Assembly (NCBI GenBank): GCA_964354495.1 | Contig: CAYHAA010000001.1 | Coordinates: 308,075 to 340,074 of the forward strand | DNA from: an uncultured archaeon | Lineage (GTDB): Archaea; Asgardarchaeota; Thorarchaeia; Thorarchaeales; Thorarchaeaceae | Direction of reading: 5' to 3' | DNA length: 32,000 nt | Made by a program: the position numbers and the translations under genes | Part shown: positions 1 through 32,000 of the stretch, in pieces | Numbering within the stretch: the stretch's first letter is position 1 | How the letters are laid out: every line of letters begins with the position of its first letter | The notes under the pieces: generated by a model | What the model was told of the DNA's origin: nothing | Seen by the model: only the letters and a program-made list of their open reading frames with translations | Databases searched by the model: none

Positions 1-198
1 CGAGGGAGCAAATTGGCTGACTACATCCCTCCATATGTTGGAGACCTTGCTGGCTCGGTTGACTTCTACAAGAACACCGGCAGGATTCTCTATACTCATA
101 GTCTGAATCCAAAACAGACTGCCGCTGGGTGCCACAAGTGCGGCGGATGTACGCCTATCCAAGAAGCATATGACTGGGCAGCAGCGCAGAAGTTATAG
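1..198 (+). CDS. 3' end of a gene running in from the left edge; contains a CxxCxxC motif (CHKCGGC), function unknown
   Basis: Frame 1 is open from base 1 (RGSKLADYIPPYVGDL...) to TAG at 196-198; the next gene starts 2 nt later. Confidence 0.55.
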   Translation, partial: RGSKLADYIPPYVGDLAGSVDFYKNTGRILYTHSLNPKQTAAGCHKCGGCTPIQEAYDWAAAQKL

Positions 199-200
199 CG

Positions 201-719
201 GTGAACAACTCTCTAGGATTGATGAACACATCTGACTTGCCTGCTGAGGAAATCCGTGTGGTTGAGTTCGCAGAGGCGGACGCAGAAGAAATCTCAGAAT
301 TGTTCAGACAAGTATGGCCACTTGCTCTAGAGTATCCTAAGCACTGGCGAAAGAAACGTATGTACGCGCCGGCGAGGATTATTCGAGAGATGAGATCAGG
401 CTATCATTACTTTGGTAGTAGACTTGAGGGAAAGATCGTGGGAGTCTACAAGGCCATCATTACTGAGAAGGGACTATATGGAGCGCATCAGACTGTACGT
501 CTGGAGTGTAGGACTTCCGGTTTAGCTTCTGCAATGTATATTCAATTTGCAGAGTACGCCAGAGAACACGGATGCCAAATGAATTACTGCAACATCCTCG
601 TTGGTCAGGAAGTCGGAGAACGTCTAATGAGGAAATTCGGATTTACACCTTGGGGCAAGCCCTATGAACAGGCTAAGGGCATGTTGGTACAGATGTACGA
701 ACGTCTTCTGGTTCCTTGA
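201..719 (+). CDS. GNAT-family N-acetyltransferase
   Basis: GNAT layout: N-terminal 'IRVVEFAEADAEEISELF', 'GKIVG', acetyl-CoA loop 'VRLECRTSGLASAM', terminal 'LMRKFGF'. Confidence 0.8.
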   Translation: MNNSLGLMNTSDLPAEEIRVVEFAEADAEEISELFRQVWPLALEYPKHWRKKRMYAPARIIREMRSGYHYFGSRLEGKIVGVYKAIITEKGLYGAHQTVRLECRTSGLASAMYIQFAEYAREHGCQMNYCNILVGQEVGERLMRKFGFTPWGKPYEQAKGMLVQMYERLLVP

Positions 720-792
720 TTTTCTTCAGTTCCGAAAGACCTTTAGATAGCTCAGGAACCCACACTATGTCAAACTACCTCGAGGAATCAAT

Positions 793-2460
793 ATGGAAGT
801 CTTCCCGATTCTCGTAGATGGCGAAGAAGTGGACACAGGAAAATACACGGTCTTTCCAGACATGGAGAAGGTGACTCAGGATCCGGGTCTTGGCATTGCC
901 CTGCAACTACAGAACGCCTCATCACTCTCACGCTTCGTCTTCTCTAAGATTCCCGGAATGATATCCAGTAGTACTCCTGAGATGAGATTCCTCAGAGACT
1001 ATCGAAAATACCACGGTGTTCCAAAGTACTCTAAAGATGAGCTCGACGACGTAGTCTATACAAAGGTTTCACTGTCTCGTGAACAGGATATCGAGAGAGC
1101 GATAACTGCGGGCACACGAGATCATATGAAACTGTACAACCCCTTCAGAATCCCTGGCATGGGCGTGACTTTGGACGAGAGGGCGGACGCGCTGCACAAC
1201 GCAAGTCTAGAGATCAAGAAGAATTGGGATGTTATTCGGGAGATATCCATCAAGGAAGGAATGCCTGTTGGTACCCTGAAATGGGCTTGGAACCTTGGGG
1301 CGTGGAGTGACTACCGAAAATCCGTGGATGAGTGGGGAAAACTTCTTGATGTGATTGAAGAACCAGGGCTTGATGGAGGAAGGTCATATCGCTTTCGCGA
1401 GCCGTACGGCGTGTCTGCATTGTTCACGCCATATAATGCTCCTATCGCTTTGGGTATCTTCAGTATCACCTCGTCCGTTCTCGCAGGCAATTCGACGATT
1501 CTGAAACCGCCGAACAAGGTCCCTCTGAGTACGATTATCTTTGCTCGCATTTTCATGAAGAGTTTCCTTGAGAGCGGAATGCCATCATCAATACTGCAAG
1601 TCCTTACTGGCGGAGGAAAAGAGCTGATGGAGCGATTCGTTTCCGACCCCAGAGTCGGGGCACTCGTCTGGTACGGTGACAGTGATGTTGGTTTGAAGCT
1701 GTGGTCCAATGCAGTTGGAAGACGGACTCAGATGGCTCCTGAGTTAGCAGGCAGCGATCCATGTCTTGTCTGGGGAAAAGATGTAGATCTTCGAAAGGCT
1801 GCTGAGGTCATTACAAAGGGGCGATTCCTCGGTAGTGGACAGGCATGTATGGCTATCAAACGCTTGATTGTGCAAGACTCATTGTATAGCGAGCTGGTAT
1901 CGCTACTAGTCGAAGAAGCCAAGAAGCTCAAGGTTGGTCTTCCATCCGATCCAACGGTATCACTGTCTCCCGTTGGCATCACAGCGCTTTACCTCCTTAT
2001 AGATCAAATGAAGGACGCAGTGGCAAAGGGTGCGAAGATTGAAACGGGCGGATATCGAGTCAACTATCTTGATGAGCCTGATCCTACAGGGTTGTTCTAC
2101 AAGCCCACGATTGTCACCAATGTCAGTCTGAATATGCGTCTGATGACTGAAGAGGTATTTGCTCCCGCACTGCCGGTATACCCTGTAAAGAGCGTCGATG
2201 AGGCAATTTCTGTGGCTAATCAATCGCGCTTTGGCCTCAGGTCCAGCGTGATTACTGATGACATCAAGATTCGACAAAGATGGATTAAGGAAGTTGAAAC
2301 GGCAGGCGTTGGAACTGGAGACGACCACCTATATTACGACCCCTATATGCCACACCTTGGAGGATACAAGGACTCGGGGATTATCGGAGGAAAATACTTC
2401 ACGACCATGCTCTCACGAATGAAGTATGTGCATGCAGGTCCCGAAACCGGGTTTCTCTGA
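793..2460 (+). CDS. NAD(P)-dependent aldehyde dehydrogenase family protein with an atypical N-terminal region
   Basis: REPYGV..FTPYNAP, ILKP, catalytic Glu in PELAGSDP, catalytic Cys in GQACMA, EEVFAP, ANQSRFGL, GGYKDSG. Confidence 0.9.
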   Translation: MEVFPILVDGEEVDTGKYTVFPDMEKVTQDPGLGIALQLQNASSLSRFVFSKIPGMISSSTPEMRFLRDYRKYHGVPKYSKDELDDVVYTKVSLSREQDIERAITAGTRDHMKLYNPFRIPGMGVTLDERADALHNASLEIKKNWDVIREISIKEGMPVGTLKWAWNLGAWSDYRKSVDEWGKLLDVIEEPGLDGGRSYRFREPYGVSALFTPYNAPIALGIFSITSSVLAGNSTILKPPNKVPLSTIIFARIFMKSFLESGMPSSILQVLTGGGKELMERFVSDPRVGALVWYGDSDVGLKLWSNAVGRRTQMAPELAGSDPCLVWGKDVDLRKAAEVITKGRFLGSGQACMAIKRLIVQDSLYSELVSLLVEEAKKLKVGLPSDPTVSLSPVGITALYLLIDQMKDAVAKGAKIETGGYRVNYLDEPDPTGLFYKPTIVTNVSLNMRLMTEEVFAPALPVYPVKSVDEAISVANQSRFGLRSSVITDDIKIRQRWIKEVETAGVGTGDDHLYYDPYMPHLGGYKDSGIIGGKYFTTMLSRMKYVHAGPETGFL

Positions 2461-2518
2461 TACTCCAGCTATTGAATACGTTCATTTGGTGCTCTTGATG
2501 TACTCTGTATGAGAGTAG

Positions 2519-3853
2519 ATGACCAAAACTGCGGGCAACCAACGAATTTCCAGTGGTCCAGAGGCAATCAAAAAAGCCCTAGAGGCTCTGCTCAAATATC
2601 AGAATTCATCAATGTCAATGAGACGTGTCTTGCGAGAGATGCGGACAGAGTCAGCACCAGAGCAGTATACTCTTCATGAGCCACTTGCTCTCGGTGTCAT
2701 TAGATATCTGAACACGATTGATTTCCTGCTGGCTCGCTCTCTCGGTTCCATCAGACCTCAAGACTTGACACCCCGTGATAGGAATCTACTACGCCTGGCC
2801 ATCTATGACGTTCGTTGGCTGGACTCAGCTGACATTCTGGAGTACACCAAGGGCTTGGATTCCTCTTTATGTGAGGTATTAAGCAAGGCGATCAATCTCG
2901 ATTTTGATGCTACTATTGCACATTTGCCAAAGGTGAATCAGGAGAGTCTACGATATTCTCACCCCACATTCATTGTAGAGACCCTTCATGCGCACTTGGG
3001 AGAACGCGATACATATCAGCTTCTCTCCGCCAACAATAGGTCTCATGTCTATTACCTACGACCGAATAAGCATCGAGAAGGGTTTGAGGAGTCAATCGAG
3101 AAGTTGCAGGAATTAGGGGTTCGTTTGACACCTGACTCGAGTGTGCAAGATCTGCTCCGTATATCAGGTGATGTCAATGCAGTTATTTCTTCTGAGCCCT
3201 TTCAGAATGGAGCTGTACTGATTCATGACAAAGCAAGTATATTGACTGCAAAGGCACTTCACGCTTCTCAGGGAGAGGTCATTTGGGATGCCTGTGCCGC
3301 ACCGGGGATGAAAACGCATCTCCTCACTGAGATAATGAATAATACTGGCAGGGTCGTTGCTTCTGATGTATACGCAGATCGTGTCAGGTCCGCCAAAAAG
3401 CGATCCGAATTCCTTGGTGTGAGAAATGTATGTTGGGTGCAGGCTGATGCCTCTAAGATGAAGGTGAAGGGAGCTCGTAGAATCCTCATCGATGCTCCAT
3501 GTTCTTCCACGGGCATGATTCAAGGCCATCCCTCATTCAAATGGCGGCTTAACAAAGAAGTCCTCATGTCTATCATGTCAGTACAGCATAAGATACTCGA
3601 TGGTGTCCTGAGCGCCTACAGAGATGAACCGGGCACAGAGATTGTCTATGCCACATGTTCGATTCTCCCTCACGAAGGTGAGTCTCAGATAGATTCTGTC
3701 ATGAGTACACATAACATCGAACTCATTGATACGGAGATAAGAGGAGATGCAGGCTATGATGGTTTTCAGTGTTCTGAAATGGTCCGAAGGCTGTTTCCAC
3801 ACAAGCATCAAACAAGCGGATTCTTCATAGCTCGGATGCGGATTGTGCAGTGA
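2519..3853 (+). CDS. rsmB: RsmB/NOP2/NSUN-family RNA m5C methyltransferase with NusB-like N-terminal domain
   Basis: SAM motif DACAAPGMKT, motif IV DAPCSSTG, motif VI YATCS, C-terminal GFFIARM; RNA target cannot be assigned. Confidence 0.88.
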   Translation: MTKTAGNQRISSGPEAIKKALEALLKYQNSSMSMRRVLREMRTESAPEQYTLHEPLALGVIRYLNTIDFLLARSLGSIRPQDLTPRDRNLLRLAIYDVRWLDSADILEYTKGLDSSLCEVLSKAINLDFDATIAHLPKVNQESLRYSHPTFIVETLHAHLGERDTYQLLSANNRSHVYYLRPNKHREGFEESIEKLQELGVRLTPDSSVQDLLRISGDVNAVISSEPFQNGAVLIHDKASILTAKALHASQGEVIWDACAAPGMKTHLLTEIMNNTGRVVASDVYADRVRSAKKRSEFLGVRNVCWVQADASKMKVKGARRILIDAPCSSTGMIQGHPSFKWRLNKEVLMSIMSVQHKILDGVLSAYRDEPGTEIVYATCSILPHEGESQIDSVMSTHNIELIDTEIRGDAGYDGFQCSEMVRRLFPHKHQTSGFFIARMRIVQ

Positions 3854-4781
3854 TTCGTCTTTCGATGGACTCCATTACTCGTCGAGCGAACTCCCTGTCA
3901 TCCTTGAATGACCATGGTATCTTGAGGAAAAGCTTGTTGGCACTGATCATCATGTCTTCGTCGCGACTTACGAGGGCTTTGAAGAGGATTCTTGTCCATA
4001 TGAAGCACGGATGCTCTTGGAACTCCTGATTCTTCTTAGAGGTGGCTGCGATATCAGTGAGGTAAGCAATTCCCTCTTTGGGTTTGCCCAACATCAGGTC
4101 TGCGAGTGCTCCCATGCAAGCCAAGATAACTGCATTCTTAGTCATCCCTGACTCGATGTACGACTTTGCTCCTTCCTTGTACTCCTCAGCCTTCTTTTCA
4201 TAGAGTGCCCGGCCATGACTAATGATGAGGTCTTTGCCCTCATTCTTATCCGCTTTCTTTAATGAGACACCCCCGTGAACTGCAGCCTTGAGTTCAATCT
4301 GCATATCGCTCATAGGAGTTGTTTCGTTTAGTTTACGCATCTTCTCTACGATATCTGTACCGGCCTTCACAAGTATCTGTTTGATCACGGGGTTGTTCAA
4401 TGAGATATCTTTCTTCTGTAATCCGTTTTCATAAGATACCCTTGCGGCTCGAAAGAAGTCATAAGCTCTGTCAGTGAGATTGTTCTTGATTGCGAAATCG
4501 ATAGCTTTGACATATGCTAGAATGGCATTGTCTGTTTCATTCAGATTTTCAAACTGCCCTGCTGCCTCAATAATCCAAGGAAACGCATCTGTGCTATTCA
4601 TTTCGATTGCTTGTTGTCCCCTCGAGAGAGAACTATAGGCATCAACACAAATTGTGGCAATGTCATGTTTTTGGCACTTTGCAGCTATTTCGATTTTTGA
4701 GAGGCTTCCACCTCTAAGTCTGCACATGCTGGCTCCTGTCTCTTTGATGCCGAACCATGTGCAATTCTCATCGCCTGACAA
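3825..4781 (-). CDS. alpha-helical TPR-like protein, alpha-SNAP/Sec17-like, with a short Cys-rich N-terminus
   Basis: TTG start with GGAGTGA RBS; helical repeats; [11 protein letters not shown] resembles alpha-SNAP [11 protein letters not shown] (recalled sequence). Confidence 0.55.
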   Translation of the reverse strand: [318 protein letters not shown]

Positions 4782-4894
4782 CAGATCTCACTCCAAGCAT
4801 CACTATCATTCTGTTTTCTGAGTTAAAAAACAAACCCTCGTTATATCGTTACCTTTAAACCCTAACCTAGGGGGCAATTAGTGAGGTTCCCAAG

Positions 4895-5302
4895 GTGTCA
4901 GACGATGATACCGAGCTTGCAATCATTCGCCGTAAGAAAATGGCTGAACTAGTGGCGCGAGAGAAGAGATCGCAGGAAACCAAGGTACAGAATCAGAAGA
5001 TCAACGTGGAGCGCGAGAAGGTTCTGAAACGTTTTCTTGACCCTGCCGCTGCATCGTATCTTGAAGGTCTCAAAACACGTGAACCCGAAGTGGGAAACAG
5101 GATACAGGATATAATCCTCCATTTAATAGTCAATCGTGGTCTACGCCAAACAATCACACAGACTGATGTACGATACATTGAACGGCAAATCAAGGGTGAG
5201 GAACCAACAATTCGCGTACAACGCGACGGCGAAATCTCTGACTTTGGTTCATATGTCCGTGAAGCCATCAAAAAGAATAGCAGCGATTCAGAATCAAATT
5301 AG
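4895..5302 (+). CDS. PDCD5-like double-stranded DNA-binding protein with a C-terminal extension
   Basis: GAGGT RBS + GTG; 'DTELAIIRRKKMAEL...VLKRFLDPAAASYLEGLKTREPE...IT' follows the PDCD5/MTH1615 pattern. Confidence 0.75.
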   Translation: MSDDDTELAIIRRKKMAELVAREKRSQETKVQNQKINVEREKVLKRFLDPAAASYLEGLKTREPEVGNRIQDIILHLIVNRGLRQTITQTDVRYIERQIKGEEPTIRVQRDGEISDFGSYVREAIKKNSSDSESN

Positions 5303-6201
5303 CCCAAAGCCTGTGCACGAGCCTTCCATTCTCTAATGGTATATTGTAGTTCCTCTACACTACCTGAGTGTTTTTTCCAGGAATCAGCAGTTCTCATCAT
5401 CTGGAAGATAAGGGCTCCACCTCTTGCGAGTTTCTGCTCGAGAACCTCGACTGCTGTCTCTATTGCGAGGACAATGCTCTTGTTGTCATCTGTCTTCTGC
5501 AGGAGCTCTTCGAGTTCTTCGAAAACTTGGGGAGGATCAAGTTGTATCCACTTGTCCCTTGGTACGATTACTTCTCTGTACTTGACTGCTGGAATAACGG
5601 TATGCCCTTCTCTTATCTCAACTTCGCCGTCAGTCTGAAGGGCTTCACAGTACTTTAGGGCTTGCGTCATATCAAGGACAAGACTCGAAGCGATCTCCTC
5701 CAATCGCACCGTCTTTCGATTTAGGACCATATTCAAGATTCGATATTTTTGGTCTCCATATTCCGACAAGACTTGCCTAAGCTTTTCTTGAGCGCCTTCT
5801 CCCTGATTCAGGACTGAGGTGGCAGCTTGCGAGAGGATTTTCAAGTCTTCTCTCAGTTTCTCAATCGTCATCTCTGCATGTGCCAGGTTGTTTCTCAGAG
5901 TCTGGCTCTCTGACTGTGGTTGTTTTTTCGCCAGAAGATGTATCTGCTCGGATTTGATACCTTGCATCTCCTTGCCAACCGTTTCAAGTGCTCCCTTTGT
6001 TTTTGCGAGCTGAGATTCGAGCATCTTAATCTGAGATTCACGTTCTGCAAGAGATGCCTCCAATTCGGTAACTTGCGTTCCTAGCTGATTTGTTCTCTTT
6101 TGAGACCCGTTGAGCTGAGCCTGCAGAGCATCTACCTTCTGATTAAGGGAAGCAATCTGCACAGTCTTTTCGCGTAGTCGTTGGTTGATGTCTTCTGACA
6201 T
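5299..6201 (-). CDS. hypothetical protein: long N-terminal coiled coil + winged-helix + C-terminal helical bundle
   Basis: Heptad-rich residues ~1-140; wHTH-like 'YRILNMVLNRKTVRLEEIASSLVLDMTQALKYCEALQTDGEVEI'. ATG 6201 preferred over 6228, which lies too close to the AT-rich TATA-like element. Confidence 0.7.
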   Translation of the reverse strand: MSEDINQRLREKTVQIASLNQKVDALQAQLNGSQKRTNQLGTQVTELEASLAERESQIKMLESQLAKTKGALETVGKEMQGIKSEQIHLLAKKQPQSESQTLRNNLAHAEMTIEKLREDLKILSQAATSVLNQGEGAQEKLRQVLSEYGDQKYRILNMVLNRKTVRLEEIASSLVLDMTQALKYCEALQTDGEVEIREGHTVIPAVKYREVIVPRDKWIQLDPPQVFEELEELLQKTDDNKSIVLAIETAVEVLEQKLARGGALIFQMMRTADSWKKHSGSVEELQYTIREWKARAQALG

Positions 6202-6280
6202 GACAATTCCACTAGTTTGTGCATCCATCGATAATTAAAGGAGCTTCGTGCAAACTTGGAATCCCTTGGAGAATCTGCAA

Positions 6281-7033
6281 TTGAACCCATTCGATGCACA
6301 CACTCATATCGATATGAAGCAGTTTCAAACAGACCTTGAGAGTGTAGTTCAGAGAGCCCGTGATGCAGGACTTGTGGGAATGGTGTCGTCTTCCATGGGC
6401 CCTGAATCGTTCCGAAGAACGATGGGTATCATGAAGAAGCACACGGACTTCATCTATCACTCGGCAGGATGCTCCGTTTCTCAGCTTACTGGAGAAGATG
6501 CTACCAGTATTATCGAGCTTGCCCAGAGGCATTCAAAGGAAATTGTGGCAATTGGGGAGGTTGGCCTGGACTACTACTGGATAAAGGATACTCTTGGGCG
6601 AGAAGCGCAGGAGCCCCTGTTTTCGCATTTCATTGAGCTTGCTAAGGAGTTGAACCTGCCAATTGTCATTCATTCTAGGAAGGCTGAGGAAAGAGCCACG
6701 GAAATGCTCGAGGATCAGTTTTCGGGTGATGTGCTGATGCACTGCTTTGATGGCTCTCCTCAAGTGGCTCGACGTATTGCAGATAATGGGTGGCACATAA
6801 CACTTCCAGCGAACTTTGATAGATACCGAAATCGGATCGCTGCCGCAAAGATTGTTCCCCTCGAGCAGATTCTCACGGAGACCGATGGTCCCTATCTCTC
6901 TCCTACTCCTAATCGTAATGAACCAGCTAATGTTCAGTATGGTTGCGAGGCTTTGAGTAGTGCTCTCGGTATATCGGTTGATGACGTTGCTATGGCGACG
7001 ACTAACAATGCAAAACGATTTTATCGCTTGTAG
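6281..7033 (+). CDS. tatD: TatD-family metal-dependent nuclease
   Basis: DAHTHID, IGEVGLDY, IHSR, HCF, ETDGP motifs; TTG 6281 with GGAG RBS preferred (ORF track start 6248). Confidence 0.92.
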   Translation: MNPFDAHTHIDMKQFQTDLESVVQRARDAGLVGMVSSSMGPESFRRTMGIMKKHTDFIYHSAGCSVSQLTGEDATSIIELAQRHSKEIVAIGEVGLDYYWIKDTLGREAQEPLFSHFIELAKELNLPIVIHSRKAEERATEMLEDQFSGDVLMHCFDGSPQVARRIADNGWHITLPANFDRYRNRIAAAKIVPLEQILTETDGPYLSPTPNRNEPANVQYGCEALSSALGISVDDVAMATTNNAKRFYRL

Positions 7034-7071
7034 TTGATAGTACAAGATTGCATTGTTGAGGAAGGTCCAAT

Positions 7072-7863
7072 ATGTACCAGCGTCGATACCTAGAAGTGAA
7101 TGGCGAATCTCTCAAGCAGCCCGTGGCTCTTGTCGGTTTCCCTGGAATCGCGGATGTCGGTAGAATTGCCGTAGAGACCCTGATTCGGGTCCTAGACGCA
7201 GAACACATGTGCGATCTCTTCAGTAAGGACTTTCCACCACGAGTGCTAGTGCAGAATGGCATAAGTGCGATTCCAAGGGCGAGTATCTATCTATATCGGG
7301 CTGCGCCTGATGAGCCGCATGATTTACTCATTCTCACAGCGGACTATCAGCCATCGACGAGTGCTGGTGTCTATGAGTTTGCAGATTTCATAGCTGGCGA
7401 ATACAGCGCACTTGGAGTCAAGGAATTGTTTGCTCTTGCTGCCTATGAACAGAGCTATGAAGACTACTTCAACTCATACCCTGCGCCTCCACGAATCTAT
7501 GTGTCTGCTAGCTCAGAGGAAATGCTTGGTAGACTTTCAGCATCGGGCAATGTTGAAGTTATTAAAGAAGGCTCGATTGTCGGAGCAAATGGTGTGATAC
7601 CCTCCTGGGCCTCAACGCTATACAACATGGATGGAGCGTGCTTGCTAGGCGAAACACTCGGAGTGATTAAGACTGATTACCGCGCTGCAAAGGCTGTTCT
7701 GGAAAAGACAGTGAGTATCGTCGGTATGACCGCGGATTTTGACGAAATGGACTCCGAGATTACTAAGGTAACTCAACTCATAGAATGGGCAAGGCAGGAA
7801 ATCAGCCAGAAAAAGGGACCATCTCAAGACGATAGTAGTCCTTCAGACCTGTACATCGGATAG
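7072..7863 (+). CDS. PAC2-family proteasome assembly chaperone
   Basis: LVGFPGIADVGRIA, FPP.V, ILTADYQP, G.IVGANG, GACLLGET, DYRAAKAVL. Confidence 0.88.
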   Translation: MYQRRYLEVNGESLKQPVALVGFPGIADVGRIAVETLIRVLDAEHMCDLFSKDFPPRVLVQNGISAIPRASIYLYRAAPDEPHDLLILTADYQPSTSAGVYEFADFIAGEYSALGVKELFALAAYEQSYEDYFNSYPAPPRIYVSASSEEMLGRLSASGNVEVIKEGSIVGANGVIPSWASTLYNMDGACLLGETLGVIKTDYRAAKAVLEKTVSIVGMTADFDEMDSEITKVTQLIEWARQEISQKKGPSQDDSSPSDLYIG

Positions 7864-7864
7864 C

Positions 7865-8056
7865 CTATTCGACAGAGTCCGGATGAAGAATATCAGTGAT
7901 CCATGCCTGACTATCAAGATTAATGTAGAAATAATGCTCATCATGTTTGACCTTGACTGTGTATGGAAACCTGTTCGCTTTCTTTAGCACGTCCGGAGGC
8001 ACTCTGAGCAACGTTCTTTTCTGGCAGACAGGGCATTTTGCATATCTCTCAAACAT
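7865..8056 (-). CDS. small putative zinc-binding protein
   Basis: GAGGGGT RBS + ATG; CPVC knuckle followed by H-x2-H and a D-S-Q motif; 63 aa. Confidence 0.65.
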   Translation of the reverse strand: MFERYAKCPVCQKRTLLRVPPDVLKKANRFPYTVKVKHDEHYFYINLDSQAWITDILHPDSVE

Positions 8057-8076
8057 AGTTACCCCTCGTATAGATC

Positions 8077-8394
8077 TTACCCAACTTTCGAGTCTGTACT
8101 CAGAATAAGCAGTGCGTTATTAGTTTCAGGTTCCTCAAGCGCGTTTGTGAACGCTCGAATCACATTCTCGGGAGATTGTTGAGCCAGTTCTTCGGAGTCC
8201 GTGGCAACTATTCTGAGGTTCTCGTAGATACCTGTTTCTGCAAGCACTCTGAACTCAGCATCTTCATTCTTCACCTGCAAAATCAGGAAGCCAGCAAAGT
8301 CCTTGAACTCGTCTCTTGGTCCTCTGAGTCGTGCTGACACCCTCTCGACTCTGCCTTTCTCTTTCATGCTATTCAGAAGATATGCTCGTATCAC
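8077..8394 (-). CDS. conserved-looking hypothetical protein; true start probably upstream (frame open to 8490)
   Basis: Protein-like composition; the frame continues upstream as WKLVIEDSSVEEFIDIRRKVGNQ with no ATG/GTG/TTG. Confidence 0.6.
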   Translation of the reverse strand: MIRAYLLNSMKEKGRVERVSARLRGPRDEFKDFAGFLILQVKNEDAEFRVLAETGIYENLRIVATDSEELAQQSPENVIRAFTNALEEPETNNALLILSTDSKVG

Positions 8395-8622
8395 TTGGTT
8401 TCCGACCTTTCGCCTAATGTCAATGAATTCTTCAACGGATGAGTCTTCTATGACGAGTTTCCATGTCGAGTCGGATATAGTCTTACACCATTATAACACC
8501 AATCAAGAGCAGATATAGAGATTGTCTGGGCGTATCGAGAAGCCTGTCAATGCTGCGGAATAACCTTATTTGTTAGCGCGCAATCCAGTTTAGTTCAGAA
8601 GGACAAGGATGTAGTAGTTGCC

Positions 8623-9330
8623 ATGATGCAGACTGTAGACATGATTATCCGAGAAGTCCAAGCGGGACTATGGTTTCTCGTTGTTGGCTATTACTTTTTC
8701 ATCTTCATCTTCTTGTTGTTTTTCAGATGGAGAAACACGAGGAATCCATTTCAGCTTGCCATGGCTCTCTTCTTCCTCCTTTTGGCCATAGGCCGATGTT
8801 TCTACTTTATCGGCGATTTCTACGCGGATCCAAGAAGTCTGGCAGTGGGTCTTACTCCCTATCTTGGTGTTTCAGACTTCTGGCTGATGGGAGGATCCTT
8901 TTTCCAATGGATGGCTTTGGCAATCCTCTCTGCAACAGCAGGTTTTATGATTCTGGGAAAACGATGGGCGGAGATTGCGTTTGCGGTGCCCGCAGTAGCT
9001 ATCGGAGTTGCTCTTGGTTTTGTGCCTTTGGAAGCCACATTTAGAGGACTTCTCGCTGGAGTCGCAGGATTTGTTTATGCACTCTTCATACCGTTGCTCT
9101 TCTGGTACCTGGCCTACCAGTCTGGGGGAAGATTGCGAAGGTCGAATATTCTCTTGGGATTAGGCTTCTTCGTTCTCTTTGCAGGTAGAGTAATTCACTC
9201 GATCAGATATCCGATAGCCGATGCCTATTTTGGAGGTTCAATCGCAGTACCGGGCGTGATTGCTCCCGGTCTCGAAGTCATTGGTCTCATTCTGATTGCC
9301 ACAGGAAATGAATGGGGACAATCAGTATAA
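8623..9330 (+). CDS. polytopic membrane protein with about 7 TM helices
   Basis: About seven hydrophobic segments, short loops, no soluble domain. Confidence 0.75.
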   Translation: MMQTVDMIIREVQAGLWFLVVGYYFFIFIFLLFFRWRNTRNPFQLAMALFFLLLAIGRCFYFIGDFYADPRSLAVGLTPYLGVSDFWLMGGSFFQWMALAILSATAGFMILGKRWAEIAFAVPAVAIGVALGFVPLEATFRGLLAGVAGFVYALFIPLLFWYLAYQSGGRLRRSNILLGLGFFVLFAGRVIHSIRYPIADAYFGGSIAVPGVIAPGLEVIGLILIATGNEWGQSV

Positions 9331-9395
9331 TTCAATTCACAGCAGATAGTGACGCTAGAATATCATTCAGGGGAACACAGAAGAGGAAAACTGAC

Positions 9396-10007
9396 TCAAC
9401 CTATCTGTTTCCATTCGAGCATTTTCATATCCTCGAGTGTATGAAGCGACTTCTGAACTTCCTTAGTATGTCTACCAAGTTGATCAGCGATGTTTTGCGT
9501 TGTCAACATGCCTTTGCACATCTTGGCAACATCATACGTATCTTGGCTCATTTGGCCGAGTCTCACAAGCATCGGCGATACTCTTCCTTTTAGCACTGGC
9601 ACAACAATCTTGGTTTCAGACGCGTGTCCGTCCTTTGTGATTTCATCGAGACTCTTGTTGAACTTCTCGAAAGGCTCCAAGTTGCCGTCCCAAGTCACAA
9701 GCATTGCCCCGTAGATGCTAACGAATTCGTTGTTGACCTCGGCTAGAACTGCCATTGCCGCGTTTCCGTCGTCTACCTTGTCGACAATTGCCGCAACTAT
9801 GACATTGTCCTTTAGGGAGAGACAGATATCAAAGGCACCAAAGTCAATCACATGGACTCTGTTTCCATAGCTCAGTTCTCGGCCAAACTGAATCAGAGCA
9901 GTCAGAAATCCACTGATCAAGTTCGGATCCATATCTGCTGACCCGTATTTTCTATCCAGAACACAAAGTCCACTGTCAGCGACCAATATGTAGACAGCTT
10001 GAATCAT
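9396..10007 (-). CDS. longin-domain protein with a C-terminal winged helix
   Basis: Longin signature 'IQAVYILVADSGLCVLDRKY...DPNLISGFLTALIQFGREL'; C-terminal 'VAKMCKGMLTTQNIADQLGRHTKEVQKSLHTLEDMKMLEW'. Confidence 0.8.
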   Translation of the reverse strand: MIQAVYILVADSGLCVLDRKYGSADMDPNLISGFLTALIQFGRELSYGNRVHVIDFGAFDICLSLKDNVIVAAIVDKVDDGNAAMAVLAEVNNEFVSIYGAMLVTWDGNLEPFEKFNKSLDEITKDGHASETKIVVPVLKGRVSPMLVRLGQMSQDTYDVAKMCKGMLTTQNIADQLGRHTKEVQKSLHTLEDMKMLEWKQIG

Positions 10008-10133
10008 GTAAATCTCTCACTGCTTTAGTTTGAACCAATTAGCTCGCGTTTCTTTATAGAACTTTATGTGGTCGCCTCTTACTATTGGAGAGGTTTATCA
10101 GCGGGCATGTTCTTGCAGGAAACGGTGAATGGA

Positions 10134-10832
10134 TTGGACACAGCAAAGGATGCCAGGATTCTCGTTATGGAGGATGCGCTGCATCGGCTCAATGAAATCA
10201 TCGTGAATAGGAAACTGAAGTTCCATGCCGAGTATTCTAGACTCTCAGAAACACTCCAAAATGCTGGCGGTCTGATTTACGAGGTGAAATACTCCTATTT
10301 GTCTGCGGTACAGGTGGCAGACCTCGAAGCAACACGGAAGATTGTCGATAGCATTGCAGGCTTCAAGAGAATAATAGAGCAATCCATGAAGTCTACAGGA
10401 TACAAGCCTGCGACACCAAGAGAATCTCTTGTTCAAGCTGAACTATCTTATTCCTTCAGGATTGCTGAGGGACTCCAAAACAGGCTCAGAAGCTATGACG
10501 ATGATCCAGCTCATGCGGTGGATATCCTTGCCGTTGAGATAAGCCAGAGCCAATCCATTCCGGATTCAAAAAACCTCACAGAATGCCGATGCACCGACGG
10601 CATCAGAATCTGGAGGATTGCGACTAATCTCCCTGGAATCAAGAATGGCACAAGATTGGCTTGCGCTATTCTCCCTCCTGTCGACATGATGAACACGGTT
10701 AGTGAGGCTATGTTTCTAGGCAGCGCACCCCTGCCACCATCCACAGAGCTTGGTGTTCTCAAGAATCCTTCATCATCAATGCTCGACCAAGCGCGAGCTC
10801 AAGCGATTCATATCATCAAGAGGATGACATAG
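10134..10832 (+). CDS. tRNA-binding protein with C-terminal EMAP/Trbp111-like OB fold (COG2517-like)
   Basis: N-terminal DTAKDARILV; OB-fold 'IATNLPGIKNG...AILPPVDMMNTVSEAMFLG'; TTG 10134 with GGTGA RBS preferred (ORF open from 10068). Confidence 0.8.
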   Translation: MDTAKDARILVMEDALHRLNEIIVNRKLKFHAEYSRLSETLQNAGGLIYEVKYSYLSAVQVADLEATRKIVDSIAGFKRIIEQSMKSTGYKPATPRESLVQAELSYSFRIAEGLQNRLRSYDDDPAHAVDILAVEISQSQSIPDSKNLTECRCTDGIRIWRIATNLPGIKNGTRLACAILPPVDMMNTVSEAMFLGSAPLPPSTELGVLKNPSSSMLDQARAQAIHIIKRMT

Positions 10833-11174
10833 ATGCAATTCAAAGAGATACAAGCGAGGCTCGATGCTTTTGAGAAGTCACGCGGCTGGAACAAGTTCCC
10901 CGCCTCTCTTGTCTTCACTCATCTCATCGAGGAACTGGGAGAGATATCCAGATACATCACAGTAGAGGAAGGATACAAAGCCATAGGTCTTGGTCACAAG
11001 GCACCGGAGAATTCCGAGCTGCATAGAGAGTTCGCACAGGTCTTCAATCTACTCGCACAACTTGCCAATCATTTCGAAATTGATCTAGAGGATAGCATTC
11101 TCTCAGAGCTCTCTATAATGGAAGAGCGATTCTCTGCTAAAGAATGGTCTGAGTACATGAAGAATCGTCGATAG
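10833..11174 (+). CDS. MazG-like all-alpha nucleotide pyrophosphohydrolase
   Basis: LIEELGEI ... EFAQV pattern, 113 aa, abuts the upstream stop codon. Confidence 0.75.
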   Translation: MQFKEIQARLDAFEKSRGWNKFPASLVFTHLIEELGEISRYITVEEGYKAIGLGHKAPENSELHREFAQVFNLLAQLANHFEIDLEDSILSELSIMEERFSAKEWSEYMKNRR

Positions 11175-11176
11175 CA

Positions 11177-11608
11177 CTAACTCAGCTTTCTGCTTGTTTC
11201 AAGTGCTTTCTTGGCCATGTCTTCAAGATCCTTTGTTGCTGCAAGGAGACCGAGGGCCTTATTGCGAACCTGAGTAATGTTTTTCTCTTTGGCCCATTGA
11301 GCTAGACCTGTCACGAGCGGCGAAAGTGCCGTTCTTGCAGCCTCAACAGTTCCGACTGCCTTTCCAAGGAGTTCAACACCATGCTTCTTGTCCTTCCCTG
11401 CCTCAGCCACTCTGAGCCAGACAAGTGCGTGAATCATGTATAAGGCATCTAGCATCAAGGTGGGCGATTTAGGATTGTCTTGTACTTTTTTCAGAAGCCG
11501 TTCCTGTCGGTCCTCGAATACATCCTTGAAATAGCCGAATGCCTTACTGTCGTTTCCTTTGTCAAGTTCGATGATGCCCTTCTGTAGTTTTTCGTCACTC
11601 TCTGACAA
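11177..11608 (-). CDS. hypothetical alpha-helical (TPR-like) protein
   Basis: TTG start with GGAG RBS; all-helical amphipathic pattern. Confidence 0.6.
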   Translation of the reverse strand: MSESDEKLQKGIIELDKGNDSKAFGYFKDVFEDRQERLLKKVQDNPKSPTLMLDALYMIHALVWLRVAEAGKDKKHGVELLGKAVGTVEAARTALSPLVTGLAQWAKEKNITQVRNKALGLLAATKDLEDMAKKALETSRKLS

Positions 11609-11781
11609 TACTATATCGCTCCTTAGTCAGAATATCTGTGTAGATTGATGACTATGAACGCATCTATTATGATTTTCGACTCTCTGTTTAAGTGTGTGTA
11701 ACACCCTTTCTTCTGCTCACAAAGCTATTATGGGGGATTTTTTAATAGGCACCCGTCGAATATGTCTTTGGAGGACAACGA

Positions 11782-13374
11782 ATGCTTAAGACCACCCTTA
11801 CTTTTGAGGAATTGAAGAGGACCAATCATATAGAAATCAAAGAGATGCAGGAAAGGAAGTTCCGTGCATTCATACGATATCAGATATGGCCCAATCATCC
11901 CTATTATCGCCGTCTTTTCAAGGAAAACAAAGTTGACCCCTTCAACATCACTTGTTTTGAGGACTGGGCTAAGTACAATATTCCCCTCGTCAGAAAGGTC
12001 GAGTACAAGGATCATCTGCGGGAATTCGTACTGAACCCCTCTCAGGTCGATGGCGTGGATCGAGCCCCAGCTGAAATCATTAGGAATGTGATGACCTACT
12101 CAAAAGAGGCCGGAAATGATGATCAATACAAGTTCCTCCGCAACAATGGTGCTCGAGTCAAGCTTCACATTGGTGCCGAATCTGCAATGGAACGACTCAA
12201 AGGACGCATGACCTACAACTATTCACCCCTACAGTTCTGGCTCAGTTCAGGAAGAGCGTCCGGCCTCCCTTCGCCAGTCTTCTTAACACGATATGACAAC
12301 GATTTGCTTGAGAAGAACAGCGCGAAATGTGGCCAGCTTGCGATTGATAAGTTCGCGAAGGATGGGTGGCAAGCGTCCTCAATGAACCTATTCCCATATG
12401 CGCCGCATCTCGGCTGGCATGCTGTCAATGCTGGTCTGAGGCAGATAAGCAAGTTCTACATTGCCACGAGTGCTGGTGGAGCAATTCCAAGCGAAAAACT
12501 CGTTGATCTGGCAAAGGTCTTCAAGGCAAATGCTTTCACAGGAATGCCAAGCTATCTCAGAAACCGTTTCTTCAAAGCTGTGGCTGAGGCTGACTACGAA
12601 GCCCCGGAGAAGGTAGTCGTGCTCTTAGCAGGAGAGAAGATCTATCCGCGTGTTGCTGAAGACATCATTCAGATACTGACTGAAAAAGGGGCAAAGCAAG
12701 TACACCTTGTGGGAGGTTATGCCTCTTCAGAGAGCAAGGTCTCATTTGCGGTGCAATGTGACTATCACGGCCCCTATCATAATTTGTCGCCTGAGATTAT
12801 GTCATGGGAATTCGTCAGAATAAACAGTGATGGCACCTACGAGTTCGTGGACGAGGATGAACCGGGACACACCGTTCTATTCCATCTAGATAGCACCGGA
12901 ACTGTCTTCGAAGGCTTCCTCTTGGGAGATGTAGCAACAAAACATGAGGCTGGAAAATGCCCCATATGCGGTCTAGACGGCCAATTCTTCTGGGACATCG
13001 GAAGAACAAATGATGCCCAAGCGCAAATGGAAATCATGGGTCTAGCTGAAAAGAAGATTAAGGGCGCAACTGTGAATCTTACTGCGCTTCGTGCTGACCT
13101 CCTGAGTCTGGGTGAGGTCGAGGAGGTGCAGGTTGAAGTTGCTAAGGAAGATATGTCTGACCCCTATAGCATGGATGTACTCAACTTGTATATTGCACCG
13201 AAAGGCCCCAAGACCTCTGACTACTCCTCGCTGATAGCTCAAGTTCAAAAGATGACAAAGGAAAGCACTGAGGTAACTCCCAGTGTTGTGATCATTGGAT
13301 TTGAGGAGCTAGTCGAGAAAGCTGGCGGCATGAAGTTCATGGAGATCATCGACAGTAGACCTAAGCCTGCCTAG
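11782..13374 (+). CDS. phenylacetate-CoA ligase (PaaK)-like adenylate-forming enzyme
   Basis: HPYYRRLFKE..VDP, P-loop SSGRASGLP, GMPSYL, LLAGEK, GGYASSE, LGD, CPICG, KIKGATV. Confidence 0.82.
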   Translation: MLKTTLTFEELKRTNHIEIKEMQERKFRAFIRYQIWPNHPYYRRLFKENKVDPFNITCFEDWAKYNIPLVRKVEYKDHLREFVLNPSQVDGVDRAPAEIIRNVMTYSKEAGNDDQYKFLRNNGARVKLHIGAESAMERLKGRMTYNYSPLQFWLSSGRASGLPSPVFLTRYDNDLLEKNSAKCGQLAIDKFAKDGWQASSMNLFPYAPHLGWHAVNAGLRQISKFYIATSAGGAIPSEKLVDLAKVFKANAFTGMPSYLRNRFFKAVAEADYEAPEKVVVLLAGEKIYPRVAEDIIQILTEKGAKQVHLVGGYASSESKVSFAVQCDYHGPYHNLSPEIMSWEFVRINSDGTYEFVDEDEPGHTVLFHLDSTGTVFEGFLLGDVATKHEAGKCPICGLDGQFFWDIGRTNDAQAQMEIMGLAEKKIKGATVNLTALRADLLSLGEVEEVQVEVAKEDMSDPYSMDVLNLYIAPKGPKTSDYSSLIAQVQKMTKESTEVTPSVVIIGFEELVEKAGGMKFMEIIDSRPKPA

Positions 13375-13409
13375 TAGTTTAGAAACGTGTCGACTAATCA
13401 TGGGCTGAA

Positions 13410-13751
13410 TCACGTGGCACTCTTGAATCTCTCTTTCATGCCAGGCAGGTTCAGGTAAACTACTATTATGGCGGACAGGATGACTCCTATCCAGTTCCCC
13501 CCGAACAGGGAGAACGCGAATCCAATTATGTTTAGAATGACTGCCCATGTCCATGCATATCCTTGCATTGTAAACAACCCATAGGCAATGAAGAGACCAA
13601 ACAGACCTACTATGGCGAAGGGTATTGCAATCAGCAGTCCAAGAATCGGGATTAGCAGGTATGCAGCGCCCTGGAGGAGTACTCCGAGGGCTTGAAGTGC
13701 CTGCAATACTGCTAGAATCAGTACTCCAATAGGTAAGCTCTTCTGAGTCAT
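13410..13751 (-). CDS. small 4-TM membrane protein
   Basis: Four hydrophobic segments; GGTGTGA RBS; C-terminal 'YL..P..K..F' pattern. Confidence 0.7.
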   Translation of the reverse strand: MTQKSLPIGVLILAVLQALQALGVLLQGAAYLLIPILGLLIAIPFAIVGLFGLFIAYGLFTMQGYAWTWAVILNIIGFAFSLFGGNWIGVILSAIIVVYLNLPGMKERFKSAT

Positions 13752-13845
13752 TGATAGTCACACCGAATACATCTCTGAATATGGCTTGTTAGTAATCCTA
13801 CGTAATGGTTGCCCGCGCTTCGAGGCATCTCTCGAGAATGTGAGT

Positions 13846-13873
13846 CTGCCCGAGGAAAAGAGACCCCGGGCAG
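13846..13873 (-). terminator. GC-rich stem-loop just downstream of the arcE-like stop codon (terminator or RNA stability element)
   Basis: Minus strand CTGCCCGGGG-TCTCTTTT-CCTCGGGCAG: 10-bp stem with one G-U pair and an 8-nt loop, 9 nt after the TGA. Confidence 0.4.
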
Positions 13874-13882
13874 TTAGTATAA

Positions 13883-15214
13883 TCATTTCAGATTATGTTT
13901 CTTCACAAACTCGGTCAAAATATCCACAAGGTCCGGTTTCCCAATCTCCTGCAAGTCATATCTGACTCTAACACTAGGCTTGGTAATGTTGACTACACGG
14001 TTCAGGTCAATCGGTGTTCCGATTACCACTGCATCCACATCCGCCTTGTTGATGGTTTCTTGGAGTTCAGATACCTGCTTCTTTCCGTAGCCCATCGCGG
14101 GAAGAACATTCTCAAGATGACCGTATTTCTCGAAAGTGTCTCTGATACTTCCAACAGCAAACGGCCTTGGATCCACAATTATGGCTCCGGCCTTCCTTGC
14201 AGCTATGAACCCAGCACCATAGGGCATCTCCCCGTGTGTTACGGTGGGTCCATCCTCTACCACAATGACTCTCTTTCCGCGAATCGATTCCATCTTTTCG
14301 ATTGTGAGGGGTGATGCTCCATCGATGATGATTGCCTTGGGATTTACAGCCATAATGTTCTCTCTGATCTCTTCCACATCCTCATAGTCTGCAGTGTCAA
14401 TCTTGTTGATGATAACTACATCCGCCATCCTAAGGTTTGTCTCGCCTGGGTAGTATGATACTTCGTGACCAGGCCTGTGAGCATCAGCGATGACAATGAG
14501 TAGGTCTGGCTTGTAGAACGAGAAGTCGTTGTTGCCACCATCCCATGTGATAACATCCGCTTCTTTTTCTGCCTGCTCAAGAATCTTGCCATAGTCCACT
14601 CCTGCGTAAAGAATGACTCCCATATTGATCATGGGCTCATACTCCTCACGTTCCTCTATCGTGCACCTATACTTGTCCATGTCCTCCAGGTTCTCATACC
14701 TCTGTGCAATCTGCGATGTGAGGTCTGGATCATATGGCATCGGGTGCCTGATGTTGACCGGTTTGAGATCCATATCCACTAGAATCTGGTTCACGCGTCT
14801 TGACGTCTGGCTCTTACCGCAACCTGTCCGAACAGCACAGATTGCCACAACTGGCTTCTTGCTCTTTATCGAAGTCGTTTTCGGACCCATGAAACGAATA
14901 TCAGGACCGAGCTTATTGACCCAGGCTATTTTGTGACCAACCACCTCATATGGAAGATCCGAATAGGCGAGAATACACTGCTCAACATCGAACTTCTTGA
15001 TTAGTTCTGGCAGTTTCCCTTCAGGATATATCTTGATACCTTTTGGGTAGAGTGGCCCCGCAAGTTCTGGAGGGTACATTCGATCTCCGATTCCAGGGAT
15101 TTGTTCAGCAGTGAAGGCCACAACCTCATAATCTTCGTTATTTCGGAAGTAGACATTGAAGTTATGGAAGTCGCGACCAGCGGCGCCCATGATGATTATT
15201 TTCTTCTTGCTCAT
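13883..15214 (-). CDS. arcE: ArcE-like arginine synthetase (COG2403 P-loop 'GTPase' family)
   Basis: Family signature IMGAAGRDFHNFN..F....YEVVAFTA.QIP.I..R.YPPELAG.LYP.GI, Walker A RTGCGKS, WDGGNND, VEDGPTVTHGEM. Confidence 0.75.
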   Translation of the reverse strand: MSKKKIIIMGAAGRDFHNFNVYFRNNEDYEVVAFTAEQIPGIGDRMYPPELAGPLYPKGIKIYPEGKLPELIKKFDVEQCILAYSDLPYEVVGHKIAWVNKLGPDIRFMGPKTTSIKSKKPVVAICAVRTGCGKSQTSRRVNQILVDMDLKPVNIRHPMPYDPDLTSQIAQRYENLEDMDKYRCTIEEREEYEPMINMGVILYAGVDYGKILEQAEKEADVITWDGGNNDFSFYKPDLLIVIADAHRPGHEVSYYPGETNLRMADVVIINKIDTADYEDVEEIRENIMAVNPKAIIIDGASPLTIEKMESIRGKRVIVVEDGPTVTHGEMPYGAGFIAARKAGAIIVDPRPFAVGSIRDTFEKYGHLENVLPAMGYGKKQVSELQETINKADVDAVVIGTPIDLNRVVNITKPSVRVRYDLQEIGKPDLVDILTEFVKKHNLK

Positions 15215-15385
15215 TTTGAGTCCACTCCACTTGTCGGTGGGTTCACGGCAAATTGACCCATCAGGCAGGTTAAGTAATTGTTGGTCTATTCAATAGTGTA
15301 GAATGCACAATGAGTTGGACATTCTAGCACAGCTGTGTATCGACTATCGGACAGTTTTACTAGAATTGATTAATAGTGATTATGC

Positions 15386-15449
15386 CTTCGGAAAATCGCA
15401 GTTAAAATCTTCCGAAGATGGGTTCGCAAAATCGAACCGAATCCGGAAA
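15386..15449. promoter_or_regulatory. cluster of direct and inverted repeats upstream of the E2F-like gene (candidate operator)
   Basis: TTCGGAAAATCG (15387-98) and TTCGCAAAATCG (15423-34); inverted pairs CTTCGGAA/TTCCGAAG (15386-93/15410-17) and GGTTCG/CGAACC (15421-26/15433-38). Confidence 0.4.
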
Positions 15450-15536
15450 CAATACAAAGCATTAAATACGCGGTGCTTCCATTATGAAAGAAGAGCGTTT
15501 TTCTGAGCCCATCGCCGGATTGATAAGTGGGGTGCA

Positions 15537-16091
15537 TTGTTGAAGCTAGTTGAATTGGCTCTGGAGTCAGTCAGGATTCTGAAGGATGCAGGGGAGGCCG
15601 GTATCAAGAGCGACATATTAGCTCAACGGCTCAATACTCCTAAACGCAGAGTGTATGATGTCATCGCTGTTCTAAGGTCTCTAGGCCAAGTGGATACAAG
15701 TAGAAAGTTCGATGGGACAACGATTGTATGGATAGATCATTCAAAGGATTTCATCCCAAGGCAAAATCATGAAGAACTGCGAGTTCGGCTGAATCAAGAA
15801 AGTGAGGAACGCAAGCAGTTTCAAGTCCAAGTAGCAGAGTTAAAAGAGCAACTCAGAATCACAAAATCCAAACTCAGAAGAGATGTCCAGGCTATTGAGA
15901 TGGTAAACAAGACCGAGTTTCTAACGACACAACTCCGGGTACGTGCACTATCAAGTAATGGAATCAAGAAGGTCGAACATTCGGGAATCGAAGTCCTCAT
16001 TGAGACCCATGAATCCGGCATGGTGGCTGACCCAACTGAACTAGAGGTTGACGAAAACGCAGCTCTTCTGAAGAACCTGCAGCGCATATGA
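15537..16091 (+). CDS. E2F/DP-like winged-helix transcription factor with coiled coil and a beta-rich C-terminal domain
   Basis: GGGGTG RBS + TTG; KRRVYDVIAVLRSLG...IVW matches the E2F/DP RRxYD recognition helix; coiled coil follows. Confidence 0.75.
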   Translation: MLKLVELALESVRILKDAGEAGIKSDILAQRLNTPKRRVYDVIAVLRSLGQVDTSRKFDGTTIVWIDHSKDFIPRQNHEELRVRLNQESEERKQFQVQVAELKEQLRITKSKLRRDVQAIEMVNKTEFLTTQLRVRALSSNGIKKVEHSGIEVLIETHESGMVADPTELEVDENAALLKNLQRI

Positions 16092-16096
16092 TCATG

Positions 16097-16483
16097 TCAT
16101 AATGTCTTGATGTGCACCATGCTACCTCTTCTTACACCCCTCAGAGAATTGATTCGGTCTGCATTTGACGTCACCTTACCCAGAATATTGACTTGACTAT
16201 AGGTATGTCCATTATCCAGATAGATACAGAGTGCGTCTCCAAGCGGCATATATGCGATGTCGCCCTTCTTCACTTCGTTAGTAGGTTTGGCGTTTCCCTT
16301 TGATATGCCCAAAGTGATTTGCAGCTCGTTTCGTACGAGTGCAATTCGTCCTTCCAGAGGGAGTCTAAATTTTATCTCCTCAACGAGGAGAGGGGCATGA
16401 ATCCTGTTGATGATTCCTTCAATTGCAATGCCCCCTTCAAAGTTGAACACAAGATGGACATCTGTATCACTCAAATCTGGCAT
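16097..16483 (-). CDS. cyclophilin-like fold protein (TM1367/AF2241-like)
   Basis: APLLVEEI...LPL, EVKKGDIAYMPLGDALCIYL, VNILGKV. Confidence 0.75.
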   Translation of the reverse strand: MPDLSDTDVHLVFNFEGGIAIEGIINRIHAPLLVEEIKFRLPLEGRIALVRNELQITLGISKGNAKPTNEVKKGDIAYMPLGDALCIYLDNGHTYSQVNILGKVTSNADRINSLRGVRRGSMVHIKTL

Positions 16484-16554
16484 ACGTCTTCCTTCGTGTA
16501 TCGCCCTAAAATGTGCTGCGCTTAGTTCTTCGGCAAAGGCTTAATTGGACACAT

Positions 16555-17709
16555 ATGGTGGTAGATTTGGAGAGAACGAGACTGCCATCTACCAAGCTTG
16601 ATGTCGCATTTGTTGTTGACACAACTGGATCAATGAAAGATGATATCAAAGCGGTGAAGGACAGTCTCTCTGAAATAGTGAGCCATATCACATCACGAAC
16701 GAAGGACCTTGGGATTAGATTCGGCATCGTTTCATACCGCGACCATCCTCCACAAGATAGATCCTATGTGACCAAGTATTTCGACTTCATAGACAATGTG
16801 AAACGAGTCCAAAAGATCATTGCTGATCTTCAACCATCTGATGGAGGCGACACTCCCGAAGCGGTCGCTGATGGTCTATTTGATGCACGCACAAAGCTAT
16901 CTTGGGAGAAGGATGCTTACAAAGTACTGCTTCTTGTCGGAGACGCACCTCCACATGGGAGAAGATACAATTCTCTCGGTGATGACTACTTTGTTGACGG
17001 CTGCCCGGATGGTCATGATCCGATTGAAGAAGTGCAGCAGCTGAGAAAGGATTTTGGTACGACGCTGTTTATTTTCATATGTGGCTGCAACCCGCTTGTT
17101 GAAACAGCATTCCAACAGATTGCAGATTCTGTTGATGGTGGCAAGTATTACTCATTGTTGGAGGCACATGAACTTCCAGAAGCAATTCTGAAGATACTTG
17201 AGGGAGTCAGTAATCTCATTGAAGCCGATAGGAAAGTCTTGTCCTACTATCAAGCTAATGATGGGACGTTCGATATGGGTGAGGCCGCTTCGAAGCTCGG
17301 TCTTGAGGTCCGTGAACTGAAGACTTCTCTATCTAGGCTCCTTGAACTTGGCAGAATCGTACGATGGCCAAAGGGGAGACCTCTCACATCTGAGCAAATA
17401 GGCATCTCTGTGAATCTTGGTGAGATTCCGAACAACATAGTCGCTGGAAGAGCCTTCAACTACTCTATCAGAGTCAAGAATCCAAGTGCGGCTATTGGGA
17501 GCATCAGGGTGGTAGTATCACTCGTCACAGCCGAGGGTGTATCTGAGGTAACGAATGAGCGTCATGACATAGCGGCCAAATCTGATAAGAAGCTCGAGCT
17601 CAAGCTCGTTCCAATGACTGATGTGAGAGAGAAAGCGACGCTCCGAGTTGAGGTCTTCTATGGCTCAAAATCAATTGCCACTGAGATCTACTCGACACGT
17701 ATCTACTGA
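16555..17709 (+). CDS. vWA-domain protein (intact MIDAS) + winged helix + C-terminal Ig-like beta sandwich
   Basis: LDVAFVVDTTGSM, GGDTPEA, LVGDAPPHG; wHTH 'FDMGEAASKLGLEVRELKTSLSRLLELGRI'; beta-rich tail. Start uncertain (16513, 16555, 16567 or 16582). Confidence 0.85.
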   Translation: MVVDLERTRLPSTKLDVAFVVDTTGSMKDDIKAVKDSLSEIVSHITSRTKDLGIRFGIVSYRDHPPQDRSYVTKYFDFIDNVKRVQKIIADLQPSDGGDTPEAVADGLFDARTKLSWEKDAYKVLLLVGDAPPHGRRYNSLGDDYFVDGCPDGHDPIEEVQQLRKDFGTTLFIFICGCNPLVETAFQQIADSVDGGKYYSLLEAHELPEAILKILEGVSNLIEADRKVLSYYQANDGTFDMGEAASKLGLEVRELKTSLSRLLELGRIVRWPKGRPLTSEQIGISVNLGEIPNNIVAGRAFNYSIRVKNPSAAIGSIRVVVSLVTAEGVSEVTNERHDIAAKSDKKLELKLVPMTDVREKATLRVEVFYGSKSIATEIYSTRIY

Positions 17710-17722
17710 TGGAGGACTACCT

Positions 17723-18877
17723 TTGATTCTAATCGCCAAACAGGGACGGAATCAGAAAGGTCTCTGCTTTGTACCCGCTGACGAACCTGATTATGAACCG
17801 GGTGTCTACGAACTCAGCTTTCGGGAACGCACACTTCTTGCTGACGTCCGCAAGTCAGCTCAGGTTTCCGATAACATGATTATTCTAGATAGTCGTGTGT
17901 TTGCCATGATGAATTGCAGCGATGGGTCTGAAATATCACTTACGCGAATCTGCGACGATTTGCCGGTCTGCAGAGAACTTGGGTTGGCTGTGGCATCCAC
18001 AAAGTCCCTAGATAATAATGCAGTAGCTAATGCAATCTCAAAGAGGGTCAATGATCTCCAGGAAGACTTTGATGGACTAGTGCTAACAAAGAATCAGAGG
18101 ATTCTGCTAGGACGCCTTGGAGTTCAACTCACAGTGGACTTACTCAAACCAGTGGATGATGGACACCTTTCTTGTCGATTAAGATGGAGCAGTCTTGAGA
18201 AGATACACCTTGACCCAGGAGTAGAAGCTCCAGCATACAACCTCATTTGTGTGATTGAGCTTGGAGCGGCAGCCCACATTACTGATGTCCTGCAGTCCTC
18301 TACGGGTGGTGATTCGGTTTCAGTTCCCCGGTATTCCGCTGCAATTGAACTTCTACATCAGATTGAACTCGGCTACTCCGGATATGGCACAGGAGCTCAA
18401 TTCTCAGGCATTGCGTATTCAGACGAGGTGGTAACCTATCCGATGTTTGATTCGGAATCAGGACAACTGGTCGAGATATCACCACTTCACTCAAAGTCTA
18501 TGTTGGAATCATTTAGAAACTGGATTGGCGAAGTAGCTCCCACGCATGGCCGCAAATCCTCGAATCCCGGTGCCGCTTTGAACGCCGCAATCGAGCGGGC
18601 ATTGGGCATACCGGATTCAATCGATCACCCTACGATTGTGGTTCTCCTCTCAAGCGGTACGCATTCATCTGGCCAAAACCCGTTGAAGATTGTGAAAAAG
18701 AAGGGGGAGAACAGGTCCGTACCAGTGTTATGTTTTTGCCTGGGAGAAGATTCAAACAGGGATATGATGAAGGCAATTGCAGAGTACACAAAAGGAATTG
18801 CCGTCGAAATCACTGACATGGGTCAAGTGAATATGGTCAATGAACGGCTTGCGGAGTGGTTTCGAGATAGGAGTTGA
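17723..18877 (+). CDS. CDC48/NSF-N-like domains + vWA with a degenerate MIDAS
   Basis: GGAGG RBS + TTG 17723; 'NMIILDSRVFAMMNCSDGSEISL' double-psi-barrel pattern; vWA strand 'YNLICVIELGAAA' lacks DxSxS; alignable to 24694..25989. Confidence 0.65.
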   Translation: MILIAKQGRNQKGLCFVPADEPDYEPGVYELSFRERTLLADVRKSAQVSDNMIILDSRVFAMMNCSDGSEISLTRICDDLPVCRELGLAVASTKSLDNNAVANAISKRVNDLQEDFDGLVLTKNQRILLGRLGVQLTVDLLKPVDDGHLSCRLRWSSLEKIHLDPGVEAPAYNLICVIELGAAAHITDVLQSSTGGDSVSVPRYSAAIELLHQIELGYSGYGTGAQFSGIAYSDEVVTYPMFDSESGQLVEISPLHSKSMLESFRNWIGEVAPTHGRKSSNPGAALNAAIERALGIPDSIDHPTIVVLLSSGTHSSGQNPLKIVKKKGENRSVPVLCFCLGEDSNRDMMKAIAEYTKGIAVEITDMGQVNMVNERLAEWFRDRS

Positions 18878-20040
18878 TTCCTGTGAAGGACGATTTGCCA
18901 ACACGACTTCAAGCTATGTTCCATAGTGGAGAAATCACTGAATTCATCTCTGCACAGATGCCTACAGAAAAGCTCAGCACGGGATGGATGGAACAAGGTC
19001 TTCTTCTCAAGGGCTTCACTGGAAAGCTGGAGGATAGAAAGAACCAGGAACAACTCATCATTCCTGCTGACAGATTTGCACGTTTGACAAGAGACCTTGA
19101 AGGGCTATCACGACCATTTGTCGGCCTGTTAATCCTAGGCAGTCAAGGTCTAGTTACGCCCAAGTTGTGCATCGTGGTATACGACGCACTCGAGGAAAGC
19201 AGCAAGCCAATGATGACTGTAGCCTTCTGGACCAAGAACTTGAGCTTCAGTGAAATCACTCGTATCATAACACAGCATGTGCTAGGACATGGCATTTCTA
19301 GTAGAAAGACTGAGCCGGACTTGGATTACATAGAACAACTTAGAGCAGGTGTTTCCACTGGTGAAGTTCGAAGTCTACTCTCTCTCAAGGTTCCCGCAGA
19401 GAAGCAGAATGTCACAGAATGGTTTCGTGATTCCGCAAAGCAAGTGAATGGATCTAAAAGAGCAATTGCGGCTGAGGGGGACCTGAATAGTCTGTCGAGA
19501 ATCACACTTCTTCTCGCTCGCTGGTTGACAAGCCTCGACCTTTTCAAGAGAGCCAAGAACAATATCGCAGCTATTCTCTTCAAGTTCAGTGATAGAACAG
19601 AACTCTGCCTGTGGGATAGCCCTCATGGCATGGCTTCGTTTGCAGCATTGAACAGAACTGACATTGAAAACATGATTGATAGATATGTGACGCCCATGTG
19701 GTCCGGTTCACAGGATTTTGGCGTGTCTGGTGTAGGTGCACCAGAGGTTGTAATTGGAAAGAGAACAGAATCACGAGAAGAAAACCGTAAGTCGAAAGTC
19801 ATGGCATCTCATCAGATAGATCATACTATCCTAAGTCAGATTAGAACGAAACTGGAAATGCTAGAGACTCGCCTTCAAGCCCTAGAAAACGCACCAGGAG
19901 ATAAGACAGTCACTACTGACCAGTCAATAGCAATTGTACAAACCAAGCTTGCAGAAACGATTAACCGTCTTGAATCTGTTGTGGCTAGATTGAGTGACCT
20001 AGAATCGCGTATAAAGCGTGTGAGTAAGTCTGCAGGGTGA
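18874..20040 (+). CDS. hypothetical protein with C-terminal coiled coil
   Basis: 4-nt overlap with the upstream gene (translational coupling); heptad-rich last ~70 aa. Confidence 0.7.
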   Translation: MIPVKDDLPTRLQAMFHSGEITEFISAQMPTEKLSTGWMEQGLLLKGFTGKLEDRKNQEQLIIPADRFARLTRDLEGLSRPFVGLLILGSQGLVTPKLCIVVYDALEESSKPMMTVAFWTKNLSFSEITRIITQHVLGHGISSRKTEPDLDYIEQLRAGVSTGEVRSLLSLKVPAEKQNVTEWFRDSAKQVNGSKRAIAAEGDLNSLSRITLLLARWLTSLDLFKRAKNNIAAILFKFSDRTELCLWDSPHGMASFAALNRTDIENMIDRYVTPMWSGSQDFGVSGVGAPEVVIGKRTESREENRKSKVMASHQIDHTILSQIRTKLEMLETRLQALENAPGDKTVTTDQSIAIVQTKLAETINRLESVVARLSDLESRIKRVSKSAG

Positions 20041-20047
20041 TTAATGG

Positions 20048-20338
20048 GTGAAGAGTCATTCAGATGAAGCAATCAAAGAGCTAAGTCGAATCGAAGATGA
20101 AACACGCATTCTCGAGGAACTATCTGAGCCTCTGAAAAGGATGGAACGCCGGATCGAAGACATCTCTTCAAAACAATCGAGCAAATCATCAATTGGTGCT
20201 GAATACATCCAAGTGATAGTCACCAAGATATCCGCACTGCGCGACCTAATTGATAAGGTGGAAGTGGAGATGGACCAGCTAGATTCCAGAATCGGTGATA
20301 TCGAGTCACTTCGCTTCAAGCGTCGAACTCAGGAGTAG
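20048..20338 (+). CDS. small coiled-coil protein
   Basis: GGTGA RBS overlapping the upstream stop + GTG; two heptad segments; 96 aa. Confidence 0.65.
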   Translation: MKSHSDEAIKELSRIEDETRILEELSEPLKRMERRIEDISSKQSSKSSIGAEYIQVIVTKISALRDLIDKVEVEMDQLDSRIGDIESLRFKRRTQE

Positions 20339-22979
20339 AGCTAGCTGGTACAAGTTCTTCAACGACATCAAGAATGTGCCCAATGAAGGTCTGTGAAGAG
20401 AATGAGTCCAACGGTGTGACTCCTGCATTTACTTCCTTCAAGAATCTCAAGGCATCTGTAGGGGGTCTATCTTTTTCCAAGGTCACGAATTCGATTTGAT
20501 ATCTCTCACGTTCTTTGATAGCTTTGATGAATGGGATATGCTCCGCGTCATCTCTTCCCACGCCCCCTGAGATAACGAGTATCAACGTTGGCCGTGAGGC
20601 TCCAAAATCGTCCAGATATTCTGCAATGGTTCTATAGGCCCCGGCCATGTCTTCTCGACCTGCGCTATCTTTCACAGAATCGAGAATTGAGTAGATCAAA
20701 GACACAAGAACTTCCTCTGATTGAACGTCTCCAAGAAACTCCATATATGACCTAATCTCGCTACCATGTTGGACAGAGAACTTTGAAGGTCCCTCTGCGA
20801 ACGTAGCAAAGCCGAACCTGCCCTCAGTATGATTGTGTCTGAAGAGATTGATGACCAGCAATGCCCCTAGTGCCGCAATCTCTGATCTTGACGCATCCTC
20901 AGTGAGGTCATCAAGGAATACCTTCAACTCCCCTATTCGCCTTGCGAGAGGCTCAAGTTCTCTTGTTGCCGCGCGAATGGTTTTCAGTTTTATATCACGT
21001 TTGCTCATATCCTTACACGTGGAGATGCAGAGTACAACATTCAATTCGCGAAAAGCCTGATTTGGTCTTAAGAACACCTCATCTTCTGGAATGACACCAA
21101 TCTGATCTGAAACGAGCTCTGGCTCTGTCTGTGTCATATTGAGAGTCACCGGAAGCTTCTCTGAACCCACGAAAAGTCTGGAACTAGAACCAACCAGTCT
21201 TCCTCTTATCCGGTCAAGAACCTCGCTTTCATTTAGATGCATCCAGGAAAACAACTCTTGATTGGACGTTCGTCTGTCTGAGCAGTACGCCATCACAATC
21301 CTGTGGATATCAGAGATTTCCCCTTGGAACTTGACAATGTTGACAACAGAGGACGTACTGAATCCATAGATTTCTGCGTCAGTTTCTGAGATGACAATCA
21401 TTCTTTCAGCGCGCATATCATGCTCCCTCACACGACCCGCGCACCATCTCCCAGTCCTTGTGCCAAGTACTAGCACATAATCATCATTCAACAGATTTAG
21501 CGATTGCATATCGGAAGAGGCCATAAGGAATACCCCGGGGTTCGTCTTCGCAATCTCAACCCCAAAATGAAGAGCAGACACGAGTTCCTTGCGGTCTTCT
21601 ACCTGGAGACAGGAGAGCAATGCATCATCAAATTGAGCTAGGTGTGCTGGCAAGCCAAAGACGGGCCCGTCAAGTTTTGCATTTGCACACACAAGGGTCT
21701 GTAGTAGCATGCTGTCCCTCTTTGATATGCTCTCTGTAAATGCCTTCTTCCATCCTGAGACCATCACGGCACCGTTCTTTTCTAGCACGATTGAGATGCT
21801 TGTCCCTTTCTCGCCATTCGGCCCGCTCACCGTTACAACAACGCTATCCAGCTGGACCGTTCCTCCCTCGTCATCAACCATGTGGTCAACTGATACTACT
21901 CTCAGAATCTTCTTTGCATCAAGTAGTTGCAGGACTCGAATAATCTCATTCATGGCGGCTTTTCCAAGACTCTCTTCAGCCATGACCGATGTCTTGTTCT
22001 CTGTATATACTAGGAATGGGGGTCGCGGAGGCAGTAATGACAACATGTTTCCACCAAGGACTCTCTGCACTTCCTCCGGCGAGGCTGCCAGATTTCTGCT
22101 CAAGAAGTAACTGATTATTTCTGATACGCTATCCCCCAATTGCGTTTCAGGATATGATGAGGCAAACATAATCCGCTTTGACCAGAGCAGGTCCTTTTGC
22201 TCGCTCTTCATGTAATTGATTGAAGTCGATAGGGACGATATCGATGCACCTGCTGTAAGAAGCGTGCTATCTGGAATGTCAAGAAGACGAGTGATGGATT
22301 TTCCCCAGTCCTTCTGGCTTCTCACCTTCAGCACAAGTTTCGGAGCCTTTAGGCCTGCCTCTTTGAGAAGTACCAACCACTCAAGAAGCAAATCCAGATT
22401 CTCTGAAGAGGTGAGTTCCATGAACACAGGTCTCTCAGATTTGATGTGGTCAATCAAATCCGCGCGATTGGGCCCCTTTAGTGCGAGAGGCAAATTGGCT
22501 GCGCGTAGGATACATCCCCATCCTGGTGGTGTTCTCCGGTTCTGCCTCATGTCTTGCAGATGATAGACTCTAGGGCTTGTGGGTGGAACTGTTGACCATC
22601 GGTAGACAGACTCGGTATTCGCATTCTGTTGGGCAACCGGAAGGGCTGTTTCACCTAGATCAATCAGCGGGTTTGCAACGAGTAGATCGACCAGCCAACT
22701 TGACTTAGACAGCTCCGACGCATCTTGAGAGAAGTCGGTAAGAAATCTGGGCTTCTTTAGATACTCATAAGCCCTTCTTGGGACGTACCTAAAGGCTCCA
22801 GAATAACTGGCAGCAAAGTCATGAAGTTGATTTTCAACCATAGTATAGTATGAGAATGCCCTGTCAGGGTCGAATGTTCGTATATACGTTCCAGCGCGTA
22901 CGATGCCAAGCTGTAAGGACGCGTCCACGACAAAGAAGCGGCGGATTTCGTTTGCTTCAATGTCTTCCACAACAATCAT
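20316..22979 (-). CDS. fusion protein: inactive amidohydrolase-like domain + CDC48-N-like domains + degenerate vWA
   Basis: Colinear similarity to 23125..24630 (VVDASLQLG vs IVDAHHHMG; WSKRIMFASSY vs WSEKILFGTDY; QRVLGGN vs QRILGGN) and to 24694..25989 (LNVVLCISTCKDM vs FNAVLCIDTSGSM). ATG 22979 with GGAG RBS (ORF track TTG 22988). Confidence 0.75.
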   Translation of the reverse strand: MIVVEDIEANEIRRFFVVDASLQLGIVRAGTYIRTFDPDRAFSYYTMVENQLHDFAASYSGAFRYVPRRAYEYLKKPRFLTDFSQDASELSKSSWLVDLLVANPLIDLGETALPVAQQNANTESVYRWSTVPPTSPRVYHLQDMRQNRRTPPGWGCILRAANLPLALKGPNRADLIDHIKSERPVFMELTSSENLDLLLEWLVLLKEAGLKAPKLVLKVRSQKDWGKSITRLLDIPDSTLLTAGASISSLSTSINYMKSEQKDLLWSKRIMFASSYPETQLGDSVSEIISYFLSRNLAASPEEVQRVLGGNMLSLLPPRPPFLVYTENKTSVMAEESLGKAAMNEIIRVLQLLDAKKILRVVSVDHMVDDEGGTVQLDSVVVTVSGPNGEKGTSISIVLEKNGAVMVSGWKKAFTESISKRDSMLLQTLVCANAKLDGPVFGLPAHLAQFDDALLSCLQVEDRKELVSALHFGVEIAKTNPGVFLMASSDMQSLNLLNDDYVLVLGTRTGRWCAGRVREHDMRAERMIVISETDAEIYGFSTSSVVNIVKFQGEISDIHRIVMAYCSDRRTSNQELFSWMHLNESEVLDRIRGRLVGSSSRLFVGSEKLPVTLNMTQTEPELVSDQIGVIPEDEVFLRPNQAFRELNVVLCISTCKDMSKRDIKLKTIRAATRELEPLARRIGELKVFLDDLTEDASRSEIAALGALLVINLFRHNHTEGRFGFATFAEGPSKFSVQHGSEIRSYMEFLGDVQSEEVLVSLIYSILDSVKDSAGREDMAGAYRTIAEYLDDFGASRPTLILVISGGVGRDDAEHIPFIKAIKERERYQIEFVTLEKDRPPTDALRFLKEVNAGVTPLDSFSSQTFIGHILDVVEELVPASSTPEFDA

Positions 22980-23124
22980 CGAATACAACTCCGAGTGCTA
23001 AGAGCCAATTTGCAAGAGATGATATATGCCTAATGCAGACAGTAGTTTCTGCTAGCTTGAAAGCCCGTAAAGAAATAGTTTATCACTCAAACAGGCTGAA
23101 CAAGAATGGAGGACTAATCTGCAT

Positions 23125-24630
23125 ATGCTCATCGTCCGAGCAGTTGAGGACCAGCCATCAAGAGGCATAAGGAAAGGTGATGAGTTCAGGCTCTACATCG
23201 TAGATGCACATCACCATATGGGGAAAGAGAAAAGCCATAGAAACACGCCTTCGGGTGCCTACGCCTTCTACTCCCAATTATGGTTTGAGATGCAGAAGCT
23301 TGCTAAGGTCCTCAGAGAAGAGGACGCTCTTCTCTTCGAACCAATTGGAATAACAGCTGGTGATTTCGCCAATCGTTGTTTCAAAAGCCAAAAGAGTTGG
23401 GAGAGGCTGAATCATGGTTGGTTAATAGATAGAACTGTTGTATTCCCTTATACTGATGACTATTCCACCTCCGAATCAGCCAATGAGCCTTCGTTCAGAG
23501 TGTCGAATGATAAAATCGCAGGATGGACAACTCGTGCACCACACTCGACGCGGCTAATCGGATTCGCACGGGTCAATCCCCTGGATGGTACAGGGAACAA
23601 AAATATTGCAGTGAGCGAGCTCGAACGGAGTGTTCTGAGCCTTGGATTGCGCGGTCTAAAACTGCACCCTCTTGCACAGCTCTTTCTTGATTCCATCGAA
23701 GGTGAACTAACAAGGAACGTTGTGAAGCGAGCTGGTGAGTTAGGAATCCCTGTTATCTTCGATACGAGAAATATTGGCACCGTCATGCGTATCAAGAATC
23801 TTGTAGAATCGATGCGGAATGATCCCGACTGCGGAACAGCCATCAGGGGACTGAAGGTGATTCTCGCTCATTGTGGAATGTCCCCTGGTGATACACATCT
23901 TTTCGACGCGCTTCGTGACCCAGCGATCTTTGCTGAAACTTCAACGCTACATGACCTCGATGTTCCTGTTCTATTCGAATCTGCAATCGAGCGTCTGGGC
24001 CGATTCGGCACTCCATGGTCGGAGAAAATCCTCTTTGGGACAGACTACAGCTTTCTGTCCGTTCAGGCTGCTGATGTCATTCTCTACCTTCTCTCGCGAA
24101 AATTCTCTGGAACTCTGACCGATGCTCAACGAATATTGGGCGGGAATGCATTGATGTTGGTCCAAAAGCCTTTCGCAACTAAGGGTGGAGCTCCAACTCC
24201 TCCGGTCGAATATGTCTGTCTGGACCATGACGGGTCTAGACAGGTTCAGTTAGAGAATTCGCTGTTATCACTCATAAAACGGGATGTCTGGGACCTCTGT
24301 TCTCTCGATCTAATGCTGCCTCCGAATGGAACTTGGCCCGAACTGCTGCCTATTTCAAGAGGAGGTTTCAATGGTGTTTACCTTGACTCCTATGTGTTGA
24401 GTCTAAGGACACGAACGGGGGATAGAGAGATTCATGTCTGGATTCGTAGGGGCCCAGGCAGTTCTCTCACTTGTTCGCTCTTGGGTACGTCCGGGATGAT
24501 ACGGCTTGAAACCACTCAGAATGCGTCTCAGGGTATCAATCCCGTGCTGATGCGGTCTCTGAAAGACCATTCTATCACATTGAAGACAGGGAAGGATTTA
24601 CAGGATAATGTGTTATCATACTTTGATTAG
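23125..24630 (+). CDS. amidohydrolase-2-like metallo-dependent TIM-barrel hydrolase with C-terminal extension
   Basis: GGAGG RBS; IVDAHHH, GFARVNP, GLRGLKLHP, ILAHCG, AETS, ILFGTDY. Confidence 0.85.
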   Translation: MLIVRAVEDQPSRGIRKGDEFRLYIVDAHHHMGKEKSHRNTPSGAYAFYSQLWFEMQKLAKVLREEDALLFEPIGITAGDFANRCFKSQKSWERLNHGWLIDRTVVFPYTDDYSTSESANEPSFRVSNDKIAGWTTRAPHSTRLIGFARVNPLDGTGNKNIAVSELERSVLSLGLRGLKLHPLAQLFLDSIEGELTRNVVKRAGELGIPVIFDTRNIGTVMRIKNLVESMRNDPDCGTAIRGLKVILAHCGMSPGDTHLFDALRDPAIFAETSTLHDLDVPVLFESAIERLGRFGTPWSEKILFGTDYSFLSVQAADVILYLLSRKFSGTLTDAQRILGGNALMLVQKPFATKGGAPTPPVEYVCLDHDGSRQVQLENSLLSLIKRDVWDLCSLDLMLPPNGTWPELLPISRGGFNGVYLDSYVLSLRTRTGDREIHVWIRRGPGSSLTCSLLGTSGMIRLETTQNASQGINPVLMRSLKDHSITLKTGKDLQDNVLSYFD

Positions 24631-24646
24631 CTTGAACCTCATATTC

Positions 24647-24691
24647 TTTATAACAACACGAACAGATGAATTCACGTTCTACAAGAGGAGG
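24647..24691 (+). promoter_or_regulatory. TATA box (TTTATAA, 24647-24653) and Shine-Dalgarno (GAGGAGG, 24685-24691) of the N-domain-vWA gene
   Basis: Archaeal TATA consensus at a suitable distance upstream of a strong SD and the open frame. Confidence 0.5.
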
Positions 24692-24693
24692 CA

Positions 24694-25989
24694 TTAGCCA
24701 TCACCAAGAAACTCCAATTAGAAATCGTAGATGGCGGAGACCTTAGGGGCTTTGCTAATCTCCATCCAAGGACTGCCGATTCACTTGATGCAGACATTGG
24801 CTCAATAGTCATTTTCGAGGATCCCCAAAGTAGTTTCTGGGGAGCAGCAGAGATTCGAAAGAGCAATGATGCATCCGAAGACCGGATTGTGGTTGACACA
24901 CTTGTTCTCGAGGCCTCACTACTGATGGAGGGTGATACTGTCGAGGTCACACTGTATGATGCGGATATGGTAGCTCTCGAATATGTTGAGTTTGGACTCA
25001 AACCCCTTACCGAGAATGCCAATACAGAGGACCTAGTTTCAAGGGCTGCTGAGAAGGTCAGTTCACTGGAAAATATCATTGGCGGGCGCCTTGTCTACCC
25101 CGGAATGTCATTCAACTGGCCAGAGCTTGACGTCAAGGTTGAGATACTCAATACAAGACCGGCTCTATCCGGGAAGAGCTTTGCGAAGCTTGCCTTTGAA
25201 GCCCTTCGGGAACGAACTGGGTATGAGTTCAAGACTGTAGGTATTGCAACTCCTTTCAATGCAGTCCTATGTATCGATACTAGTGGCTCTATGAAGACAA
25301 CCGATGTCCCGGTCCAGGACATCGCTCATGCCCGTGAGGGTTTGAAGGATTTGGCTGGTGATAGTCCCGAAGTGCAGGCCTTTCTGGGACGTTTTGAGGA
25401 GGGCAAGAACGTTAGCCGTGCCGAGGCGGCAGCAATGGCAGTGCTTCTCTATCTCGCAGAGAAGGTCGGTCGCGGCTACGGTGAGAAGGTCGGAGTAATC
25501 ACCTTCGAAAAAGATGTCAGTGAGATGACCTTTCTGAACTCTGAGACTGGTGAGGCTCAACCATTCGTAGAATGCACAGGAAGAGAAAAGGCACTGGGTC
25601 TACAGATAATCAGCACTCATGTCGTGGACAAAGTGGAGGAGGGCGGAACGCTGACTGATATGGGGTCAGCTCTTGCAAAAGCCAGTGACATAATCGGTGA
25701 ATTCGGAAACCCCGAAAAACCGACAATGCTCATTATGCTCACTGACGGAATGACGACTTCGGGTCCACCTCCTCTGAAGGTGCTCAAGGAGAGGTTTCCC
25801 GATAAGTCGAAACTGGCGATATACAGCATTGGCCTAGGAGAAAGAAGCGAAATTGATGAGGAATTGATGCTGGCCATTGCTCAGTATGGAAATGGGACCT
25901 ACCGTCATGTGGATAATATGAGGGACCTGCTTGAATGGTATGGTAAACTTGCAGGTGAATTCGCAGTCGTAATACGTGGCGCCGGATGA
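24694..25989 (+). CDS. CDC48/NSF-N-like (double-psi barrel + alpha/beta subdomain) + vWA with intact MIDAS; DEPDC5/Iml1-N-like architecture; non-canonical start
   Basis: Frame open from 24670 and encodes LAITKKLQLEIVDGGDLRGFANLHP...EDRIVVD before the ORF-track GTG at 24889; MIDAS DTSGS, GTLTDMG, LTDG; YSIGLG; GNGTYRHV. Confidence 0.8.
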   Translation, partial: LAITKKLQLEIVDGGDLRGFANLHPRTADSLDADIGSIVIFEDPQSSFWGAAEIRKSNDASEDRIVVDTLVLEASLLMEGDTVEVTLYDADMVALEYVEFGLKPLTENANTEDLVSRAAEKVSSLENIIGGRLVYPGMSFNWPELDVKVEILNTRPALSGKSFAKLAFEALRERTGYEFKTVGIATPFNAVLCIDTSGSMKTTDVPVQDIAHAREGLKDLAGDSPEVQAFLGRFEEGKNVSRAEAAAMAVLLYLAEKVGRGYGEKVGVITFEKDVSEMTFLNSETGEAQPFVECTGREKALGLQIISTHVVDKVEEGGTLTDMGSALAKASDIIGEFGNPEKPTMLIMLTDGMTTSGPPPLKVLKERFPDKSKLAIYSIGLGERSEIDEELMLAIAQYGNGTYRHVDNMRDLLEWYGKLAGEFAVVIRGAG

Positions 25990-25996
25990 AATCAAA

Positions 25997-27151
25997 TTAA
26001 CGTGGTTCCAAGGCTTGAGCAAGCCCTTCGAGGGTTTCCAAATCCATTTCCTTGATTTGCTCCTCAGGTATTCCCTCCAACATCACCTCAGGAATAGAAA
26101 CCAGGATCGCAGCTTTTTCCTTCCCATATTTCTTTGTGAATTCAGCCATTCTGGGGTCTTCGGTTACTGCTTCTGGTGCGGGTACTTCAATTGGCTTTTC
26201 AACTGCCTTACTGTCACTTTTGCTTGTTGAAGCAAGTAATGCCTCTAACTCCTCAATACTGAGAGTCTTCAGTGTTTCATCTGAAACTGACTCTCGAACT
26301 TCCTTTGGCAGTTTTCTGATGAGAGCCTCGCGAGTTGGTCCTGCTGTCTTCTTCTTGACTGTTGTTACTTTGCGTACTTTGACAGTCTTCTTCTTCTTTT
26401 CCGGAGGGAGCGTTGCAGCCTCCAGCTTGGAAACCAACTCTCTAGCCGATTTGGGAGTCAATCGTTTGAGGTCTTCAGGCGGCAGAGTACCAATTACTTC
26501 CTCCGGCAGTTCGGCTAGGATCGATTCAACTTCCTTGGAGAGCCCTGGAACTTCAGGCTTTGCCTCAGAGGTCTTTCTCTCCTCAGTCAAAAGTATGGGC
26601 GTGGCTTCCAGCTCCTCGACCAATGCGCTCCTATCAATCTCAACATCGAAGTTGCTGGACCGCCATTTAAGGAACCTATTGATGGCATCAGGCCTCATCT
26701 TGATAGAAACGAGCAATTTGTTGATGTCTTCATCGGGCATGTCTGGGAAGTTATTCAGTATTGTATCGATACTGTCTTTGGATACCCGTGCCCATATTGG
26801 TCCATTCAACAGTCTTGAAAGGCCTGAGGCACAATGGGATCTTACCCAGGTGTTCGGGTCCTTCAGTCCTTTCATAAGGACCGGAATTGTGCGTGGCTGA
26901 TGATAGAATGTCAGTGCTTGAGCTGCTGCGATTCTAACATCTGCAACATCGTCTTCCATGATCTTGGCAATTTCATTCACAAGTGCAGGATCTGCTGCCT
27001 CAACCGCTGCAATCAAAGCCCGTTCCCGAACAGTATCCGATGTGTCTGCGAAAGCGCGAATGAGAGCTTTCATCTCTTTCGGATCTGTTCTGGCGAGAAG
27101 ACCAATCTCGTCTGTATTGAATTCCAATAACAGTCTTCTGGTTTCGGGCAA
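25997..27151 (-). CDS. HEAT-repeat protein with Lys-rich linkers and three C-terminal ~33-aa helical repeats
   Basis: GGAGG RBS + TTG; HEAT units VRERAL, DVRIAAAQAL, WVRSHCASGL; repeats listed under findings. Confidence 0.8.
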   Translation of the reverse strand: MPETRRLLLEFNTDEIGLLARTDPKEMKALIRAFADTSDTVRERALIAAVEAADPALVNEIAKIMEDDVADVRIAAAQALTFYHQPRTIPVLMKGLKDPNTWVRSHCASGLSRLLNGPIWARVSKDSIDTILNNFPDMPDEDINKLLVSIKMRPDAINRFLKWRSSNFDVEIDRSALVEELEATPILLTEERKTSEAKPEVPGLSKEVESILAELPEEVIGTLPPEDLKRLTPKSARELVSKLEAATLPPEKKKKTVKVRKVTTVKKKTAGPTREALIRKLPKEVRESVSDETLKTLSIEELEALLASTSKSDSKAVEKPIEVPAPEAVTEDPRMAEFTKKYGKEKAAILVSIPEVMLEGIPEEQIKEMDLETLEGLAQALEPR

Positions 27152-27357
27152 TGATTCTCCTCCATGGACTACGAGTCTAATTCATATGGGATATAATTGT
27201 GATACCAGCTACCTAGCCAACCCTTGTTCGCTTCAATATAGCTGCCTGCTTATATCAGTTCTCACTGTATATTTACTCTTCTCTGATGTCCCAATCTCTT
27301 TCCTTCAACCACATCAGTTTTAGGCATGAGTGAGTACCAGAAGAATGAGTGATTGGG

Positions 27358-28158
27358 ATGAAGAGAGACCCCGGATACGAAGTCTTGATGATTATTCTAT
27401 TCATGGCACTTATGCTCATAATTGTTGAGATGTCGCCAGTTCTCTCTGGGTTGTTTTCGGGTGAGCTCTTCAAACTGGTGGCGACAATCGCCTTCTTAGG
27501 AACCTTCGTGTTGATGTATTTAGTGATCGATGTCTTTGCTCGTTCAGAAGGGTCGTCAATCGGAAAGCTCGGAATCAGCATTAATGAGACTACTTTTCAT
27601 GACATGATAGCTGGTGCGATGGCAGGCACAATAGCTGCCTCAGTGGTGATACTGTTCGCCTTCTATTTCGGGGGTCAATTGCGACCAATTGAACAGATGA
27701 CAGCTGATCTGCTTGTTTCAGAGATAGTCATAACTGCACCTACTGCTGTCTTTGAAGAACTTGCACATCGCGGGTACATCCTCCCTCATCTTGAGGGTCT
27801 AGTAGGCAAGGGCTCCGCAATCGTCATTGGTTCACTATTCTTCTCACTCATTCATTTCGCCTGGTGGGCTACTCCTGGGTTTCCGGTGCACCTCATTCTG
27901 ATTTTCACGTTCAACATCTTTCTTGGTGGTGTTGTACTCTCATTCAGCTACTATTGGTCAGGTAGAAGACTCTGGGTGCCTATTGCTTTCCATTTTGCAT
28001 GGAATATGCTAGCATATATCATATTTCCAGTCTACCCCCGCGATTCAGTCATTCTTCCTGAAATATTCCAGATTGAATGGGGGCTCACAACAATTGTCGG
28101 ATTCTTGATTGGACTGTCTGTCCTCTTTGGGCTTCTTAGCAACAGAAGGAGAGAGTAG
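27358..28158 (+). CDS. CPBP-family (Rce1/Abi/CAAX type II) intramembrane glutamic endopeptidase
   Basis: FEELAHRGY, FSLIHF, AFHFAWN motifs, about 8 TM; start 27349 or 27358. Confidence 0.88.
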   Translation: MKRDPGYEVLMIILFMALMLIIVEMSPVLSGLFSGELFKLVATIAFLGTFVLMYLVIDVFARSEGSSIGKLGISINETTFHDMIAGAMAGTIAASVVILFAFYFGGQLRPIEQMTADLLVSEIVITAPTAVFEELAHRGYILPHLEGLVGKGSAIVIGSLFFSLIHFAWWATPGFPVHLILIFTFNIFLGGVVLSFSYYWSGRRLWVPIAFHFAWNMLAYIIFPVYPRDSVILPEIFQIEWGLTTIVGFLIGLSVLFGLLSNRRRE

Positions 28159-28193
28159 AGAAGGTGCCGGAGTTGCCGACACCCTCATCGTAG

Positions 28194-28907
28194 TTACTGC
28201 TCGTGCCCTACTAGCACATCCTCGGGGCGCGCAACAATCATGGTCATGCCTTTGATGTCAACTATCACAACCTTCTCTCCATTCTTGATTGGAGGCCCAG
28301 TTGTCCTCGCCCACCAGATCTCAGCGCCAGTCTTCACTTTGCCTCTTGGGTTGATGTCTGAAATAGCGTGGATATCAGCGTACTTCATCTGTGAATAAGC
28401 TGGCCACTTGTCGTAGTTTCGAAGGAACGCGAAATAGAGTGCCATCATGCCAATTACGGATCCAGCCATTATATATACAGTCAGTTTGTTCGTTGGATCT
28501 ATGAGAATTGATAGGAAAATGGCAATGCCGTAGACTGGAAAGAGTTTCAGCGATACTTTCGCATCCATGAAACCTCCCTCTACAAAACTGCTGCCACCTG
28601 TGAACACCATAAAGAGAATGTATAGTATGGCCCCTATCACGAACAACATCCAGTATGGAAATGTCACTGGCTCTGGGCTGTATATGCTGGTCATGAAAAT
28701 CTCCATGACAAAGAGGATGACTACTAATGGAACTGTGACTTGTGCCATCGCCTTGCCAGTTGCTGGTTCTAGCGTAATGACGAGTAGAGTCGTGATGATT
28801 GCGAAGAGTATCAAGCCAACTAGGGGATCCACGAGGAAAAGCGTCATGACCATGCTCAATGCTGAGAACATGATCATGACAAGAAAGATCTTGATCCATG
28901 CGTCCAT
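28194..28907 (-). CDS. NfeD-like membrane protein with C-terminal OB fold
   Basis: Multiple TM helices, then GKVKTGAEIWWAR..IKNGEKVVIVDIKGMTMIV; GGAGG RBS before ATG 28907; directly downstream of the SPFH gene. Confidence 0.8.
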   Translation of the reverse strand: MDAWIKIFLVMIMFSALSMVMTLFLVDPLVGLILFAIITTLLVITLEPATGKAMAQVTVPLVVILFVMEIFMTSIYSPEPVTFPYWMLFVIGAILYILFMVFTGGSSFVEGGFMDAKVSLKLFPVYGIAIFLSILIDPTNKLTVYIMAGSVIGMMALYFAFLRNYDKWPAYSQMKYADIHAISDINPRGKVKTGAEIWWARTTGPPIKNGEKVVIVDIKGMTMIVARPEDVLVGHEQ

Positions 28908-28932
28908 AATGACATCCTCCAATCATAGATGC

Positions 28933-29775
28933 CTACTCTTCGGGTGGTACCGTACCCTTGTTGGCTGGTAGCTTAAGTCCTCCCATTCCTGCTGAGATGG
29001 CCGCAGCAACGCCAGTAGTCAAGCCAACTTCTGGTATATTCGTCGGCACCATGATGATTAGATTGGCGTTCTTTGAGATTTCCTGCATGATGTTCCATGT
29101 ACGAAGGACAAAACCTACATGTGACTCTTCATATCTCTTTGCAGCCTTGAGCATGTTGTCAGCAGCTTCTTGCTCTGCCTGTGCTAGGATGATTCTAGCC
29201 CTCCCTTCTCTTTGAGCCTGAGCCTCTCTGCTCATCGCATCCTGAAGTGCTGACGGAATGACCACATCACGGATCTCAACACTGGTGACTTTGACACCCC
29301 AGTGCTCAGTCTTCTCATCGATGAGTTCCTGCAGGTGCTGAGCAATCTTATCCCTGTCCGACAGCAGCTGGTCAAGTGTCACCTTTCCAGTAGTCTCTCT
29401 CAGGGTTGTCTGAGCTCCTAGCTCTACAGCCACCGTATACCTCTCTACACTGAGTATTGCCTTCTCAACATCAATAACTCTGAAGTACATGACAGCGTCA
29501 ACAACAACTGGGACGTTGTCTTTTGTGAGCGACCTCTCTGTCTTGAACGCATATGTGAGTAGCCTCATTGAGACCTTCATTGCGATTTTGTCCAGTATTG
29601 GTGTCACCCAAATGACTCCCGGCCCCTTCACTGCCTTGTACTTTCCGAGTCTGAGGATTGCTACACGCTCCCATTCTTTGAGGACCTTTATCCCACTAGC
29701 GACAAACATTAGTAGAAAGAATCCGATTACAACGACGAGCGCTAACATTAACGTACCTGTATCGAATAACTGCAA
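28933..29775 (-). CDS. SPFH/band-7 (stomatin-like) protein
   Basis: N-terminal TM, EWERVAILRLG, GPG, TKDNVPVVVDAV, WGVKVTSVEIRDV, EAQAQREGRARII. Confidence 0.92.
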   Translation of the reverse strand: MQLFDTGTLMLALVVVIGFFLLMFVASGIKVLKEWERVAILRLGKYKAVKGPGVIWVTPILDKIAMKVSMRLLTYAFKTERSLTKDNVPVVVDAVMYFRVIDVEKAILSVERYTVAVELGAQTTLRETTGKVTLDQLLSDRDKIAQHLQELIDEKTEHWGVKVTSVEIRDVVIPSALQDAMSREAQAQREGRARIILAQAEQEAADNMLKAAKRYEESHVGFVLRTWNIMQEISKNANLIIMVPTNIPEVGLTTGVAAAISAGMGGLKLPANKGTVPPEE

Positions 29776-29892
29776 TATCTGTACACTCCTGCATGCACCC
29801 GATTACGTGCAGACGTCCAACAGAGTCTTCACGAAACCCTGCATTACTTGTATGCTTTGCCCGAGGTCTTAAGAAGCTTCGTCTCCGGGTAT

Positions 29893-30702
29893 CTACTCTT
29901 CGATAGAAGGCTCGTCAGTATCCTTCGCATTATCAAGTTCAGAGGCCTCTGTTGAAAAGCCCAAAAGATTTCCTATTGCTGTTCCAGAGACTGTCTTGAT
30001 GATAGCCAATAGAACAGATGTCACGACAAATATCACAGCGATTCTTTCGAGGGGATAGATAAAAGCAACGCCCACAAACCAACCACCGACAAGCTCCGGA
30101 GCATAGCTGGTTACATACACAAAATGATACGCAGCTATGGTCCCACCTACTACACTATCTGCAAGCAAAGCGATGAAACTCAGCAACCACAATGTCAGGA
30201 AGTTGAATTCTGGTTTCATCTTGTCATAGTGCATTTCCTTCTTGAGCCACTCCCTAGTCCTAGGGAGGATGAACAATGCAGTAAGAAGCATCGCTACAAG
30301 ATGTAGCCAAATGTAGATGTATGCTATTCCGCCAATTGGACTTACTAGAAAAGCTGCGATCGAAAGTCCGTAGATCAGAATCACGATTCCTGGCTTGTTC
30401 GTTCTCAGACTTCCAGCTATGAATGCACCTGCGGTTGATGCAACCACAGGCACAATCGGCCCCAAGACTCCACCAATGTTGAAGAGCAAGACTCCTAGCA
30501 TTGAACCAATGAATACTGAGATTCCTCCGTAGAGAGGCCCCAACAAGAATCCAATCACAACTCCCGTTACAAGCCCCAGTGAGATGAAGCCTCCTCCGCT
30601 GGTCAGAACAAAGAGAGGAAGCATAGTCATTACAAGGTGAAGTGCAGCAAAGACTCCAACTAACGCCCAATAGAATGTGGTCGAATGGGAATGTCCCAGC
30701 AT
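29893..30702 (-). CDS. ECF-transporter S-component-like membrane protein
   Basis: 'ALVGVFAALHLVM..LP...GGGFISLG...GFLLGPLYG' AxxxA and LLGP motifs; substrate unknown. Confidence 0.6.
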   Translation of the reverse strand: MLGHSHSTTFYWALVGVFAALHLVMTMLPLFVLTSGGGFISLGLVTGVVIGFLLGPLYGGISVFIGSMLGVLLFNIGGVLGPIVPVVASTAGAFIAGSLRTNKPGIVILIYGLSIAAFLVSPIGGIAYIYIWLHLVAMLLTALFILPRTREWLKKEMHYDKMKPEFNFLTLWLLSFIALLADSVVGGTIAAYHFVYVTSYAPELVGGWFVGVAFIYPLERIAVIFVVTSVLLAIIKTVSGTAIGNLLGFSTEASELDNAKDTDEPSIEE

Positions 30703-30822
30703 GTTTCAGCCTCTCGAAGATTGCACCAATGAGAATCAGTGGGCAAGTCTAGACGCACGGATTTCCATTTCTACTATTTGAAGCTACTCAAAATCAAAAA
30801 GCCCCTGATTGACTCATCACAT

Positions 30823-31764
30823 TCAACTACTAGATGATGCCGCAATCCAGAAGAACAGACCGCCCAAGATCCACACAAAAAGGCCCGCACCCAGTAGGAC
30901 CCCAAGCGTAGCTCCCATCCCGGATGAGCCAAAATTCACATGCATATTCGTGAATGCCTTGAAGCCTCCAACATACTTCGTTTCATAATCGCAGTGGAAT
31001 TCCTTGTCAGTCACTGCCCCACATATCTCACAGACGTATCTGTTTTGAAAGACTGCTCCGAGAACGCTGTCAACATTGCAGCCTATGAAGCCAGTCAATA
31101 CAGTAAGAGGTATGAGGACGTAGATCTGTTCAACTGATGTGACTGCAGGTGCCCAACCCGGTACAAAGACTGAGAAGACAACAGCAATTACCCCGATTAT
31201 AAGACCTGCTAAAAGTGCAACACCCTCACCAAGCAAGGAGACTGCGCCGATTGTTCCGGTTGGTACCTTCCTTCGAAGATTGGTGATTAATCTTGGCTTG
31301 CTCTTGCTGAAGACGCCTAATTCGCTAGCCAAAGTATCCGCGGCTGTAGTTGAAACTGCTCCGACATAACCCCCGAAGAGAAAGAACGGCCAGCCTGCAG
31401 CTGCTAAGTCTGGAACGAAACTTACAAGGTACATGGCGACCGAGAACATCATTGGAATGAGTCCACTTCCGAGTACATTCTTCCATGATCTCTTACCTTT
31501 TCCTTCTTGAGCACAGTTCTTCTGCATTTTTGCCTTGTACTTGTATTTCGTGGCAATCCCTGCACTCATGAAATAGAAAAGCACAATCACGAAGGCTGAA
31601 ACGCCACCTGTGTACCAGATAGTAAATCCCACAATGAAGGCACTGATGAGACCAGAAATATCGACAAAGTGAGCCTTATAGGCTAGCGCTCCGACAGCAC
31701 CCATCACCAATAGTCCGGAAACAGCCGGATGCGCAAGTATCTCAAACATTCCTTTCACATCCAT
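30823..31764 (-). CDS. DUF92/TMEM19-family membrane protein
   Basis: KRSWKNVLGSG, AADTLASELG, P.GTIGAVS..G, GCNVDSVLGA..Q, N..VNF. Confidence 0.85.
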   Translation of the reverse strand: MDVKGMFEILAHPAVSGLLVMGAVGALAYKAHFVDISGLISAFIVGFTIWYTGGVSAFVIVLFYFMSAGIATKYKYKAKMQKNCAQEGKGKRSWKNVLGSGLIPMMFSVAMYLVSFVPDLAAAGWPFFLFGGYVGAVSTTAADTLASELGVFSKSKPRLITNLRRKVPTGTIGAVSLLGEGVALLAGLIIGVIAVVFSVFVPGWAPAVTSVEQIYVLIPLTVLTGFIGCNVDSVLGAVFQNRYVCEICGAVTDKEFHCDYETKYVGGFKAFTNMHVNFGSSGMGATLGVLLGAGLFVWILGGLFFWIAASSSS

Positions 31765-32000
31765 GAATTATCATTAGCTTTGTTTAGGGGAATATCATTG
31801 CAATCTACTTCGAATGCTCTATGAGCATATATCATAACCTAATCTACACCAGATTAACACTCTGCCGTTCGGATTTTGCATTTATAGCTTTGCCTTAGGT
31901 ATAGCTATCCTGCAACCTATCTTCGTCAATATGGTGTCTTTCATAAATAGTTCGACAACAGACGAATAACGAATTGTCAAAGTTTAAATCGGCAATAGTC

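Follow-up and report, generated by a model that had tools for sequence, protein, structure and literature searches.

The window analysed here, a 32,000-nucleotide stretch of a 3.3-Mb source genome in 51 contigs, carries on its forward strand a gene for an E2F/DP-like protein; the best protein matches bear the label Candidatus Thorarchaeota. The open reading frame (15537–16091, +), whose boundaries agree with those in a first-pass annotation of the same DNA, opens with TTG and encodes 184 aa when counted from that codon. The orthologues open with M-KLVELA, which favours the second TTG, at 15540, as the start. A ribosome-binding-like block, GGGGTG (15529–15534, +), ends 5 nt before this second TTG and is the only leader block that is invariant in 20/20 aligned orthologues. 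In the orthologues, the leader (15490–15536) runs from ..GTGCTC..GAGC.. through GCCGCCGGATT to GGGGTG, and RNAalifold found no consensus structure among the 20 orthologous leaders. The source genome holds one copy of the gene. There are 173 homologues of about 183 aa each, with PF02319 in all those listed; an NCBIfam scan of the protein gave no match. Three short metatranscriptome contigs, 95–99% alike, fall on 15499–15667, 15685–15826 and 15877–16026, although such contigs show neither strand nor level and DNA carry-over is possible; the first of them, from a 95–99% identical relative, begins within the leader.

A BRE/TATA-like element, ACAAAG..TTAAATA (15454–15468, +), lies about 70 nt before the start codon; it is a putative promoter and is conserved in the upstream regions of the orthologues as ACAAA..TAAATA. 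Just upstream of it stand two copies of the motif TCGNAAAATCG. Copy 1 is TCGGAAAATCG (15388–15398, +), and copy 2, 36 bp away, is TCGCAAAATCG (15424–15434, +). The Thorarchaeota orthologues carry TTCG(G/A)AAAATCG, in some cases twice, at about −100 to −115; TCGNAAAATCG is kept in roughly two thirds of them, and the variant TTCGATAAATCG occurs in others. Could this motif mark a regulon? The 3.3-Mb genome contains seven copies of TCGNAAAATCG, and the sole two intergenic ones are those at 15388 and 15424. With intergenic copies only at the E2F/DP-like gene, the regulon reading was ruled out; the motif is a gene-specific element that may act as an operator.

Downstream, a cyclophilin-like gene (PF04126; 16097–16483, −) converges on the E2F-like gene, the two stop codons being 5 bp apart. 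The two genes are neighbours in 74 of 80 loci, among them loci of classes in which the E2F-like protein is only 27–35% identical. Judged by gene coordinates, eight Asgard families have the tail-to-tail pair and three others do not, and the pair is kept across the Thor, Hel, Hod, Baldr, Jord and Asgardarchaeum classes. The link is positional and not one of strict co-occurrence, because the cyclophilin-like gene and PF02319 are found in 222 and 124 of 301 genomes, respectively. The cyclophilin-like protein could be a partner of the E2F-like one and might act on the conserved G-x-h-V-x-P end of its beta module, described below. The surrounding block (11782–20040), which comprises a 530-aa gene, a gene for a CobW-like GTPase of 443 aa (13883–15214, −), the E2F-like and cyclophilin-like genes, and vWA genes, is syntenic throughout the Thorarchaeota loci.

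The winged helix and its family

Residues 1–66 of the protein (15537–15734, +) make up a winged-helix DNA-binding domain, as indicated by Pfam, the AlphaFold model and profile comparisons. E2F_TDP (PF02319) was the top Pfam match, with 31.7 bits over residues 13–66 against a cut-off of 25.7 (E 1.2e-7), and it scored 32.8 bits in a six-frame search of the genome. The same cut-off was exceeded by 10/10 more distant relatives scanned. The protein contains KRRVYDVIAVLRSLG, with RRVYD at residues 37–41 (15645–15659, +), where the first-pass annotation had located it; RRVYD is the motif with which the recognition helix of E2F/DP contacts bases. Residues R37, R38, Y40, D41 and W65 are invariant across 16 members that share just 22–57% identity. 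We take the KRRVYD of the Thorarchaeota protein to resemble the RRRVYD motif of the DP proteins. Furthermore, as the annotation had noticed, an alanine (Ala44) occupies the place of the E2F/DP asparagine (..YDITNVL..), and this alanine is invariant in the Thorarchaeota set.

Could the protein be a generic archaeal winged-helix regulator, of the TrmB/MarR kind, in which RRxYD arose by chance? Weak, sub-threshold Pfam matches to TrmB, HTH_11 and RPA_C would fit such a reading, and in a Foldseek search of the PDB with the full-length model, many generic winged helices led the ranking, with E2F4 at rank 37. On the other hand, E2F4 had the highest identity (28%) among the structural matches of the full model, and the RRxYD residues do not vary in the family. 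A PDB search with a profile of 29 orthologues retrieved the DNA-binding domains of E2F8 (4yo2) and E2F4 (1cf7). Searched with this profile, 1.84 billion representative proteins yielded 61 matches, all of them either family members or eukaryotic proteins of E2F type; no TrmB/MarR protein was among the scanned matches. Ten of these eukaryotic matches were scanned with Pfam: PF02319 was present in 10/10, PF16421 in 7/10 at E ≤ 0.001 and the DP domain (PF08781) in none, and the E2F-type matches included proteins with two winged helices, like the atypical E2F7/8. When the archaeal family was compared with 27 diverse E2Fs by hhalign, the alignment reached a probability of 98.5% (P 1.9e-15) over 103 columns and query residues 7–112.

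The E2F_TDP score, the reciprocal profile search and the hhalign result rule out the generic reading, which we regard as exceedingly improbable; together with the invariant residues, they exclude a chance RRxYD. These comparisons of sequence show that the N-terminal winged helix and the DNA-binding domain of eukaryotic E2F/DP are homologous. The E2F_TDP search, which the first-pass annotation had recommended for telling an E2F/DP-type domain from a chance RRxYD in a generic winged helix, thus gave a significant match.

Are such homologues already catalogued, a point that the annotation had left open? A review states that Asgard genomes contain E2F homologues (PMC7617429), and Suppl. 4.1.5 of Eme et al. 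2023 (PMC10307638) reports E2F/DP homologues in most Asgard groups and their absence from other archaea. According to the same section, the base-contact residues are kept, so that similar DNA motifs are expected, and the eukaryotic E2F/DP proteins probably arose from an Asgard homologue via duplication and fusion; the Asgard homologues are described there as being without the dimerisation domain. The ESP table of that study (Nature 618:992) has entries reading 'E2F/DP, PF02319' and arCOG02749. One of our family-profile matches, P0155, is letter-for-letter the Sifarchaeia sequence WORA1_00190 of the table, which places the Thorarchaeota protein in the same family. Consequently, judged by sequence, the E2F/DP-like gene is a Thorarchaeota member of an already published family of Asgard E2F/DP homologues, and the idea of an ancestor of the eukaryotic regulator, which the annotation had raised, had been put forward by Eme et al. 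2023. Our literature search found no study on the structure or function of an Asgard E2F protein.

The family is patchily but widely distributed. PF02319 was found in 124 of 301 Asgard genomes and in 68 of the 76 genomes of the protein's own taxonomic family, and in none of the genomes of three large Asgard families (0/68, 0/28 and 0/21). Nearly all of the positive genomes have one match each, while some hold two family members. The named loci belong to Thor-, Hermod-, Hel-, Hod-, Baldr- and Jordarchaeia or to Asgardarchaeum. A contig labelled as part of a bacterial bin, Deferrimicrobium (DATKTP010000167.1, locus L087), carries a 35%-identical member with a cyclophilin-like gene nearby, and it is probably a mis-binned Asgard contig. 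The Thorarchaeota protein resembles the homologues of Eme et al. 2023 in being a small Asgard protein with an E2F/DP winged helix and its base-contact residues. It differs from that account in that its alignment with E2F reaches the zipper and that its coiled coil and beta module are predicted to homodimerise.

Coiled coil, beta module and predicted homodimer

In the AlphaFold model, the winged helix (residues 1–66) is followed by a single long helix, by strands and by a last helix. The long helix, residues 75–124 (15759–15908, +), is a leucine-zipper-type coiled coil whose start aligns with the E2F coiled coil. The coiled coil claimed in the first-pass annotation is therefore present directly behind the winged helix, with a length of about 50 aa and not about 45. 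The hhalign alignment with the E2Fs crosses a linker of matching length and then continues for about 30 residues into the zipper; furthermore, family members gave weak Pfam matches to HALZ, bZIP and ZapB-type zippers.

A two-copy complex prediction scored 0.49, whereas the best of three controls scored 0.00. In a benchmark, this score was reached by 20/30 solved proteins consisting of a pair of a single chain and by 1/23 proteins solved as single chains, counts that apply only roughly because our own alignment was used. Three runs agreed in at least 92% of the contacts, and the partner pLDDT was at least 77. In the dimer model, i-to-i contacts along residues 78–110 describe a parallel, in-register coiled coil, and strand 131–136 of one chain is antiparallel with 151–157 of the other. 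Between the two winged helices, helix 1 and the C-terminal half of helix 3 touch, and Ala44 falls within this predicted interface. These contacts presumably resemble the E2F–DP DNA-binding interface of 1CF7. Since E2F–DP complexes are solved, the favourable score may partly reflect the likeness to E2F–DP. The model suggests that the protein most likely pairs with itself and not with a DP-like paralogue, which agrees with the single genome copy and with the earlier claim of a single-gene, probably homodimeric protein. A dimerisation region would thus be present at the E2F position, contrary to the wording in the literature, although the model does not make it recognisably that of E2F/DP.

The beta module, residues 125–167 (15909–16037, +), is predicted to intertwine between the chains. 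Its strands and those at its border fall at about residues 119–121, 126–128, 132–137, 143–148, 153–157 and 162–167 in the AlphaFold models. The last helix in the model, residues 173–183 (16053–16085, +), is found mainly in Thorarchaeota members. Past the beta module, only this short helix follows before the chain stops at residue 184, and there is no acidic, transactivation or Rb-binding tail; the lack of an Rb-binding tail had been read correctly at the outset.

Could the beta module be a marked box, and the whole E2F architecture be ancestral, with the coiled coil and the beta module as the homodimeric precursor of the E2F/DP coiled-coil/marked-box domain? The domain order is the same and the sizes are similar, and the alignment with E2F crosses the linker and enters the zipper. 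A parallel coiled coil followed by an inter-chain beta structure, as predicted here, also matches the description of E2F4–DP1 in PMC12154468, which names a heterodimeric coiled coil and a heterodimeric beta sandwich. Furthermore, when the C-terminal part of the protein and that of a 33%-identical relative were used in a language-model search, two E2F_CC-MB clusters ranked first among 7.7 million. Their scores, however, were 0.77/0.76 and 0.80/0.78, below the trust line of 0.9, and one in three shuffled proteins reaches 0.8. No usable match came from the same search with the short form P0137.

Neither profile that the first-pass annotation had named for the C-terminal half, PF16421 (E2F_CC-MB) or PF08781, the DP proteins' own domain, matched the protein or the C-terminal halves of 26 members even at E 10, and elsewhere in the source genome PF16421 gave a single noise match (E 3.6). 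Set against the marked box of 27 E2Fs in hhalign, the beta module reached P values of 0.4–0.7, and local and global comparisons with marked-box alignments of 10 and 27 sequences gave P 0.13–0.73. The model of residues 66–184 (pLDDT 84) retrieved no E2F or DP by Foldseek from the PDB or AFDB-SwissProt, and from the ESM Atlas it retrieved its own family only; in both cases, a single chain is a poor stand-in for an interlocked dimer. The best of the weak rows for this model were the proteasome Rpt coiled coil with OB domain, uL6 and GatB.

The short members of the family (87–137 aa, mostly 113–137) join the E2F-type winged helix straight to the same beta module, without a coiled coil. They are P0137, P0143–P0145, P0147, P0151, P0154, P0155, P0159, P0160 and P0163. 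Because these forms have no coiled coil, it is the beta module and not the zipper that always accompanies the winged helix, and this argues against an ancestral architecture of all three parts, as does the account in Eme et al. 2023 (PMC10307638). On balance, we consider it unlikely that the whole architecture is ancestral, and the descent of the beta module from a marked box, for which the sequence comparisons give no support, is comparably improbable. The "full WH-coiled-coil-marked-box layout" of the annotation therefore stands for the order of the parts, the zipper and the place of the beta module, but its marked-box identity is not supported; to judge from the sequences, the layout applies to position, and homology to the marked box is not apparent. 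The dimerisation region would then be placed as the E2F coiled-coil/marked-box domain is, with a zipper that aligns with that of E2F.

The typical E2Fs (E2F1–6; 1CF7, 2AZE, 5TUU) likewise have an RRxYD winged helix, a zipper directly behind it and a beta-rich module of similar size. They differ in pairing with DP as heterodimers, compared with the homodimer predicted here, in keeping the asparagine that is Ala44 in our protein and in their length of 300–450 aa with a transactivation/Rb-binding tail, compared with 184 aa. Their marked box is not detectable in the module described here, by sequence or by fold search with a single chain.

Candidate target sites and the proposed regulator

A symmetric dimer of E2F-type recognition helices would be expected to read a palindrome, and we therefore tested the palindromic E2F consensus, which was chosen beforehand. 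The E2F consensus is TTTSGCGC, and TTTGGCGCCAAA is its palindromic form. The canonical E2F-type palindrome TTGGCGCCAA has five copies in the genome, of which three are intergenic, although intergenic DNA makes up 11% of the genome; permuted motifs averaged 0.5 intergenic copies and never had more than 1. Across 16 genomes of the genus, TTGGCGCCAA occurs 64 times and its backward control, of a different CpG content, 14 times. Genome scans with TTTSGCGC, GGCGCC, GCGCGC and TCGCGA showed no clear intergenic excess.

We then fetched the contexts of the palindromes and clustered the flanking ORFs, which revealed recurrent positions. In group A, the palindrome adjoins the same 261-aa gene, with neither a Pfam family nor a solved relative, in 13 genomes. 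A perfect (T/A)TTGGCGCCAAA precedes an Alg14-like gene, at −24 to −60, in 9/9 genomes of the genus, with unconserved flanks, and this palindrome is a clean footprint. In the source genome, the group A copy of TTGGCGCCAA lies outside the window (G000:C5:125214–125223), in the divergent region between the 261-aa gene and the Alg14-like gene. In group B, the palindrome lies about 110 nt before an HdrA/MvhD-like gene; it is perfect in 8/14 genomes of the genus, has one mismatch in two more, is perfect in 3/3 genomes of a second genus and is missing where the upstream region is rearranged. It sits in a larger, partly conserved block and is therefore a less clean footprint. The copy of TTGGCGCCAA in the source genome, again outside the window (G000:C12:41707–41716), precedes by about 100 nt a 1151-aa HdrA/MvhD-like gene that adjoins aconitase. 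A third recurrent position, in or beside an uncharacterised ORF of about 260 aa, is absent from the source genome, and three further ones fall inside conserved ORFs and are uninformative on regulation.

By analogy with E2F, the palindromes (T/A)TTGGCGCCAA(A), conserved in two or more of the genus's promoter regions, would be the best candidate targets of the protein. We consider it likely that the gene encodes a small, sequence-specific DNA-binding regulator of the E2F/DP family, which is predicted to pair with itself and would read a palindrome with a GGCGCC core. The winged helix, keeping its RRxYD base-contact residues, would contact the DNA, and two chains would pair via the leucine zipper immediately C-terminal to it, in a parallel coiled coil. 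The strands of the beta module would interlock between both chains and add to the pairing, and the two-fold symmetric E2F-type recognition helices would read the palindromic site. This reading starts from the homology of the winged helix, the domain order, the family distribution and the conservation of the sites; dimerisation, as predicted, binding of the palindromes by the protein and any regulatory outcome would extend it.

Several observations count against this reading. Dimerisation is derived from a structure-prediction score, and the palindromes are tied to the protein by analogy, through the conserved contact residues. Most of the other Thorarchaeota genera with the protein did not show the palindromes in front of these genes, and the upstream motif of the E2F/DP-like gene itself is not E2F-like. 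The group B footprint and the backward control are further weak points, for the reasons given above. Finally, no replication gene was recognisable beside the perfect palindromes; the scanned flanks carry HdrA/MvhD-like, aconitase, Alg14-like and uncharacterised genes, so that the candidate targets look metabolic or envelope-related, and we found no link to replication or the cell cycle.

Could the protein then be a one-component, signal-responsive regulator, made of a winged helix of E2F/DP stock and an Asgard-specific dimerisation/sensor unit that binds a ligand or partner and controls a few metabolic or envelope genes, with no role in the cell cycle? The kinds of genes beside the conserved palindromes would fit this, as would the constancy of the beta module beside the winged helix, with or without a zipper, and the conserved cyclophilin-like neighbour. 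A search of the source genome for the Rb pocket domain (RB_A, PF01858) also gave no match, but its control matched nowhere either and the result is uninformative. In addition, Foldseek with the full-length model gave weak rows to BusR (E 0.004–0.014, TM 0.24–0.34), in which a GntR-type winged helix, a coiled coil and an RCK_C sensor follow each other from the N to the C terminus (7B5T/7OZ3). The likeness to BusR, however, is weak and architectural only: the winged helix is of a different family, and no likeness to RCK_C was detected in the beta module, so that BusR is an analogue and not a relative. Moreover, the fold searches recognised no ligand-binding fold for the beta module, an exhaustive VIA-wide alignment of the 66–184 model giving rows that cover the long helix only, and the ligand, the partner and the regulon are all hypothetical. 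We regard the sensor reading as possible but doubtful, and we prefer the self-pairing, palindrome-reading regulator of the E2F/DP family.

E2F/DP drives the G1/S transcription programme of eukaryotes, and for this reason a prokaryotic root of E2F/DP bears on the origin of the eukaryotic cell cycle. The gene itself is not a discovery, because Asgard homologues are already published. What is new here is computational and modest, namely, the predicted homodimerisation region, the palindromes in two promoter regions and the cyclophilin-like neighbour. If confirmed, a dimerisation region at the E2F position would correct a statement in the literature, the TTTGGCGCCAAA site, which is conserved in named promoters of the genus, would be bound by the homodimer and the cyclophilin-like neighbour would be a candidate partner; none of the three implies a role in the cell cycle.

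A bolder reading is that the complete E2F plan was present in one self-pairing Asgard protein, whose winged helix read palindromes of the TTTGGCGCCAAA type and was followed by a zipper and by an interlocking beta module from which the marked box descends, and that E2F and DP are its duplicated, heterodimerising descendants. We think this unlikely. If true, it would mean the descent of the whole protein, compared with the DNA-binding domain only in the literature.

Among the distant members of the family, GGCGCC, TTTGGCGC or TTGGCGCC occurs within 200 nt upstream of the gene itself, in AT-rich surroundings, at 3 of 12 loci (L084, L089 and L090).

Follow-up and report, generated by a model that had tools for sequence, protein, structure and literature searches.

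A conserved Asgard fusion of amidohydrolase and Cdc48N-vWA paralogues without metal ligands, probably a binding subunit

The window analysed here, a stretch of 32,000 nucleotides from a member of the Thorarchaeaceae, carries on its minus strand (20316..22979) the gene of a real and selected 887-residue fusion protein which descends from an ancient fusion of a hydrolase paralogue with a Cdc48N-vWA paralogue, and which is probably a non-catalytic binding or scaffold subunit of an Asgard ligase-hydrolase system.

Domain order of the fusion and homology to its neighbours

The gene starts with the ATG at 22979 and ends with the stop codon at 20316-20318 (887 aa plus stop), and is separated by 145 bp (22980..23124) from the hydrolase gene; the first-pass annotation had placed both the protein and the gap in the same way. 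Counted from the first TTG the ORF extends over 20316..22988, and the N-terminus obtained from the ATG parallels that of the amidohydrolase. The reading frame was unbroken across 2.66 kb, as it was in nearly all relatives. Four domains follow one another: a pseudo-amidohydrolase, an extra domain, a Cdc48N-like domain and a MIDAS-less vWA domain. Residues 1-330 (21990..22979, minus strand) were modelled as an amidohydrolase-fold (beta/alpha)8 barrel devoid of metal ligands (VIA-align, 4dlf_A, Z 16.8, rmsd 3.3, 224 aligned; 3cjp_B, Z 16.8). Residues 331-465 (21585..21989, minus strand) correspond to the extra domain, a beta-sheet with helices common to the C-terminal part of the neighbouring amidohydrolase, in which the S363xD365 motif is retained (hydrolase S393 and D395 are kept in 33/34 and 32/34 fusions, respectively). 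Residues 466-640 (21060..21584, minus strand) resemble the double barrel of the Cdc48/p97 N-domain and were aligned by hhalign to the N-domain of the N-vWA protein, with p97 N-D1 (2.2e-11) and DEPDC5 (8.2e-11) among the Foldseek matches of the fusion. Residues 641-887 (20319..21059, minus strand) adopt a vWA fold (4fx5_A, Z 17.6, rmsd 2.6, 183 aligned) whose MIDAS is lost (DxSxS to SxCxD, Thr to Glu, Asp to Gly). The AF2 model of the whole fusion (pLDDT 89.1, pTM 0.81) fits rigidly packed domains.

On the plus strand lie an active-type amidohydrolase of 501 aa (23125..24630; Pfam Amidohydro_2), whose HxH, KLH, H249 and D307 were invariant in 18/18 orthologues, and a Cdc48N-like protein with a MIDAS-intact vWA domain (24700..25989; frame open from 24670), which probably starts with the ATC at 24700, behind a GGAGG. 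BLASTP related fusion residues 7-325 to amidohydrolase residues 7-350 (E = 4e-9) and residues 515-827 to N-vWA residues 49-367 (E = 8e-13). The first-pass annotation had read the protein as a copy of the amidohydrolase, extra domain included, followed by a copy of the N-vWA protein, and had proposed HHalign as a check on both halves; the alignments were significant for residues 14-409 against amidohydrolase 18-444, the extra-domain stretch being covered (E = 1e-29, probability 99.8), and for residues 462-864 against N-vWA 7-416 (E = 4.4e-36). Taken together, these alignments establish homology between the full-length fusion and both of its divergent neighbours. A third paralogue on the plus strand (P3, 17648..18877), which combines N-domain and vWA without a fused hydrolase half and whose MIDAS is dead, is conserved in the genus; it matched the N-vWA protein in BLASTP at 4e-11 and formed a clan of its own in the tree.

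Loss of metal ligands, selection and age

Hydrolase residues H29, H31, K179, H181, H249 and D307 correspond to S, Q, I, R, V and S in the window's fusion. These positions, as well as the vWA ligands D203, S205, S207, T329 and D359, were invariant in 18/18 unfused copies and replaced in 34/34 fusions. Every motif loss claimed beforehand was found again and held in all 34 orthologues, both in the barrel (HHH to SLQ, KLHP and AHCG gone, GTD to ASS) and in the MIDAS (DTSGS to STCKD, Thr to Glu, TDG to SGG). Other invariant residues, D19, G25, W95, D98, P184, W266 and N311, are retained, and a nearly invariant motif specific to the fusion, SYPETQxGD, is located where the active site used to be, just after strand 8. 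A search of 1.84 billion representatives yielded no fused form whose sites are intact.

The dN/dS ratio of the fusion was 0.13-0.14 in pairs with dS around 0.25 (0.08-0.11 for the hydrolase) and 0.04-0.18 in each of its four domains. Far from being often frameshifted or absent, orthologues were intact in 24/24 members of the genus and in 66 of 70 further genomes of the window's family, and the fusion was also present in other families (f2, 1/1; f7, 4/4; f19, 6/6). An intact frame was seen in about 100 database clusters of 33-93% identity, and the intact fusion spans lineages with three different class-level labels. These values support purifying selection on a pseudo-enzyme, as originally proposed. 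A pseudogene in decay, with a frame that merely happens to be open, could account for the loss of all catalytic residues and for one relative (G153) in which the fusion contains internal stops and a split; this reading is refuted by the selection and conservation data, together with the confident AF2 model, and its probability is negligible. That the N-terminal half is still an enzyme, with a metal-independent or differently liganded mechanism, seems very improbable to us. Invariant polar residues remain in the former pocket or close to it (D19, D98, N121, E278, D283 and N311), some orthologues keep one His of HxH, and P0130, labelled Freyarchaeota/Jordarchaeia, keeps the full HxH; against this, all four or five canonical ligand positions carry non-liganding residues in 34/34 fusions, P0130 lacks the other three ligands, and the full set was absent from every family member found among 159 matches. 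The conserved pocket could also reflect residual or new chemistry.

In the tree, both halves of the fusion formed clans separate from all unfused copies, and fused dead forms were also present in MAGs labelled Jordarchaeia/Freyarchaeota and Asgardarchaeia, which indicates that the duplication and fusion are old. The "mirror-image duplication" of the first-pass annotation therefore stands as a fusion of paralogues of both neighbours and not as a local event, the mirror-image layout of fusion and pair having been seen only within the taxonomic order of the window.

Gene neighbourhoods and possible partners

Genes of the hydrolase and the N-vWA protein were adjoining and co-directional in 18/18 loci read. 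Prediction of their complex gave a median ipSAE of 0.54 (runs of 0.54, 0.37 and 0.57, at least 53% of contacts in agreement, partner pLDDT of at least 77), with 0.00 for the best control. The ipSAE mark was attained by 58/80 solved complexes and 2/110 mismatched pairs, and at values of 0.60 or lower by just 7 of the 80 solved complexes, yet by both passing mismatches; the prediction was run on our own alignments, to which these counts apply only roughly. The proposed link between the two proteins is thus seen in gene order, and the model weakly suggests that they may bind each other.

In Thorarchaeota the fusion is divergent from the hydrolase and vWA genes, and the ligase starts 336 nt beyond the end of the window. 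In the cluster loci labelled Asgardarchaeia, hydrolase, vWA, ligase, a gene of 190-220 aa, another of 778-791 aa and the fusion lie within 12 kb, and in genomes labelled Jordarchaeia the fusion is about 7 kb from the ligase without adjoining the pair; in three lineages the distance to the ligase-hydrolase-vWA module is 3-14 kb. Thirteen intergenic regions from the genus, 104-147 bp long, were aligned and share two conserved TATA-like blocks: one at 23021-23039, some 45 nt away from the ATG of the fusion, and one at 23074-23086, some 40 nt ahead of the ATG of the hydrolase. The "shared divergent promoter" of the first-pass annotation was consequently recovered as two back-to-back promoter-like blocks instead of a single one, from which fusion and pair may be co-regulated. 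Layout and blocks were kept in 13/13 genus loci, and the divergent arrangement recurs in G025 of a sister family, but not in f7 and f19, where the fusion is not beside a pair.

This arrangement would suit a fusion acting as the obligate inactive partner in heteromers with the active hydrolase and vWA protein, modulating the hydrolase and co-regulated from the divergent region; fusion and pair occur together in 62 genomes of the family and are both missing from 4, and paralogous pseudo-subunits often pair with active relatives (for example Rpn8/Rpn11). We regard it as unlikely, since four fusion-bearing genomes of the Thor family, G041 (98% complete), G079 (97%), G043 (95%) and G250 (88%), yielded no active vWA with profiles, the locus being otherwise unchanged; the hydrolase was also not found in G041, G043 and G079, nor the GCS2 ligase in G041 and G043. 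Conversely, pair and ligase were present in G029 (93% complete), where the fusion was not found, and in f7, f19 and Jordarchaeia the fusion does not adjoin the pair. Because G041 and G043 keep it where pair and ligase were not detected, the fusion is not strictly dependent on the ligase-hydrolase system.

Within the family, divergence is greatest for the fusions of G041, G079 and G043 (32-35% identity), whose role may have shifted. Their loci (L034-L036) present the same neighbourhood minus the pair, with a HEAT-repeat gene immediately upstream of the fusion and in the same orientation (in L034 the open frames are 86 nt apart). In the window the HEAT gene is at 25997..27151 (minus strand; HEAT_2, 1.4e-11) and the NfeD and SPFH/Band_7 genes at 28194..29775 (minus strand), 5-6 kb from the fusion. 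On the HEAT side, G041 and G043 have Rce1, NfeD and Band_7 genes at distances of a few kb at most, whereas none was found by BLAST or in the ORF list within the G079 locus read; Band_7 is the immediate divergent neighbour in G030, G040 and G097 (f7) and G064 (f19) (loci L027, L030, L037 and L038). Such a context would be expected if the fusion had been fully re-purposed as a cytosolic adaptor of a membrane module of HEAT, Rce1-like, NfeD and SPFH proteins, adjacency to the pair being a historical leftover. This appears slightly less probable still: in the two cluster loci labelled Asgardarchaeia, neither Band_7 nor HEAT genes occur close to the fusion, which has the ligase operon and the pair beside it, and the HEAT/SPFH neighbourhood in the Thor family may be mere conserved gene order. 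Neighbourhood within one family is partly inherited order and not independent evidence.

Comparison with known systems and proposed role

The barrel is that of Amidohydrolase_2 enzymes (PF04909; COG2159/COG3618 type, such as LigI, LigW and ACMSD; 4dlf, 3cjp, 4i6k), to which fusion residues 15-319 aligned with Z of 14-17. The active paralogue scored 47.4 bits with Pfam Amidohydro_2 (threshold 26.4) and the fusion 14.5, below threshold; unlike those enzymes, the fusion has no metal ligand and carries an extra beta/alpha domain and a fused Cdc48N-vWA module. Ligand-less amidohydrolase TIM barrels are kept for binding or assembly in the inactive DHOase-like PyrC' of Pseudomonas aspartate transcarbamoylase and in CRMP/DPYSL. 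These are alike in their conserved barrel but belong to a different superfamily branch and are not joined to an adaptor copy, whereas here enzyme and adaptor were duplicated, fused and inactivated together. In MPN+/MPN- pairs (Rpn11/Rpn8, BRCC36/Abraxas) a dead paralogue is kept beside an active hydrolase. The parallel with the fusion is that of a conceptual analogue only, as folds differ and the dead fusion is retained even by genomes that yielded no active copy.

Archaeal ArnB, which acts in archaellum regulation, has one of the solved vWA chains closest in sequence to the unfused paralogue (5a8j, 8s05; profile E around 1e-7), the unfused protein reaching a structural Z of 18.5 and the fusion one of 15.2; 8s05 is entitled "an archaeal ortholog of the Sec23/24 core motif". 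Unlike the fusion, ArnB has neither a Cdc48N-like domain nor a hydrolase half. The order of N-domain and vWA is that of NTD and SABA of DEPDC5/Iml1 in GATOR1/SEACIT (9v0j, 9o5e, 8ae6, 7t3a), in which a Cdc48/NSF-N-like domain precedes a vWA/Sec23-trunk-like domain (PMC8534245). The eight best Foldseek matches of the unfused vWA model were DEPDC5/Iml1-containing entries (1.3e-13 to 9.1e-11, about 425-480 columns), and a DEPDC5 entry ranked second for the fusion model; TM-scores of these matches were low (0.32-0.36, rmsd about 11 A) and, at the domain level, canonical vWA domains outscored DEPDC5/Iml1 (Z 21 vs. 16.6). No IML1 Pfam match was obtained at E up to 1, profile matches to sequences of the PDB included no DEPDC5 even with E as high as 10, and the SHEN, DEP and C-terminal domains of DEPDC5/Iml1 are absent here.

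We infer binding instead of catalysis, the identity of the partners and functional membership in the ligase-hydrolase system. Paralogues of a metal-dependent amidohydrolase and of its Cdc48N-vWA partner were joined end-to-end long ago, and both metal centre and MIDAS were lost. In the binding-subunit reading, the product would in effect imitate a heterodimer of hydrolase and adaptor as a single inactive chain, and it is most likely a binding or scaffolding subunit and not an enzyme. It would belong to an Asgard system centred on a giant GCS2-type amide ligase together with the active hydrolase and the vWA adaptor that retains its MIDAS. The former active-site pocket, remodelled yet conserved, and the surfaces of the N-domain and vWA domain may hold a ligand or partner proteins; in Thorarchaeota the HEAT-repeat protein and the membrane module of SPFH and NfeD may also act together with the fusion.

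Homology, fold and reading frames

Near-identical proteins carry source names that place the window in a Thorarchaeota genome. The fusion gene occupies the minus strand at 20316..22988 when counted from the first TTG; the preferred start, an ATG at 22979, gives a protein of 887 aa whose N-terminus parallels that of the hydrolase. Divergent from it across a gap of 145 bp, the plus strand carries the hydrolase gene (23125..24630; 501 aa; Pfam Amidohydro_2, 2.9e-12) and the N-domain-vWA gene (frame open over 24670..25989; VWA_2, 1.7e-8). The first-pass annotation had read the fusion as consecutive copies of these two neighbours. BLASTP aligned fusion residues 7-325 with hydrolase residues 7-350 (E=4e-9) and fusion residues 515-827 with residues 49-367 of the vWA protein (E=8e-13). 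The HHalign comparison proposed in that annotation was run with alignments of 34 fusion orthologues (A1), 18 hydrolases (A2) and 18 N-vWA proteins (A3), and it bore the reading out far beyond chance: fusion 14-409 matched hydrolase 18-444 with E=1e-29 (A1 vs. A2), and fusion 462-864 matched N-vWA 7-416 with E=4.4e-36 (A1 vs. A3). The former match spans the stretch quoted for the C-terminal extra domain of the hydrolase, so this domain was also copied.

The N-half of the fusion did not reach the gathering score of Pfam PF04909 (Amidohydrolase_2; 14.5 bits vs. 26.4, E=0.03), and its homology to that family was established by way of the adjacent hydrolase, which belongs to it (hhalign E=1e-29), and not by a direct Pfam score. 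NCBIfam matched neither the fusion nor the hydrolase, the vWA protein or the genes around them in the cluster, save for weak HEAT-type matches, and a single-sequence search of PDB sequences with the fusion came back empty at E up to 1. AF2 modelled the complete fusion with confidence (pLDDT 89.1, pTM 0.81). Residues 15-319 are predicted to form a (beta/alpha)8 amidohydrolase barrel (VIA-align: 4dlf_A, Z 16.8, rmsd 3.3, 224 aligned; 3cjp_B, Z 16.8; 3nur_A, Z 15.7) and residues 640-881 a vWA alpha/beta fold (4fx5_A, Z 17.6, rmsd 2.6, 183 aligned; 9doc_A, Z 17.0). The stretch between the barrel and the vWA domain comprises a beta/alpha extra domain that the hydrolase also has (residues ~331-465) and a Cdc48/p97-N-like domain (residues ~466-640, aligned to N-vWA over 462-640). 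Foldseek matched the model to p97 N-D1 (2.2e-11) and, at rank 2, to DEPDC5 (8.2e-11).

The hydrolase and vWA genes of the window occupy one frame. A frame of 950-972 aa joining them was rejected as a second fusion, as TAG (24628) and TGA (24667) separate the two genes in the window, and a later search reported 439 aa. No ATG, GTG or TTG occurs in the N-domain-vWA frame until codon 74 (window 24667-24702). The Ile of its conserved AITKK-type N-terminus (loci L013-L025) is coded by ATC in 13/13 genus genomes and in G025, a genome of a sister family, and the 13 genus genomes have GGAGG 8 nt 5' of this codon; were translation to begin at the first canonical start, half of the N-domain would be lost in several genomes. 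These features together point to a conserved ATC initiation codon. The unfused Cdc48N-vWA protein (24670-25989) was unusually conserved, with 86-97% identity in the genus against 63-92% for the adjoining hydrolase, and its profile gave E values of ~1e-220 to 1e-240 in every other family genus where it was found. A third paralogue, P3, unfused and standing alone at 17648-18877, has a dead MIDAS (ExxAA, with S and S at ligand columns) in 13/13 genus genomes and forms its own tree clan.

The model of the unfused Cdc48N-vWA protein (pLDDT 83) is predicted to contain a Cdc48/p97 N-domain-like fold, in which a double-psi barrel is combined with a beta-barrel, with TM (target) of 0.66-0.78 and rmsd of 3.3-4.9 to p97 N-domain chains; VAT-N profile matches had E values of 0.05-0.06. 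Chains from DEPDC5/Iml1 (GATOR1/SEACIT) entries made up the top eight Foldseek matches of this model (1.3e-13 to 9.1e-11). DEPDC5 has been described as an NSF/Sec18-N-like NTD followed by a Sec23-like SABA domain (PMC8534245), and the modelled Asgard proteins resemble this N-terminal module in fold and architecture, a Cdc48N-like NTD preceding a vWA/Sec23-trunk-like domain. Unlike DEPDC5/Iml1, they end after the vWA domain and have no SHEN, DEP or C-terminal domains, and per domain canonical vWA domains outscored DEPDC5 (Z 21 vs. 16.6 for the unfused protein). No signal of this likeness was seen in sequence: Pfam IML1 gave no match to the Cdc48N-vWA proteins at E up to 1, and DEPDC5 was absent among the profile matches to PDB sequences. 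The likeness, seen between predicted and solved folds, is therefore kept as a lead only. NPRL2-like longin proteins are reported in Thor MAGs by Liu et al., and the passage in question names no DEPDC5 homologue (bioRxiv 10.1101/2020.10.19.343400). A small protein at window 9396-10007 gave a weak Longin match (E=0.0099, below the cut-off) and has a wHTH-like C-terminus; 10-15 kb separate its gene from those of the DEPDC5-like Cdc48N-vWA proteins.

Loss of the metal sites and selection on the fusion

Residues H29, H31, K179, H181, H249 and D307 were invariant in the 18 unfused hydrolases, whereas the corresponding columns held non-liganding residues in 34/34 fusions (S, Q, I, R, V and S in the window), with at most one His of HxH surviving, in 8/34. 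The N-half is thus homologous to Amidohydrolase_2 but lacks its defining ligands; the set of HxH on strand 1, His on strands 5 and 6 and Asp on strand 8 was absent from all 34. The C-terminal domain likewise has the fold of vWA domains but no MIDAS. D203, S205, S207, T329 and D359 were invariant in 18/18 unfused vWA proteins, all of which carry the full DxSxS...T...D motif, and none of the 34 fusions has it (S-T-C-K-D, E and G in the window). The loss of the recognisable metal ligands of both halves, as first proposed from the window alone, hence extends to all 34 fusions of the alignment. Barrel invariants that are not ligands (D19, G25, W95, D98, P184, W266, S267, N311) were retained in fusions, and a fusion-specific motif, SYPETQxGD, was nearly invariant after strand 8; both features indicate that the former pocket is remodelled yet constrained, and it is a putative binding site. 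Residual, non-canonical catalysis by the fusion is unlikely.

Searched against 1.84 billion representatives, the A1 profile matched just 159 proteins at E up to 0.001. Neither the full ligand set nor a complete, properly placed MIDAS was found among seven divergent full-length forms aligned to the catalytic and MIDAS columns or among six more long matches screened by motif only. The least decayed was P0130, a database protein of 889 aa labelled Freyarchaeota/Jordarchaeia, which keeps HxH (DVHIH), lacks the strand-5 and strand-6 His, has Asn in place of the strand-8 Asp and has its MIDAS reduced to D-x-S; it possibly represents an intermediate state. Among the forms examined, all fused ones were dead and all split ones intact, and both coexist as paralogues in one genome. 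As intact sites were seen in none of the fused forms, these genomes do not show the classical contrast between orthologous split and fused proteins on which the Rosetta-stone argument of the first-pass annotation would draw.

Among pairs whose dS was unsaturated (about 0.25-0.34), the fusion had a dN/dS of 0.13-0.14, compared with 0.08-0.11 in the hydrolase and 0.03-0.04 in the vWA protein. Taken one by one, the four fusion domains gave 0.04-0.18. The fusion was intact in 24/24 genus genomes at 54-93% identity, and ~100 database clusters of 870-920 aa were found, with identity down to 33%; their database names go no further than "VWA domain-containing protein" or "hypothetical protein". When 301 genomes drawn from the phylum were searched with the fusion profile, and matches were counted if they spanned both halves, the fusion was present in 66/70 genomes of the window's Thor family (f1), 1/1 of f2, 4/4 of f7 and 6/6 of f19, the f19 matches covering profile positions ~170-880. 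That the gene is a pseudogene is rejected by these dN/dS values and this conservation, which also bear out selection as the source of the open frame; orthologues were seldom absent or frameshifted. By homology, lost catalytic residues and purifying selection, the fusion is, at the level of sequence, a pseudoenzyme. The sole clearly disrupted copy seen (G153:C3:785286-787923) had two TGA and two TAG inside the match, with residues 1-113 read from another frame, and reflects either genuine pseudogenisation or a fault in the assembly. No RNA run was reported to contain the 5.7-kb stretch; just two runs, both from a single study and their kind unstated, share 22-28% of its words.

Divergent region, gene neighbourhoods and age

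The divergent gap measured 104-147 bp across the genus, and an intergenic alignment of 13 genomes contained two conserved blocks in 13/13: a GATATATGCnTAnTGC-type block on the fusion side (23021-23039), ~45 nt from the fusion ATG, and AATAnTTTATCAC on the hydrolase side (23074-23086), ~40 nt before the hydrolase ATG. They look like back-to-back archaeal TATA boxes. Of the shared divergent promoter of ~145 bp proposed earlier, the conserved gap thus stood, and the single promoter gave way to two TATA-like blocks; we infer that the fusion and the active pair of hydrolase and vWA genes are co-regulated. Three loci of the genus (L020, L022 and L032) have the TATA-like block just 22 nt before the hydrolase ATG and no GGAGG, a spacing that suggests a leaderless hydrolase mRNA there and a leadered one in the window.

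Gene order in the genus was GTPase, E2F-like wHTH, vWA (399 aa), P3, coiled-coil protein(s), fusion (minus strand), hydrolase, vWA and HEAT (minus strand), with Rce1-like, NfeD and Band_7 genes after HEAT; a giant GCS2-type ligase begins 336 nt past the window end. G025 retains a core of Rce1-like, HEAT, vWA, hydrolase, fusion, 400-aa vWA and E2F-like genes. The divergent arrangement recurred in the genus and in G025 but not in the loci of families f7 (G030, G040, G097) and f19 (G064), where the immediate divergent neighbour of the fusion was a Band_7 gene. These Band_7-fusion loci (L027:3990-7957, L030:4236-7888, L037:7353-11221, L038:7253-10961) have SPFH/Band_7 neighbours with 37-40% identity to the window Band_7 at 28933-29775, and fusion proteins of the f7/f19 type were labelled Jordarchaeales and Freyarchaeota/Jordarchaeia. 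In G029, G030 and G040 the hydrolase-vWA pair lies tail to tail with the GCS2 ligase, and in the last two the fusion is ~7 kb from the ligase. Two loci of the Asgardarchaeia-labelled cluster pack the fusion, the hydrolase-vWA pair, the ligase and two further genes, of 190-220 aa and 778-791 aa, into 12 kb. These compact loci, from two metagenome contigs (L039:1-17524 and L041:554-16397), encode a ligase of 1047-1155 aa and a beta-sandwich protein as the 778-791 aa product; the fusion is followed by a 1234-1804 aa protein (weak PKD-like matches in L039), and Arf/Ras-like GTPase genes are close by in L039.

Among 71 f1 genomes of at least 80% completeness (G000 included; as kin they are not independent), 62 had fusion and vWA, four the fusion alone (G041, G043, G079 and G250), one the vWA alone (G218, 80% complete, 670 contigs) and four neither. 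With the queries used on these draft genomes, the hydrolase was not found in G041, G043 and G079, nor was the ligase in the first two of these. Two blocks, hydrolase-vWA and vWA399-P3-coiled coil, are missing from the G041 and G043 loci, which otherwise correspond to the window neighbourhood. In G041, G043 and G079 the HEAT gene is the next one upstream of the fusion, and E2F-like and GTPase genes lie beyond it. These HEAT-fusion loci, on one strand in three high-quality Thor-family genomes, are L034:8626-12572, L035:8453-12529 and L036:8983-13069. As the fusion is kept where the pair was not found, it can outlast the active pair.

In quick, unrooted maximum-likelihood trees, the fusion N-halves grouped in a single clan that no unfused hydrolase joined (SH-aLRT 100, long branches), and the C-halves in one clan (85) apart from unfused vWA (98) and P3 (100), with a similar inner clan order in both trees; this separation is indicative only. 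Distant fusions came, by source name, from Jordarchaeales, Freyarchaeota/Jordarchaeia and Asgardarchaeia ("Asgardarchaeum californiense"). Judged from these distant labels, the separate clans and the consistent split between dead fused and intact unfused forms, duplication and fusion are old, and a recent, local mirror-image duplication is abandoned.

Predicted partnership, proposed function and meaning

Hydrolase and vWA genes were adjacent and co-directional in 18/18 loci. Complex prediction for the two proteins gave a median ipSAE of 0.54 (runs 0.54, 0.37 and 0.57; best control 0.00), with contact agreement of at least 53% and partner pLDDT of at least 77. The ipSAE mark was reached by 58/80 solved complexes and 2/110 mismatched pairs, counts that are rough as the alignments were author-built, and the band up to 0.60 contained just 7/80 solved complexes but both passing mismatches. 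The prediction gives weak support to binding of the hydrolase to the vWA protein.

The reading that we favour, and consider rather probable, is that the fusion would mimic the hydrolase-adaptor heterodimer in a single covalent chain without catalysing a reaction, and that it would serve the ligase-hydrolase-vWA system as a subunit for binding or scaffolding. The earlier proposal of active/inactive heteromers, in which the fusion would be an obligate inactive partner of the neighbouring hydrolase and vWA proteins, loses weight in view of the four genomes with the fusion alone and of the layout in Jordarchaeia. A rival to the mimic reading, that the fusion has been wholly re-purposed toward a HEAT and SPFH/NfeD membrane module, draws on the HEAT gene adjoining it in fusion-only genomes and the Band_7 gene adjoining it in f7 and f19, neither of which was seen in the Asgardarchaeia-labelled loci. 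An improbable extension would have the ligase write an amide-linked mark, the active pair erase it and the fusion bind it without cleavage at SPFH membrane sites, the Cdc48N-vWA half sharing ancestry with the DEPDC5/Iml1 NTD-SABA.

Neither pseudo-enzymes nor gene fusions are new in themselves, and the nearest concepts are dead amidohydrolase-fold subunits such as PyrC' and the CRMPs, together with active/inactive paralogue pairs. We know of no described case of a whole enzyme-adaptor pair that was copied and joined, inactivated at both metal sites and then maintained by selection over several Asgard classes, and a full-text literature search found no paper combining these terms. As far as fold similarity goes, the Cdc48N-vWA module, whose best structural match is the DEPDC5/Iml1 N-terminus, may bear on the archaeal roots of eukaryotic nutrient-signalling scaffolds. 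On the genetic side, the fusion itself is an independent indication that hydrolase and Cdc48N-vWA adaptor may work as a single physical unit; it links both to the GCS2 ligase module, and points to possible, testable roles in HEAT and SPFH binding.

Follow-up and report, generated by a model that had tools for sequence, protein, structure and literature searches.

The window analysed here, a stretch of 32,000 nucleotides from the genome of an Asgard archaeon of the Thorarchaeota (3.3 Mb, 97.7% complete), carries a gene for a protein that is predicted with high confidence to consist of a Cdc48/NSF-type N domain and a vWA domain with a complete MIDAS conserved throughout its family. It is rather probable that this Cdc48N-vWA protein serves as the metal-dependent adaptor of a module in which it is co-inherited with an amidohydrolase-fold hydrolase and a GCS2/YbdK-type ATP-dependent carboxylate-amine ligase. 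Its layout recalls the N-terminal half of DEPDC5/Iml1, and we argue below that this likeness is one of architecture only, leaving shared ancestry unproven. To our knowledge, no paper has described this Asgard family.

The fold was predicted for the whole protein by AlphaFold2, with a diverse alignment of 59 sequences, collected by searching 1.84 billion representative proteins, as input. The model has a mean pLDDT of 92.3 and a pTM of 0.84; residue numbers used here are counted from position 24694 (Table 1). The first subdomain is modelled as a double-psi barrel, with strands at residues 6-13, 20-23, 38-42, 49-56, 64-67 and 82-88, and is followed by a beta-barrel, which is the arrangement found in the N domains of Cdc48, p97, VAT and NSF. 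When the model was compared with the PDB by Foldseek, whole p97 N domains (~170 residues) aligned over 171-190 columns with TM of 0.69-0.74 and rmsd of 3.3-4.0. Profile searches with the N-terminal part agree with this assignment, matching Cdc48 with E 1.1e-5 (28.1 bits) and designed double-psi barrels with E 3.5e-6. The Pfam CDC48_N model was matched in 23 of the 59 relatives (best E 2.5e-7); it had no match on the whole protein, and a scan of the N-terminal 190 residues alone gave none with E of 10 or less. Unlike in Cdc48, p97, VAT and NSF, the N domain is followed by a vWA domain and not by AAA+ ATPase rings, and Walker motifs are absent.

The rest of the protein adopts the vWA fold in the model and contains the DxSxS, Thr and Asp ligands of a MIDAS. 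That the metal-binding site is intact had been claimed in the initial annotation of this DNA, and the claim is borne out by the family, in which D195, S197, S199, T321 and D351 are invariant or nearly so. A profile built from Thorarchaeota only (14 sequences) retrieved generic vWA matches only from the PDB sequences. Compared with other vWA proteins of the MIDAS type (the bacterial protein 4fx5, BatB, ITIH1, TFIIH p44/Ssl1, archaeal ArnB and the Sec24 trunk), the Asgard protein has a Cdc48-type N domain added and a helical insert of ~40 residues after strand 1, and it has no signal peptide or membrane anchor. It is not of the TFIIH p44/Ssl1 or Sec23/24 type, for which zinc fingers and, in Sec23/24, beta-sandwich, helical and gelsolin domains are typical: no zinc finger is present, nor is a beta-sandwich or gelsolin domain.

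Table 1. Coordinates of the features described in the text, counted from the first letter of the window.
Feature	Position	Strand	Basis or remark
Separate vWA protein (VWA_4 / integrin-beta-like), heading the same gene cluster	16513..17709	+	Pfam E 1.8e-12
Second Cdc48N-vWA paralog, dead MIDAS, start uncertain	17648..18877	+	hhalign to family alignment
Fused, doubly inactive paralog: dead amidohydrolase, middle region, Cdc48N and MIDAS-less vWA	20316..22988	-	BLASTP to both neighbours
Amidohydrolase-fold (Amidohydro_2) metal hydrolase with ~150-residue C-terminal extension	23125..24630	+	Pfam E 2.9e-12
TATA-like box TTTATAA	24647..24653	+	In conserved ATTCTTTATAAC block, 63-nt gap after the amidohydrolase gene
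Shine-Dalgarno GGAGG	24687..24691	+	Invariant in 9 of 9 aligned genomes
Cdc48N-vWA gene, probable non-canonical ATC start to stop	24700..25989	+	Open frame, 429 codons and stop; invariant ATC
N-domain subdomain 1, double-psi beta-barrel, residues ~5-90	24706..24963	+	AlphaFold2 strands and profile
N-domain subdomain 2 (Cdc48 Nc beta-barrel) and linker into the vWA sheet, residues ~95-182	24976..25239	+	
vWA domain, residues 183-431, with ~40-residue helical insert after strand 1	25240..25986	+	
MIDAS DxSxS, D195-T-S197-G-S199	25276..25290	+	D195 invariant; S197 and S199 at least 90% (59 relatives)
MIDAS Thr, T321	25654..25656	+	Nearly invariant (59 relatives)
MIDAS Asp, D351 in LTDG	25744..25746	+	Invariant (59 relatives)

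The gene probably begins two codons later than had been supposed. The frame from 24694 to 25989 on the plus strand is open and gives 431 residues when counted from 24694. The codon at 24694 is TTA, which is not a start codon, and the first ATG, GTG or TTG after the in-frame stop at 24667 is a GTG at 24889. An alignment of the upstream regions of nine Thorarchaeota genomes shows an invariant GGAGG, then 8 variable bases in which no reading frame is kept, and then an invariant ATC ACC AA. Since the invariant ATC at 24700 lies 8 nt 3' of the invariant GGAGG, it is the probable start codon. The ATTCTTTATAAC block with its TTTATAA is nearly invariant in the same nine genomes and is a putative promoter. 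As the Cdc48N-vWA gene has its own conserved TATA-like box and Shine-Dalgarno sequence, it need not be co-transcribed with the hydrolase gene. A conserved ATC start behind a strong ribosome-binding site is an additional oddity of this gene.

That the protein belongs to a module is suggested by the distribution of the family. Orthologs among the Thorarchaeota share 64-97% identity (mean column identity 80%), and the full architecture is found in about 51 clusters at 50% identity. All clusters with an organism name are from Asgard archaea (Thor, Odin, Hel, Hermod, Heimdall and Promethearchaeota) except one, from a Korarchaeota MAG. The family occurs in 262 of 400 Asgard genomes, and in 67 of the 90 high-quality ones; of the 400, 251 have the ligase and 251 the hydrolase. 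All three genes occur together in the Asgard families f1-f3, f11, f13 and f15-f23, and the ligase and hydrolase are absent from every other Asgard family. The Cdc48N-vWA family, in turn, is absent from f4-f8, f12 and f24-f30, with weak matches only in f9, f10, f14 and one further family. One genus of the Thorarchaeota (g15), represented by genomes that are 96-99% complete, is without all three genes. As related genomes are not independent, truly independent gains and losses are fewer than this phyletic match suggests.

The three genes are also linked by position. In the window, the hydrolase gene lies directly upstream of the Cdc48N-vWA gene, as do its orthologs in distant Asgard lineages. The metal ligands of the hydrolase are kept, with D27, H29, H31, H181, H249 and D307 invariant in 20 orthologs. 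The only match of the GCS2-type ligase in this genome is found at C1:342192-343571, within a frame of 1144 residues, so placed that the ligase domain lies ~2.1-3.5 kb beyond the end of the window. Hydrolase, Cdc48N-vWA and ligase genes fall within ~6.5 kb of each other in members of several distant families (G001, G115, G117, G125, G126 and L001), and at Heimdall loci the ligase is flanked by two or three Cdc48N-vWA paralogs. The linkage is looser elsewhere: in the largest Asgard family (f22), the Cdc48N-vWA gene is often on another contig or tens of kb away from the ligase-hydrolase pair, and some loci have no partner gene nearby.

Gene fusions join the same parts. The hydrolase is fused to the Cdc48N-vWA architecture in an 890-residue paralog within the window, and the ligase is fused to it in another protein (P0194), with 33% identity to neighbouring ligases (E 1e-45 to 1e-56). 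In a third case, from another Asgard lineage (P0161), a homolog of the vWA protein encoded at 16513-17709 is found at the C-terminus of Cdc48N-vWA (31% identity, E 1.8e-31). Prediction of a complex between the hydrolase and the Cdc48N-vWA protein gave a score of 0.54, against 0.00 for the best of 3 controls, and lends weak support to their binding. The mark used in these predictions is reached by 58 of 80 solved complexes and by 2 of 110 mismatched pairs, and scores of 0.60 or less comprise only 7 of the 80 solved complexes together with both of the mismatches that passed. The runs agree in at least 82% of contacts, with pLDDT of at least 77 for the partner. We know of no complex of this kind.

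How the Cdc48N-vWA protein may work in such a module is suggested by its two domains. The gene product would be a cytosolic adaptor with the Cdc48/NSF-type N domain in front and the vWA domain at the rear. The MIDAS would bind a divalent metal ion, whose last ligand could be an acidic side chain of the partner. The most likely role is that the protein binds the hydrolase and so brings together the hydrolase, the ligase or their substrate, with the N domain offering a cleft for a peptide or a ubiquitin fold and the MIDAS acting as a metal-dependent clamp. The module could thereby form an amide bond on a target and cleave it again.

A functional analogy is offered by the Pup ligase and depupylase, PafA and Dop, which are members of the carboxylate-amine-ligase superfamily that add and remove an isopeptide mark in cooperation with a recognition protein. 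Here, too, co-inheritance joins a putative adaptor to a GCS2-type ligase and a metal hydrolase. The analogy does not extend to the enzymes in detail: in the Asgard module the hydrolase has the TIM-barrel fold of the amidohydrolases and is not a paralog of the ligase, no Pup-like tag gene was identified, and the chemistry is our proposal.

The window contains two further members of the family, both with a dead MIDAS, in place of the single dead paralog implied by the initial annotation. The 890-residue paralog resembles both of its neighbours, the hydrolase upstream of the Cdc48N-vWA gene (BLASTP E 4e-9) and the Cdc48N-vWA protein itself (E 8e-13). It has lost the HxH and Asp ligands of the hydrolase as well as all five MIDAS residues, with SLQ in place of HxH and STCKD in place of DTSGS. 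The ATG at 22979 is its likelier start. The second paralog aligns with the family by hhalign over 339 columns (probability 99.2%, E 1.4e-19), and has ELGAA where DxSxS is expected and LLSSG where LTDG is expected. A scan of the genome found no copies of Cdc48N-vWA beyond these three. Pfam searches with the N-terminal 190 residues of the Cdc48N-vWA protein, pieces of the 890-residue paralog and the C-terminal extension of the hydrolase returned a weak Amidohydro_2 match only. In the module proposed here, the two MIDAS-dead paralogs would serve as non-binding or regulatory subunits. Elsewhere in the window, an ORF of 443 residues (13883-15214) resembles cyclic 2,3-diphosphoglycerate synthetase, and an ORF of 203 residues (9396-10007) has a Longin match that is sub-threshold only.

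The initial annotation likened the protein to the N-terminal half of DEPDC5/Iml1. Its premise, that DEPDC5 begins with an NSF-like NTD followed by a vWA-like SABA domain, agrees with the literature, in which the NTD is described as Sec18/NSF-like and SABA as Sec23-like (PMC8534245). Our model has the same domain order, and DEPDC5/Iml1 is its best full-length fold match outside its own family. In the Foldseek search against the PDB, chains of DEPDC5 and of yeast Iml1/Sea1 take the first ten ranks, with 420-490 aligned columns and E from 2.3e-14 to 1.4e-11, and the N-D1 parts of p97 and NSF come behind them with E about 1e-10. In the search of 2.3 million AlphaFold DB clusters, the two top matches belong to the protein's own family, and N-termini of DEPDC5/Iml1 fill most of ranks 3-21; among the Swiss-Prot models, DEPDC5/Iml1 from mouse, human, yeasts, Drosophila and Dictyostelium fill most of the top 27. 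Residues 1-383 of the query align to the first ~370-450 residues of these matches. The architecture-level likeness to the N-terminal half of DEPDC5/Iml1 is real, and it is common to no other family in the libraries searched. Like the Asgard protein, DEPDC5/Iml1 (Sea1) of GATOR1/SEACIT has a collinear Cdc48/NSF-like N domain and vWA-like domain, in its ~380-430 N-terminal residues.

These matches raise the question of whether the family is a true homolog of the N-terminal half of DEPDC5/Iml1. In that case, an already fused Asgard Cdc48N-vWA protein would have been inherited by the first eukaryotes, would have lost its MIDAS and gained the SHEN, DEP and C-terminal domains, and would have become the scaffold of GATOR1/SEACIT. 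Such descent concerns ancestry and is compatible with a function as an adaptor. It is favoured by the whole-length matches, in which DEPDC5/Iml1 from animals, fungi, Dictyostelium and others is the best outside the family itself and no other cellular family of the same collinear architecture scored higher, by the published comparison of the NTD with Sec18/NSF and of SABA with Sec23 (PMC8534245), and by the near confinement of the family to Asgard archaea, a group in which NPRL2-like longin proteins and Rag-type GTPases have been reported (bioRxiv 10.1101/2020.10.19.343400; PMC12290439). We nevertheless consider it less likely than not on present evidence, as the likeness weakens when each domain is taken by itself.

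The fold matches to DEPDC5/Iml1 have TM of about 0.4 at rmsd of about 10 Å and identity of 10-13%; at such values, the relative placement of the two domains is not common to the Asgard protein and DEPDC5. In AlphaFold DB, the best match of the N domain alone reached 1e-11 and that of the vWA domain alone 1e-10, yet DEPDC5, with both domains aligned, reached only 7e-15. As this falls short of the two combined, at least one domain of DEPDC5 must be a much weaker match than its generic counterpart. Among the Swiss-Prot models, archaeal Cdc48 N-D1, in which the second domain is of the unrelated AAA fold, scored E 1.7e-12 to 4e-11, just one to two orders behind DEPDC5. Among the matches listed, the best partners of the vWA domain are generic vWA domains, and the N domain is not closer to the DEPDC5 NTD than to Cdc48/NSF. 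HMMER does align the double-psi barrel of the family with the beginning of DEPDC5, though through generic barrel motifs that Cdc48 matches better: the N-domain profile gives 28.1 bits for Cdc48 and 22.3 bits (E 6.8e-4) for DEPDC5, the latter over two stretches of a tandem chain. In VIA-align comparisons of the whole model, DEPDC5 was not among the 50 matches listed, which is an absence from that list and not an exclusion.

Two apparent links to DEPDC5 were discarded. A sequence-profile match (26.5 and 22.3 bits) at first seemed to place DEPDC5 above Cdc48. It came from chain 9xzy_H, a tandem DEPDC5 of 3384 residues, in which the two matched stretches are most simply two copies, and we have not counted it as specific evidence; single-copy DEPDC5 chains were not among the 60 profile matches listed. 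The other was the suggestion that the dead paralog is closer than the live protein to the MIDAS-less SABA domain. In the C-terminal half of the 890-residue paralog, modelled with pLDDT of 93.1, matches to p97 N-D1 (1e-12) and to DEPDC5/Iml1 (2e-12 to 1e-10) interleave, with TM of 0.24-0.29, so that p97 and DEPDC5 score equally and at lower TM than with the live protein.

Nor do sequence families and accessory domains point to DEPDC5/Iml1. The anticipated match to Pfam IML1 (PF12257) was found neither in the protein, nor in its 59 relatives, nor, with E up to 10, in a six-frame scan of the genome. The protein ends after the vWA domain, with no SHEN, DEP or C-terminal domains behind the SABA-like part. 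In the eight longer relatives that were scanned, the C-terminal extensions are ubiquitin-like, zinc-ribbon or ligase domains and include no DEP domain, and the genome has neither a DEP domain (best E 0.5) nor a Pfam match to NPR2. The partners differ as well: those of DEPDC5 are NPRL2/3 and the Rag GTPases, whereas ligase and hydrolase are the conserved partners of the Asgard protein. The conserved neighbours of its gene include no longin, NPR2 or Rag gene, and the Rag-like GTPase genes of this genome lie on other contigs or are separated from it by 90 kb or more. In every sequence and accessory-domain comparison that could be made, the protein falls outside the DEPDC5/Iml1 family.

Taken domain by domain, DEPDC5 largely scores no better than generic Cdc48 N domains and generic vWA domains, the outcome that the initial annotation had itself named as telling against its proposal, and each Asgard domain alone appears nearer to such generic relatives. 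Of the proposed archaeal ancestor of the GATOR1 scaffold, the Asgard host, the domain order and the intact MIDAS (SABA being presumed to lack one) have stood, and specificity for DEPDC5 at the level of the domains has not. A search of the full-text literature found no published report of an Asgard relative of DEPDC5/Iml1.

Two other accounts of the family give less weight to the ligase and hydrolase. The protein could act in an archaeal ubiquitin-like or Cdc48/proteasome pathway, as a receptor or cofactor in the manner of Rpn10, which has a vWA domain, or of Cdc48 adaptors, the link to the ligase and hydrolase being secondary. Fusions of Cdc48N-vWA to a ubiquitin-like domain, located beside a JAB gene, do occur; they are confined to two clusters, and no Gly-Gly or Pup-like end was found at the C-termini of these fusions or of the Cdc48N-vWA family. 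Moreover, no ubiquitin, E1, E2, JAB or proteasome gene adjoins the Cdc48N-vWA gene in the window, and co-inheritance with the ligase and hydrolase is far more general, all of which renders this account improbable. Least credible of all is a vWA-based conflict or defence system akin to other prokaryotic multi-vWA gene clusters, for although several vWA paralogs, inactive copies and variable fusions are clustered and one Cdc48N-vWA locus lies beside TIR, SIR2 and LRR genes, a conflict gene would hardly be expected to show so high a level of identity as is seen among the Thorarchaeota (64-97%, mean column identity 80%), most Asgard families keep the locus stably and pass it on vertically, and the conserved neighbours include no NTPase, nuclease or other effector.

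As the adaptor of a ligase-hydrolase module, the Cdc48N-vWA protein would be one of three genes, with the GCS2-type ligase and the amidohydrolase-fold hydrolase, that about two-thirds of the Asgard genomes sampled have kept and that are lost together. The module may serve to mark proteins or metabolites in the archaea most closely related to eukaryotes. On the evidence of the model, no known structure comes nearer to the Cdc48N-vWA layout than the NTD-SABA half of DEPDC5/Iml1, and the Asgard family is the sole prokaryotic candidate for a relative of DEPDC5/Iml1 raised by these structure searches, so that the ancestry of DEPDC5 can now be tested by profile-profile comparison and structure-based phylogeny. 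Should descent hold true, the scaffold of the eukaryotic amino-acid-sensing GAP complex would once have been the adaptor in a ligase-hydrolase module of archaea, and its MIDAS would have been lost later, much as it already has been in the two paralogs of the window.

The N-vWA protein, which joins a Cdc48-type N domain to a MIDAS vWA domain, is usually ~720-780 aa long in f22, the largest Asgard family in the 400-genome sample, where a genome search gave open frames of its homologs spanning about 550-780 aa. Three long representatives (P0130, P0136 and P0137) have additional Cdc48-type N domains ahead of their N-vWA unit, and the protein search returned two to three matched stretches in each. 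An AlphaFold DB structure search with N-vWA as query aligned residues 312-721 of the 724-aa entry A0A5B9D9Q0 at a TM-score of 0.83. At L007, a locus in another Asgard MAG, a family member carries a ubiquitin-family domain at its C-terminus, and a JAB/MPN gene lies two genes away. Inspection of this C-terminus showed that Gly-Gly is absent from the ubiquitin-like end.

Features in the window and at L007
Feature	Position	Strand	Match or note
309-aa coiled-coil protein	5299-6228	-	solely ATG16/ATG14/ATG17-like, all sub-threshold
PAC2-family protein (proteasome assembly chaperone family)	7072-7863	+	E 4.6e-28
443-aa ORF	13883-15214	-	cyclic 2,3-diphosphoglycerate synthetase-like, PDB 9sxb_A, E 3.8e-6
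184-aa protein, E2F/DP-family winged helix	15537-16091	+	Pfam PF02319, E 1.2e-7
388-aa protein, C-terminal coiled coil	18874-20040	+	weak DUF7310 match
N-vWA gene start region	24647-24702		invariant ATC, invariant GGAGG, conserved TTTATAA
HEAT-repeat protein	25997-27151	-	HEAT_2, E 1.4e-11
N-vWA family member with ubiquitin-family domain; JAB/MPN gene	L007:265-1977; L007:3174-4004

Among the other genes of the window, those for the PAC2-family and 309-aa coiled-coil proteins are ~840 nt apart with a TatD gene between them. The winged-helix match scored 31.7 bits, above the Pfam cut-off of 25.7, and the 443-aa ORF has an additional weak match to a CobW/HypB-type NTPase. The 388-aa coiled-coil protein is encoded by the last gene of the vWA gene run (16513-20040), and its gene overlaps the stop of the preceding N-vWA paralog by 4 nt. 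The HEAT-repeat gene is convergent with the N-vWA gene, their stop codons being separated by only 7 nt.

At the apparent start of the N-vWA gene, the ATC codon is invariant across nine genomes that represent several genera of Thorarchaeota, as is a GGAGG located 8 nt upstream of it, and a conserved TTTATAA is found ~47 nt before the ATC in the same genomes. Because the start codon is non-canonical yet conserved and the ribosome-binding site is strong, translation of N-vWA may be deliberately low or regulated.
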